From assembly GCA_965153285.1 (NCBI GenBank), contig OZ229114.1: a stretch of 64,000 nt of DNA. The stretch is one strand, 5' to 3'. The DNA is from Podarcis tiliguerta. Lineage: Eukaryota. Each line of letters opens with the position of its first letter. Positions within the stretch are counted from its first letter, which is position 1. Positions 1-64,000 of this stretch are shown piece after piece. Below the pieces are notes generated by a model, which was not told the origin of the DNA, did no database searches, and saw only the letters and a program-made list of their open reading frames with translations. Made by a program: the position numbers and the translations under genes.

Positions 1-63
1 TTTACATACAGGATATGAAACCTGGGATACTACTAGAAGTCAAATCTCAGATTTGAGATTTAA

Positions 64-310
64 ACATAATGCTAAGCCAAACCATGGCTAAGTATGAATG
101 AAGAAGTGTGCTAGTGCAGTTTTTGAAAACTATGGATGCTTTGCAGTAGTTTTCATGCTACTGGAACCTGAGCCATGGTTGGGCTTAGTATTATGTCTGA
201 ACTTAGGCTCATGGTTTATCTTCCCCAAACAAACCACAAGCAACAAGCTGAGAACAAACCTTAGAGGCAACTAACTGTTGCTGTTTTGCAGCAAAACAAA
301 CATGAGCTAA
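64..310. repeat. AACCATGG-rich element with inverted repeat
   Basis: 26-bp inverted repeat 64-89/171-196 with 2 mismatches; similar motifs at about 805-1175 and 54925-55025. Confidence 0.55.
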
Positions 311-553
311 AGTAACCCAGTGTAACCAATCTTTTGCCTTCCCTTATCCCACCAATGCTGATGTATTCTTAAGGGGGTATTTTGGAATCTACCATTGCTT
401 GAAATGTGGTTGTGAACAGTTAGAGAGAATGTAGTTAAATCCAGAAAGGGGGATAAAAGCAGAAGCTGTGCATATAGCCTTGGTCAAAGCACATGATACA
501 AAGAAGAATCAAAAAGTAAACTATAGCACATAACAGCAGTTTCTTTTGCGCAG

Positions 554-672
554 GAACCCGTGACTTTGTGGCCTGTAACCACTTGCGAAGCTACAAGTAT
601 TATTCAGATAGCATTGTCTTCCCAGATGGATTTTTGGGTTACCCCTGCGCAGCATACAACTTATTTGAAACG
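554..672 (+). CDS. Pancreatic lipase family (PNLIP/PNLIPRP-like), internal exon equivalent to human exon 9; contains the catalytic His
   Basis: cag|...|gtatgt, 119 nt; translates (G)[39 protein letters not shown], matching the pancreatic lipase [11 protein letters not shown] motif. Confidence 0.95.
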
Positions 673-1330
673 GTATGTTATTTGTGTATCTCAGGAGCAA
701 CACCTCATGTTATTGCTTCATCATGCACATGCAGTAGAATGCAGTTTTCCAGTTTGCTAAGATCCCTTGACACTAGGTTATGTGTGAAGAAAAAGACTGG
801 TCATTTGTAATGCCAAACCATGCCTTAGGAGAACGGGAACAAGACCTGTGCTCACGTAGTCTTCCTCATCCTCCTTCTTCCCTCTCATATGCCATTTAAT
901 TTGCTTCAAATCATTGTTTGCAATTACCGGCATATCCAAATAAGAAAACTGGTTTTCAACTACCCTCCATGCTGGGACCGCAAACCAGTTGCAAATCATG
1001 AGTTTCATTCCTGGTTTGGAGGGCAAGTGCGAACCATAGTTTGCCAGCTGGGTTGCAACTGTAAGTTGTAGTTTGTCACAAACCAGAAAGTAACCAATTA
1101 AACACAATGAATGAGAGGAGGAGGAAGCACATGAAGTGGAGACTTAACCATGTAATGCCAAGCCATGGGAACCAACTCACTCTGAGGCAGTTGTACCAGT
1201 ACAACAGGTCAAGGTCCATAAAAGAATAATTGGAATCTTGGGAATAGGTTAATGGACTAGTAGCAGAATGATGCAAGGCAGTCACAGTGAGAATTGAAGA
1301 CTGATTAACATTAATTTCATATTACTATTG

Positions 1331-1516
1331 AAATAAATAGTAGTAGTTCTGCGTATAAGCTTTTGTGTGCATGCACACTTCTTCAGTGTGCATGCACACG
1401 AAAGCTTATACCCAGAAGTACTTAGTTGGTCTCCAAGGTGCTACTGGACAATTTTAAATTCTTTTTTATTTATTTCGACTGCATCAGACCAACACAGCTC
1501 CCTACCTGTATCTAGA
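1331..1516. mobile_element. Penelope-like element terminal (pLTR) fragment with inverted arms
   Basis: 15-bp direct repeats TTCATATTACTATTG at 1316-1330 and 1517-1531; 33-bp inverted repeat 1347-1379/1385-1417; PLE-type GAAAGCTTATACC...AAGGTGCTAC...AGACCAACAC motifs. Confidence 0.75.
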
Positions 1517-2277
1517 TTCATATTACTATTGTCATTGTTTTCTGAATAGGAACTGTCAACTTCTTCAAATGTAAAAGTGGTAAAATAAACTCTAGGGTGC
1601 TATTTTCCCATGCAAAGGGAAAGACATGTACAATGTAACTTCTGTCATCTTAAACTTAAAGGGTTATCAACCATGCAAACATTCTTATAATGTAGACCAC
1701 TGAGAACAACTTCAAGGGACACACACAATTAGTGCTTGCAGATTAGGCGCACTGTAGAATCAAGGCTTAGTTAACAAAGGCTCTATAATGATACTGCGTT
1801 TTGACTTTTATAATAGGTTTAAGGACAGCAGGCTGCCTTAATTCTCTTCTATGTACTAATTTGCTTCTGAAATGTCTTGAGAATATGGCATGGGTCAGGT
1901 GTGGCATTAGTGAGTAGGCCAGGAGGACTTTTGCACCAGCCCTGGGTGTCCTGCCTTTGCAAAACCTTTTAAAAAGCACTACTTCGCCTACAGGACAACT
2001 TGGCACACTCCATAGTGCAGAGCTTAATTTGCCAAAGGGAATCTGTACATAAAAAATAGCATATGCAACTTTGTGTCATGGGTCTGTGTCTTGGGCGGCA
2101 GTACCCCGGCACGTGACCTCCAAGTTGATCTTTGAGCCACAACAAGAAGTCAATTGTCCAGGGCAGGACAATGAAAGAGGTGTTGAACAGTTATTAGGTA
2201 TGGCTTCCCAACAGTGCAACAAGTGAGAGAAATAATTGTTGCAATATGAATAAAATGAGTTTTCCTGTTTTCATTAG

Positions 2278-2407
2278 GATGGCTGCTTCCCATGTCCAAA
2301 TGGTGGATGCCCTAAAATGGGTCACTATGCAATTGAATCTAAAGGCAGATTCACCTCTTCATTTACAAAGCTTTATCTGAACACTGGAGATGCCAAGGAT
2401 TTTGCCC
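2278..2407 (+). CDS. Pancreatic lipase family, exon 10 equivalent
   Basis: tag|...|gtaagt, 130 nt; DGCFPCPNGGCPKMGHYAIESKGRFTSSFTKLYLNTGDAKDFA(R); phases match both neighbouring exons. Confidence 0.95.
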
Positions 2408-2743
2408 GTAAGTTCACTTTTGGAGTAAACTCTGAAGGCTGACCTTCATCCTATATTGGCAGCTCAGAGAACTGTATGAAACAATAGTTTGTTACAAAGA
2501 TTACAGTTTGCTCTATTGGTCTGGATTTCCATCTTGTATGTGGAGCAAAAAAGATCCTAGATAACTGGCAGCATCTTTCCCAAAAGCCAAGACAACACTT
2601 CAGATGCTGCTAAATTGTGCCTAGACAGGTGTAGTGTTTCAGCAAGCAAGAGCCACACACAAAGCAAGCTTTTGTGCACAGAGATCAGAAACAGATGTAC
2701 ATCAAATGTGCCATAATTCAGAGCACCTGTGTTCTGATTCACA

Positions 2744-3085
2744 GTGGTCTATCTAGCTCAGTATTGTCTACACAGTCAGCAGCTCTCCAGGGATTCATAG
2801 AATCATAGAATCATAGAACTGTAGAGTTGGAAGGGACCCTGAGGATCATCTAGTCCAACCCCCTGCAATGCAGGAATATGCAGTTGTCCCATACGGGGAT
2901 CAAACCTGCAACCTTGCCATTATCAGCACCAAGCTCTAACCAACTGAGCTATCCAGCAATGATAGCTATCCAGCACTCTTGATTCAGTCAAGAGTTTTTT
3001 CCAGCTGTTCCCAGCTGAGATTCCAGGGATTGAAACTGGGACCTTCCGCATGCAGAGCAGTTGCCCTAGCCAGGAACTATAGCCT
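2744..3085 (-). mobile_element. Squam3-type tRNA SINE interrupted by another SINE
   Basis: CTAGCTCAGTATTGTCTACAC...CAGCTCTCCAGG and CCAGGGATTGAAACTGGGACCTTC halves flank the 2796-2957 insert; similar to the copies at 16140, 46078 and 59620. Confidence 0.7.
2796..2957 (-). mobile_element. tRNA-derived SINE with CR1-type 3' tail (POM-SINE-like)
   Basis: Minus strand reads GCTGGATAGCTCAGTTGGTTAGAGC...GGTTTGATCCCC, then GGGGGTTGGACTAGATGA...CCCTTCCAACTCT and an (ATTCTATG)n tail. Confidence 0.8.
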
Positions 3086-3328
3086 GGAGCCATACTCTTT
3101 GCCTAGACAAATATTCAATTAATTCCACAACTTGAAGTGAAAGAGGATATTGCATAATACATTTGGTTTTGCAAATGATGTCTAAAGTTCCTCTGGTCTG
3201 AATCCTTCACATAAAAGAAATATCTGATATCAACACACAAAATTAAGACAAAGTAAGAAAAGTTAAATGTCAAGAATCATAGGAACTTGCCTGATGAAAA
3301 TCAAAATCTTGCTATTTGTGTTGTTCAG

Positions 3329-3440
3329 GTTGGAGGTACAAAATATCAGTCACTCTGTCTGGAAGAAGCAGTGTCCGTGGATACATAAATATTGCCCTAT
3401 ACGGAAGTGGAGGGAACACAAAGCAATATCAGATTTTCAA
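3329..3440 (+). CDS. Pancreatic lipase family, exon 11 equivalent (start of PLAT domain)
   Basis: cag|...|gtaagt, 112 nt; (R)WRYKISVTLSGRSSVRGYINIALYGSGGNTKQYQIF(K); ends in phase 2. Confidence 0.95.
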
Positions 3441-4404
3441 GTAAGTACAGTGGGTAGAAAATTAGATTTTAAAATATGTGTTCCTACTTGACACCTGCTT
3501 TTCTGTTTCTCTTTTTCTACTTGTAAGGCACTCCAAGATGATTTGATATATTTTTCTTTTCATATGGGGTGAACAGAAATGCAAATAAAGCTAAACAACA
3601 GATTTATATTCCATTACAATACATTCTATTTCATCTTCTAACAATTTTCTAGCAACTGGAGTTTTCTACATTAACCTCAAGGGCTCTTTTCTCTTTGGTT
3701 ATCCTACTTGTTTAATGAATTTATGACCCACCTTTCTGCAATAAAGCCTCTGAGGTAGTTAACAAAAATGCAGATACAAATGAAAAAATAAACACAAATA
3801 ACAGAGCAGCAAAAACCCAGTTTGCTTCTCAAGTGTGCTCTGCTCAGCTCTACTCTGCCAGGCTCTACCAGTGTGAGGTGCACCCCTCCAGTATGAAAAG
3901 CCCGCTTATGCCTGCCAAAATGTGGGCTGGCAGATGCAAGCAAAAGCCCCTGAAAGAAGACATTTGTGGGGGCAGAAAGGGACAGAGCTGGGTTAGCCAA
4001 GGATCCACTAGATCCTAACTCAGTCAAGGTATAGTAGCTGATAAGCCTAAACCAGCTCTCCAACCTTTGTGCCAGGAATTCGGATTGCACACTAAAGGTT
4101 ACAAAAATTACTAATTACTGACACTTTAGGGATCATATATATGAAACCAGGGTGTTTGTTTTCCTAATCCACAGTATTACAGTAACTCTTTTCGGACATT
4201 TTGCTGCCCAGTCACCCTGTTGTGGTGGTTTTCACAGTACATTTGCAGTTTTAGCAACTCAAATGAAATAATTTAAGATGGGTGGGTCCAAAAGAGCACG
4301 GGGCTTATGCACCTTTTTTTAATAGTTGTGTAGAAGTCATGCAGGGTACACCTGCTGAAATTCCCACTTCAGCTCAGCTGTAAAGTTGCAGGTGTCCTGC
4401 CCTC

Positions 4405-4495
4405 TTTTACACTTTTTTGCCCCCCAGTTTAACATCATGGGCAAAGTTGCACATTTCCCTGTGAGTCCCTGGCTTGGAATTATTTATAATCAGTA
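4405..4495 (-). mobile_element. Degenerate CR1 LINE reverse transcriptase fragment
   Basis: Translates INN...MCNFAHDVKLGG, resembling CR1 FIND...KFADDTKLGG. Confidence 0.55.
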
Positions 4496-7400
4496 TAAAA
4501 CTTAAGTATAGCTTTATAAAACTTAAATACAGTTCTTCAGGTGACTGAGGAAAGGGCGGAATAAATGACCCAGCTCCCTGCCACAGTTGGTTGCTTGGCA
4601 ACAGCCAACAGTGACCCATCCCTGACAATGGCCCTCCGTGGCCTAGCCTCAAACCACTGCTGGTTAGCTGGCAACACAAATTTCTTGAAAAAGATCATCA
4701 GTGATATGGCCAGCCCTATACATTTTGCCCCTGATGCAAATGACAAGAACCCTCCATAAGCCAACTGGTGTGGCAGTTGAAATTTACCTCAGCTCTGGCA
4801 ATAGGACAGCCATCCCCCACAGTATCCAAGGGCAGCGGCCTAGTTTAATGGATTTGGGAGAGGCCATGTGGCAGACCCAGTTCTGTCTTCCAACGGAGGA
4901 GAATGACCCAGGGATTCAGGAGGAACAGCCAGCCCTCCAGTGTCTGCCACCTGAGGCACTTGCCTCACTCTTTCTAGCAGAAACTGATCAATAATGTCAG
5001 TTAACCATTGCCATGTGGGTGGTAGTTTCTCCCTTTGATATTTGTTTATCAGAGTTTGCCTTTCTGTTTTCTTCACTGCCAGCTTCATTCCCTTCTTTGT
5101 TAGGGCTCTCCCTTCAACTTTCGCACAACTCTTCTGTTTCCCCTCCTTAACCAAAAGCCCTTCCTTAATTGACTCCTGTTTTATTTTCTCACAGCTCGTT
5201 TTATAAGGTGCCCAGGAGAAGGCAATATATTACCCCCTACACACAGGGGGAAGGGGGGAGAGCAGATTCTGCCACCCTGAGGCCATTGCTTCACTCCTCC
5301 TAATGATAGAGCCGGCCCTGAGAACCCACCAACAATTTTGGATGCAAAAACTGAACCATGGTTCAGTTTTGTGGAGCTCCCTCCCAACTGATATCAGAAG
5401 GATCCCCTTCCAGTTGAAATTCCAGAAACTAATGAGGCCCTTTTAAAATTTTATTTCAGCGGGCATTTTAAGTCAGCTTTCTCATTTCATGGTTAGTTTT
5501 AAGTCATTTTATCTTTATTGCATCGTGTTAATCATACTGCACAGCTCTTAAAGATGATGGTGCTAAGTGATATATAAATGGCTGAAAAGACAGAAAGAAA
5601 TTCCTAGCAACAAAACTAGAAATGGGTCAGGGTTCTACTTTAAAGTGATATCTAATTTCGTGATATCAAGTTTATTGACATGGATTTTTCTGGGCATTTT
5701 AGTTTCGTTAACAAAATGTATATACTGCTTGATTGAATCTCGTTTCTAAGCAATTTACAAGAAATATTACAATTATCTATATAAATAGTTAAAGACAAGT
5801 AATTAGAAACATTTTAAAAACAATTAAAATCAGCAGTAAACTAAAAAAGAAATTAGAGCACACCAACATTTATGTGTCTGGATAGGCTTATCCAAGTGAA
5901 AATATTTTAAGCAGGTGCTGAAAGAAATAAAACAACGGTGCCTAATTGATGTCAATAGGCAGGGAGTCCCAAAGTTTCCAATGCTGTAGAATTTTGTTTG
6001 TCGAATACTGTCCTGGTCTCATAAATTATTTAGAACACATACCACCCACATTTTTCCACATTAGTCACTCTATTTTCAAATGTCATCTGCGTTAAGAGGG
6101 AGAAAACGCCCCTCTGGTATTTTCCGAAATGTGATTTTAAGCTTCCGCTTTTTGTTTGCTGTGACTGTCTGAGCTAAAAGCCCTGGTACATTATAGCTAT
6201 TCAAAAATGTCACTTTTCAGCCTGCTATTTATTTTAGTTTAGCCAGCAGCAACGTGTTTTAGTGCTGAAAAGTAGATTTAATAGCAGGGACATTTTAAAT
6301 GATTTCTACAATAAATCATTTTAATCTAAGCCAAATATCACCTGTCTGTCATGCAATATAAGGATGGTGGAGGGGAAAGAAACTCTGGCACACAGTAGTA
6401 AACAAACCCACATATATATAGTGCACATTTTTTGTATCCCTTTCATGCATTTGGCCCTCATTCTTCTCCATTGTGGTCTAGGCAATACATTATCTACTGG
6501 GATTATAGCATTCCTTTGGCAGGTTTCGCACCTCCCCAGGCAATACTCTATAATAATCTGCTCCAAATCACTTGAAGGACTGTAGGCTTTCTTAAATGAG
6601 CCTATGCTTATCCAACTATATATGCTGCCCATGTCATGTCTTCCATGGATGCATAGAGTTGAGGGACCTTTTGAGATCTACATGGATAAAGCTGTCATAG
6701 TTTTTAGGATCTTTGTTTTTTTCAAAGAGCCTTTGTGTTTACTGTTCCATTCCAATCTTCAAAAGCAGGTCAGGGGAGGGGGTGCCCCCCCCCCCGATCC
6801 CCTTCTCCTCTCCCCATCTTGTATAATTTACACCCTTTAAAGGTGCTAGTTGGCTGTGGTGATTCTAACCATGTGGAGATGTGGTAGGTTGCCTCCTCTT
6901 GAAATAAACTTGCCTAGAATCAATGCGGGCATTGGAATGCACCTCAGAGGAACACATATCAACCTATAGATCTTCAGAGTTACCATATGTGCACACAAAA
7001 ATATTTGGATAAGATACTTTCCTGTCAATAATTTTTCATCAGACTAGGGTTTTTACCTTAGTCTGGTAAAGTCAGGTCTAGTCAGACTTGTATACCTTAC
7101 AGGTCAGCTCACGATATCTATAAAGATCAGTCAAATGATTCACCTCAAGTAACATTCAACATTGAGATTTGTATATACTGACCCAAATGGACTATCTGAC
7201 ATTGTAAAAAGCAGTTTCCAATTTATGAGGCATTTCAAAGTCTATGGCCTTTTAAACTGGGGTGGGTGAGGTATTGTTTTTGTTTGTTTTTGTGGTAATT
7301 TTTGTGTTTTGTGGTAAACTGCTCTGTGATCTTCAGGTGAAGGGTGGCATATATATATATATATTACAACAACAAAGCTAATTGCTGAGCAAGACCACTA

Positions 7401-8086
7401 GTGTATTGAAATGCATCTGGGTCTTGGTATTGTTGCTGGTCACATGATTTTTGGTTCTCGGGATTCTTGCTGGCTACTTGTTATCTTATTACATTTCTCC
7501 ATATTTTTGAAAGTTTAAAGTTGAATTCTATTCTTATGTACATATTGCAATAATAATCCTTGCATCTTTTGCTCGAACCCTATTGTGTGCCTTGTTCCCT
7601 ATTTTTCACCTTACTGTGCTAGCTTAAGAGGTACTTGTCCATAATCACTAAACCCAGCTTCATCATCCTACTTGAGTAATCCCAATTTTTCAAAACAGTC
7701 GACGGAGGATGGGAACCCTAGGCTTACCATGTGGGCAAGAGCTGCAGACCACTCTTGCAGTAAACTATGGCATTCCTTCTTCTCAGTTAGTGGTTGTCTG
7801 CATTGCAAGTGAAATTCTCAGGAGCTGATGGAAAAGAAGCTAGATCTATGTGTTGGTATCTTCAGATGTGACAATACCAATGAGATGTTCAAATCTGATT
7901 GTGTGTGTTACCTCTTACAGTGTAGGTACTGAATAGTACATGATGCACTTGTGAACACAACATCCTAGAAACCACAGTGGCTGGACCAATGGCCAACACA
8001 TCCTCTTGTGTCAATTAGCCTTCACCATGACACAGCATGATCAGTCAATAATGAAGGAAATCACTTACCTGTTTTTATTTTTCAAG

Positions 8087-8254
8087 GGGAATGTTGAAGC
8101 CTGGCACTATACATACCAACTTCACCGACATAGACGTCAATATTGGAGCAGTAGCTAAAGTTAAATTCCTTTGGAACAATGATATCATAAACCCAACCTT
8201 TCCCAAATTGGGAGCCTCAAAGATTCAGGTGCAAGATGGAGAAGATGGACATAT
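8087..8254 (+). CDS. Pancreatic lipase family, exon 12 copy A (PLAT/colipase-binding domain)
   Basis: Branch-point-like CTTAC at 8064-8068, pyrimidine tract, caag|...|gtatgt; 168 nt, phase 2-2, no stops; GMLKPGTIHTNFTDIDVNIGAVAKVKFLWNNDIINPTFPKLGASKIQVQDGEDGH(I). Not in the ORF track. Confidence 0.85.
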
Positions 8255-8320
8255 GTATGTATAAGTGTTTTAAAAAAAGAACCTATTTGTGTATATGTAT
8301 CATATTTTTTTCTCTCCAAG

Positions 8321-8488
8321 GGGGAAACTCCAACCTGATGAAACTTATACCCACCTAATTGATGTACAACTTAATGTTGGATCAGTTACTAAGGTTAAAT
8401 TTCTGTGGAACAACAATATCATAAACCCAACTTTGCCCAAACTGGGAGCAGCAAAGATTACAGTACAGGATGGAGAAGATGGGACAGT
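8321..8488 (+). CDS. Pancreatic lipase family, exon 12 copy B (PLAT/colipase-binding domain)
   Basis: ttttctctccaag|...|gtatgt; 168 nt, phase 2-2; GKLQPDETYTHLIDVQLNVGSVTKVKFLWNNNIINPTLPKLGAAKITVQDGEDGT(V), within ORF 8289..8546. Confidence 0.9.
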
Positions 8489-8816
8489 GTATGTATCCAT
8501 TTGCTGTTTTATACAAAAAAAGCACAAACCCATAAATATTTATTAAAGATATACAATTATCTTCAAAACATACCAGAGGCTCAACACTGTTGCAGGAGAG
8601 TTTTGGGGAGAAAGATGCTAATCAGTAGCCTGTTTTTAGTATATTTTGAATACTTTAAAGACAAATTTAGGGGTGACTAAACCTGTGGTCTTTCCATAGT
8701 TGCTGGACTGCAGTTCCCAGCAATCCTGACCCATGTAGTAAATGGTCAAGGATGATGGGATTTGGAGTCCAGCAATGTCTGGAAGGCCACAGGCTAGCCA
8801 TTCATGCTACACAACC

Positions 8817-8940
8817 AGTGGTGTAGTGCTTAGCATCGGATTAGGACCTACCTGAGAAACCAGGGTTCAAATCCCCACTCGGCCATGAAGCTCACTGGGT
8901 GACCTTGGGCCAGTCATGGTCTCACATCTCTCTTAGCCTT
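8817..8940 (+). mobile_element. MIR/CORE-like squamate tRNA SINE (Squam2-like)
   Basis: A/B-box-like GTGTAGTG...GGGTTCAAATCCCC followed by GCCATGAAGCTCACTGGGTGACCTTGGGCCAGTCA; a reverse 3' fragment is present at about 63592-63660. Confidence 0.65.
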
Positions 8941-9511
8941 GGCATTGTTTGGGTACATGTTTAAAAATAGTATTGGAAAGAGTGTGTATGTTGTACATAA
9001 TTTGACTCTTGTGCTTTTGATTTAGCTATTGTTAGGGTGTTGCATTTAAAACTGATAGTTGTGCAGGGCAGATTTATACATTCTTACACAGAAACTCTCG
9101 TGTGTCCAATGTGTCATTTAAAATTAATTAATTTAATTTTATAACAATAAATTATATGAATAGCAACCATGTGACACATAAATATATTCTCAAGTAAGAA
9201 TCTTTAGGACCACCCCCGCATGTATACTCAGAAATAAGCTCCATTAAGTTTAGCAAAGGTTGTTCCCAGATAAGTATCTTTAGGAATGGACATTTAAATG
9301 TAAGTTTTTCAGTTATCATTATTCATTCAGTTAGGCAATGTTAGCTGCTGAAGTGAATTGCCTTATGGCCCTTCCCTCTGGACTTTGTGATCTTATGGGC
9401 CTCCCTTGGTTAGATTGTAAGGTGTCTAATTTCACCTTCAAGCAGCCCTACTGTGTTTGGGAACCTTCCAATTATTTCTGCTGAGTGTGCCCCTAAAACC
9501 TTCCCTTAGTG

Positions 9512-9643
9512 CAAATGTAGGAAATTTTTGGTTCTCCAGATGTTGCTGAGCTACAGTTCCCATCAGCCCCAGCAGCTAATGACTATTGATGATGAGAATC
9601 GTGGTTCAGCAACCTCTGGAGGGCTAATGGTTCCTAACACCTG
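9512..9643. mobile_element. hAT-Charlie (URR1-like) palindromic MITE
   Basis: 8-bp TSD CCTTAGTG at 9504-9511 and 9644-9651; CTCCAGATGTTG...CTACAGTTCCCATCA arm. Older relatives at about 8668-8806, 23940-24020, 24635-24745, 31065-31160, 42424-42530, 43986-44192 and 51455-51575. Confidence 0.75.
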
Positions 9644-10112
9644 CCTTAGTGCACTGCTGGGAATTTTGTAAGATGTTTGCATGGACGTTGCAAATATGAT
9701 CAAAGTATAAGAATGAATGAACATGGGTAGTTCCTTGCAGGAAATAAGTACTTTAGTATTGGTCCCAGTGACATAAGAAGGCCCTGGAATGGGATACAAT
9801 GTGGTGATGCATAATATTCCTTTTGCAAAAACCCTGGGCCTTAAATCCACCCCCCCAAAAGATTCTTTTAGAATGTTCTTTAAATAACCAGCATTTTTGT
9901 AGCATTAGAGATATTCAATAGATGAAGATAAAATCAACACAATTATAAAAAAATGCTGATACAAAATTAAATAAATGCACACTCTGTATTTATTACATTT
10001 TCTGGGAGCGTATGATGCAAAATTAAAACATCCTACTAAAATGGACTTGCAATAAAAATGAAACATTAACACTTTTAAACTAATGAATATATATGTGTTT
10101 TTTAATCCTCAG

Positions 10113-10176
10113 ATACAATTTCTGTGGTAGTGACACAGTGAGAGAAGATGTTCTGCAAACACTTACACCGTGCTGA
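10113..10176 (+). CDS. Pancreatic lipase family, terminal coding exon
   Basis: cctcag|A TAC AAT TTC...TGA; YNFCGSDTVREDVLQTLTPC*, the canonical pancreatic lipase C-terminus. Confidence 0.95.
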
Positions 10177-10215
10177 ATAACAAGAAAAAACAGAAAAAGC
10201 TTTTATGCAAATCTT

Positions 10216-10221
10216 AATAAA
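10216..10221 (+). terminator. Polyadenylation signal of the lipase gene
   Basis: AATAAA 40 nt after the stop codon, followed by T/GT-rich sequence. Confidence 0.75.
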
Positions 10222-10839
10222 AAGTCATAATGCTCCGCAGTCCACTTTCTAGGACTTTTGGCTGTTAACTGCTTTTGTATTATTTTATGTGATAATTTTT
10301 CTGTACTAGAATGTGAAAGAGATGACTAATTTATAAAAAAGAAAATGTTGCCTTTTCCATTTAAAAGACCCAAACATAGGCATACTAAGCTGCAATAGTC
10401 CACAGCAGCAAAACTGCAGGGGAATGTTTGCCTAGTGGAGGCACATTCCAGCCTCATGCGCTCTTGAATATATGAACTGCCAAATTAATTGTAATGGATG
10501 GCACAGATCCCTTTGCATAAAATGCAAATATATGTGTGTTATCCCTATCAATATGAATTGAGCATCCTTTGCAGGTTGAGGAACTGTATATGCACTGGTT
10601 ACCGGCCTTTAATCCAGCATGCTACAGTATATAGTTCAGCTCAGTGCTTTTCTTCAAGGAAAAAGGGTTCCAGTACTCACCATGAAGTTGTTACAGTAAT
10701 CGTCACACTTTTAACCAGTGCTTTTCTTCTAGAAAATCAAAGTACCAGTACTGCATAGCCTTGAGTACACCCAGAAGAAAAGCACCAGTTAAGCTTAACT
10801 ACTTGCATCCAAATACACATCCCATTGGAGGAAATGCAG

Positions 10840-11030
10840 TGGAAATGGACAAGCAGGTTGATGGACTGTACCTAAAGGGCGTTCATCAACAGCAAATTGT
10901 CAACCTGGAGAGAAGTAGCAAGGAGGGTGCCTTGGGGTTTGGTCTTGGGTACCGCATTGCTCAATATCTTTATAAATGGCTTGAATGAAAGAGTATGTTA
11001 ATCAAAGCTGCAGATGGCACCAAATCAATG
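10840..11030 (+). mobile_element. Degenerate CR1 LINE reverse transcriptase fragment
   Basis: Frameshifted matches to STWREV.SGVPQGSVLG..FNIFIN...LIKFADDTK (e.g. tcaacctggagagaagta, caatatctttataaat, gcagatggcaccaaa). Confidence 0.65.
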
Positions 11031-12939
11031 GCATAAAACAGTCTCTTGCTGTCCATCTCCCCTTCGCATACAGGACTCTCCCTCCACCCAAGCTAAGGAT
11101 TGGGGAAGGACTGGATTGGACTGCAAAGCTTTTAAGACAGCCAAGAGGGATATTCAGTCACAAAGCCAAAAATTGATTGAGAGGAAGAGAACCCCAGGGC
11201 TATTTTTAAAAAAACAAATTTTCTGTCCCCCTCAAAAATGTTTTTGGGAATTTTGTGACTGTTTTCATCCAATGCAAGGTTCTTGTCATTTTTAGCTTTC
11301 CAGGCCAGTCCTCATTATGTACCTATAGAGCTATAGAATAGCTGTTCATGAGTATGTGAGGAAGCTATTTCGTTGTGTTTAACAATTTAGTTGCAGAATA
11401 TAGTGGTTCAATTATGAATATGCAAAAGACCCCATGAAAGACTCTGTTAAACTGTTCATTGTTTTCTCTCTCACACACACATCTCAGCTAAGCATAAAGT
11501 GTTAGCAAGAGCTCCTTTGATTGGGATGTAATTATCTGTGTATGCCTTGAAAATGGACTTTTAATACCCCAAGAAGAGTCGATTATTCACACAGGAGAAA
11601 GCCACTTAATTTAGAAAATCATCTTCCCCACAGAGTTTGATACAGACAATTGTTGTTTTATAGAAACAAAGATGTATAAAATGGGTCTGGTGAGAACAAA
11701 GAACTCATGATAGGTTTAGACAAGGTTTTGAGATATACAATATAACACCAGTCAAAAAATGCAAAAGTAGCTAATTCACACCTGTAAGCAGAGCAAGGCA
11801 AGCTACAAATGCATGTATTTTAGGCTGCCATTCTACACACACTTAACTGGGAATAGCTCCCGCTGAGTTCAGCAGTATATCTGAAAGTCTCAGTAATACA
11901 TAGGATTCCACTGTTACATCAGAGAGGAGTTTTGGTGCTTCAGGCAAGTACACTCTGGTTCAATTAATATACCAGTGCGATGACAAATGCTCTTCTTCAT
12001 GTGATTATCTGGTTTAATAGGTTAATCCACCTGATCTGCCAAATTATAGATTTGCCTATGGGAGTTCCCCAGGCACTTCCAGGCTGTCTCACTTTGTGTA
12101 GATTACTTCCTTTATGCCTTAAGAGTACATGCTCCCAAAGAACAACAAAGAAAGTGCGTGCAATGTGATACATAGGCGGTAGCTAAATGGGGCTCTTGTA
12201 GAGCACATCCACTTTGAAAACAAAAACCACACTGTACAGTAGGAATAATAGTTGAGCTGCACAAATCAAGTGTACACACATATACACACAAACATATATG
12301 TACATGTGTAGTAGAGGCAGTTAGTGAAATGGGTGAACAAGCCTTAGAAAATATTTAAGCCCACATTTCCACCTCTGGGAAATCTGCATCACATTCTGGT
12401 CTACAAAGATTGCTGACTCTATTAGAGAAAGATGGATTGGGAACCAAAGTTCTCATATATCACATCACAATAGGAAGTAACCAAGGAAATATAATTTAAG
12501 AGAAAACCCTAAGAGCCATGTTTTGTGCTCCTTTCCCTGTGATTTCAAATGCATATTTGCTGCAGTGCATAAACTTTAGATTGATTACGTGCCCTTAGCA
12601 TACATTTTTACTCCTCCTAAGGAAGTTGAAACATCTTTTGCCTTTGCTAATTCATTTAAACTCAAGCAAGCATTACATTTGCCTATACTGTAATAGTGAA
12701 ATGGATTTCATTTTTAGAAAACACTCAGCGTTATTCGGGCTGCTAGTTTTCCTGAATTTGGCTCCTATGCCTTTATTTTACCTTTGTAGTAAGAAGAAAT
12801 TTGATAGGTGATCTTTCTTTCCCCACTATAACATTTTCATGCCTGGAAAAAGCTAAATTTGTGCTTCTCATTAAGACTGCAATCCCACAGATTTGCCTGG
12901 AAATAAGTCTTGCAGATTTCTGAGTAGACATGTACTGTA

Positions 12940-13180
12940 CAGTGGTGCCCTGGGTTACAGACGCTTCAGGTTACAGACACTTCAGGTTACAGACTCCGCT
13001 AACCCAGAAATAGTACCTCGGGTTAAGAACTTTGCTTCAGGATGAGAACAGAAATCACGCGGTGGGGTGCGGCAGCAGCAAGAGGCCCCATTAGCTAAAG
13101 TGGTACCTCAGGTTAAGAACAGTTTCAGGTTAAGAACAGACCTCCAGAACAAAGTAAGTTCTTAACCCGAGGTACCACTG
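12940..13180. mobile_element. Tc1/mariner (Tigger-like) MITE
   Basis: TA|CAGTGGT(G/A)CC...GGTACCACTG|TA, 241 bp; the same family in reverse orientation is at 59349-59590. Confidence 0.88.
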
Positions 13181-14764
13181 TATAGGGTTATATTGTAACT
13201 TGATAACACAGGAGCACCTGGGAGAAAAAGAAAAACACACCTGGTGACATTATGTGGATTTCAAGCGTCAGTCTCACCTTTGGTGTAACCACTTTTGCAA
13301 AGTGTATAATTTTACAAACATTTCTTGGACATGGGTAGCACTGGGAGCAGAGTGGGGTCAAAAGTGTGTTCTCTTCTCCTCTCTATTTCCAGATCCTTCA
13401 TAGAAAACCTCCTCTTCCCGCCCCATATTTAAGTCCTCTGGTGCAATTGCTCCTAACATCAATGTATTCACCGTTAACTATGGGTTACCAAACGTCCTCT
13501 TTTAATAATGAAGTGCAACAGCATTCACTTTGTTGAGTAGTGTTTAAACAAACACTTTGGAAAGCTATCACATAAAATGCAAAGTTAAATGAACATCAAA
13601 TTACTGTCCATTTCCGCAGCTTTCAGTGCTAATGGAGATATTTTTGTGACCATTTCCAAATGCTTATTCCCACCCACCCCCCAAATAACACAAAAAGATT
13701 TGTTGTTTGAAAATGCAAGTGGCTGTTAACCATATATTATTTGTAAATACAACATGTTCCTGCATCATTCATTTCAGTGTCTCATTGAGGACTAATTGGT
13801 ATATATTTTGGTTGACATGTATTGTTCTCTTGTAAAGGTGTCAAATTCCTTAGCTATGTCAGTGACAAAAGCCCCCACTGCTTGTGATATATAAATTATG
13901 CTCTTTGCCATATAATCAGCCCTATCTGTTAGAATGCTATTTGCAACAAAACATGTTCAAAATATGTACCAGGCAGATTGGTCTTTCTTCATTTTAATAT
14001 TGTGTTATTCACAGCAAAGTTTTTGATCTGAAGGCTAAAAGGGAACATGTTCCAAGATTTGATCAGCATCGTATCAATTAAGAGGCATTTGATTTCAAAA
14101 GCTGGCGAGGCTTATTAGTACAGTTCAGACTTCAAAATGTAGCTTTCACTATTAACATCTGAAAACATTGCCACTGTGGTTACAGAAGGAACAGTGTGAT
14201 AACATCCTAGTATAGATTGATAATCTGGTATGTTGTAAGTATTCCTATGCAACTAAACTTTATTTCATTTACATTGTATTGTAAGGTATTTTTCGGGGAG
14301 GGTGGGCAATTTGTGGAGACATTTTGGTGGCTGGTGGTGTTTTCATTTTTTTCAAAGGTGTAGGTGCACGGGTATAGAAATGCCCAGCATGAAAAAATAT
14401 AGTGGAGAGCCGAGTAAAGGGGTGACTGGGGAGACAAACACAGCTCAAATACCTGCACTCAGGCTCTGCCCACCAGTGCAGATGGGAAGTGGTGGAATAG
14501 CAATGAATATCAGGACTAGGGGAATGGGAAAATGTGGAAGCTACTTTGCTGAAGGCACACACAAAAGACTTAAATCTGAATGGGCTGTTTGCAGTATAAG
14601 GTTATTTTCTTCTCTACCACTGAGGTACAGCCCTTCTCTATCCAAAGCTACAAAAGCCAATGTCTGATATGTTCCTACCTTCTGATAGCTAGGCAACCCT
14701 AAATCTGTAATCTTTCAATCTCTCTCGCTCTTAAAAAAATAAAAAATATTCAGAAGTATTATCA

Positions 14765-15330
14765 TTATTTTATTTATTTACACTCCACTTTTCCCCCAGA
14801 ACCAGGACTCAAGGCAGCTTACAAAAATTAAAACAATCACAGAAAGCTAAAAAAAAATACAGAAGATAATTGTTTAAAAGTAACTAAGCTATAATTGAAT
14901 TAAAACAATGTAAACAACAACAACAACCAAATCTATTAAACTACAGATAGTAAAAGCACTAAAAGCAGCACCATTTAAAGCCCTTTCCTCAAAAGCAGTC
15001 AGTTCCCAAAGGCCTGCCAGAATAAAACTTCCTGCCAGTGGAAGGAAAACAAAGAGGGAGCCAATTGAGCCGCACTAGAGAGTTCCAAAGTTTGGGAGCA
15101 GCCACTGGGGAGCAGTGGCGTAGCGTGGGTTGTCAGCACCCGGGGCAAGGCAAGTAATTTGCACCCCCTAACCTGTGGATTTTAGCACTCGAGTCTCTTC
15201 CACTAGATTAGTTAGTGCGAGCGCCCCCCCCAGATGTTGCGCCCGGTGCGGTCGCCCCCCTGCACCCCCCACGCTACGCCACTGCTGGGGAGGCCCTCTC
15301 AAGTGCCCCCACCAAATGGGCAGGTTCGTA
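14765..15330 (-). mobile_element. L2-type LINE 3' fragment (interrupted by a hAT MITE)
   Basis: TTTATTTATT...CTCAAGGCAGCTTACA 3' end and GAGTTCCAAAG...GCAGCCAC...GGCCCTCTC body. Similar fragments at about 5740-5990, 21370-21830, 34720-35060 and 51715-52100. Confidence 0.6.
15113..15284. mobile_element. hAT MITE with CAGTGGCGTAGC termini
   Basis: Perfect 17-bp TIR CAGTGGCGTAGCGTGGG; perfect 8-bp TSD CTGGGGAG at 15105-15112 and 15285-15292; CpGs retained. Confidence 0.9.
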
Positions 15331-16139
15331 TGTTGAAAACCCCAAGCTTTTAGCCTCAAGAGGTAAAGTCCAGGATGGGGTATTCCATTGCTATTTCTGT
15401 GTATCTGAACAATTTCTACCTATTAGTTCAGCTCCTTTGGTGGCCTATGCCATTTCCCCATACATGGCTTTACTGGAGTAGCACTATTCCACCAAGAAGG
15501 AATTTTAAGAAGTAGCTTCTAATGGAAGTAATGTTAATGATTATAATTTGTAATATAGCAGATGCCGTCTAATTTGCCTCCCTCTTCTGATGGCAGGCTG
15601 TACAAATTATAGGCTGAGGAAGAAAATCAAAGTCTAAAGGTTAGGAGATTAAGTCAAAGATTTAGAACTTAAATGCTCAACAAGGTACTATACAACACCC
15701 TCACACACACTGCTACACCAACAATCAGTGTAATTAAATTAACACATTTCTTTAAAAAAAGAAAACCCACCTCCCACAAAATCAAGTACTGCAGATACAC
15801 ACAAACCCTTCAGATATTACGGGACAGATTAAAGAGAGCTGAACTCAAAACGTTTCCGTCAGATTTTAGATAAAATAAATGGGGGGCTTCTACATTAACT
15901 AAACAGATGCAAGCAAAGGAATACTCTAGCGAAAAAGGAGGTGAAAATAAATGTACCTCAGTTGCGATAGGAAATCTGAAAAACTCCCCCAAGGTAATTT
16001 TGAAAAATTCACTGAAAGCAAATCTACATTCTAAACGTGCCTCAGAAACAACTCTTTCAGATGCCTGTTTCTTTGTACCATTGTTGCAGGGAACCCAAAT
16101 GTCACCAGCGGCCCCTTCTGTTGTTAGAAAGCAGCATTT

Positions 16140-16270
16140 CCCAAGCACTGACTGGTAGCAGCTCTCCATAATTTCAGGCAGGAGCATTTGTCAGCCTTAT
16201 CTGAAGGTGCTGGAGATACTGGAGACTGAACCAGAAACTCTCCTGCATTCAAAACAAGTGATCTACCACA
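16140..16270 (-). mobile_element. Squam3-type SINE fragment
   Basis: CACTGACTGGTAGCAGCTCTCC...TCAGGCAGG...CTGGAGATACTGG; further copies at about 46078-46248 and 46835-46932. Confidence 0.6.
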
Positions 16271-17221
16271 CCAGCTGTATCAGGCACATCTACGCCTGAA
16301 CTGTGCCAGCTGGTCATTAAAAGAATTGGTGCCTGAGTTTTATTTTTTCATCTTCCTTCCCTGTTCTTTTCTCCTTGTGTGTCACTTTTCTTTATATAGA
16401 GATTATAAATCTGCAGGCATGGATTGTTTTGTTCTAACTGATTGTATGTTAGCCACTCTGGGTGACTTTTTGGCTGAAGAGTGGGGTACAAATGCTCTAA
16501 ATAAACTACAGCCCTCCCTTTACATATTTGTATGTAAAGTTCAGGCCACTGAACTGGCCTGAATCACCACTTCTGTCAACCTGTGAAGGATGCATCCTGT
16601 CACTCACTCAGTCCTCTGCCTTATGATCCTTTCAGTTGCTTTTGTAGGCAGCAGTAAGCAGTAACCCTACTCAATGCAAACTGTCTGCTCCTTTTCTGGC
16701 TCAGTCTGCAGTCCACCTACAGCTGTGACTGATGTCACTTCCAGATGCAAAGGTCAAACCAGGCAAACTCCATGGTGGCACTGAGCCAGATGTGCAGTTA
16801 ATGGCTTGAGTCATACCCACATCTGGACAGGCTATCATACTATGGAAAGCTGACAGCTGCATGGCAATACCAGGATAGGAAACTAGTTGAACGTCTTACT
16901 ATGCTTTAGTTCAAAGAGTTTTTAAACTATGCATCTTAGCATCTGAATGACCTTCCACACAGACTCAAGATCTCTGTGCCAGCTCAAATATATAAGATAT
17001 AGGGTGTGAAGTCAACAGCTAGAGCAGTAACTGATGCTGCAGCTGTGATCCAGATGTGCTCTAGGCAGAAATACATTTTTTTAGGGTCAGTTTCAAAACC
17101 ATAATCATCTGTCTAACAACTTGATATTTTAAAATGTAAATAATATTATTTCATACCAAGTGGTTAAACAAACAACATGATAGGATTATTCTCATATGAT
17201 CTCAGGTATTTCTGTATATTT

Positions 17222-17391
17222 TTAATTGTTTGCTGCAGTTAAGGGGATCTTTTCTTCCTTGATCGGTTCTTGAAACTTTACAGCCTTCCGTTTCTTATCA
17301 AGATAAATGCCATAGCTCACTTCCGGGTGATTGCAGACAGAACAGCTTCTGCTCACATTACCAAAGGTCTTTCCGATGCCAGAACGTTCAT
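17222..17391 (-). CDS. SPMIP5: C10orf82/SPMIP5 terminal coding exon
   Basis: cttgtag| phase 1; (H)ERSGIGKTFGNVSRSCSVCNHPEVSYGIYLDKKRKAVKFQEPIKEEKIPLTAANN*. The spliced CDS totals 735 nt = 244 aa + stop. Confidence 0.8.
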
Positions 17392-18130
17392 CTACAAGAC
17401 AAAAAGGCCTATTTCAATGCTTAAAGCCTTGTGACAAGTACAGTCAAGGGGTCTAAATGTTCATTGCAGTTTATGGGGAGGCTCAGATTGGTGGGCTCCC
17501 ATCCATAGGGCGAGTACTTGCAGGGAGATAATGTGGGAGGCAGCAGGGCCCATAAGCGTGGGTGCACAATTTTGAGGGGGCACAACCCATGTGCACACAC
17601 ACAGGGATCATGAGGCAATAAACTCTTTATACTTTGAACTGAACTGTGTGGGAAAGGAGTTTTCTTAACCAGGAAAACAGGAAAACACCAATGTTCTGCT
17701 AGATGGCTTTGCTGGAGCTGTGCATACCCTGCTGATCATAGTGGTCAAAGTGTGATGTAGTATCAGCAACAGATGGTGAGCCCAGTATAACAGGATATGG
17801 GCCAACTGACTTCTACAAGACTAACAAGGTCTTCTTTGGAGGCAAAGGGGCTCTTGTGTGCCCTGCTTCAGAACACCTGCTCAATCAACTCAATGAAGAT
17901 ATAGTAGAAAGCATGATAACCTTTGACTGAGTTATTTTAACTCACATGCACAAGCAAGGCACATAAAGACCCTTTTCGTCTGAGGACCAAAACAAATCGA
18001 GCAATACCCCTCTCATCACCAAGCTGACTCTCTTCTTCTCCAGTCCAAGAGTTGAGACAGGTGAACGTGGTCTTGTGAACAGGCCAATAGCAAGTGGCCA
18101 GTTTCAAATAATGCAATCCTAAAGCCTTAC

Positions 18131-18228
18131 GTGGAATATGCCCAGTATACTTCGGCATCATCCCTTCTGGCCTGTAGAATCTCTGGTATGGGCGTGATTC
18201 TTTGAGTTTGGTTGCAGGGATCTCTTTC
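18131..18228 (-). CDS. SPMIP5: C10orf82/SPMIP5 coding exon 4
   Basis: ttgtag|...|gtaagg, 98 nt, phase 2-1; KEIPATKLKESRPYQRFYRPEGMMPKYTGHIP. Confidence 0.85.
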
Positions 18229-18399
18229 CTACAAAATAAATAAAATAAATGATGTTTTGGTGCTTGCCATTCTCCAACTTTCTTGACTGTAACAACATAT
18301 TATGTGCAGCTTTGCATATGACTGAAACAGTGCATGTGATAGTCTTATCAAATGCTTCTGGCAAGGCAGAATGTCTCTGGTTTTCATATGGCTAAGACA

Positions 18400-18495
18400 A
18401 GTCCAGACCCTCCAAGTGTCCCTATTTTCCAGGGGCATCCCTGATTTAGAGAAGCCATCCTGGTTTCTGATTTGATCCTGGAATGTCCCACTTTG
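18400..18495. mobile_element. Probable hAT element terminal fragment
   Basis: CAGACCCTCCAAGTGTCCCTATTTTCCAGGG...GAATGTCCCACTTT subterminal-like motifs; the other end was not found. Confidence 0.45.
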
Positions 18496-18883
18496 GGCCA
18501 TATAAGAACTGCTGCTGCTGTTGCTGCTGCTACCCAGGAGGACTCCCCTGCTGAGCGCCTGGGGCCCCCAGTCCTGCCACTCACCACATGGCCTAGGTTG
18601 TGACTCACAGCATCAAAAGTTATACATAATTACAAAAATATAACCACAAATTAAGCATCTCCAACAAAAGCCCCTAAACAATTTCCACCCTGATATTTTC
18701 TCATCATCCTGAGAGACAGGTCTTGTAGGATTCACAGCGACAAAGATCTTGTCTTATCATGCTAACAGCTGCTCATGCAAAATGATCAAGGTGTTTAATA
18801 ATAATATAAAATCACAGGAGGAAAAGATATAAAAATAACACAATGGTTGAGAATAGATGAATGAGTAACATTATGTAACATTA

Positions 18884-19201
<318 letters not shown>

Positions 19202-20860
19202 TTATGTAGAAATTACCAAAGACCAAATATAAAGCGATGAAATGGGGCATTACTTGAAAGCTTACTGAGGCTAAAAATAACCCTACATAGAGTGAGGAGA
19301 ACGACACAAATAACTTGCACCATGTATTTTCTGCCTGAATCTGGTTGGTAGATCTTGGGGTTCTATGAAAACATGAAGTAGATCTGACAAGCCTGTAATC
19401 TGTGAAACCTTGTATTACTCCACCATTAGCCAACCATTGCAAAGAATTTACTACAGGAAGAAAGACAGGTGCTCTTTAAAACATTCCAGTTTCAAGAGAA
19501 AGGGTCTAAGTGGAAAAGAGTTGTATACAATTCCCATCAGTGAGAAAGAGAAATAACAGTTCTATATAGCTCATGGGTTGGATCAAGAATCCGAATATCC
19601 TGAGAGAAGACCACTGAAGAAGTCCTAAGGAAGGTTCAGAGCTAGAGGTTGGAAGCACTGCTAGTTCTCCAATTACAGTATTTAGAGGCACCCAGTACTG
19701 GCTGCACTCCAGCAAGAGTAGAACCTAAAGCAAATTCCACTGTGCTAGGTAGTAAGCAAAACCATGGGTATCAGTCTGTGTTATGGCAAATTTGCTAGAT
19801 AATCATATATACTAATAGCAATCTAAATTATTCAAGCACAGCCAAAATACCATGACCCATGTACAACAGGAAGGTATCAGGAGGCTTTGAAGGACCAAAT
19901 TTGGCAAAAGTACAAACATAATTTGGGGGGGACCCCAAACCGCCCAAGACTGACCATGCTCAGTGGCCATGGACAGCTGACCAACTGCTGTGGTGGATGT
20001 GGGGGGACAGAAAAGCAGGTGAGAAGATGAATGGAATGGAACATCCTGAATGGGAGTAAATCACACTGCAATATTTTGTTGCAAGTCTTATGGTACTTGC
20101 ATATTAGGTTTCTACAAGTCTGAAGCCTCCCTTTTGGAAGAAATAACTCAAAATGCACGTTGCTTCCTTTCTATTTCTCCAGCTGAGCTTTAGAGGTCAT
20201 GGGGCAGGTCCATGTAGCTGTAGATAAAAAACTCAAGACAGAAAGCAATTTCTGTTGCTCTTCATCTGTAATAACAAAGCTATTAGAGCCCTTTGTCATG
20301 GTTTAGTGCTGCTAGTTGCAAAGATAGAGAAAGACCTGGAGAAAGTGACTGGTACTTTTCTCAAAGAGGGAACCATCATTACCCCCTTAACCACCACAAT
20401 TCATCAAAACAGACTTAAGATCTCCTCTGCCTTCCGATGCAACGTTCAGGCCACATGTGGATCACTGCCGGGAGCTCCCCCTATGGCAAAGCAAAAATGC
20501 TTTTGCTACTAGAATTTGTCATCTGTGCACGACAGCAGAGGAACAAAGGTCAGTGTTTTGCTTTAAAAGAAAATGAAAAACTGCCTAAAAGTTTCCACAT
20601 TCTGTTAAAAAGAATAAAAGAGAAAACATTCACAGATAGCTTTTTGTGTGTGCAATGACTCACATCCAACAGAACTTTTACTCCACTGCTCAATCGACTG
20701 AAACTGCTTACAAAGTTACAGGAATGAAGATGGCAGAAAGCTGAAAGCTCAGAATTATCTCTGTTACACCACGTTGGAGAGAGTTAGGAAACAGAGTCAA
20801 GAAGGAAAGTTTGTGTCAAGACCTGGATGTGGGCTAGTCAGGCACAGGAACAAAAAAGTA

Positions 20861-21217
20861 CAGTGGTGCCTCACAAGACGAAAAGAATCCGTTCTGCGAG
20901 TCTCTTTGTCTAGCAGTTTTTTCGTCTTGCAAAGCAACCCTATTAGCGGATTAGCGCTATTAGCGGTTTAGCGGCTATTAGCGGCTATTAAAGGCTTAAG
21001 GGATTAGCGGATTAGCTGCTAAAAGGCTATTAGCAGCTTAGTGCCTTAGAAAAAGGGGGTGGGGAGCGGGGGAAAAAAGCAGGAACTCGCAAGACATTTT
21101 CGTCTTGCGAAGCAAGCCCATAGGAAATTCGTTTTGCGAAGCACCTCCAAAACGTAAAACCCTTTCGTCTAGCGGGTTTTCCATCTTGCGAGGCATTCGT
21201 CTCGCGGGGCACCACTG
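20861..21217. mobile_element. Tc1/mariner (Tigger-like) MITE with internal TTAGCGG/GCTATTA microrepeat
   Basis: TA|CAGTGGTGCC...GGCACCACTG|CA; internal degenerate repeat at about 20940-21040. Confidence 0.85.
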
Positions 21218-21673
21218 CATAGTGGTATAGCCACAAGTGGAACATGCCCTGATCTAAGGTCAGGTTACATCAGTGGCACAACCACCAATTTGCGGGTTTC
21301 TTTTAAGAGACAGAGATGGAATCGCTAAAGCATTAAAGGTGGTGCTCATGCTTAGGGTTAAAATGATGCCCTGGGTCTGTTGTTATTAATTAATTAATTT
21401 CAGTCATGAAGCATTTCTTATGAAGCATTGTGAAGCAATTTCACAAGACTCTGTGTATGTGTGTATTTGTGGGGGTTTTTAAAGTTAAATATATACAATT
21501 TCAAATCCAATACAGATACAGACTAGGATAAAAAAGATCTCAACTTAGAAGGCTTGTTAAAGGTGAAAGTCTTCAACAGGCAACAAGAAGATGGAAGAGA
21601 TGGCGCCTGTCTCATATGTAGCCAGTGAGACTTCCAAAAGGCAGGTGTGGAACAGACCAACTTTGTATGGCAT

Positions 21674-22623
21674 AGGCCTCCTGGCAAGACAATACCTGCA
21701 GGATGCCCTCTGCTGCAGAGAACACAGATCAGCTGGGAATATGAAGGGGGATAAGGTATTTTAGGAGTCCTGGTCCCAAACTGCACAGCGCCTTGTATAG
21801 CACCTTGAACAGAGCCTGTTCATGAAAATGTTGAAGCAGGCAAACATGGTGGATAAATATGCTTATCAGGGTGGGTGGAAGGTTTCATTTGGAACTAAAT
21901 TTCACCTGTAGATCAGCAAAGTGTATATAACATGCCAAGCCAAGCCAAGCTTCTTTTTTCTTCCTTTTTTTCTTCCTTTAAGTTGCATGCCCTAAGCTAG
22001 CTCACTGCTAACATGACATCTGCTCCCTTTGTAACCCTGTATCTCCTCAGAGGGCAAGCATCATGAAGAAAGGAGGCTTCCTCTTGAATGGGAACCATAC
22101 ACTTTAACTCAGTCTAGCAAACCAGCCACCAAGCTTGCAGCAACCACCCCCTGCCCCCCTGAGCCTGACCTTAAATATTCAAGCCTGCCACATATGACGG
22201 TGACTCTAAGGATGCTACGTGCAATGAGTTTTCTAGAGTGGTAGCTTGTCTCTGACCCACCTCCTCTCCACACCATATGCTTACAGCACATTCAAAGTAC
22301 ATGGCTCCCCTTCAAAGAATCCTAGGAACTGTAGTTTGTTAAGGGCACTGGGAATTGTAGCTGTAACAGGTCAACTACAGTTTTGAGGATTCTTTGGGGG
22401 AAAGCCTTGATGTTCTTTAAAGGTATGGGGTGGATGTGAAAACAACATGGACTCTGCTACTCTGCAGAAACTTGGGATCAAGAGCTGCATCTCCCATAAC
22501 TGTATCATAGTGGAACAGGCCTCCTGGTAAGATAATACCTGCAGGATGCCCTCTCCTGCAGAGAACACAGATCAGCTGGGGACATGAAGGGGGAGAAGGT
22601 ATTTTAGGAATCCTAAGCCCAAA
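21674..22623 (+). repeat. 107-bp direct repeat pair (21674-21780 and 22517-22623)
   Basis: Ungapped alignment with 10 mismatches in 107 nt by manual count. Confidence 0.85.
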
Positions 22624-22649
22624 TTAATTAGAAATGAGGCATACTATAC

Positions 22650-22871
22650 CCAGCACATTTGGATGGTGTTTGCTATTATAGTCATCAAGTACGTTTATTA
22701 CTTCTTCATTCGAGCAAAGAGGTGGCAGCTGGGGTGCTGTAGCCGCTGTGAGCCTCAGTTCTTCCATTTGGTCACATTTTCTCTGAGTAGCCTCGCGAAA
22801 CGCATTCACACACCACACAGAATCGTTTCCAAAGCTAGTTCCAATTCGGTAGAATCTATAAGGGATGTAGC
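22650..22871 (-). CDS. SPMIP5: C10orf82/SPMIP5 coding exon 2
   Basis: ccag|...|gtatag, 222 nt, phase 1-1; YIPYRFYRIGTSFGNDSVWCVNAFREATQRKCDQMEELRLTAATAPQLPPLCSNEEVINVLDDYNSKHHPNVL. Confidence 0.9.
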
Positions 22872-23624
22872 CTGGAAAGGGCAACAGAAGTTCACAACCA
22901 TCATGAAGGACTAGTCTAGGCTTTCCTTCAACAAAACGTCTTGTGTGTGTCTGCAGCCCCAGGACTATCATAAGGATAATCCCACTGTTTACTCATTATT
23001 TGTGTATACAGGCTTCGTACAGTCCATGGTGGGAGCCAACTTAATATTCTGTTGCATTCATAGTAAATGCATCAAAAGGATGATCTGGCGGGTCATATAC
23101 ATGGGCTTTCAGCTCCAGCCCTTTTCAGAGTGATCATATTTACCTGCCCATCATCAACTTGTCACTGTGACATTTGTTGCCATTTGATTAATTTGCACAA
23201 CATGAAATTTGGTGTTTCCGGACACAAAGTTTTGCAGCTGCCGTGTGTACTGATTTAGTGTCTGATGCCTGCAAAACTGGGTGCTGTTGATTCCCAGGCT
23301 TCTAGTCAGAGGGTAGGTATGAGTGTTGGAATTCTTCACAAGAAAGTGAACATCAGCTTTCCGTCACCTTCCTAGCATTTTAAAGCCTACTGTCACACTA
23401 CCAACCACTGAGATTTATACCCAAGCAACTAGAAATTTAGCAGATGTCTGAGTCTCAACATTTACTTTGCCGAAACAGCCAGTGTCATTTGTAGATAATT
23501 AATAAAAAATGTTAGAATAGAGCATGTATTAGCAAGAGTTTGCAGGTGTGCCCACTGCAGCTGCCTATTTTATTTAGTTATGCTTTCTGTTTTTTTTTAT
23601 TTAAGGTATTTAAGGTATATACAC

Positions 23625-23648
23625 ACCCACCCACCCACCCACCCACCC
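23625..23648 (+). repeat. (CCCA)n microsatellite
   Basis: acccacccacccacccacccaccc read directly. Confidence 0.85.
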
Positions 23649-24096
23649 TGCAGGTAACACACTCTAAAAATACCGAGTGCAGAAGAGAGCCTAATTTGCC
23701 AGTATAAAATTGCTACCCAGATCTTCAGAAAGAGAGCTAGGTATGTGCTTGTGTTTTGGTGTCTCAGTACAGTGTAAGGAGTGGAGCATGAAATATGTGG
23801 TGCAGTTAGGTAGTTGTAGACTCTAGACTTAGCAGCCTTGTGAAGGGACCTATTTAGATAGTATTGTGTACTGTACAGTATTACTCTTCACCAGTAATAC
23901 TGTTGTTCTGCATTTGGGGCTCATCCTATCACTCTGCTAGTGATGTCAGTCAGTGGTCAGGGATGATGGGAGTTGTAGCCCAGCAACTTGTAGACGTGAG
24001 GCGCATAAGCTTCCCACCCCTTGGGAGAGAGCCTGAGAGAAAGGTGTTTTCCCTCATTCATCAGACAAGACTAGGGTGCTGGGTCAATCCTCACAG

Positions 24097-24233
24097 CAGG
24101 CATTAGGCAATGTTTGGCCCTCCAGATGTTTTGGCCTACAACTCCCATGATCCCTAGCTAACAGGACCAGTGGTCAGGCATGATGGGAATTGTAGTCCAA
24201 AACATCTGGAGGGCCGAAGGTTGCCTCTGCCTG
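24097..24233. mobile_element. hAT-Charlie (URR1-like) palindromic MITE
   Basis: Perfect 8-bp TSD CCTCACAG at 24089-24096 and 24234-24241; long inverted arms GGCCCTCCAGATGTTTTGG/CCAAAACATCTGGAGGGCC. Confidence 0.9.
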
Positions 24234-24443
24234 CCTCACAGCATACAATAGCAAATAGATAGCTTTAACAGGCCTTATGAATCATAATCCTGTTTATTAC
24301 TGCTATATTGAGTACAAAGTGGGAGCCGATGTGAAAAGCTGTGATTATTTGGCTGCCCCTTTTTGCATGTTATTTTGCTCTCTGCCAACTTATCAGCTGA
24401 GAAATGGGAACAAAGCTCAGGCCAAGACTCTCAGTTTTTTTAC

Positions 24444-24501
24444 CTGTATATCCTGGTATCAAAGGGTTGCACTCATCTACTTGTCGCTGAAATGGTTCCA
24501 T
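24444..24501 (-). CDS. SPMIP5: C10orf82/SPMIP5 (sperm microtubule inner protein 5) orthologue, first coding exon
   Basis: ATG at 24501; MEPFQRQVDECNPLIPGYT(G)|gtaaaa. An in-frame TGA lies upstream, and an acceptor at 24515-24517 implies a non-coding upstream exon. Resembles the recalled human N-terminus MEPSKTFMRNLPITPGYSG. Confidence 0.85.
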
Positions 24502-25509
24502 GCTTTTTCAAACTCTGATGAAAGAAAGTTAAGACTTTCAACTGAATCTAGACTCTAATATTACTAAGCCTGTTGTTCAAGAATTATCCCAATCAAAACA
24601 TATTGGTGTTTCAGGCTGTCAGAACCTTTAAGTCAGAGGTTGCAGAAGTACAGTTCCCAGACCTACCCATCAGACATGCTGCCTGGGGCTGATGGAAACT
24701 ATAACTTGGCAGCAGCTAGAGGACCACAAGGGAGCCACCCCTGCTATGAGCAGTCATCCATTTCCCTGTGTCATCCATTTCCCATTAGGAAAGACCCATC
24801 GCCTCTGCATACGAACAAACTATAGCCAGCAAGTCATCCAAGCAGACTCAAAACTCTTTAGACTTCATTTCCAGTGCAACTCTAGTTATCCTGCACTTGC
24901 CCAATCAGTAAGAATACGAAGTTCAATGGGGCTTGTTGAGATTGCTGCATTGCTCGGTCAGGAAAGCCTGAAAATTTAATGGAGGAACAAAACCCCTCCA
25001 AATGAGAACAAGGGCCTATTATTCTGTTCCAAACAGCAGCCAGCCTCTGGGAAGCTCACAAGCTGCGAGTTAGACCCAAGCTTGCCTTCTGGTTTCTCCC
25101 CAGTATTTGGTGCTCAGGGATACAGTGCCTCTGAACATGAAGATTTCATTTGGGGATTTGATAGGCTGTTCCTATGCAGTTGATAGCGACAGCAATGAAA
25201 TTGTGTAATCCTTTAAAAAGCTATTTATGTTCCTGGCTGCCACAGGCACACATCCTGCGGAAAGGATCCAGCAGCCTTGCATTACCTTACTAGCAGCATT
25301 GGCTTCTGCTGCTGCAATGTTTCATGTCCTTAGAGCACAAAAGAGATAGGGGGGACGGGGCGACAACGAAAATAACAGTATTGAGATTGGCAATAACAAA
25401 TGCAGACTCATGAGGGCTAAAGACAAAGGGTGTAGAGAGAGAGGCAGCAAACAGTGGTCAGCTACTGACAAGAAAGAGAAGAAAATGCAGCAGTCCTGGA
25501 AAGGCTGAC

Positions 25510-25680
25510 CCGTACAGGAGATCCCCCAAACGAACAATTCGCTCAGGAAGCTGGGACTGGGCCTTTTACCATGACAAGCTCTGCGAACAATACCATCCCC
25601 CAAGCTGGCTGCTTCCTTGCGGCCCTTTACAAGAGCTCAAGCTAGGTGCCCCATCCCTCCCATGGCATTGTGACCTCATC
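25510..25680 (-). promoter_or_regulatory. Candidate SPMIP5 promoter and non-coding first exon
   Basis: Minus-strand TGAGGTCA (CRE-like) at 25671-25678, X-box-like CTTGTCATGGTAAA at 25565-25578, possible donor CGG|gtcagc at 25510, locally higher GC. Confidence 0.3.
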
Positions 25681-25868
25681 CACACGACCTTTACAACACG
25701 CACAGGGAATAGAAAGGCTTCCGGAGCGTAGCTGCGATGCACAGGACTAGAATCATCTGTACAAGAGGCCTTCCTTTCTGCTGGATGGTGCATCTTGTTA
25801 GAAATAACTTTTAACACAGGAGCCATAAATAATCAGCAGAAGACATCTTCCCTCACAGTTTACTGTGT

Positions 25869-26194
25869 TTTATTTGACACTTTTTGAAGAGCACAGTACT
25901 CAGGAGATGCAACAGTGAAAAGCTGTGATCTGCTCCAGGACTTTAAGTGAGGTTTGTAGTCTTGCACAGGGAAGAAATTGAATGAGATTACAATGATCAG
26001 ATGTTTATTTATTTTTTTACAATATATTTGATGAATTATCAAAGCAGAGATGAATATTGTAGCATTATGCCCAACAACCTTTACACAATGTGCTGTGGAT
26101 TTTAAAGAGTGTAAATAATGCAGTTTTGCTACTGCAGTTACATCACTGCAATAAAATTACATCTTTTAATAATATATTTCAATGCTTGTTTATT
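25869..26194 (-). terminator. Candidate HSPA12A polyadenylation signal cluster
   Basis: Minus-strand AATAAA at 26189-26194, 26004-26013 (two overlapping) and 25869-25874. By eye these are the first canonical signals downstream of the stop codon. Confidence 0.5.
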
Positions 26195-29100
26195 TGGATT
26201 ACTGCAAGGTGCTTAGAGCATTGGTTGAGGTTTCTTTAATAGCACTGGGATGGATCCAGTTTAAGACTACAATCCTATACCAACTTACCTGGCAACTCAA
26301 CAGGGCCTACTTCTGAGTAAACATGTATAGTATTGCACTTAGTTGAATTTAGTTCCTTTTGAAATCAATATGAAACATTTGTCATGACTTAAATCATGTC
26401 GCTTATTTCAATGGGAACTAAATTCAACTTAATCCGCATCCAGCTCACAGTATTTTATAAACTCTGCCATCATTTTTAATTTCCAGGTTTATGATAAGTT
26501 GCTTTGGTTTTCCATGATTGGGTTCAGATGGAAACTTCCACAGAAAGCAAAGCAAGTTTTGCTGTCAGGGTAAAAGTTTGGGTCTCTCTAATATGGCACA
26601 GAGCAGAACCTTTCCCTTAAATTTCTATTGATCAAGATCTGTAAACAACAATCAACCAACCCTGCAGCAGAAAACACATGGAAAATTGTGTTTCTTACTC
26701 TCATCTGGCAAACATCTATCACTTTACCAGTTTCTACGGTACTTACAAGTGAAAATTCATGTGCCACTTCCTTTAAATTTAGCATAGGGCTCATACAAAA
26801 GCCTGTACGTATAGCATCACATTCTATTTCTAAAAGGTTCCCTTAGACACCAAACCTAATTTGCTATTATTTGGGAGAATAGGGGTGGATTCTAAGTGGC
26901 AGAGAGCATGCCCAGCAAAATTATACTGCTTTTGGGGGGCTGATGAAGATGGGGTGGGGGAAATAAGCTTTTTAAAAAATTATAAATCTCACAATAATAG
27001 CAACAGTGCTTATAGCAGGGTTTTAAAAACTAGTTACTGAAGTCTGATTATATTTAAATATTCAGTACACATAACAGCCAGTTCAGTAGCCCAAACAGTA
27101 CTTCAGCCAACATATTTGCAGTTGCCTTAGTTTCATGTACTTCAGAGGGATTCAGATGGGCAAGAATATAGCCTTAAGAGGTTGGTTTGCTGCATGGTGT
27201 ATTTCTAAGGAGCTGCTGCCATCCACGAGTTACCTCCCTTCATTGGCTGCAAGCACACTGAGCAAATTACATCAGGGGAATTAATCAGATAACTCACATA
27301 CCTCCATCCGAAAGAAGTTCTTTCTTGTAAACCGCTGTATTGCTATGCAAAATTTAGCTCACCTAGATTAATATAATTATCTTACTATCCAAGTGAAATA
27401 ATATCCCTGTAGAAGTTTAGGGAACAGGATGGAAAACTTAAAAAGTTTGGTATGATAATTTTGTGGATAATTTATAGACCGAAATCTCAGGATTGCAGGT
27501 TTATAGCACTTTTAACCTGGAATAACAGCTATTTTGATAAGACATTCAAATGTGCTACTAATGCAGATATGCTAATACACATAATTTTTGTACATACTTT
27601 TGTTCACAGAAGAGAAAGCGTAAGAGGTTTCATAGTACACTTTGTAGTGTTCTTCCATACAGAAAGTGGAATCATGCTTCTAATAACAATGTATTAGGGA
27701 AACATCCCATATTTAAAAATATATAGATGCAATGGCTAAAGACAATTTCGTGAGAACATTTTCTTGAACGTATGCTAGGAAACTGAAGAATTCCACATTT
27801 AAAATTTGTCTGTGTGATGAAAAGGGAGTTTAACATTTTAAGAGCTGATTTGTCAACTTGAATATATAATGTAATCTGAGGACTGGCCATCTAATCATGT
27901 TTTGTGACTGGGAGAAAAGAAGCAAATGAGACTATCTCAGTTATGGAAAGGAGAAAATGAGCAAGAATATAAAGATAGCATTCTGCTGCTGTAAAGGATC
28001 AGAAATGACTGACAGTTACAGAAATAATGGCTGGATAGTGTCTTAGGAGATTCTCACTACCAGAGATCAATTTATCTATGTCCTTTTTGGATCCTCCTTG
28101 CCACCTTGGCAGTTTCCAGCAGTGGGGACTTAATAGCGTTTGGTAAGGATTTTGCAGGAGTCCCTGCGGAGTGAAATCTCTTCCCAGTGCAGCACCTCCC
28201 AGCTGGACACAATAAGGTGTTGGGTTACTGCTCTTTTGCTTATTGCTCACTCAGAGAAGGCAGGTGAACAGGGACAAGCTGCAAAAGGAAGCAGTGCAGC
28301 AGGGCTAGGAAGACTGGTGGTGGGATCCTTGGCCCTGGCAGGCGCTCGGTTATACCAGGCCCCTGCTCCTTTGACTGCATGTATGATGAAGATGCAACAA
28401 CTTGAAACAATGCTTTTCCAAGACAACTGGGATTCTGGGAAGAGCCATGTCACAAAGCAAGGAAGCAGTCATGCAAGATGATCTTGTGTTGTATCTTCCA
28501 GGCAGCAATTGCCTATCAGAAGATGTAGCAGACCGAAAGGAGTCCAACACAATTAATATCAAGCAATCTTTTGCCATTCTAGCTTGCCACCCCTGGTGTT
28601 CTAGCTTAGGATGACATATGCATTCCGTTCTACTCTAGTAGGGGCCTGCACGGCTGGCAAATCACAATGAACCGGCCATGTTTTGTGGCCATTCTGGTAC
28701 TTGAGAATCCCTCTAATTTTTTTAGAGTACCTGGCAGGCAGCAAGCTGCACTCTCCATATGTAGCCGGTGGTCTGTATTTAGCCTGACTCTAGTAATAAA
28801 GAGATATCATTGAAATAAAACATAAAACATGAAATAAAACATACGGTTTGAAACTGGAAATCATTTGGGGTAATAAATGCCCCAAATGATCATCTAGTTT
28901 TCAGGTAGGAGAAGAAGACCTGATGTACAAAAGGACTTTAACCACTGTCATTCCTATGCATTACGGTACTTCAAATGGAACTGGGGCTGTTAAAAAGAAT
29001 TCAAAACCCAAAGGTGTTTCTGTATGCTATTCTTTGCATAGCAAGAAGAGTGTGGGATTGTCTGACACTCTTCATGCTCCCCTCCTGTTATTACAAGATC

Positions 29101-32100
29101 ATCATTGTGCATTTCATATCTCACCATCTTTAAAAGCCTATAATTACTGAAGCAGACTGTGAAACTATGTTATTTAAAATTAACCACTGAATGCAAATCA
29201 ACAGAGGTAAAGAGCACTCTGTACAAGAAAATAGCACTTTAGAAAGAAAGCATCTGTACAATATTTAAATATTGTATATACATCACGTAATATTGTTCAT
29301 AGCTCACCCAAAGGAGTTGCTTATTTGTAAACCATGGAAGGCCACACACACTTACACATACAGAAAAACAAACCGTTTGCCTTTAAAACACAGCAGACAG
29401 GAGGAAAACAAAGGAAAGCCAGCATGCACACTTTCTAATTATTCAGTAGAATAATTATTTAAGGAACAGCAAGCTAGATACTGTGACTAGAATTATCCAG
29501 CCCATCCCTGTGATAGCTAATTCAGCAAAGCTTATTCACATTCTATCAGGGAATTATATAATGGATATAATGCAAATGGGGCCCCTTTAAAATTCATCAC
29601 TGAATTTTTAAGCATTTGCACAATGGCCCCTAAAATATAAGTGCCTGATCAATAATCTTACGTTTTTAAAAGTAAAAAGGGTCTATGGCTTTTCACTCAT
29701 GCATAGCTAACTGGAAAAGGGTGTAACTACACGATTACGGTAACGTTCTGGTGCGCTGGATGCATGACTGGGATTCAGTGGATCACAATGCGTTTTCAAA
29801 ATGTTGTGGGCGGGGAAACATGGCTGACCTTCTCCATCGGTGTTGAGGGTGTCTGGCTGCAAATCCAATCTGGAAATGACCACATATCAAAAGCCCTGCA
29901 TTGTGGCTTTAGACTGCATGGCATGGAAGCTGCCTCCACGCTGCAAATTGGCAGTCTTGAAGGACCTGCAGCACAGAGAAACATCTTTTCCCCAAGCCAC
30001 CTCTAATCACATTTGGTCTGTAGTAATGCAGAACTGCAGGCCATGTGCGAATCCAGGAAATTGTTAGGCGGACGCAGCCACATCACACCACAGTTTAAAG
30101 CAACTTCTGTGTTGGGGGAATTTCTTATGTTCAGCTGCTCTAATTCACACCGGGAAGGGATCTAGTTTGTTGCCTAAAGCTTTTGAGAGTTTTGAAGCTG
30201 GCAGTGCTCAAGACATGTGCCATGTTCCTTTCTTATGTGGTGTGGGAGCAGGGGCAGCCGAGTCTCTCATTTCTTGGAGAAAGTGTTCATGCTCCCTCTG
30301 CAGGCCAAATGCAATACAGCTGAACTTCCTGTCCTGCCTATATGTACAGTGTATCTCCTGGATATAGATTTTAAGCTTCTTCCGGATGTACTTCATCACA
30401 GAAGCTGGTGAGGAGGAAAGCTGGAAATTGCCCACTTCATGACTTATGTATGCAGGGCTGGGTATACACAGTTACATCAATGGAAGAGAATGGGAAAGCA
30501 AGTATTTTGGACGCAAATGAATGACAGGTACAGTAACTACTCTCTATAGAGTTGTGAATATAACAACCTGTTTTCTTTTTTCCTGATGAATCATTCTAAA
30601 TAACAATAAGCATTTTATATAGTTCTTTCATGAACAGGTGAAATAAGCTGGCCCTGTATAAAGGTATCCCTTTTCTTTTACTGGATCTCACTTTCTAGGA
30701 CCAACACAGTATATATTTCCTGTTTCTTAACAAGTATGAGAGAGGTAATGAAAATGGCTCCTTGCTTTCTCCAACCTCAGAATAGAGGTGCTTTCTGGGC
30801 AGCTACTGCCGCCATACCCCTTCATTTCTTTTGCATGAGGTCTGCCCAACAGCTAGCTGGAAGTATGTTTTTTTAAAAAAAAATTAAAAAAAATCCCTAC
30901 TTACCACATAAAGTCCCAAAGTAAAATGTGAGGTGGGAGCTCTTCAATTTGTAAAAACTGTTGAGAAGGGAGACTTTTAAAAAACCTCTCTTTCCAATGA
31001 ACAAAAAAGAAGAAATACTCAAATACTTGGGCTGCAATGTTAATGGCTAATCCAGGGAGAGCCGTTCAGATGTTGTTGGTGTGTAACTCTCATCATCTCT
31101 GACCATTGGTGATCTGACTGGGACTGGTGGAAATTGGAGGGCTACAGGTTCCCCTATTCCTGGATTAATCAGGTTAGATTAACACTTCGGGTAGATCCAC
31201 TGGAATCATTTCACTTGATCAACTAGCCTGTGCTATTGATTCCAGCGGGTCTGCTCTAGATATCACAAAGTCTGGATCCAACATATTGTTTTAAATACAA
31301 TGTGTATTTATACAAACTACTTATACAAACTGCAGGTGGCAAACATCATCCTTTTCCCCTTCACCTAAAAAGGGTGTGCCTGTCCTAAGATGAGATTGTG
31401 TATCATATCTGCTAATTTGAAATGTATGCTCCTTGCAATACTTAGTGAATGTTTTGCAAATTTAATTGATTCCTTTAAATGGGCTGCAGCCTTAACAAAT
31501 CTGCTTTGTGGCTTGGAAGTTTGCTAAAACAAAAGCAAAAGCCACCAGAAGCAGTCATCATATATCCCCAACAAGTAAATGTGCCTGGATGGTAAGTGCT
31601 GTTTTTTCATATTTTACAAAGAAAGGCTAGATACTTCACCTCTAGCACTTGTATTAAAGCATATAAATAAGAGAGGTCTGGTTTTAAAACTGCTAAAGAC
31701 CTATAAGTCTCCACTGACAATTAACAGCAGCACTTGAGAGGACCACTTTAACTTAGGGCTGCAGTGATGACCTCCTGCTGTCCGAAGCACTTGTTGGTGT
31801 CAGTGAGACAGCTTGCCATTTGCTGTATTAGGGTCTTCAATGTAGGACCATGAATATGAGCTTTGACATTTTGGGCCCCAAATACAGCACATGTGGAATA
31901 CTTCCAGTAAAACGATTTGTTTTCCCAATCAAGAGGGCAGTGATATTTCAACGACTAATTCTCACAATGCATTTAGCCATTTTGGATTATTCCGTTTCAT
32001 GTTTAGCACCTGATAACCATGTAAATTTTGGATTCCTGAACAGGTAATTTTGAGAACGACGACAACAAAAATACCTGACGTTTCCCTTCTAATGGTTCTC

Positions 32101-32201
32101 TCCTTTTTCTGTCTGGCTGAAATGCAAGTCCGTTTTGGTGACGCATGAAAAATGAGAGAACAGAGTGTTGAACTAACGGGGGGGGGGGCAGGGGAGGAGC
32201 A

Positions 32202-32836
32202 TTAGTAGTTTAGGAAATCAATACCAGCTTTGACACTTTTAGAAGTGGCAACGTCAATTGCCATGGCTTTGATCTCAGTGTCCCCAAATTGCATGAGTGT
32301 TTTGATCTCCCTCCTGCTTGGCGCGGACGTATCAGTTCCTGTGAGATCCAGGCGCAGAGTGCCACACTTCTTCACCCCTGGCTCAGTAATGAAACTGACG
32401 TGGTCATGTTCCGAGCTGTAGATGTTGATCACGATGACCAGCTGCGAAGGCTTGGCAGGTGTATAGCTGCGCGACACAGTCTCCCCAAGAGCCACCGACT
32501 GGTCAGCAGAAATAAATTTGTCAAAGACATCCGTGCACCAGCGGGTGCCATCTTTCACTAGCAGCTTTTCTGCAGGGTGCTTGCCCTCCACGTAACGATT
32601 CAGGACTCCTACCCCGTAGGTCAGGGGAGAGCGGCGCACTTTAATGACAGCAGGATCCAGACCAAATAAGACTGCTCCTTTGAGGATTGTGAGCCCCACA
32701 TCCTGAGGAATAATGATTCGGCATTTGGAGCCGAAAGCATTCTGGATAGCTTGCTGTAGTAGCGGAGCTTCAGCAAATCCGCCCACCAGGAAGAGGAACT
32801 TCACATTAGTTACTTCTGGCTTTTCAAACAAATCAC
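32202..32836 (-). CDS. HSPA12A: HSPA12A terminal exon, coding part
   Basis: ccaag| phase 1, 635 nt; [27 protein letters not shown]...[13 protein letters not shown]. The GIDFLNY C-terminus is typical of HSPA12A. Exons 3-12 sum to 1896 nt in frame. Confidence 0.97.
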
Positions 32837-33165
32837 CTTGGTGGAGAGGGAAATCCACATGGTCAGAATAACAGTAATACCTTTGCAGGTGTTAAGAGAA
32901 CAGAATGACAAATGACAGGAAAACTCACTAAATGGAATGAGAGGAATCCAATATGATTCACAGAATGACATTGTGAAGGCATCAAAGTAGGCTAGGTGCT
33001 CTACAGATCTAGAATGTTGTATCCAACTAAGTTCTAATCACTTGCCATTCTTTCCCACCAATGTTAGTTCTCCTCAGAGTAACCCCATTGACTAAGTTAG
33101 GTCTGTTCATGTCGGTGGGTCTTTTAAAAGTCCTTAAGACATTCGAACACACCCTTGATACTTAC

Positions 33166-33269
33166 TGAGATGTTGTATGATTTCATCAATGGTAGGCTTG
33201 AAGAGAGCATTCATTGCATCAGGACTCATCCTCAGCATTCCTTGTGATGACCACTTCACAAAATCTACA
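33166..33269 (-). CDS. HSPA12A: HSPA12A exon 11
   Basis: ttacag|...|gtaagt, 104 nt; (N)[34 protein letters not shown]. Confidence 0.95.
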
Positions 33270-33828
33270 CTGTAAACAGGACATGATAAGAAAGTTTGCT
33301 TTTAAAAGAAATGCTTTTTCATGAAATGCTGCTCAATTAGCAAAAATCATGTTACTAACTCAAGATGTTTCAAACAGCTGGAAATGAAAGGATTCACTAT
33401 GTAACCAATGAGATTTTTTTTTACATTAGCTAAGGCCATGATAAATAGAACACCTTCACGCAATGGGAGAGTAAGTGGGAGAGCACCCATGCTGAAGAAA
33501 AAGCTGCTTTGGTTTGCCTTCTGTCAGTTTTTTTATTTCTACCATGATGTTCAGGTGCCAACCAAAGATGCTTTTGTTTTAAGAAAGTTGACCCCTGAGA
33601 TATTGTAGAATTTGTTTTAGAATTTGTTTGGGGGTTTGTTTGTTTGTTTTGTATTTTTATCTTTGATGCCTCAGGCCATGAAGCAGTTTGTATATTTCAT
33701 ACAACAGAATGCCATCTCCTTCACATATTGCCAGGAATTTTCTTCAGTCTTACTTGGACTGATTATTCCTTTTGTGTGGCAATGAACACAAAAATCTCTT
33801 TGGATTCTGTTAACTTAAAAATACTTAC

Positions 33829-34087
33829 TTGCTTTTCCTTAAGGCGTGTTCCACACTGTGTCCTCGAAATTTCTTGTAGTAGTCAATGAACGAGAAAGGC
33901 AGGGTGATGTTGAGTGGATTAGTCCGATCTGGTGCTGCCGCCCTTTTGCGTGATTCAAACGCGATCATCAGATCAACCCAGGCAGCAGGCCGCTTGATCT
34001 TAAATTGTTCAATAAAATCTTCTCCAAATATTTTACACAGGAGTCTTTCAAATTCATAGTCTACCCCTAAGGAACCATGCGGCCCAC
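33829..34087 (-). CDS. HSPA12A: HSPA12A exon 10
   Basis: tgcag|...|gtaagt, 259 nt; [49 protein letters not shown]...HALRKS. Confidence 0.96.
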
Positions 34088-35067
34088 CTGCATCAGAGAC
34101 AATTAGAACCATTAATCAAACATATCACTTAAGGAATGATGCAACCAACATATTTTAAATATTGCATGGGCATTGTGATATGGACTCGAAAATCAAGCCA
34201 TAGAAAAACATACTGTGCTCAGTTGAGGCAAACTTGGAGCTGCAATCTTAAATACACTTAGTAGGGATTAACTCCTGAATTCAGGGAGGTGATTATTGAG
34301 TAAGCAACCGCAGGAGGAGCATGTCATAAGCAGAATTCAGATACATGGGTGGAATTCAACTAACTGTTGCTCAGAGGAGACCTACTGAAATTAATAGACC
34401 TAACTCAGCCATATTCAATCATTTCAAACACCCTATGCGTTTGTTTGGAATCCATGTACTTCCGAAGCGGAGAAGCTTCCTATGGAGTACGCACTTAAAG
34501 ACACAAATATGTAACTAATGTACTATGTAGTCTGGTCCAGGCACACAATTTTAACGTACTATTTATAATCTCTTCCCCCTTTCCTGAAGTTCCCATTTCT
34601 TGTCTTCTGGCTTCAACTCCTCCTAAAACTTCAAAACCTCCCTCCTCTCTTTGATTGCCAATGCTCTTTGCCTTTCCTGAAAAACTGATGGTGGAAGCAT
34701 GTTAAATAAAAAGAAACCAATGTAAATTTACTTAACACCTGAAAGACTGGCTCCTTCCATAAAAGACATCTCTGGTATTAAGATCAGCAGCGGAAGCCCG
34801 CTTGGTCATTCTTCCAACCTCAGTAGTTTGATGTGTACGGTCTGGGAAAGGGCATTCTTTGTGGCAGCCCCTAAGTTATGAACGTCCCTCCCCTCAGACA
34901 CCTTCCCTATGCAGTTTTCAGCTAGCTTTGGACACCTGAGATGTGTGTTTTCAGGACCGACCCTATTCCTGTGACTGTGATTTGTTTTAACTATTTTTAA
35001 TATTGATTTTTATATTACTGTACCCTGCTTCATAATCTGCTGGTAAAGGGTGGGTGGCGGTGATGGT

Positions 35068-35091
35068 AACAACAACAACAACAACAACAAC
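35068..35091 (+). repeat. (AAC)8 microsatellite
   Basis: Direct reading; sits at the tail of an L2-like fragment. Confidence 0.9.
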
Positions 35092-35456
35092 GTAATCTGC
35101 TTGTCTTGGTACAGAATCAGAATTCCCTTGGCACAGAGCATACATATGTCTGTGAACATTGCCATCGCTTCATTTAATAACAATGAAATTCAGTGGTGGG
35201 CTGCATGATACAGAACCACCACTCACCTAACCTCCGGTTGGTTGCTTATCAGGAGGTAGAGAGGCGAGGCAGTGGCGAGTTCAACACGGTGCAAACACAC
35301 CAGCAGAGCCAATCTGGCACTCCTGTTGGTCTGTTTGATAAGCAGCAGCTATGTGACCACCAGAGCACAAGTGAGCAGCACTGCCCCGCTGTGCTGCCCT
35401 CTACTGGTTAAATGCAGATGTTCTACAATGAGTAGGAGTGAAGAAAGCAGCTTCAC

Positions 35457-35561
35457 CTGTTGCCTTGTAGAGTTCCTTTAAGTGTCCTTCAGGTAACCTT
35501 ATCTGGTGGACTGTAACGTCAACTGTCCCTCCTCCACTATCAACAACTATGTAACGGTCGC
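35457..35561 (-). CDS. HSPA12A: HSPA12A exon 9 (phosphate-2 motif)
   Basis: aacag|...|gtgaag, 105 nt; (G)[34 protein letters not shown]. Confidence 0.96.
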
Positions 35562-35694
35562 CTGTTAATACAAGAGGAATCACAAGCCATGTATTAGAGT
35601 CAAATGATATAACTACATTTTTGCACAGATGCTGCTGCTGACAGGTCTAACCAAAAGGCAGCAAGGGCCAAGGTGACTCAGGAAAGGACACTAC

Positions 35695-35781
35695 CTTCTT
35701 CCAACTCGGACCAGATCTCTCCTATGACATTTTCAACCATAAAGGTGCGGCTTTGACGGTTACGCCGAATGTGTTCTTTAG
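35695..35781 (-). CDS. HSPA12A: HSPA12A exon 8
   Basis: tctag|...|gtagtg, 87 nt; (A)KEHIRRNRQSRTFMVENVIGEIWSELEE. Confidence 0.95.
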
Positions 35782-37361
35782 CTAGAGGATGACAGAGACA
35801 AAACACTAATTGTAAGAAAGCATGAACAAGTTGGATGTGTACCCTGCAGACCGCAAAATGGAAGAACACTGAAAGCTGGATAGTCATCATATTGTTAAGC
35901 ACTTGTCCTAATGTTTTGGGGATAAAAGCCATGACCCCAATTCACAGACATTCCTTTAATTCCTACAACAAATTGGTTCTAAACAGGAGTGGCAGCAGCT
36001 AAAGGCTTTTAACTGAACAAATCACAATCTCTGTTAGGATCTTTGTTGGTTCTGAATAAATCACAATTCTGCCAGCAGAGGGCGCATCAACACAGAATTT
36101 GAAGTCTGACTAAATTAAATCTGTATTAAGGGATAGTACTTGTGATATGAAAATATATATATTTAGAGAGGATCAGGTGTGTTACCAATTTTTCAAATAT
36201 GCACAGCGCCATAGACACTGTGTTCTCTGCAAAACTGCTTGCTGATTTTAAGACACTCAAGAGTCATGGTAGCATAAAGGCAAACTCCCGTCTTCTATTT
36301 TGGTGGCCCATAAGAGAGTTGCATACGTTAAACAAACCAACTGTGAATTGGGGACTCAAGATATGCACATTGTTTGTTACTATCACTAAAAAAGAAAGAA
36401 TAACTGTTTTAATTGCAAGCACTCTTTGTACTATGAATGAATGCGGCATCATAGTTTTCTTTAGATCAAGGAAAACAACAGGTTGGAAGTTACTTTTTAA
36501 ATATCATGCTAGGAGTAGCATATAACCACAGAATCGGAAGGTCATCTACTCTAGTCCCTTGCTTAATGTACAGCTGTCCCCAGAATTGCAGTCTTGCACA
36601 ATTCCTGGTTGTTTTGATGGAATTTTCCCATGAGAATGTCTCAACGGATGTTCAAAACATTTGTTTCCCCAGTGCCTGGAACAGGTAATCTGGAAGAAAT
36701 AGTATTCTAATTTTATGCTCACACTCGTCAACAGAGATGTTATGCTGCACTTTGAATCCCTTTTAAGCAAGTGGCCTGTGTGCTGGAACAGAGCCACCCA
36801 CTCAAGACTGGTGTCACTACAGCTTACAGGGCTGGGGTGAGATGATGGCAAGGCACAAAGGTAGAGTCATGGTGCTCCTGCTGGTATGTCCAAGCAGCCT
36901 TGACCTGGCATGCAACCTGCCCCACCCCTGTCCAGGTAAGCTACAGCAATACAGGTGTTGGGTTGGCTGCTCCTCCCCACCCAACCTGACACAGATCAAT
37001 TAAGCTAAGCATGTTTCCATTCTCTTCCATTCATAAAATCAGCACGGGTATAGAATTCCCCTATCTGTCTGGAAAACGCTCTCAGAATTTTTATTCCACC
37101 TTTGGCACAGGCTCACATATGATAACACTGTTCCGAAACACTTAAAACTGTGGAACAGCTGAAACGTTCACACTTTAATGAACCTGACCGGGTAGTTTCT
37201 ATTATTAGGGCTGGCAATTACCTATCCAGGTTCTCCCAGTGTGAAAATCAAGAGTTGGCCAGGAAATTTGGAAGACATCTTGCTATGAAAGATTTTGGCA
37301 AGAAAGGGTGAGTAGAAAATTAGGTTGAGCACTAATCATAGCTCAATTAAATCAGCCCTAC

Positions 37362-37533
37362 CTGGTGTAAAGCCAGTGGCAATGGTCTCACTTGGGTTAT
37401 AACCATTAACAGGCCCTTTGCTGCTTAAGTCTATCATCTGATGAAGGCGGAGCTTCCTGCAGTAGATGGATGCAGCCTCTGGCTCCAGGGCAATTATGAG
37501 CTGCTCAGGGTTTTCTGGGGATGCCATTCCTGC
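37362..37533 (-). CDS. HSPA12A: HSPA12A exon 7
   Basis: cacag|...|gtaggg, 172 nt; AGMASPENPEQLIIALEPEAASIYCRKLRLHQMIDLSSKGPVNGYNPSETIATGFTP. Confidence 0.96.
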
Positions 37534-38282
37534 CTGTGAATAAAGGAATCAAACAAGGAGGGGAGAGGAAATGATCAGCTGCCTTCACAGTGAAGTAGCT
37601 TTGTGAATCCTGAGGCTTTCATTCATTCACCTATGCTTCTTTCTTTTCACTTCTCATATTTTCATATGCTAAATATCATGGTTGGGGGGGAAGAACATCT
37701 AGTTCATTTCAAGGATTCATAGCTAGGAGAGATGCATGCACTTCCCCTACTAAATAGAATGACATAGCTGCATATGATATAGCAAGATAAACAAAAGGTA
37801 TGTTAAAAAGAGTAAATTCATCTCCTTTTCAAGCATCTAGTTCAATTTCATGAAACAGTTTCCCCAAAAGAAACAGACAACTAGCTTTGGCTTCTCTGCC
37901 TCATCAGCATTAAAACACAATTACATTGCTCTCACACTCTTCCTAATTGTAAGGAATATAAAATGCCAAATCATGTAAAGTAACCTAATCTTTTCTGCAG
38001 GTTGCCTAGTGCGATGGAAATACCTGGGCTGCTAACATAACAATCCTATATGCGTCTTATTATATAGTTTATTAGGGCTTATTCCCAGATAAGCAGGTAC
38101 AGGATTGCAGTCTAAAATACCTGCTATATTCCTGAATATCTTAATTTTCTAGATTTTGTGCTAGCCAATAATACTTTCAAAAACATAACCATGCACTTGT
38201 GAATGCTAGACACTTTCCTGCCAGAGTTATGCACACTGAATTCACAGACCTAATCCCTGAATGCTGAAGATTCTATGTATCT

Positions 38283-38372
38283 AGGGTTGCAATCATATAC
38301 CCACTTACTCAGGAGTAAGCCTTACTGAAGTCAATGAGGCTCACTTCTGTGCAGATATACAGGACGGAACTG
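38283..38372. repeat. Short palindromic interspersed element (GCAATCCTA...CTTAC.GG.AGTAAG...AGGATTGCA type)
   Basis: Recurs at about 11822-11915, 12872-13198 (split by a MITE), 26263-26340, 34238-34310 and 38030-38115. A related palindromic family occurs at about 26340-26445, 33015-33150, 34345-34425 and 53540-53660. Probably old MITEs. Confidence 0.55.
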
Positions 38373-39444
38373 AAGGAAGACTTGGCATCTGAAATACTGC
38401 AACTTCTATCGCTATTCTTTTTTCAAGAGAGCGTAAAATATTCATAGAATAATCATGCCTCTACATTTTGCTTCATAACTCAGGTTCTACAGGTAATTGA
38501 CACTTAATTTTAAAAGAAAGCTGGGGATATGGAGATCATGGTTCACTGGGAGCTGGAGACCCAACTGCCCCATGCTCTTTCCATGGATACCCATGGTCTG
38601 ACCTCGTAAGGCCCTTCCCACCACTGAAACCCTCAGCAGCCCTTGACCTACCACCAGTGGTAGAGGCCAAGGTGGGCTTGGAGAAGGTTTGGACCCCACC
38701 CCCACCCTGAAACAGTAAGAAACATACACAAGCCCTGGAGCTGATGTATGCATTTCCACTGGAAGCCATGGAGAGTGATCATAGAACCTGAAAAGGAATC
38801 CCCTAGGTAGGAAAAAACCACAACGCTCTCTGGCCATGTCCCCAGGAGTGCTTTGGGTATTAGTTCTCCTCTAATCCATCAGTAAGGTTGTACTGTAAGC
38901 ACTGTACAGTGCACATAACCGTACACATTATTTCCCGGCACATAAGATAGTATTTGAGCTGGGAATAATCTTATAAAACACTATTTGCAAACATTTTGAA
39001 ACAGCAGCATTAAAGATTCCGTATTTCTCTTTCAGCAGAAGAGGCATAATATGGCTTAAATCAAAAGATGTGTATGGTTGTATAAATTTGCTTGCTGCCA
39101 TAGTTACACTTGCTTCCTAGTCCCACACAAGGCTGGGGGGCATTGCACTGTCATGTCATGGCTGTCAGTTGCAATACTTACCAGAGGCTCTACCTAATAG
39201 CCTTCATCACAATGTGTCACAAGCACAGAGAAACAAAAAGAAGCATCACGACGGAGTGCGTGTAAACACGCACGCACAGTCTTTGTGGGGAACAGCTTGA
39301 AGGTTGTGTTATGTACTGTATGTATGCTATGTAACATACCACAGTATTAAGTGTGTGTATGGAGAGAATCTACGGCAACAGCAAAGAGACAGGTCTGCAT
39401 ATTTAACATGGGAACTCTCAGCATTTTAGCACTAACCCCTAAAG

Positions 39445-39579
39445 CAGGGATGGGGAACCTGCAGCCCTGCAGATGTTGCTGGACTACAACTCCCATCATC
39501 CTTGACAATTAGAAATACTGACTGAGGCTGATGTGAGGAGTCTTACAACAAGTGAAGGGCCACAGGTTCCCCATTCCTG
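39445..39579. mobile_element. hAT-Charlie (URR1-like) MITE
   Basis: CAGGGATGGGGAACCTG...CAGGTTCCCCATTCCTG termini; degenerate 8-bp TSD CCCTAAAG/TCCTGAAG; ACTACAACTCCCATCA core. Confidence 0.8.
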
Positions 39580-42500
39580 TCCTGAAGTACAGGAAGCAAT
39601 AACCAGCAAAGGAAAGACAGTCAAATTAGCTCAGCTCAAGTTATAGTGTTAAAGTATTGGGGAGATCTGAGCAATGGAGACTGATTGGAAACACGGAAGA
39701 AAATTGAATACTTTGTGAAGAACTTTGGAAGCAGCTGAACTCCAGACTTGCTGGGGACTTTGAAACAGCAAGAACGTTGAAGCAAAGTACCCTCTCTGGG
39801 ATCAGAGATTCCTACTTGTAACAACTTTACAGAGTGTGTTTATGTCGTAGTATGTGCTTTTGCATGCAAAGTAAAAGTTAACTGCTGCATGTGCTGAGCT
39901 TAACCACTTGACTGAAGCTTCTGTGGCAAATGCACTCAGAACATACCAAACATGCATGTGACATCCCCTCTTAAATTTGTTTCATCTCTAGCTCCTGCCT
40001 TTCCTGATGCCTCAGAGGGAGAATTTTTATTTTTGGAAAGCCAAAAAGCAAATGCAGTCCTCACTCTTGTCTTCTGTATCAGGAGAGATTCACCGAAATT
40101 GCATCCAAGAGAGTAAGAGAGGTGGTGCCTTGTTGTTGAAAATTCTGTAGTTATTTGAGTGCTTTTGTAATGATCACCAAGTTGAATAATATTTTTATGT
40201 TAAATTTTGTAGGATCAGAGGGATCAGGGATTTGTGGTATTTTGCAGCAGTCATACTTTTGGAATGAACTATTTCAACAGAAAATCAAATAATGCTCACT
40301 GAATTATGCCTAATATATGGCAGCAGTGGCATTTAGCCCTTCTGCTACCAATTATTTTCATGTCAACATGAATATTGATTTGACAGCTCATCAGGGCTAA
40401 GCTGAAAATAAATTCAACCAGTGAAGGCAGTTGAACCAGTTTTTCTCTGACACTTATTTCTGCTCATGTGTGTAAGAGAGGGAAGTATGCCTGAACTTAG
40501 TCTCCTGGATCCATTTAAATTGGAGGTCTTGTCCTGAGCTCAGACCTGGAACCCTAAACTGCAACAAGGGGATGCACTTCCAGGTGGGGCCCAGTAGGAA
40601 AGGACTGGAGCCCATATATCTGAACCAGAGTGAAGGGACAAAGCCTATAGGAAAAAAACTACATTAAGGTGTACAACTCTTCCTCCCCATGCCATGTTGC
40701 TAGTGACGATAAAAACATATACCTGCCCCAACCCCGGTGTATCTTAGGACATAAGACTCTTCTCAAAAAAAAAACTGCTTTAAAGCTTTGGTTTTGGGAG
40801 TTGTTGAAGAATGTAGTGAAATCTGAGCAGGCTGGGAGCTTCCACAGGAAATGGCTTTGAGGAAATCAGTACATGGAAAAAACGGGCATGAAAATTGACC
40901 TGGAGTATCAACAAATCACGTTCACTGTGTTATTAGCCCAATGTGGGACGCCAACCACTTATTACACAAATACAGAAGCCTTGAGATTGCTTTGCCACTG
41001 CACCTATGGGATTTATTATGCTTCTGGGGGTGGTTGTTGTGAACGTGACAAGCTGATATACCAAGCACCCCAGCCCAAAAATGAGGCAGCCTGTGCTTTT
41101 CCTGTACCGGGATGATGTAGAAATCACTGTTTACAACACTTTGTCCTATTTTGTTTTGACCTCAGGTATACAAATCCTTTAAGGAAAACCTCTTAATGAC
41201 CAGATCAGTAGATTCTGATCCTGTCAGGTCCCCCCCCCCCCTCCAAAGCTGGAAAGAGCCATTGCTCTACCCGGCAAGAATTCTGTTCCACTGCAGCAGT
41301 GTGGCTTTTACTCCTTGCAAACCACAGCTGCTGTAGAAACGCAGACAAGATGCATTGGTGCAATGGATGAAGTCATAGTACTAAGGGCGTAATCAGTGAT
41401 GCATTTTATTTTATTCCATGAAGCGTCGAGACTCAGTCAAACAGCTTTTATAGATAGCCCTAACACTTGATAGCTCATTTAGTCTGTATAAGCCTTTCAG
41501 TTTCAGAGGTCATATTTTTGCACGAATGCTCTAAAATGTTTCTGGTCATTTACAGGTCCTTTGCTGCTTGAGTACCTAAGCTATTAGCAGTTTGCTGCGC
41601 TACATGTAAAAATGAAGGACCGGGGGCGTATTCCATTAGCCTGGAACGTATATTTGTGCAAACCTAACCACAGCAATTAGCAAATGTAAATTGAAATTTG
41701 TTAGCACGTGCTTCTTGCTCTATGCATTTTAACACCATGATCAATTAAGCTTCCTTAATTAATTATGGCTTCAAAAATGCTGCAATCTTATAGCATATTA
41801 TAGCTTCATAACAAACATTAGTGCTTATGCAGAAAAGATAATTTGTAAGTATCAACCAGAAGAATCACATCCACAGGAACTTGCAGTAATAACACCAATC
41901 CATTCTCTGACAACAATCTGTCTCTACCAACAAGTGACAATTAAGTGGATTTCTCCATTTCCCCTAATACTGCTAATGTGTCTAATTTGCACTGCTTTTG
42001 ATATTCTGCAGGCAGAAAATGAAGGCAGCAGTGAGGGATTGCAGCTTTAAATCATCACTTGCCTTTGTTCCCTAATATCTTTTTGCCTTTCTACACCAGA
42101 TGCAGGAATTAGCAATGAACTGATAACAACTATAATATGCCTGTTGCAAATATCAAATACATTAGCTACCCTCCAAAATACTTCTTTAGTTTCTACTAAT
42201 AGAAAACACTAAATCAGATATTCGGGGGGGGGGGGACACCCTAGGAATCCTGCATTGAAACATTCCAGTTCCTTCAAAAAGGAAAGCTGCATCTGCAAAG
42301 ACCAATCACAAAAATGTTTATGTATACAAGCTAAAGGAAATGCAAACATAGTTACAGCTTCAGAATTCCATCATATCTTGCCATGAAATGGGGGTGGGGA
42401 TTCCTGGAGCAGTGGTACCAGGGCAGGGGTGCAGAACCTGTGGCCCTCCAGATGTTGTTCAACCACAGCTCTCATCATCCCTAACCACTGGCCCTGCTGG

Positions 42501-45500
42501 CTGGGTCCAATGGGAGTCGGGGTCTGTAGTTTGTTCAGGGTGCTGAGAGTTGTTAGGAGACTCCTATTCCCCTCAAAGAGTTACAAATCCCAGAGCAGTT
42601 CAACAATCTAGCCAGGGAACTCTGGAAACTGCAGCTCTTTTGAAGGGAATAGGGATCTCCTAACAACTCTCTACATCCTTAAGGAACTAGTCCCTGGGAT
42701 TATGTGGGGGAAGCCACAACTGTTTAAAGTGGCATTGTCCTGCTTTAAATATCTAGTGCAGATAGCACTGGTGTTTGATGCTGTATGTGGCTAGTATGTT
42801 GCTAAATATATCCAATTTTAAATAACATTCAAATTACACACACGCACAAATTTAAAAAGAAATGAGATACTTTCTAATGGGCAGAGTGTTGAGCTATCTG
42901 CTTTCAGCAATAACGCAAACCAAAAGTTTATCTTTAACGCCATGCCTTCCTTCGTCTCAAGTTGAGGATGCCATTCTGCTCATGCATATAAAACTTCTTA
43001 TTTGTGATGTAAGAGAGGAAACTGTCATGAGGCAAAGGAAAAATGTTGCCGCTTAGTCGAAACTATATGGTCAGGCACACCGGACATGTTGAAAACAAGG
43101 GACAGTGCACTACTTTTCAGGATTGGGTTTGTAATCTGAGGAGAATGGGATTACAGGATTGGTCTGAAGGGATTGTAGTCTTGCACAAACAAGACTGCTG
43201 GGTAAATTCAAAAACTGAAATCCAATTTGGTCTTTAACTTGCTAATGACCTATACATACACCTTTTTGGTCGGATCATCTGTGTTTGTTTTGTTCTGAGG
43301 GGTTCCTACTAATTATAACTTAAGTGTGTAGTAAACAGCATTCTTCAAGCTTTCTTCATTGTCCCCCCCTCCCATACTGTATAGACTGAATGGTAAAAGC
43401 TAGATAATACAGTTAAGGCAGGAAAACAGATAAATATGTAATCCCTCAATACCTGTCAAGAGCATTTCCTCAAAACGAGACTTGCAGAAATTACTGGACA
43501 GGATAATTTTCATCAGATTTCTTACCTCCTCTAGCTGTTTCTTGATTAACAGGGTTGAACTTCGTCCCTTCAAAAAAACATTACAGCCCCTTCCGCAATA
43601 TTGTGATTTCTACTGGCATGTGACAGAAATTCCAGGCAGTGCACATGCTGTGGTTGAAGTATTTGTAGTGAAATGGGAGCTGAAAGAATGTCTCCCTTCC
43701 AAAAATAAAAAAATAAAATTGTCAAGCTGAAGGAAAACCCTTCTGACCAAGAGCATTCATTCCCTTTTTCTACAATCAAGGTTAAGCACCTGAAGCTCAG
43801 TTCAAGGAAGAGGCAACACCAGAGAAGTCAAAGACCATCCATCATTTTATAGTGGATATTTGACAAGAAGTCTGGAGCCTTTTAAAAAACTTTCATAGCA
43901 AGAGATCAAAATAAACAAAAAGCCAACCATTTCTTAGGGGTGCTGAATGTTTTTTATTACAATGTTTCCTGAAGGGTTTTGAATGTAGGGCAGGAAAGGG
44001 GAACCTGTGTTCCTCCAGCTGTTGCTAGACTCCAGCTCCCATCAGCCCCAGGGAGCATGGCCAACCGTCAGGGATGATGGGAGTTATAGGCCAACAATAT
44101 CCCATCAAACTCCCATCACCTCTGACCGTTGGCCATGCTTCCTGGGAGTTATAGGCCAACAATATTTGGTGAACTACATTTTGGCATCCCTTCTTCAGGG
44201 AGAAAAGATGAAGCAAGCAATCACAACAGGATACAAGAATATTCTGGCTAGCTCCTAATGAAAAAATGTAAACTTGCCAAAATTTCTCAAGCAAATATAT
44301 TCAGATATAATTTGCATGTGTGTCCATTATGACCCCTTTCATTAGCCTTTTCACATGAATAATCTTCTTATTGCCCATCCTTTCTTAAAGATGCACTAAG
44401 ATATATCTTTGTATGCCAGCAGTCACAAGTATGAAAGGCAACATGATGCTACACAGCATTACTGCTCTGGAAAGTATCTGTGGAAGATGCCATTATCTTT
44501 AAGGACATGGGGGATGTAATTGCTTGTGTAGCCCACTTCTATAGGACTTTGTCATATTGTAGACTATTTGCCTAGAGGCAAACACATCCTGGGTAGCAAA
44601 ACACCATTTTATTAGTAGTAAACAGGATGGCTTTTTTGTTTAGTGTGGGGTATGTGCATGGACAACTTCCACAAACCGACAAGTGCCATTATGGCTCACT
44701 ATAACTAATACATTGCTATGGACGTCATGCAAAATATACTCCCTTCTCTTCCAGCTGCACCTTCTGCCAAATATATTTTTCAGACATAAGAAGACTTGTT
44801 TTTCTTAAATGTGCTTATTTGAATGTAGAATACTATTAGTCTGGAGTAGTTTAAAAATACGTTTCAGAGTGCTCAGTGTGACCTATATCTGTCCTTTGGG
44901 ATCATAAATCACTGTACTGCCGACTGCTAGTCCACAGCATCTCCTTCCTTCTTTTAGTCCTATCTGCCCAGTATCAGAATTTCTTATTTTAGTTCCTCCT
45001 TCCCATCCATTTCTATTCTACTTTTCATCCTCAAAAGTTACAGAAAGTAGCTTACAACAATACACAACACAATTGTAGATATGAACTGATACGACGTTTG
45101 TGGAGTCACCTCCCTGTGATTTCTTCCTAAGCTCTCTTTCATCACTATTTATTGATCTGTTTGGTAAACACACAGTCACAGACAAAAAAAATTACCACAG
45201 ATGCGGACATTAGTCAACAACATTCCATTGCGCCACAGATGGGAAATGCTGCAAGAACATTAGTCTATTTTTCTCCCTGCGGCTATGAGATACCATTCCA
45301 CAGGTACACATGCACACAAACAACAGGCAAGCGACAACAGACAAAGATAATACACGAGTCTCTAATGTTTCAGCTTTACCTACAACCGTGTCCTTCCATG
45401 AGAACCTTTAAGTGATTTGCTTCTGGCACTAGCATTAGCAATCCCACACTACAGACTGTTGAGAAAAATGTTGCTCAACATTAGAGACAAGTACAAGATA

Positions 45501-47865
45501 TTCAAAGTGATTGTGGGGGTCTAAACAGCATTTTAGGAGGTTACTCAAAATACCCAAACAAACATTTAGAAAACATGCATTGCATAGTTGTACTGCCCCT
45601 TAGGGTGGCCAAGTGCAAAAAGAGGACACGGATTCTGCCCCATATAATAGGGAATTTCCTCTTCAATACATGTGCTGAGGAGGGAATTTTGCCTTCACAA
45701 AGGATGCATGGATCCTGCCCTCTTTTACACCTGACCACCCTACTGCCGGTGGATTGTGTAATTCTTCCTAGCTGCACACAATCAAATACGCGAAATCCAA
45801 GTGGGAAAATGGTAGGCAGATATGGCAAAGACAAACATGTCTAAAATAAAGGACCGGGGCACATTTATGTCTGAATAAAATCACTTAACTGAAACAGGAT
45901 TGGACTCAACAAAGGATCATCAATTTCCTCTCTCTGGATTTACTAAACATTGAAGAAGGAAGTGATCAAAAGGTGAGAGGGTTGGCATGTGCTTCTTTAA
46001 GCTACAAAGTGAGCACCACCTTTCTTTCCCCTCAATTCTACATCACACCTTTTGCCATTTACTGCCATCTTATCAGCATAGGAAGCTGCCTTATGCTGAG
46101 TCAAATATTATTCCAGCCACCTCAGTTTATTTTCAGTGCTGGCTGGCAGCAGATGTCCAAGGTTTCAGACAGGCATCTCTTCTATTCCTATCTGGGGATG
46201 CCAGGGATTGGACATGCAAAGTAGCAGAACACTACTGAGCTAAGGCCCTGAAATAAATTCAGGTGGGTAATGAGACCATATGAAATATGACCATGAAACA
46301 GGTGCTTGTGCATGCAGATACAGCTTCCTATTCTCTTCTGTATTTTGGTTTCAGAAACCAAAATATAATCCCTGTGGTGTTGCATTCCCAACTATCAGTG
46401 AGCAGGAATTTTGCAAATTAAACAGCTCCCTCAGACACCACAATTTGTTTCAGCCACTGTGTTACCTTCAAAGTCCCCCACCCAATAATGTCTATTATCT
46501 GAATCCCCATCAATAACACCAAATTTTGCACAACCCCCCCCCCCCCCCCGCTGGAATAAAGAGGAAAGTCAATGTAGGCAATCATGACTAATTTGGTTTG
46601 ACTACAAAATTATTCTTTCTGGTTTGAGAATTTGGTATTTCTGAGTAATAATAGTTTATTATTTATACCCCGCCCATCTGGCTGGGGTATACCCCGCCCA
46701 ACCACTCTGGGCAGCTAGAAATTCTGGGTGGAGTAGAAATTTAGACCTTTTCTGCTCACTAGACACTGGTTAGGAACACAGACTTTGCACCCAAGTATTG
46801 CCCCTTCTAACTATTCCCTACATCAACAATAAGATGGGGTTTCAATCAGGGAATATTCCCAGACCTACCTGGAGATGCCATGGATTAAGCCTGAGACCTC
46901 ATGCTTGCAAACACTTTGCCACTGAGCTATGTCACTTCTTCTTTGATTACTTGATCAAAAGCATCATGAAGAATCTGAGACTTTCTATGGGGTTTAAATG
47001 AATGCTCCTACCATTTGAACACTCCCCTCTACTAACATGAATGGAATCTACACAAGACCAAGTATTCTTCCCTCTCCATCACACTCATAATGACCTAGGC
47101 TTTTATCAGCCTGCTTTAACTAACTTTCATTTTAAAAGGGACAACACTCCAATTTGGGGAGTCAGAAAAGAATGCAAACTAACCAGTCCTAACTAGAATG
47201 CATGGTTGTTTAATTCCCTTTGTGTTCTCCTGCCTGTCACACACCTTTCACCCTAATCAGGTCCTTCCCGGAAGTGTTTTGGGTATCATTTGTCTGCATG
47301 AACCATTAAATCTCAATTTAAATGCTAATCCGCCTTGCTTGAAGGCAGAGGTTGTCCTGCCAATGATGCATGATGTCATTTTTCTAAGCCAGCTCCCAAT
47401 TGGCTTTTCATAAGCCCTACCTCTTGTAATCATATATTTCAGTGACTGGTTCATGTTCCAATGGGGTAGGTAGAATACAGGCAGCACTTTGATGGTCATG
47501 AAATTCAGATGGCCTTTTTTTTCTGGGTCCAGACTGCTGTAAATGTTCCTGTCTGGTTTTATTCTAGAGAACAACTGCTTTTAAAGTTTTCTGCTTCCAA
47601 GTCTGTGGGTGTGGCTTGGAAACATGATTTTAATTCCCAAAAGTCTGCAAGTTTGTGCCCATCAGAGTAGGGAACTGTTTAGAAACATCTTGTTTCCTTC
47701 TGCATTTTGGATTCCAAATGAAACAACTCCCTAACAATAAACCTACTTTTCATGACTTTTGAAAGAAACATTTAACAAGGGAACTGACTGAGGATGCACA
47801 GTTCAGAGGCTATAAAAGCTTCCCTCTGCCTGCCCTTTTGGCTGATGGTCACCTTCAATACTTAC

Positions 47866-47979
47866 CTTGTACGCAGCTTGCCTCATAAACTGCTTTGCCG
47901 GCTGCTTCCAGATAGCTGGCACTGTGATGACCCAGCGCACTTCTGAGTTTTCAAACCCGGAGTCCTGATCGCTCAGCTC
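47866..47979 (-). CDS. HSPA12A: HSPA12A exon 6
   Basis: ttccag|...|gtaagt, 114 nt; [38 protein letters not shown]. Confidence 0.96.
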
Positions 47980-49532
47980 CTGGAATAAAAGAAAGCAAAC
48001 TTGTGGTGAGAGGCAAAATTGACACCAGCTGTTTCTAGAAGTGATGTTGTTTCCCAGTGGCTCCTGTGAAAATAATTTGACACTTTTCATGGTTTCTGTT
48101 GCTATGTCTATGTCAGGCTGTTTAAATAACTGGCTGACATGCCAAAAATGCATAGAATGTCGAAACCTGGGTTTCAGTTACACCTTCAAGGAGGTCCATA
48201 GGAAAACATACCATGATGAAGGGCAAGTTCTTCATCTTACACAAACAAAATCAGGCAAATACAAGGGTGTACCTTATGCCTTTGTAGTGAAAGCGGTAGG
48301 TTCCTCTAAATTGATGCTCCTAAGCATTAATCAGGCTGAGAAATATTTGGTGTGTTGAAGAGGCATGGGAGTGTTCCCTTAGTTTAGACATGCACGCGAA
48401 AAAGGCTCTGCCACTATAAGCCTCTATAGTTTATTAAAAATGGCATCTGCTTAGCTTTTGTAACTTAGTACTTTGGTACCCATGATCTACTTGATGAGGT
48501 CTATGAATGTGCCACATTTCAAACCAATCTACTAAAAATGGCCTTAGGTCCAGCATGTTTAAAAATGTTTCTAGAGCAAAAGGCGGCGCCAAATGGTGTT
48601 TTTAAGTGAGGAAAGGGTACTGGGAGAAAAGTCCTCCCCTCTCCCCATGGTCCCAATAATAACAGAAACAGTTAACGGATTCTTCAATCTGCTGCCAAGA
48701 CCTGTCAAGAGATTTCATCGATTTTACTGTATCTTGGTTTGCTTCTGCCCTTTATTTAAGCAAGTGCCATACATTTTAATTCTATGTATGTTAGAAATTG
48801 TATGGTTTTGGTTATTTGTTTTCGGTTTTGGTTATTTGTCTGCGGCTATATAATAAAATGTGTTGTCATACATATTGAAGTTTGGTATGTCTATGGCGTT
48901 GATAGAGACCCTGCATGTATCAATGATGCTTAGGAAGACCCTGCATTTGTGGAACTGTTGCAGTGGTGAACCTCCTCAGTTACATATTATTTTGTTCTTG
49001 GTTTTATACAAGCTCCCTCGTGTTTCTCTCTCATCCTGATAGTACTTGCCAATAGAGCTATCTTGTTATAAAACACAGTTTCTGCTGAAACACAAGCCAA
49101 TAACGAACATGGGTGGGCTCACTTTATGCTGGCAACCATTCCAATGAATCATAATGCTGTCAAAATGAATGTGATACGTTGCTATGGCAATCCTTTGTAG
49201 AAATCCTTGCATCATGACTTTCATTTGGGTTATGTGCTATTCGGGATACTCGTCACTATTTGTATATGTATTTGTAATTGTATGGTGTGCTGGCTGTTTT
49301 GGTGTAAATAAGAAAATTATTTTATTTGAAAAGAAAGTACCAGGGATGTTGTACAAGCAAATCATATCCCGAGTTTGGTATTCCTGACTTCGGGTAGCAT
49401 ATTTTTTCCTATCTTTCTTGCTGTAGTTGTGGGTGGGGGAAAGATGTAACAGAATAAATTAAGCCTACTCAAAGCACACACAAAAGCAGAGTAGGTTAAT
49501 TTTCTAGCAATCTGCTTATTTAAGCTTGGCAA

Positions 49533-49653
49533 ACATGAGACTCTTAATATCAGGGTTGTGGGTTGGAGCCCCAAAATGGGCAAAGGATTGCTGCATTGCA
49601 GGGGGTTGGACTAGATGACCATCAGGATCCCTTCCAACTCTACGATTCTATAA
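49533..49653 (+). mobile_element. 5'-truncated tRNA(Lys)-like SINE with CR1-type tail
   Basis: GAGACTCTTAAT...GGGTTGGAGCCCC head; tail TGCATTGCAGGGGGTTGGACTAGATGACC...CCCTTCCAACTCTACGATTCTA shared with 2796-2957. Confidence 0.75.
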
Positions 49654-51178
49654 TGTAGAGCTGGCTCTGCTGCAGACTAGCCTTGAACACCACATGAGCG
49701 CCTGCTCTGTGACAAAGAATTGGAACCATGGCTGGCCCATTTAAAACTGCACACCTTATCTCTCCCATCTGGAGAAAGAGCAGAGAGAACAGAGCTAGCA
49801 GGTATTTCACTACCTATGCAGGAAAAGGCTGAAGGGGAGCACTTCTCCTGGCACCTGATTCTCTAACTAATGGGGAAAATGGTGTTTGGGCTTTGTGGGC
49901 TAAGTAATCATATGCTGGGCAGACATGGGCCAGCCAAAGACACTGTGCTGCCTAGTGTGAAAGACAAGATGATGCCCTCCTAACACAAATAGAAGACAGC
50001 CAAGCTGGCAGCAGAACCTAACTTCAGCACTGTGGAGGGGACAGCATCCTCCAGCTGAGGACAGCAGGCTAACTTGGGAGGCAGATGCCACAGGGCACAG
50101 ACAGCTCTGTCTGACAACACCTCGCTGCACCATCTCCCTGAACCATCCGCCACCTGAGATAGCCAGCCTGTGCTGCCCAATGGTGAGGCCAGACCTGCCT
50201 GGTGAACGAGGAAAATGGGTGGTGGGTGGGGCAGCAGAGGAAACAGCTAATTGAAGAGAATCTAGGAAGGAACAAGGGAAATTTGGGGCATTCATACACC
50301 TTCAGCAAGCTCACAAACAGGACACGAAGGTGATGGCCTTACCCTGTTTTATCCCCAGAATAATCGAAAAAACAGAGGTATTTAAATACAGAACTATTAA
50401 GGCTATCTTTATCAACCCCATTGCCACTTCTTGTGGCAGGGAGTTCCATAGCTTAATTATATGTACGTTTGGAAGAACAAATGTATTGCATTGTGAGGCT
50501 GCCTGAATTTGTTTGTCTGCTCATTTTTGCAAAGACTGGGAAGTCTGGGGGGCAGGAAGAGAGGAACATTATAGCACAAAGTATACCACAGCATAGCAAC
50601 AAAAGTTGGGATTTAATTTGGGAGGTCATTCCCCCCCCCCCCCCTGGTTTTGAGCAGTGAGCTCATCTCTGTCCTGGACTCGCGTTTTTCCAGCAGTAGT
50701 CAGTCAAATACGTCTAGAAAGCTTGCAAGCAAGACCAACAGTTTACCTCTAGCAGCTGGTACGCAGTGGTATACTGGCTCCGAACACTGAGTAACTGTGA
50801 CTATTAGAAGGAGCTCCTAGGATACAGCCAGAGTGGAGCAGGTAGGAGGACCTTTGAGGGGTAGCCAAAATATTCTGGTTATGGTACTTTAAAATTATAT
50901 CGGAAACGGCTTTCATTAATTCCTACAGAGCTAGAGTACAACCAACAGCATATGAATTATGGAGTTCTGCAGAAATGTCTTGCTGGTGAGCAAGAAGGTT
51001 GTATCTAAGTATCTAGGACACCTCATCACCATCACCGTTTCTGCATCTCCTGCAGCTGCTCCACTTTGTTTACATCAAGTACTGCTGCAGGCTGAAGTGT
51101 GGCAAGGTTAAATTTGTTGGGCAAGCATTTGTCGCAGTTATAAATACAAAGAGCTGGGGACAGAAAGTGTTCCTTTAC

Positions 51179-51283
51179 CTTTAATGCTTGTTCCTTGAAG
51201 TACTGCAGAGCGTAAGAAAATAGTTCAAGTGCCTTGACTTTCTTGCCATTTGCAGCTGTCAGGTCTGTTTCCAGATTGAGATT
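51179..51283 (-). CDS. HSPA12A: HSPA12A exon 5
   Basis: cctag|...|gtaaag, 105 nt; NLNLETDLTAANGKKVKALELFSYALQYFKEQALK. Confidence 0.95.
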
Positions 51284-54200
51284 CTAGGGGGGAAGGAAAT
51301 GTTTAGAACATGTTTAAAAGGAAGTGGTAAGTGTCAAAATCCATTCCTCTGAGGTGGAGAGAATGGAATTTGCTATTGCTGAGCTCCATCACTTAGGTAA
51401 AAATGTTACTCCCAAGCATTGCACCTTTTCCTTTTGACAGTGAAGTTCACCATTCAGCCTTTCCCAACCTGGTGCCCTCCAGATGTTTTCAACTACAACC
51501 CTATTCAGCCCCAATGGTCAATGGCCAGGCATCATGGGAGTTCTCATCAAAAAACATCCGAAGGCCACCAGGCTGGCAGTGTCTAGCTGTGACATTTTTC
51601 ATTTTCATAAAGGATCAAGCTTTTTGCTTGTTGGTTGTGGTTTCAAAGTAGGGCAGATTTAACCCCCTATGCTGCTTTCTGTGTGCCCAGCAGCTATTAA
51701 ATATTATTTTAATTCCTAAAATGGATACACTGGTTGATTGTAACACCCCCCCAAAAAAAAACCCTCAAAGCACTTTACAAAAGATAAACCAGTAAAATTA
51801 AGGTGGGGAAATACAACCCTACTTTAAAACATACAAATGTACTAAAACAGCGTAGAATTACTTCAACTTTCTAAGCATCTAGGTAGGCATGTTTTTAGCA
51901 GGCACCAAAATGAGCTCAGGGAAGGCACCTGCTTGAACTCAATAGGCAGAGAGTTCCAAAGTTAAGGCGCTGCCACACCAAATGATCAAGTTCTTACAAA
52001 GGCAGAACAGGTGTTATATGGCACCTGTGGTGGTGCCAATTCCGCCAATCAAAGAGGTCAAGTGGGCACATGTAGGGTGAGGTGCTCTTGTAAGTGTCTG
52101 AGATGACATGCAACTGGCGAAAATGTGAGCACAAGAACCAACAAGTATGCCAAAGGCTTAGGATCAGAATGCACAATATTATGAAACCAGAACCTACAGA
52201 TCTTTTGGCTTTCCTTAGTTATAAAACACAGGAAAGTGTATTGGAAAGAGAAGTGTCAGAAAAGCCATAGGGCTCAACTCTGGCTACTTTCCTTATCAAA
52301 ATGCTTTCCTCTGCCTGGATCTGTTTAAAGCACAGTGTGAGTTCTTTTGGATGAGGGTAGAATTAACATGTCAAAGAGGCTCTGTTATACATTAGAACTT
52401 CAGAGCTAATAATATGACTGTCAGGAAAGGAAGTTGCCAACATCTCCCAATGTTTCTTCCTTTGGTTTGAAAGCCAAGACTCATTTGTTCAAAGCTTACT
52501 GTGAAGTCTGCCTGTAACACCCCCCCCTTGTCTACTTTTACCATTTTTTCAGCTATCTCTGCATTACTCTGCTCTAAACAGTTGTCACTTTCTCCCCAAA
52601 GATTAGAGAATTGGTGTCTGGAACTCAGTGAACCAAGCTAAAAGATGTTATGTGTCTGAATGGTCAGTTTCTACTTGTGAACTTAACTCTCACTCTGCTT
52701 ATGGGTGAAATTACATCTGTATTTTTTAATAACTCTAGGATGATCCCTATACATGCAGCCACACAGTGATTACTGGGATATAATTCATTAGTGCAGTCAA
52801 ATGCAACATTCCTTCTTTTTCCTAGAGCTGGCACAGGCAGGGGGACATCCAGTCAGTGTAACTTCCTGTTCCACTGGTCTGGGGCTTCCTCCCCCTGGAT
52901 GTGACCAGGGAGATGGGCAAAAGAGCCAAGTCACGCAACCATTTTTCTCAGTCTTCTTATGTCTTGTCTTGCTTGCTTAACTTTTGCTGCCATGCTGTTC
53001 TCCTGCAGCCATTTTGTTATATTAATTTAAGTTTGCTGTCTGCAGGCTCTCAGCCAGCAGCACATGAGTTCAGTCTCCATAGGAAATGAACTCACACTTT
53101 GTTGTGTAACCACTAAGTAAAGCCTTCCTTTCAGGGATCATATCGTGAGCTGAAATGTGAGTAAACTTTTTGTTACTTTACCAAAAAAGACTCTTGTGTC
53201 TTTATTCTTTTAAGAGGGATTAAAGGGGACACCAGGAAATAACTAAGAGATTCAAACAAATCTGCAAAATAGCTTCCAGCTATATTGAGGGGAATTTGCT
53301 CTGCTCCATCACTCACTAGCGTGTGTGAGGGAAGGATAATACTTATTCAATATATCCTTCCCTATTATCCTTAACATTCTCACAGGATAAACATGATTGA
53401 AGTGTCCTATATAAATGCCCACTAAATGCAAAATTATTATTCATACAGCAGATACACTAGCTCTGCATATGCCAGTGTTTGACACAGTGAATGCTGCAAG
53501 ATATAAGATGTGCCTAAATGTGGTAGTAGACGAGGATATGGAGTGGAATTCAACTAAACTTTAGTAACAGTAGACCCACTGAAATTAATGAACATGATGA
53601 AGTTAGGTCCATTAATTTCAATGGTCTACTCTGAGTAAAACCTAGCTGACTGCCATCCATGGCCCCTACCTGCCCCTGTTTTTCTGCCAAGACATTATGT
53701 CTCCTTCATACTTGATGATGTTCACTGGGAGACACATCTGCCACAGAAAGTCTGAACCAGCCCTACATATATCAGTGAGAATTCCTGCAACCTGCCTGTA
53801 TTAAAGGAAATTCCACCTCCAGGCATGACATGATGTGTTGATGGCTTGTGAAGCGAAACAGAATTTAACTGGTGGTGACATGAATGGTATTAATTTTAAA
53901 AGGCTAAATAACCTTTCAGATAGTGGGAAAAGAAAAATACTGCAGAAAAGTATTAAGTTACCAGTTTCACATATTAAACAAAGCTTAGCTAGAATGTTGC
54001 GTGCATTATGATAACATCTGCCTAGCACCAGGAAAAAGAAATATTTATGCAGAAGCAGAAATGAGCAAATCTGTCAGCTTCAGTTTCTCTCAATTTCCTA
54101 CTCTTAAGTTCACTTCTCCACACTTCCATACCAGTTTGCATTCCGCCCCCACAAAGCAGTCCTCCTGAAAATTCCTTGGCATTTTATTGTGACATTCTCC

Positions 54201-54344
54201 CAATAAGCCATGTTTATGAAAGCTTTGAAGAACAGCCATATTCTTTTGGAAGGTGCAAATTACGTAGGTTTGCCTTTAAATGTGAGCTGAATCAAACATC
54301 TCCCCTATCCCTAGGGAAAAGTATAGAATTCATTTGCTACTTAC

Positions 54345-54531
54345 ACCAGTTGTGTGAAGCTTCATCTTAAATTTCTCAAAATACAACCAGTGCTTTGATT
54401 CATTAGGATCTAGGTCATGATAGAAATCCCTGGCTGCGTAACCAAAACTGTGGAATTTTCTTTCTGGAGTTAAAAGGATAGTGGTTGGTGTTTTCTGATT
54501 CGACACACCAGGATCTCCTCCTTCCCATCGC
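54345..54531 (-). CDS. HSPA12A: HSPA12A exon 4
   Basis: tttag|...|gtaagt, 187 nt; [62 protein letters not shown]. Confidence 0.96.
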
Positions 54532-56329
54532 CTAAAATACAAAAGACTTAAAATCAATGAAATTTTATGATATTTTAACATGCAGCCCAGAGAGTACAAC
54601 AGCTGTTTGGAGTGTATGCATTTATTTAAAAGTATTTCTAAATCACTTAATAGTTTTTATAAAAATCCCTAAGTGATACATCCCTAAGTTGTATACAAAA
54701 AAAACAATAAAACAGGCTCATCAAATTAGTAAAACAGCTTTATAAAATCAGGTATGTACAGGTAAAAAGGGGGAGTTCAGAAAAATTATGAAATGCATGT
54801 TGCAGATGATCACTCAAAGCATAGCTTTAGGGTGGTGACAGCTCCGTAACCATGGCTAAGGATATGATTCAGGTTTCCATATTTAATGATAGCCAAGATT
54901 TATAAACTAACAAACCTTCATGGACATGTGTGGTTTAACCATGGTTAAACTGCTCAGATGATCAATTAAACCATGGTTTAGTATGGTTAACTAAACCGTG
55001 GTTCATAAACCATGGTTAGCATTCCATGCAAACAAGCCTGGAGAAGAGAAAATGGGGGCGGGGGAGGAAATCTCAAGGGTGCACAAAAATCTATATGTTA
55101 CTGGCCCAACATATTTCAAAATATTAATCTTCAAGGGCACGACAAATAAGAACAATGAATGTTGTACTCAGTACAAATCAACGTTATAACACTGTTAAAT
55201 TGTTGCTTATTTCTAATTTGGAGAATCATCATCAATTGAGTATTTGATGCAATATATTACTATTAAAACAATTCTACAACAGATAATATAACTAGTGATT
55301 CTTTGTTTTAATAGTATTGTATTATATAATTTGTATTTGTGTACAATTATTATTATTTGAGGTGCCATGGAAGAAGAAATGCATTTTAAAATGTACTGGG
55401 ACACTGAAGTCTTTATTTTTGTGCACTCTTTGAGCTTTCCATCTCCCTTTTTAATGGAGCGTCATCTGGTTTTTCTAGACACAGTGGGAGAAAAGGGATG
55501 CTGGACCAGAAGACCTTTGGCATGACTGACAGGGCTTTTCTATTCAGGTTTGCTGGAGAAGTATGTAAGGGATGAAGCAGGCTGCAGAAGCCTGACTTTT
55601 CCTCAGCACTCATGAATCTGGCTGGAAGCATATGAATACACCAAGCAGTGACACTGTTAATGAGCTTCAGAGAGAAAGTGAATGAGATTTAGATGGGTAG
55701 ATGTTAAGGGGCCTGAAGAAAATCCTGGCAGTGTGCACAGAGCCACTTCTGCAACATCCAGCACAGATTGTCTTCCAGCTGCTTTCACTGTCACTTTTCA
55801 CTCATCATTAATGTACTAGCACCAGAGAGCTAGATATCACAGCCTTTAAATTTGGTTTAGTTAGTGAAATCATTAATAGGAAAAGCACTCTAACACACCA
55901 GAGCTTCATCACTCTCAGCACCACAAGAAGTACAAGAAGTTCCCCAGGTATATACAGTATCATCCGTCCCCAGCCTCTGAATTCCCCTTTTACAAATGTG
56001 CATTCAGTCTTGCAAAGGAATGAAGTCTCCATGCTTGCAAAGATCAGCTTTGCTGAATGATTACATCCAATTCTTGAGAACTATCTCTATGAAGGCAAGT
56101 TCCTGATTTCTCTTCCTATTATATGGGGCTACAGATCTCAGACCAGGTCCACTGGCTATATTTTGGAGCATCTCAAAATGGCTCTAACTAGGAGTCATAA
56201 GCTACAGCGTCTGGGCAATCTGCTTATACAAATGGAATGCTATGAGTACAGAATGTGGCCCAAGTCATCTCTATTTTTATTTATTTCATTATTATTTATT
56301 TATTTCTGTGGTTTTTTTACTAAAACTTA

Positions 56330-57285
56330 CCGTATTTTTCGCTCTATAGGACGCACTTTTCCCCCTTCAAAAATGAAGGGGAAATGTGTGTGCGTCCTAT
56401 GGAGCGAAGACGCTATAGCCCCGCGACCCTCTCCCGGCTGGAGAGGTGACACGCGCCTATGGCAGGAGCCTCTTTAGCCGTGCGCCACCTCTTCAGCCGG
56501 GAGAGCGCTTGCAGGGCTAAAGCAGCCCCCCCCCCCGCGACCCTCTCCCGGCTGGAGAGGTGACGTGCGCCTATGGCAGGAGCCTCTATAGCCGCGCGTC
56601 ACCTCTCCAGTCGGGAGAGCGCGCGCGGGGCTAAAGCGGGCTTTTGCGAGAGGTGAGGGAATTCCCCCACCTCCCAGGAAAGCCAAGGGAAGCCGTGCAG
56701 CCCTTTTAAAGTGTGCGCAGCTTCTGCCGGTTTTGCGGGAGGTGGGGGAATTCCCCCACTTCCCAGGAAAGCCAGGAGAAGCCGTGATCTCTTTAAAGGG
56801 GTTGCGTGGCTTCTGCAGGCTTTTGGGAGAGGTGAGGGAATCCCCCCACCACCCAGTAAAGCCAGGAAAGCCCTGCGCAGCGTCTCCCGGCAAGGAGAGG
56901 CTGCACGGGGCTAAAGGGGAAGCCAAAACAGCGAGCGGGATCCATCCCGCTCTCTGCCTTGGCTTCCTCCATAGCTGCGCGCAACCCCTCCGGCAAGGAG
57001 AGGCTGCACGGGGCTATGGATTCTTTAGCCCTGGGCAGCGTCTCCTGGCAAGGAGAGGTTGCGCTGGGCTAAAGAGGAAGCCAAAACACCGAGCGGGATC
57101 CATCCCGCTCTCTGCCTTGGCTTCCTCCATAGCCGCGCGCAACCCCTCCGGCAGGGAGAGGTTGTGCGCAGCCTGTACGCTGCTCTTTGGGGCTGGGGGG
57201 GGGGAATATTTTTTTCCTTGATTTCCCCCCCTAAAAACTGGGTGCGCCCTATGGTCCGGTGCGCCCTATGGTGCGAAAAATACGG
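56330..57285. mobile_element. Non-autonomous Tc1/mariner (Tc2/pogo-like) element with GC-rich internal repeats
   Basis: TA TSD; TIRs CCGTATTTTTCGCTCTATAGGACGCAC and (reverse complement) CCGTATTTTTCGCACCATAGGGCGCAC; 956 bp; no transposase. Confidence 0.88.
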
Positions 57286-58326
57286 TATTCACTTCTCCCT
57301 TGTTTGCTATATGTATGAAAAACCTGCCTTGCAGTGATTTAGACATTTATTCAATCTGTATTTCATCTTTCTGAAAAATAGTGAAGGCAGTTAACAAAAA
57401 TAATATAAATACATAAAATTTAACTGTTGTAGATCCCACTCACATGAGGAATTCACTTTGTACCATCTGATTTTCAAAAATTCCTGATTTTCAAAACTCT
57501 TACATTCTTCTTCTTTTTGATGCTATAAAGTTATTGTTATAGACATTTCTATAAACTGCTGATTCCATGTTAGAGACAATTCCATGTTTAATTCCTTTTT
57601 TAGGGATACAAGTATATTGAGTGAGTTTGTTTGTAGTCACCAGAATGTACAAAAATCCTATTGCTCAAAAGGTAAATGACATTACCTTAAGATGGCCGAT
57701 TTCAAACTTTAATTAGATTTTAATGAGCTTCTGATATTCGGGGGGGGGGGGGGAGAGAGAGAAGGGAAGAACCCAGGTAAGAGGGCATCTATTCTAAACT
57801 GGATTGTTCAGAGACAGAACCAAAACTGCTGCTTGTTAAATCCTACGCACCAGCTGCACATTCAACGCAAGAAGAAATATACTGTTTTGATTGAGAGTCC
57901 TTAATGACTGTAATTTTGACTCATTCATGGAGTGTTATGTTAATAGAAAGTGCACTTACGAGTTGAATAACTGTGACAGCCATCTATTCCTTCCTAAATA
58001 GAAACTGCATTAGACCCCTTTCTGGGATTAACATCTTTGAACTTTAGTTCTATCAGCATCAGTAATCTCACTGGTATCATGCCTAATATTTGCAAAGATT
58101 TAGTCTTTGGAAAACACAATTCCTTTAATTTGTAGTATACATTGGATGCCCAAAATCTGATGCTACAGCAAGGCTGTGTGCATTCAGTGATTGCACTGGA
58201 CACTATACAAACCAGTACACAGACATACAATTCAGCTACCAGATAATCTCTCCCCCCCCCCCTTTATACAATATAGCAGGATACATAGATGAGGGTGAAA
58301 ATATGCAATGCCTCATGACATCTTAA

Positions 58327-58685
58327 GGGACGCAGGTGGCGCTGTGGGTTAAAGCCTCAGCGCCTAGGACTTGCCGATTGAAAGGTCGGCGGTTCGAATC
58401 CCCGCGGCGGGGGGCGCTCCCGTTGCTCGGTCCCAGCGCCTGCCAACCTAGCAGTTCGAAAGCACCTTCGGGTGCAAGTAGATAAATAGGGACCGCTTAC
58501 TAGCGGGAAGGTAAACGGCGTTCCGTGTGCTGCACTGGCTCGCTAGATGCAGCTTGTCACGCTGGCCACATGACCCGGAAGTGTCTGCAGACAGTGCTGG
58601 ATCCGGGCCTCTAGAGTGAGATGAGCGCACAACCCTAGAGTCTGGCAAGACTGGCCCATACGGGCAGGGGTACCTTTACCTTTAC
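58327..58685 (+). mobile_element. Full-length Sauria SINE (Squam1; BovB partner)
   Basis: GGGACGCAGGTGGCGCTGTGG head, GGTTCGAATCC B box, (ACCTTT)n tail, 13-bp TSD CATGACATCTTAA at 58314-58326 and 58686-58698. Confidence 0.93.
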
Positions 58686-59348
58686 CATGACATCTTAAAG
58701 AGGAGAGGGAAGGGGCTGAGGGGGATTTGGGGGTAGACCAGGGTTTAGACTTCAGTCCTTTACACCACAGTATGATAAGGAAAAGAAGAACAAATTGTGC
58801 GTAAATATTCTTAATATGCCCATTTCTTACAGAATATTATTGTTGGCATGGAACAGAAGCCCTGGGCTAGGATTATCAACTGAAGGTGTCTTGTGCCTTT
58901 AGGGCCATGTTTCATTTTTTAAAAAAATGTATCTAATGCTACTGTTTTGTTATTACAGGAATATTTCCTTCCAAGCCATGTTCTGGTAGACCTAGCCTCT
59001 AACTCATAGTGATGTTTATGTAGACGAAGATAACCCTCCTGGGAAATAGGGCTTTAAATGTCTGTGATCCCCAGTGAATACATATCTGTGAGCTCACCAA
59101 AAGCTGCAGTGAGCCATCCATACAGATCTCATTATATGATGACGTGCAAAGGTTAAAAGCGAAGAAAATTCTTCCAGAAAGGATTCCACTGGTCAAAATT
59201 AATAGCATAGCAATGCCTGTTTACGTTAGTTAGCAGAACTTTTGGACTTAATTATAGCAAGGAAGGAGAACCTAAAGGGCATGTTTTAGGCCACGGTGCT
59301 TCCGACAGTAGAATTGTTCCTCTCTTTATCAAGCTAGCTTGTCACATA

Positions 59349-59590
59349 CAGTGGTACCTCTGGTTACGAACTTAATTCGTTCCGGAGGTCCATTCGTAAC
59401 CTGAAACCATTCGTAACCTGAGGTACCACTTTAGCAAATGGGGCCTCCTGCTGCCACCGCGTCGCCAGCTCACGATTTCTGTTCTCATCCTGGGGCAAAG
59501 TTCTTAACCCGAGGTACTATTTCCAGGTTAGCGGAGTCTGTAACCCAAAGTGTTTGTAACCTGAGGTGTTTGTAACACGAGGTACCACTG
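59349..59590. mobile_element. Tc1/mariner (Tigger-like) MITE
   Basis: TA|CAGTGGTACCTC...GAGGTACCACTG|TA, 242 bp; reverse-complement homologue of 12940-13180. Confidence 0.9.
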
Positions 59591-59672
59591 TACCCACCTT
59601 TTCAGTAAAACCTTTCTGGGACCTTATGCCAAGACAGACCACGTGGTCCATCTAGCTCAGGGCTGTCTACAC

Positions 59673-59808
59673 CAGGCATAGGCAAACTCAGCCCTCCAGA
59701 TGTTTTGGGACTACAACTCCCATCATCCCTGACCACCGGTCCTGTCAGCTAGGGATAATGGGAGTTGTAGTCCCAAAACATCTGGAGGGCCAAGTTTGCC
59801 TATGCCTG
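59673..59808. mobile_element. hAT-Charlie (URR1-like) near-perfect palindromic MITE
   Basis: TIR CAGGCATAGGCAAACT; flanked by GTCTACAC and ATCTACAC. Confidence 0.92.
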
Positions 59809-59816
59809 ATCTACAC

Positions 59817-60003
59817 CAAGAGTAGTCAACCTTTTTACACCTACCGCCCACTAATGCATCTTTCTTGATGGTAAAATTTCCTTACCACCCACCAGTGCTC
59901 GATGGAAGGAGGATTCAGCTTGTGCTGTAGAACCCCCTACCGCCAACCTAGAATCCTGAAAAGCCCACTAGTGGGCAGTAGGGACCAGGTTGACAACCCC
60001 CTG
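59817..60003. mobile_element. Second hAT MITE
   Basis: Termini CAAGAGTAGTCAACC...GGTTGACAACCCCCTG; flanked by ATCTACAC and GTCTACGC. Confidence 0.82.
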
Positions 60004-62204
60004 GTCTACGCTGATGGGCAGTGACTCTGCAGTTTCAGTCAGGAGTCATTTCCAGCCCTACCTAGAGAGACCAAGTATTGAACCTGCAATCTTTTCCATG
60101 CAAACCATGTGCTCTACTACTGAGCTACAGCTATCCCTCACCATCTCTGCACCTCTGTACTTTCCTGATTCTCTTCCCCACTGCCCATTTACCAACCCTG
60201 AGCATCACCGCCTCATCCTTAATGTAGACTAGGAGAACTCTGGATAGGGACTTCTTCTGTTCTCTGCAGACTATTCTGCTAGTAATAAAGAAATGTTAAG
60301 CAACAGAAGAAGGATTCCGCTTTCTCTTCTGGTTCTTTGCAAGGTCAGGCTCAACTGGACGAGAGGACTGTGTGCATAGCTTTCTTAAAGGGAGGCTTTC
60401 CCTCACACAAAATATCAGGTGTGGACCCGCCAATCCAGAATGTGGTCGCAGTCGGGGGTGGAGGGCAAAGGGTTAAAATTCCCCATGCCAGGGCCTTAAT
60501 TTGGACTCAAGGTCCCATGCCTGCAATTTACTTTTAAAAAGTCATTCCCACAATTGCTGGTTGCATGAACGGCAGCACATCTGGTACGACAACGCAGCAC
60601 ACTCCTACCCCACCCCCACCCCTCCCTGCAGGACCAGCAGCAGCTGGTGAATCCAGAGGACAGGAGAAAACTTTTTGACCCTGGTGGAAACAGAGTGCGA
60701 CCCTGCTGTCCAATCTTCGCCCTTGCATTGCCAATTGGTGCTATGGCAGAATGTCTGGGCAATGAAACAAGTTGTCTGGGAAAGTCATAAAATCTTCCCT
60801 GAAGGTATATCCCCCCCCCCCTTTTTTTTTTGGAACGGGAGAGTGAGTGTGCATCTGTCAGGAATTATTTAGGTCTAACAAATCGGGCTAGTGCAGTGGA
60901 ATGGATTACTGACCCTTGAATTTCCCTCCAGCTTTATGATTCCATGATTTTGGTTGGCTTCGCGATTTCTCATTTGCCTACTGTCAGTGCACAGTAAGCT
61001 TCACACTCGATTATCTGTCTGCGTGACTCACTTCATTGATTTATGCTGTTGCTGTATTAACAACTGAAGACAAGGAAGCATTTTTTAATTTACAAAAAAA
61101 AGATTTGGAAAGGAAATATCAGAAAAAGGATCGATATACACCAGGAGGAAAAGCAGCCCATTATTAAACTGAAAAGAGCAGGGCTATAACTTTGAGATTT
61201 CTCAAGAGCACTGCAGATAGAAATGTCATTTCCTGTACATAAATATTATATTGCTAATGATTCTAATAATGTCAATATTGTCTTTAAAATACCCTCTACA
61301 CTACCAGTCATCACGCAGCTTGTATGTTACAGTTTAAATGTGAAGCTTCACATTTGATAAAGATGTGAAGGTTTAACACGCTCATGAGATTGTCTCCCCC
61401 AAATGTTCTTGTTACAAAGCTGAAAGAGAAGAAGCCGCTGGATCTGCTGACTGGATCAGACAGATTGCATTTTACTAACTTCCTGAGCCTGCAACTATCA
61501 GTTTGCAGTACAGCATTTGGAAGGCAAGGCACTATGGTAGTGCAAGACAATAAAATGCCCGTTGCCCCAAACTACCCAGCTATTCTGAACTCTTTCTTCA
61601 GTGAAATACATTTCATATTTCCAAGGCCCAGTCATGGAATTCTTTCTTTGCCTGGCACTCACATCACAATCCTTGAGTTAGCCTGGATATTACATTCACC
61701 ACCCCAACCTCCCAGCAGTTCCACTGCCAACCATTTGATGACCTTCCCACAGGGTTTTCTTAAGCTAATGTTTTGAAGTGGCGAAAACGCTGCTCAGGCA
61801 AGGCACCTCAGACCCTAGGGTCAAATGCTGCCCTACAGGATTCTCTATCTGATCCACAGGCCATGGACCCTTCTAAACCACACACCTATGCCCTGGGCAA
61901 ATGTGGTTTTCTGGCTAGAATGTGTCCTTAAACTATGGTAACTCCTCTTGCTTATCTGAATGGAGGATGGAGAGGTGTGTGTCAGTGTAGAATCCTCTGC
62001 TTTTGGCTAGAATGCTGCCTCCTGCATAAAAGGTAAGAGTAGCCTCTCTTGCCCTGCACACCGTTCCTTCTGGCCCTGCCCCACACTGGAAAGAGGTCCC
62101 TGGGAGGAACGCAGCCCTTGCACAGAAAAGAGCTCCTCACCCTTGGTGTATACTCACAGGCCCTGCACTCACTATGCACATAAGGCTGCACTGGTGACAT
62201 TTAC

Positions 62205-62332
62205 CTCATTACATGAATGCATTCTGGTTCCTTGGTGAAGCTGTAGGCGTAGCCGCTGGATGTCGTGCCGAAATCTATAGCCACAACAACAGGATAGGAC
62301 TGCTCCTCTGCCTCATTTGCATCAGAGTCCTT
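62205..62332 (-). CDS. HSPA12A: Heat shock 70 kDa protein 12A, exon 3 equivalent (phosphate-1 motif)
   Basis: gacag|...|gtaaat, 128 nt; [42 protein letters not shown](R); earlier exons are beyond the window. Confidence 0.95.
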
Positions 62333-64000
62333 CTGTCAAAAGAACAGAAATGTATTTGCTGTTATGTGATTTCAAGAAAGGGCTGCAAGCGTTACTAGCT
62401 CTATTTAAATGCCAAACACGACACTAATAATCTCCTCTGGAGTGACCGAAATTGGCAATCTCCAAATACCAGCAGGCCCCAGATGCTAGCTGGAACGGGA
62501 ATTTAGCACATCACTAAGCCAATACTTAATTTTTGTGACTGTGATGCTGCCTCAGAAGAATGATGGCTGCATTCAAAATTCTTTGTACGTTCTGCAAACT
62601 AAATGGGTCAGTCACTGATTTCAGAAAAGGGTGAGAAAAACACAACAGCAAGCTCCAGCTTTCCAATGGCATGTAGTTATTAAATCAATGTACTTTTAAC
62701 GTATATGTCACCTAAGCCTAAATGGTAGCATGTCAAATAAGGTAACTCCCTTCAAATCAGAGCCTGCCATGAGTGGGGGAAATGTTTATCTTCTTTACCT
62801 CCTCCTAAGAGCCTGTAGACACTATTCAGAGAGAAGGACCTTGGGATCAGTCTTTAGGGGATTTTGAATGGGAGAAGGAATTGCCTTCAGGACCAGTCCC
62901 AGATGTGCCTGTACTTCTCTGGCTTACAGAGACTGTGATGCCTTTCTCTGTCTCCACCTCAGGTGCCCTAGAGGTGCCCCTGTTCTGTCAGAGCCACCAA
63001 CTACTAAAGCAGACTGGGTCCATTTAAATACAAAGGGCTCCTCCTAGGCAAGATGAATTTAGTCTCTCATATAAGACTTCTACTAAAGGCTCAGTCTGGG
63101 GTTGGTTGCTGCTGAAGAAACATCTGTTCTTATGGAGTCTCTAGCTGGAATGAAATTTCATTTGAGAAATGAACTTTCATAGAGAAAAAAGGGCATTGAA
63201 ATAATTGTGAAGTTATATACAAAGCATGAAGCATACTTCTCACTCACCATCACAATAAAAACTGCAAATGATCGTTAACTAAGCCACACAAAATGTCAAA
63301 ATAGGGCTCTCTGTGGAAGATTAAGCCTGACTTTGTGAAATTTTGCAAGCTCAGAACATTCTTGGCCTTGTCATGCAACGCAATCACTCAGTCTAGTACA
63401 TTACCACATTGGTCTGCTATTCCAGGCCTTGATAGACTGAAGCTCAGTGCTGCTGACACAAACTATTTTCATCCTCAGCTTCAGGACAGTAGCAAAAAGG
63501 ATCCATCCCAAAAGTTATCCTCTGCCTGCAGCAAACTCAACCTTTGTTTATTTATACATTTTGTACATTTACACTATTCTTTCCCTCCCAATTTTTCCCC
63601 TTACAACAACCCTGCAAGGGAGGCTAGACTGAGAGATTGACTGGCCCAAGGTAACCCAGTTACTATAATGCTATCATTTTAGTCTGTAACCCACCTTGTG
63701 ATTTTTTTATATGAAAGTGTGGTTTATAGATTTATTTATTTTTTTAAAGAAATAAAATAAACTCTTAGCCATGGATGGGGAGAAAATAATACCAGTAATA
63801 TACAGGCAACATTTCTCACCGCAATGTGGGATGGGGACAGAGGTGTTATCCCTGGGTCTCCCAGACTTCTAGCTGGAGATGCATAGGCAGCTGTTGAAGC
63901 GACATCTGGAAAAAAATATGAGGAGCCTTTTAGTCAGCTGAATGTTCTTCAGAGCAGATAAACAAGTGAAAAGACGCATGTTAGTTCATGACACCAACTT

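Follow-up and report, generated by a model that had tools for sequence, protein, structure and literature searches.

Does this locus encode one pancreatic lipase or two? The 64,000-nt stretch of Podarcis tiliguerta DNA that we analyzed (contig OZ229114.1 of assembly GCA_965153285.1; hereafter the window) contains a lipase gene's 3′ half, in which the penultimate coding exon, exon 12, is found twice in succession, as copies A and B. At issue is whether the two copies are alternatives to one another, how splicing might be limited to one of them, and what the choice could mean for the enzyme. A plausible scenario explaining our data, to which we assign a probability of roughly 0.8 on the basis of comparative sequence analysis, is that in this lacertid lipase gene the penultimate coding exon was duplicated before the Laterata/Toxicofera split and that the copies have been kept as mutually exclusive exons. 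In this scheme a tandem duplication of the exon would have been followed by the retention of both copies as alternative exons.

All features described here are on the plus strand. Exon 9 (554-672), which encodes the end of the catalytic domain and is bounded by an ag acceptor and a gtatgt donor, and exon 10 (2278-2407) were located by tblastn with a turtle lipase. They are followed by exon 11 (3329-3440; acceptor ...ttcag, donor gtaagt), which is the first exon of the PLAT domain, by exon 12A (8087-8254), by the spacer intron between the copies (8255-8320), by exon 12B (8321-8488) and by the coding part of the shared last exon, exon 13 (10113-10176), which ends in a TGA stop codon (10174-10176) and is followed by AATAAA at 10216-10221. 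The exons that precede exon 9 lie upstream of the window. Exons were compared singly and placed row by row under the full-length turtle lipase, with natural full-length orthologues standing for the whole protein.

Re-reading the sequence bore out the original prediction of two homologous 168-nt exons of the same phase, each with a CAAG acceptor (AG at 8085-8086 for A and at 8319-8320 for B) and a GTATGT donor (8255-8260 and 8489-8494, respectively), separated by 66 nt and free of stops and indels. Each copy has one open frame that starts at the second base and consists of 55 full codons with a split codon at either end, and each covers residues 375-429 in the mature numbering of human pancreatic lipase (HPL), where 375 is the first exon-12 residue. 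A repeat finder independently recovered the pair as a direct repeat with a period of 234 nt. The predicted protein identity of 35/56 holds as to the 35 identities, but the denominator is 55, a small counting difference (BLASTP E value 3e-27). At the DNA level 118 of 168 positions are identical and the differences are spread 17/7/25 over the three codon positions. A recount of the last 33 codons returned exactly the 10 synonymous and 6 replacement differences reported before. Whereas the exons align without indels, several indels are needed to align the first ~45 nt of the two downstream introns.

Either copy can join exon 11 (which ends at 3440) to the last exon (which begins at 10113) in frame, again as had been proposed. 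The AA at the 3′ end of exon 11 forms a Lys codon with the G that opens either copy, and the A at 10113 completes an Ile codon after copy A, which ends in AT, and a Val codon after copy B, which ends in GT. Splicing of 11-A-13 or of 11-B-13 would thus give a 468-residue protein either way, with the same catalytic domain. The claim that double inclusion would also stay in frame is correct as well, since the A-to-B join (AT+G) reads as Met; skipping both copies likewise keeps the frame.

We found no third exon copy and no second lipase gene within the 64-kb window, and no further lipase exons between 10200 and 64000. A 28-nt stretch upstream of exon A (8050-8077, including a cctgttttta tract) recurs with 75% identity at 8611-8638, about 120 nt downstream of B; this could be due to chance or could be an upstream-flank remnant of a lost third copy, and no exon-like frame follows the repeat. 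Five open reading frames of at least 130 aa in the window gave no Pfam match. The GC content of the 10200-64000 region ranges from 0.38 to 0.47 and peaks at 56-60 kb.

With regard to how splicing might be restricted to one copy, we consider steric exclusion by the 66-nt spacer to be the most economical mechanism and lean modestly toward it; the branch point in question is a predicted one, and one upstream of exon A is possible. A motif scan places all adenines of the spacer at most 49 nt from A's donor. The last 16 nt of the spacer are taken up by B's 13-nt pyrimidine tract (8305-8317) and AG, and the adenine within the spacer that is the best predicted candidate for B's branch point is the one at 8302 (AUCAU), at a distance of 18 nt from the AG and of 47 nt from the donor of A. 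The minimum distance between a 5′ splice site and a branch site has been estimated from structures at 52 nt, and a distance of 50 nt lets early complexes assemble while one of 35 nt does not (PMC6692369). A-to-B splicing would accordingly be blocked mainly by there being too little room (at most 49 nt) between A's donor and B's branch point. The reasoning behind our preference is that this geometry falls under the ~52-nt minimum and that other mechanisms drop out: (i) U12/U2 incompatibility was rejected because both donors are U2-type GTATGT; (ii) policing by NMD was rejected because the frame is preserved whether both copies are included or both are skipped and (iii) competing RNA structures were rejected because a 501-nt region folds no better than its shuffles (z = 0.17) and its inverted repeats are short and imperfect, with a single one, I2 (15 nt, 80%), linking A's donor to exon B.

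The rival that fares best concerns this mechanism and holds that exclusion is set not by the short spacer but by competing signals or regulatory factors, for instance activators specific to a tissue or PTB-type repression acting on the UCUCU-rich tract of B. We regard this as possible but the less probable of the two mechanisms. The pyrimidine tract of B does contain UCUCU-like motifs, and other vertebrate exclusive pairs (alpha-tropomyosin, alpha-actinin) combine steric and protein-mediated control, which we count in its favor. Ultra-short vertebrate introns can splice, which also speaks for regulators, and a length of 66 nt is no absolute bar. On the other hand, the donor-to-branch distance by itself is already under the estimated minimum, and there is no exceptional RNA structure for a competing signal to use, only the one short imperfect inverted repeat. 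Protein regulators may nevertheless add to or replace steric exclusion, and the spacer offers a compact reptilian test case for steric enforcement of exclusive splicing.

The identity of the gene is well defined. In searches against solved structures, exons A and B hit PLRP1, PLRP2 and PNLIP over residues 375-429 with E values from 1e-17 to 3e-9 (best ~1e-17), and the Pfam PLAT model PF01477 is matched by exon 11 (18 bits), A (20.4 bits) and B (27.3 bits), of which exon 11 and A, as domain fragments, fall under the 23-bit cut-off that applies to whole domains. Exons 9, 10, 11, B and 13 show 100% identity to the Podarcis muralis and P. raffonei proteins called 'inactive pancreatic lipase-related protein 1-like' (40/40 residues for exon 9, 44/44 for exon 10, 36/36 for exon 11, 55/55 for exon B in P0083 and P0082, respectively, and 20/20 for the last exon), and exons 9-13 are 95-100% identical to the proteins of Lacerta and Zootoca. 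The Podarcis and Lacerta orthologues carry GHSLG, GLDP and HLDFYPNGG (the exons for the Ser-Asp-His triad lie outside the window). Mammalian PLRP1 is inactive owing to a Val179/Ala181-type pair next to the catalytic Asp. These PLRP1-type inactivating substitutions are absent from the lizard orthologues (P0079, P0083, P0192 and P0093), which read GLDPAQPYF or GLDPASPYF, that is, with Ala-x-Pro after the catalytic Asp, as in active PNLIP. Since they have Ala-x-Pro and lack the Val/Ala pair, the name 'inactive' is probably a misnomer for the lizard proteins that was inherited from naming by similarity.

Copy A requires a separate argument, as the NCBI entries for P. muralis and P. raffonei contain the B form only and carry no isoform label. 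Exon A could be a silent relic in Podarcis, with only B being spliced and A still open through inertia or through a very recent loss of use, and the fact that A evolves faster than B would fit with this. We nevertheless judge a relic to be improbable. Exon A is intact, has both splice sites and is preceded by a consensus CTTAC branch site, whose candidate adenine is predicted by the motif scan at 8067, 19 nt upstream of the AG. It matches the A segment of a P. muralis model (P0099) at 54 of 55 residues and the A segment of Lacerta agilis isoform X2 (P0084), a RefSeq isoform, at 51 of 55; in other words, it is one residue away from the former and four from the latter. Furthermore, an exon that had long been out of use would not be expected to stay free of stops and indels over 168 nt while the adjoining intron gained indels. 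We therefore favor the possibility that exon A, too, is spliced in the Podarcis genome from which the window comes.

Two Ensembl-derived P. muralis models in UniProt illustrate what the duplicated exon does to automated annotation. In P0099, exon A runs on out of frame into an internal site of B, with ...LNFCGTTIS as the end of the protein, and P0169 reads through the A-B spacer and beyond B's donor; both modelling errors stem from the exon duplication. As inferred from the intron retained in P0169, the P. muralis spacer differs from that of the window and, at 65 nt, is one base shorter. The practical consequences are that the NCBI Podarcis models lack an A isoform, that one Ensembl-derived model is mis-spliced and that the 'inactive' label is probably wrong.

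In related lizards the two forms are annotated side by side. The two RefSeq isoforms of Lacerta agilis have 468 residues each, X1 being of the B type and X2 of the A type, and their 20 differences all fall within positions 394-447. Pairs of equal length that differ only in the exon-12 segment are also present at NCBI for Anolis carolinensis (482 residues each), Anolis sagrei (479), Sceloporus undulatus (469) and Elgaria multicarinata (468). The Pogona vitticeps pair has 474 and 473 residues, the A form being shorter by one, and here the A and B segments were recognized but not mapped position by position. Ensembl-derived models of Salvator merianae contain an A-type exon. The split codon that follows the alternative exon encodes, in every case, a residue that fits the common last exon (Ile for A and Val for B in Elgaria; Met and Val in A. 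carolinensis). The original prediction of two lipases from a single gene, identical in the catalytic domain and alternative in part of the C-terminal PLAT beta-sandwich, thus finds support in the A/B isoform pairs of six lizard species, and at this level, that of annotated isoforms of six related species, the reading that each mature transcript would include exactly one copy is likewise supported.

These isoform models are automated predictions, and the A-type isoforms could in principle be annotation artefacts that have spread by homology, the A exons never being expressed. Models at this locus can err, as is clear from the mis-spliced P0099 and from a Sceloporus undulatus isoform, X3. The NCBI pipeline, for its part, would normally need transcript alignments for alternative variants. 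What makes artefacts very unlikely is that the A-specific residues G380, H383, F386, D406, F412 and H429 are kept across Laterata, Iguania and Anguimorpha and that the A-type exons group together in a phylogenetic tree; conservation of this kind, with dN/dS at ~0.2-0.25, needs selection on a translated product. As for Sceloporus X3 itself (P0193, compared with P0192 and P0189), it is a chimera in which the first 31 residues are of the A type and the last 24 of the B type, with the switch point falling within KVKFLWNN, a stretch that is almost the same in both types. The chimera probably arose as an artefact of alignment or template switching, although it could be a real recombinant haplotype.

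The tree in question is a maximum-likelihood tree of 41 exon-12 peptides built on an alignment of 55 columns. The nine exons of the A type cluster apart from every B-type exon, with support of 78/97, and do so in 200 of 200 bootstrap trees. It follows from this grouping that the duplication is older than the split between Laterata and Toxicofera and, because A-bearing species belong both to Laterata (Lacertidae, Teiidae) and to Toxicofera (Iguania, Anguimorpha), at least as old as Episquamata, in so far as exon sequences are a guide. The Laterata/Toxicofera split took place well over 150 million years ago. On the 55-column tree the exons of tuatara, gecko, birds and turtles could not be placed relative to the A/B split, and a topology in which the duplication lies inside squamates was not rejected (p-AU 0.25).

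Mean identity is 39/55 among A exons and 46/55 among B exons, while A and B within one species share 32-37 of 55 residues; orthologues are thus closer than paralogues, and there has therefore been no concerted evolution. In the window, A and B differ by a dN of 0.24 and a dS of 0.93-1.26, the latter being saturated, which puts dN/dS at ~0.2-0.25. Between the window and Lacerta there are four replacements in A and one in B, making A the faster copy. Given that A and B have each been kept as a separate lineage across Laterata, Iguania and Anguimorpha, both copies are under purifying selection, and A, while evolving faster than B, is by these measures clearly constrained.

Searches beyond the annotated squamate proteins added some context. 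A first scan of metagenome contigs gave no match; a second returned two bird-like host contigs, each holding the orthologous lipase gene, in which exon 12 is single and has the same GTATGT donor (Ga0065711_1028778, 8114-11461, and Ga0181612_176581, 786-4133), which provide a single-copy outgroup. When exon A was searched against representative proteins, most matches were fragments of exon size from mammals and other vertebrates; also seen was a giant representative protein of 6218 aa (P0002) with eight stretches matching exon 12. A 72-aa Logan fragment, P0054, has an A-like C-terminal half (NND, PTFP and GH, then Met at the donor) and an N-terminal half that resembles skink B, and the tree assigns it to neither type (p-AU 0.31). 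It may be a partly gene-converted skink A exon, and if it is a skink A exon the duplication would be pushed back to Unidentata.

That transcripts normally include A together with B, so that the lipase would have part of its PLAT domain repeated internally, is the least probable reading of all: the A-to-B join is in frame and a doubled exon is shown by a sturgeon entry (P0001, Acipenser sinensis), but there is no model of ~524 residues among the squamate proteins examined, where every pair has 468-482 residues and a single copy and none contains both exons, and a doubled half-sandwich would be expected to misfit the PLAT fold. The sturgeon entry was rejected as a precedent, as its two copies are identical, it is flagged UNVERIFIED_CONTAM and the protein of a sister species has a single copy.

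If the copies are indeed exclusive, the two lipases would differ at ~20 of 55 residues in a defined part of the C-terminal PLAT beta-sandwich, exon 12 encoding the beta5′ loop together with strands beta4, beta5 and beta6 and the last part of beta3. The two Lacerta isoforms, A and B, have the same pattern of PLAT strands in their AlphaFold models, with pLDDT over 10-residue blocks across exon 12 of 71-94 for A and 70-92 for B. The type-specific residues sit in strand beta4, in the beta5′ loop (406 and 412) and in beta6. A has G at position 380 where B mostly has D, S, T or D at 381 (E in B), H at 383 (Y in B), F at 386 (L in B), D at 406 (N in B), F at 412 (L in B), Q, L or M at 421 (T in B) and H at 429 (N or T in B). 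The loop at precursor positions 424-432 is one that we take, in name and in role, to be the beta5′ loop, mature residues 405-414. Within the window an N-x-T sequon is present only in A (NFT, 385-387); this NFT sequon is kept in the A exons of Lacerta, Salvator and Pogona and is absent from those of Anolis, Sceloporus and Elgaria.

The contacts that HPL's C-terminal domain makes with colipase are Gln369, Lys400, Ile402 and Tyr404 (PMC7094207). The three that fall in exon 12 (400, 402 and 404) are K, L and N in A and in B alike, which means that the divergence between the two types spares the core colipase contacts. A switch between A and B would consequently not be expected to act through these contacts, which the two have in common, and may instead tune behavior at the lipid interface or with micelles by way of the beta5′ loop (406, 412) and the beta4 face. 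Taken as a whole, the picture of a lineage-specific exon switch that dates at least to the Laterata/Toxicofera ancestor, and possibly to Lepidosauria, and that presents two different lipid-interface faces (D or N at 406, F or L at 412, and beta4) with the same colipase contacts has, in our estimate, about an even chance of being right.

If this picture is correct, alternative splicing would be doing in these lizards what mammals do with separate PNLIP, PLRP1 and PLRP2 genes, and the isoforms might be specific to a tissue, a stage or a diet, for example to the pancreas as opposed to another secretory tissue. Homologous exclusive exon pairs are rare, and no other class of alternative splicing has better evidence that it is functional. 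A conserved squamate pair would amount to a clean natural experiment in which the difference between isoforms is confined to a defined stretch of 55 PLAT-domain residues. The A/B isoforms are already present in the public automated annotation of several lizards; we class the pair as a tandem duplicated exon substitution.

Full-text literature searches turned up no description of an exon-12 switch in any pancreatic lipase, in agreement with the original prediction, which knew of no such switch in the mammalian PNLIP/PNLIPRP genes. PNLIP is also not mentioned in the main texts of two catalogues of human tandem exons (PMC9741552, PMC8373072). The mammalian PNLIP, PNLIPRP1 and PNLIPRP2 proteins (PDB 1lpa, 1rp1, 2ppl, 2pvs) have the same two-domain build as the lizard lipase, but in mammals the domain variants are encoded by separate paralogous genes, whereas in the lizards they would come from alternative versions of exon 12 in one gene.

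There is precedent for this type of exon pair in human genes. As presented in the main texts of the same two catalogues (PMC9741552, PMC8373072), human tandem exon substitutions resemble the lizard pair in that the exons are adjacent and homologous, have equal length and phase and make proteins that differ in one segment, and also in that both copies are conserved and the differences fall in strands and loops of binding domains. One of these texts counts 236 human events, more than 90% of which date to bony fish or earlier (PMC9741552); against this mostly bony-fish age, the lizard pair is so far confined to squamates, and it is located in a secreted digestive enzyme rather than in an ion channel or cytoskeletal gene. 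For the proposed mechanism the closest parallel is the exon 2/3 pair of alpha-tropomyosin (Smith and Nadal-Ginard 1989, as cited in PMC6692369), where, as is proposed for the lizard pair, the downstream branch point is too near the upstream donor and where double inclusion is likewise in frame and beyond policing by NMD. In alpha-tropomyosin the closeness arises because the branch point of a longer intron is unusually distant, whereas in the lizard pair the whole intron is 66 nt and the branch point is predicted. Exons 4a and 4b of OGDH (PMC7969005) differ from the lizard pair in that their branch points are distant and the pyrimidine tract is very long, where the lizard lipase has a minimal intron.
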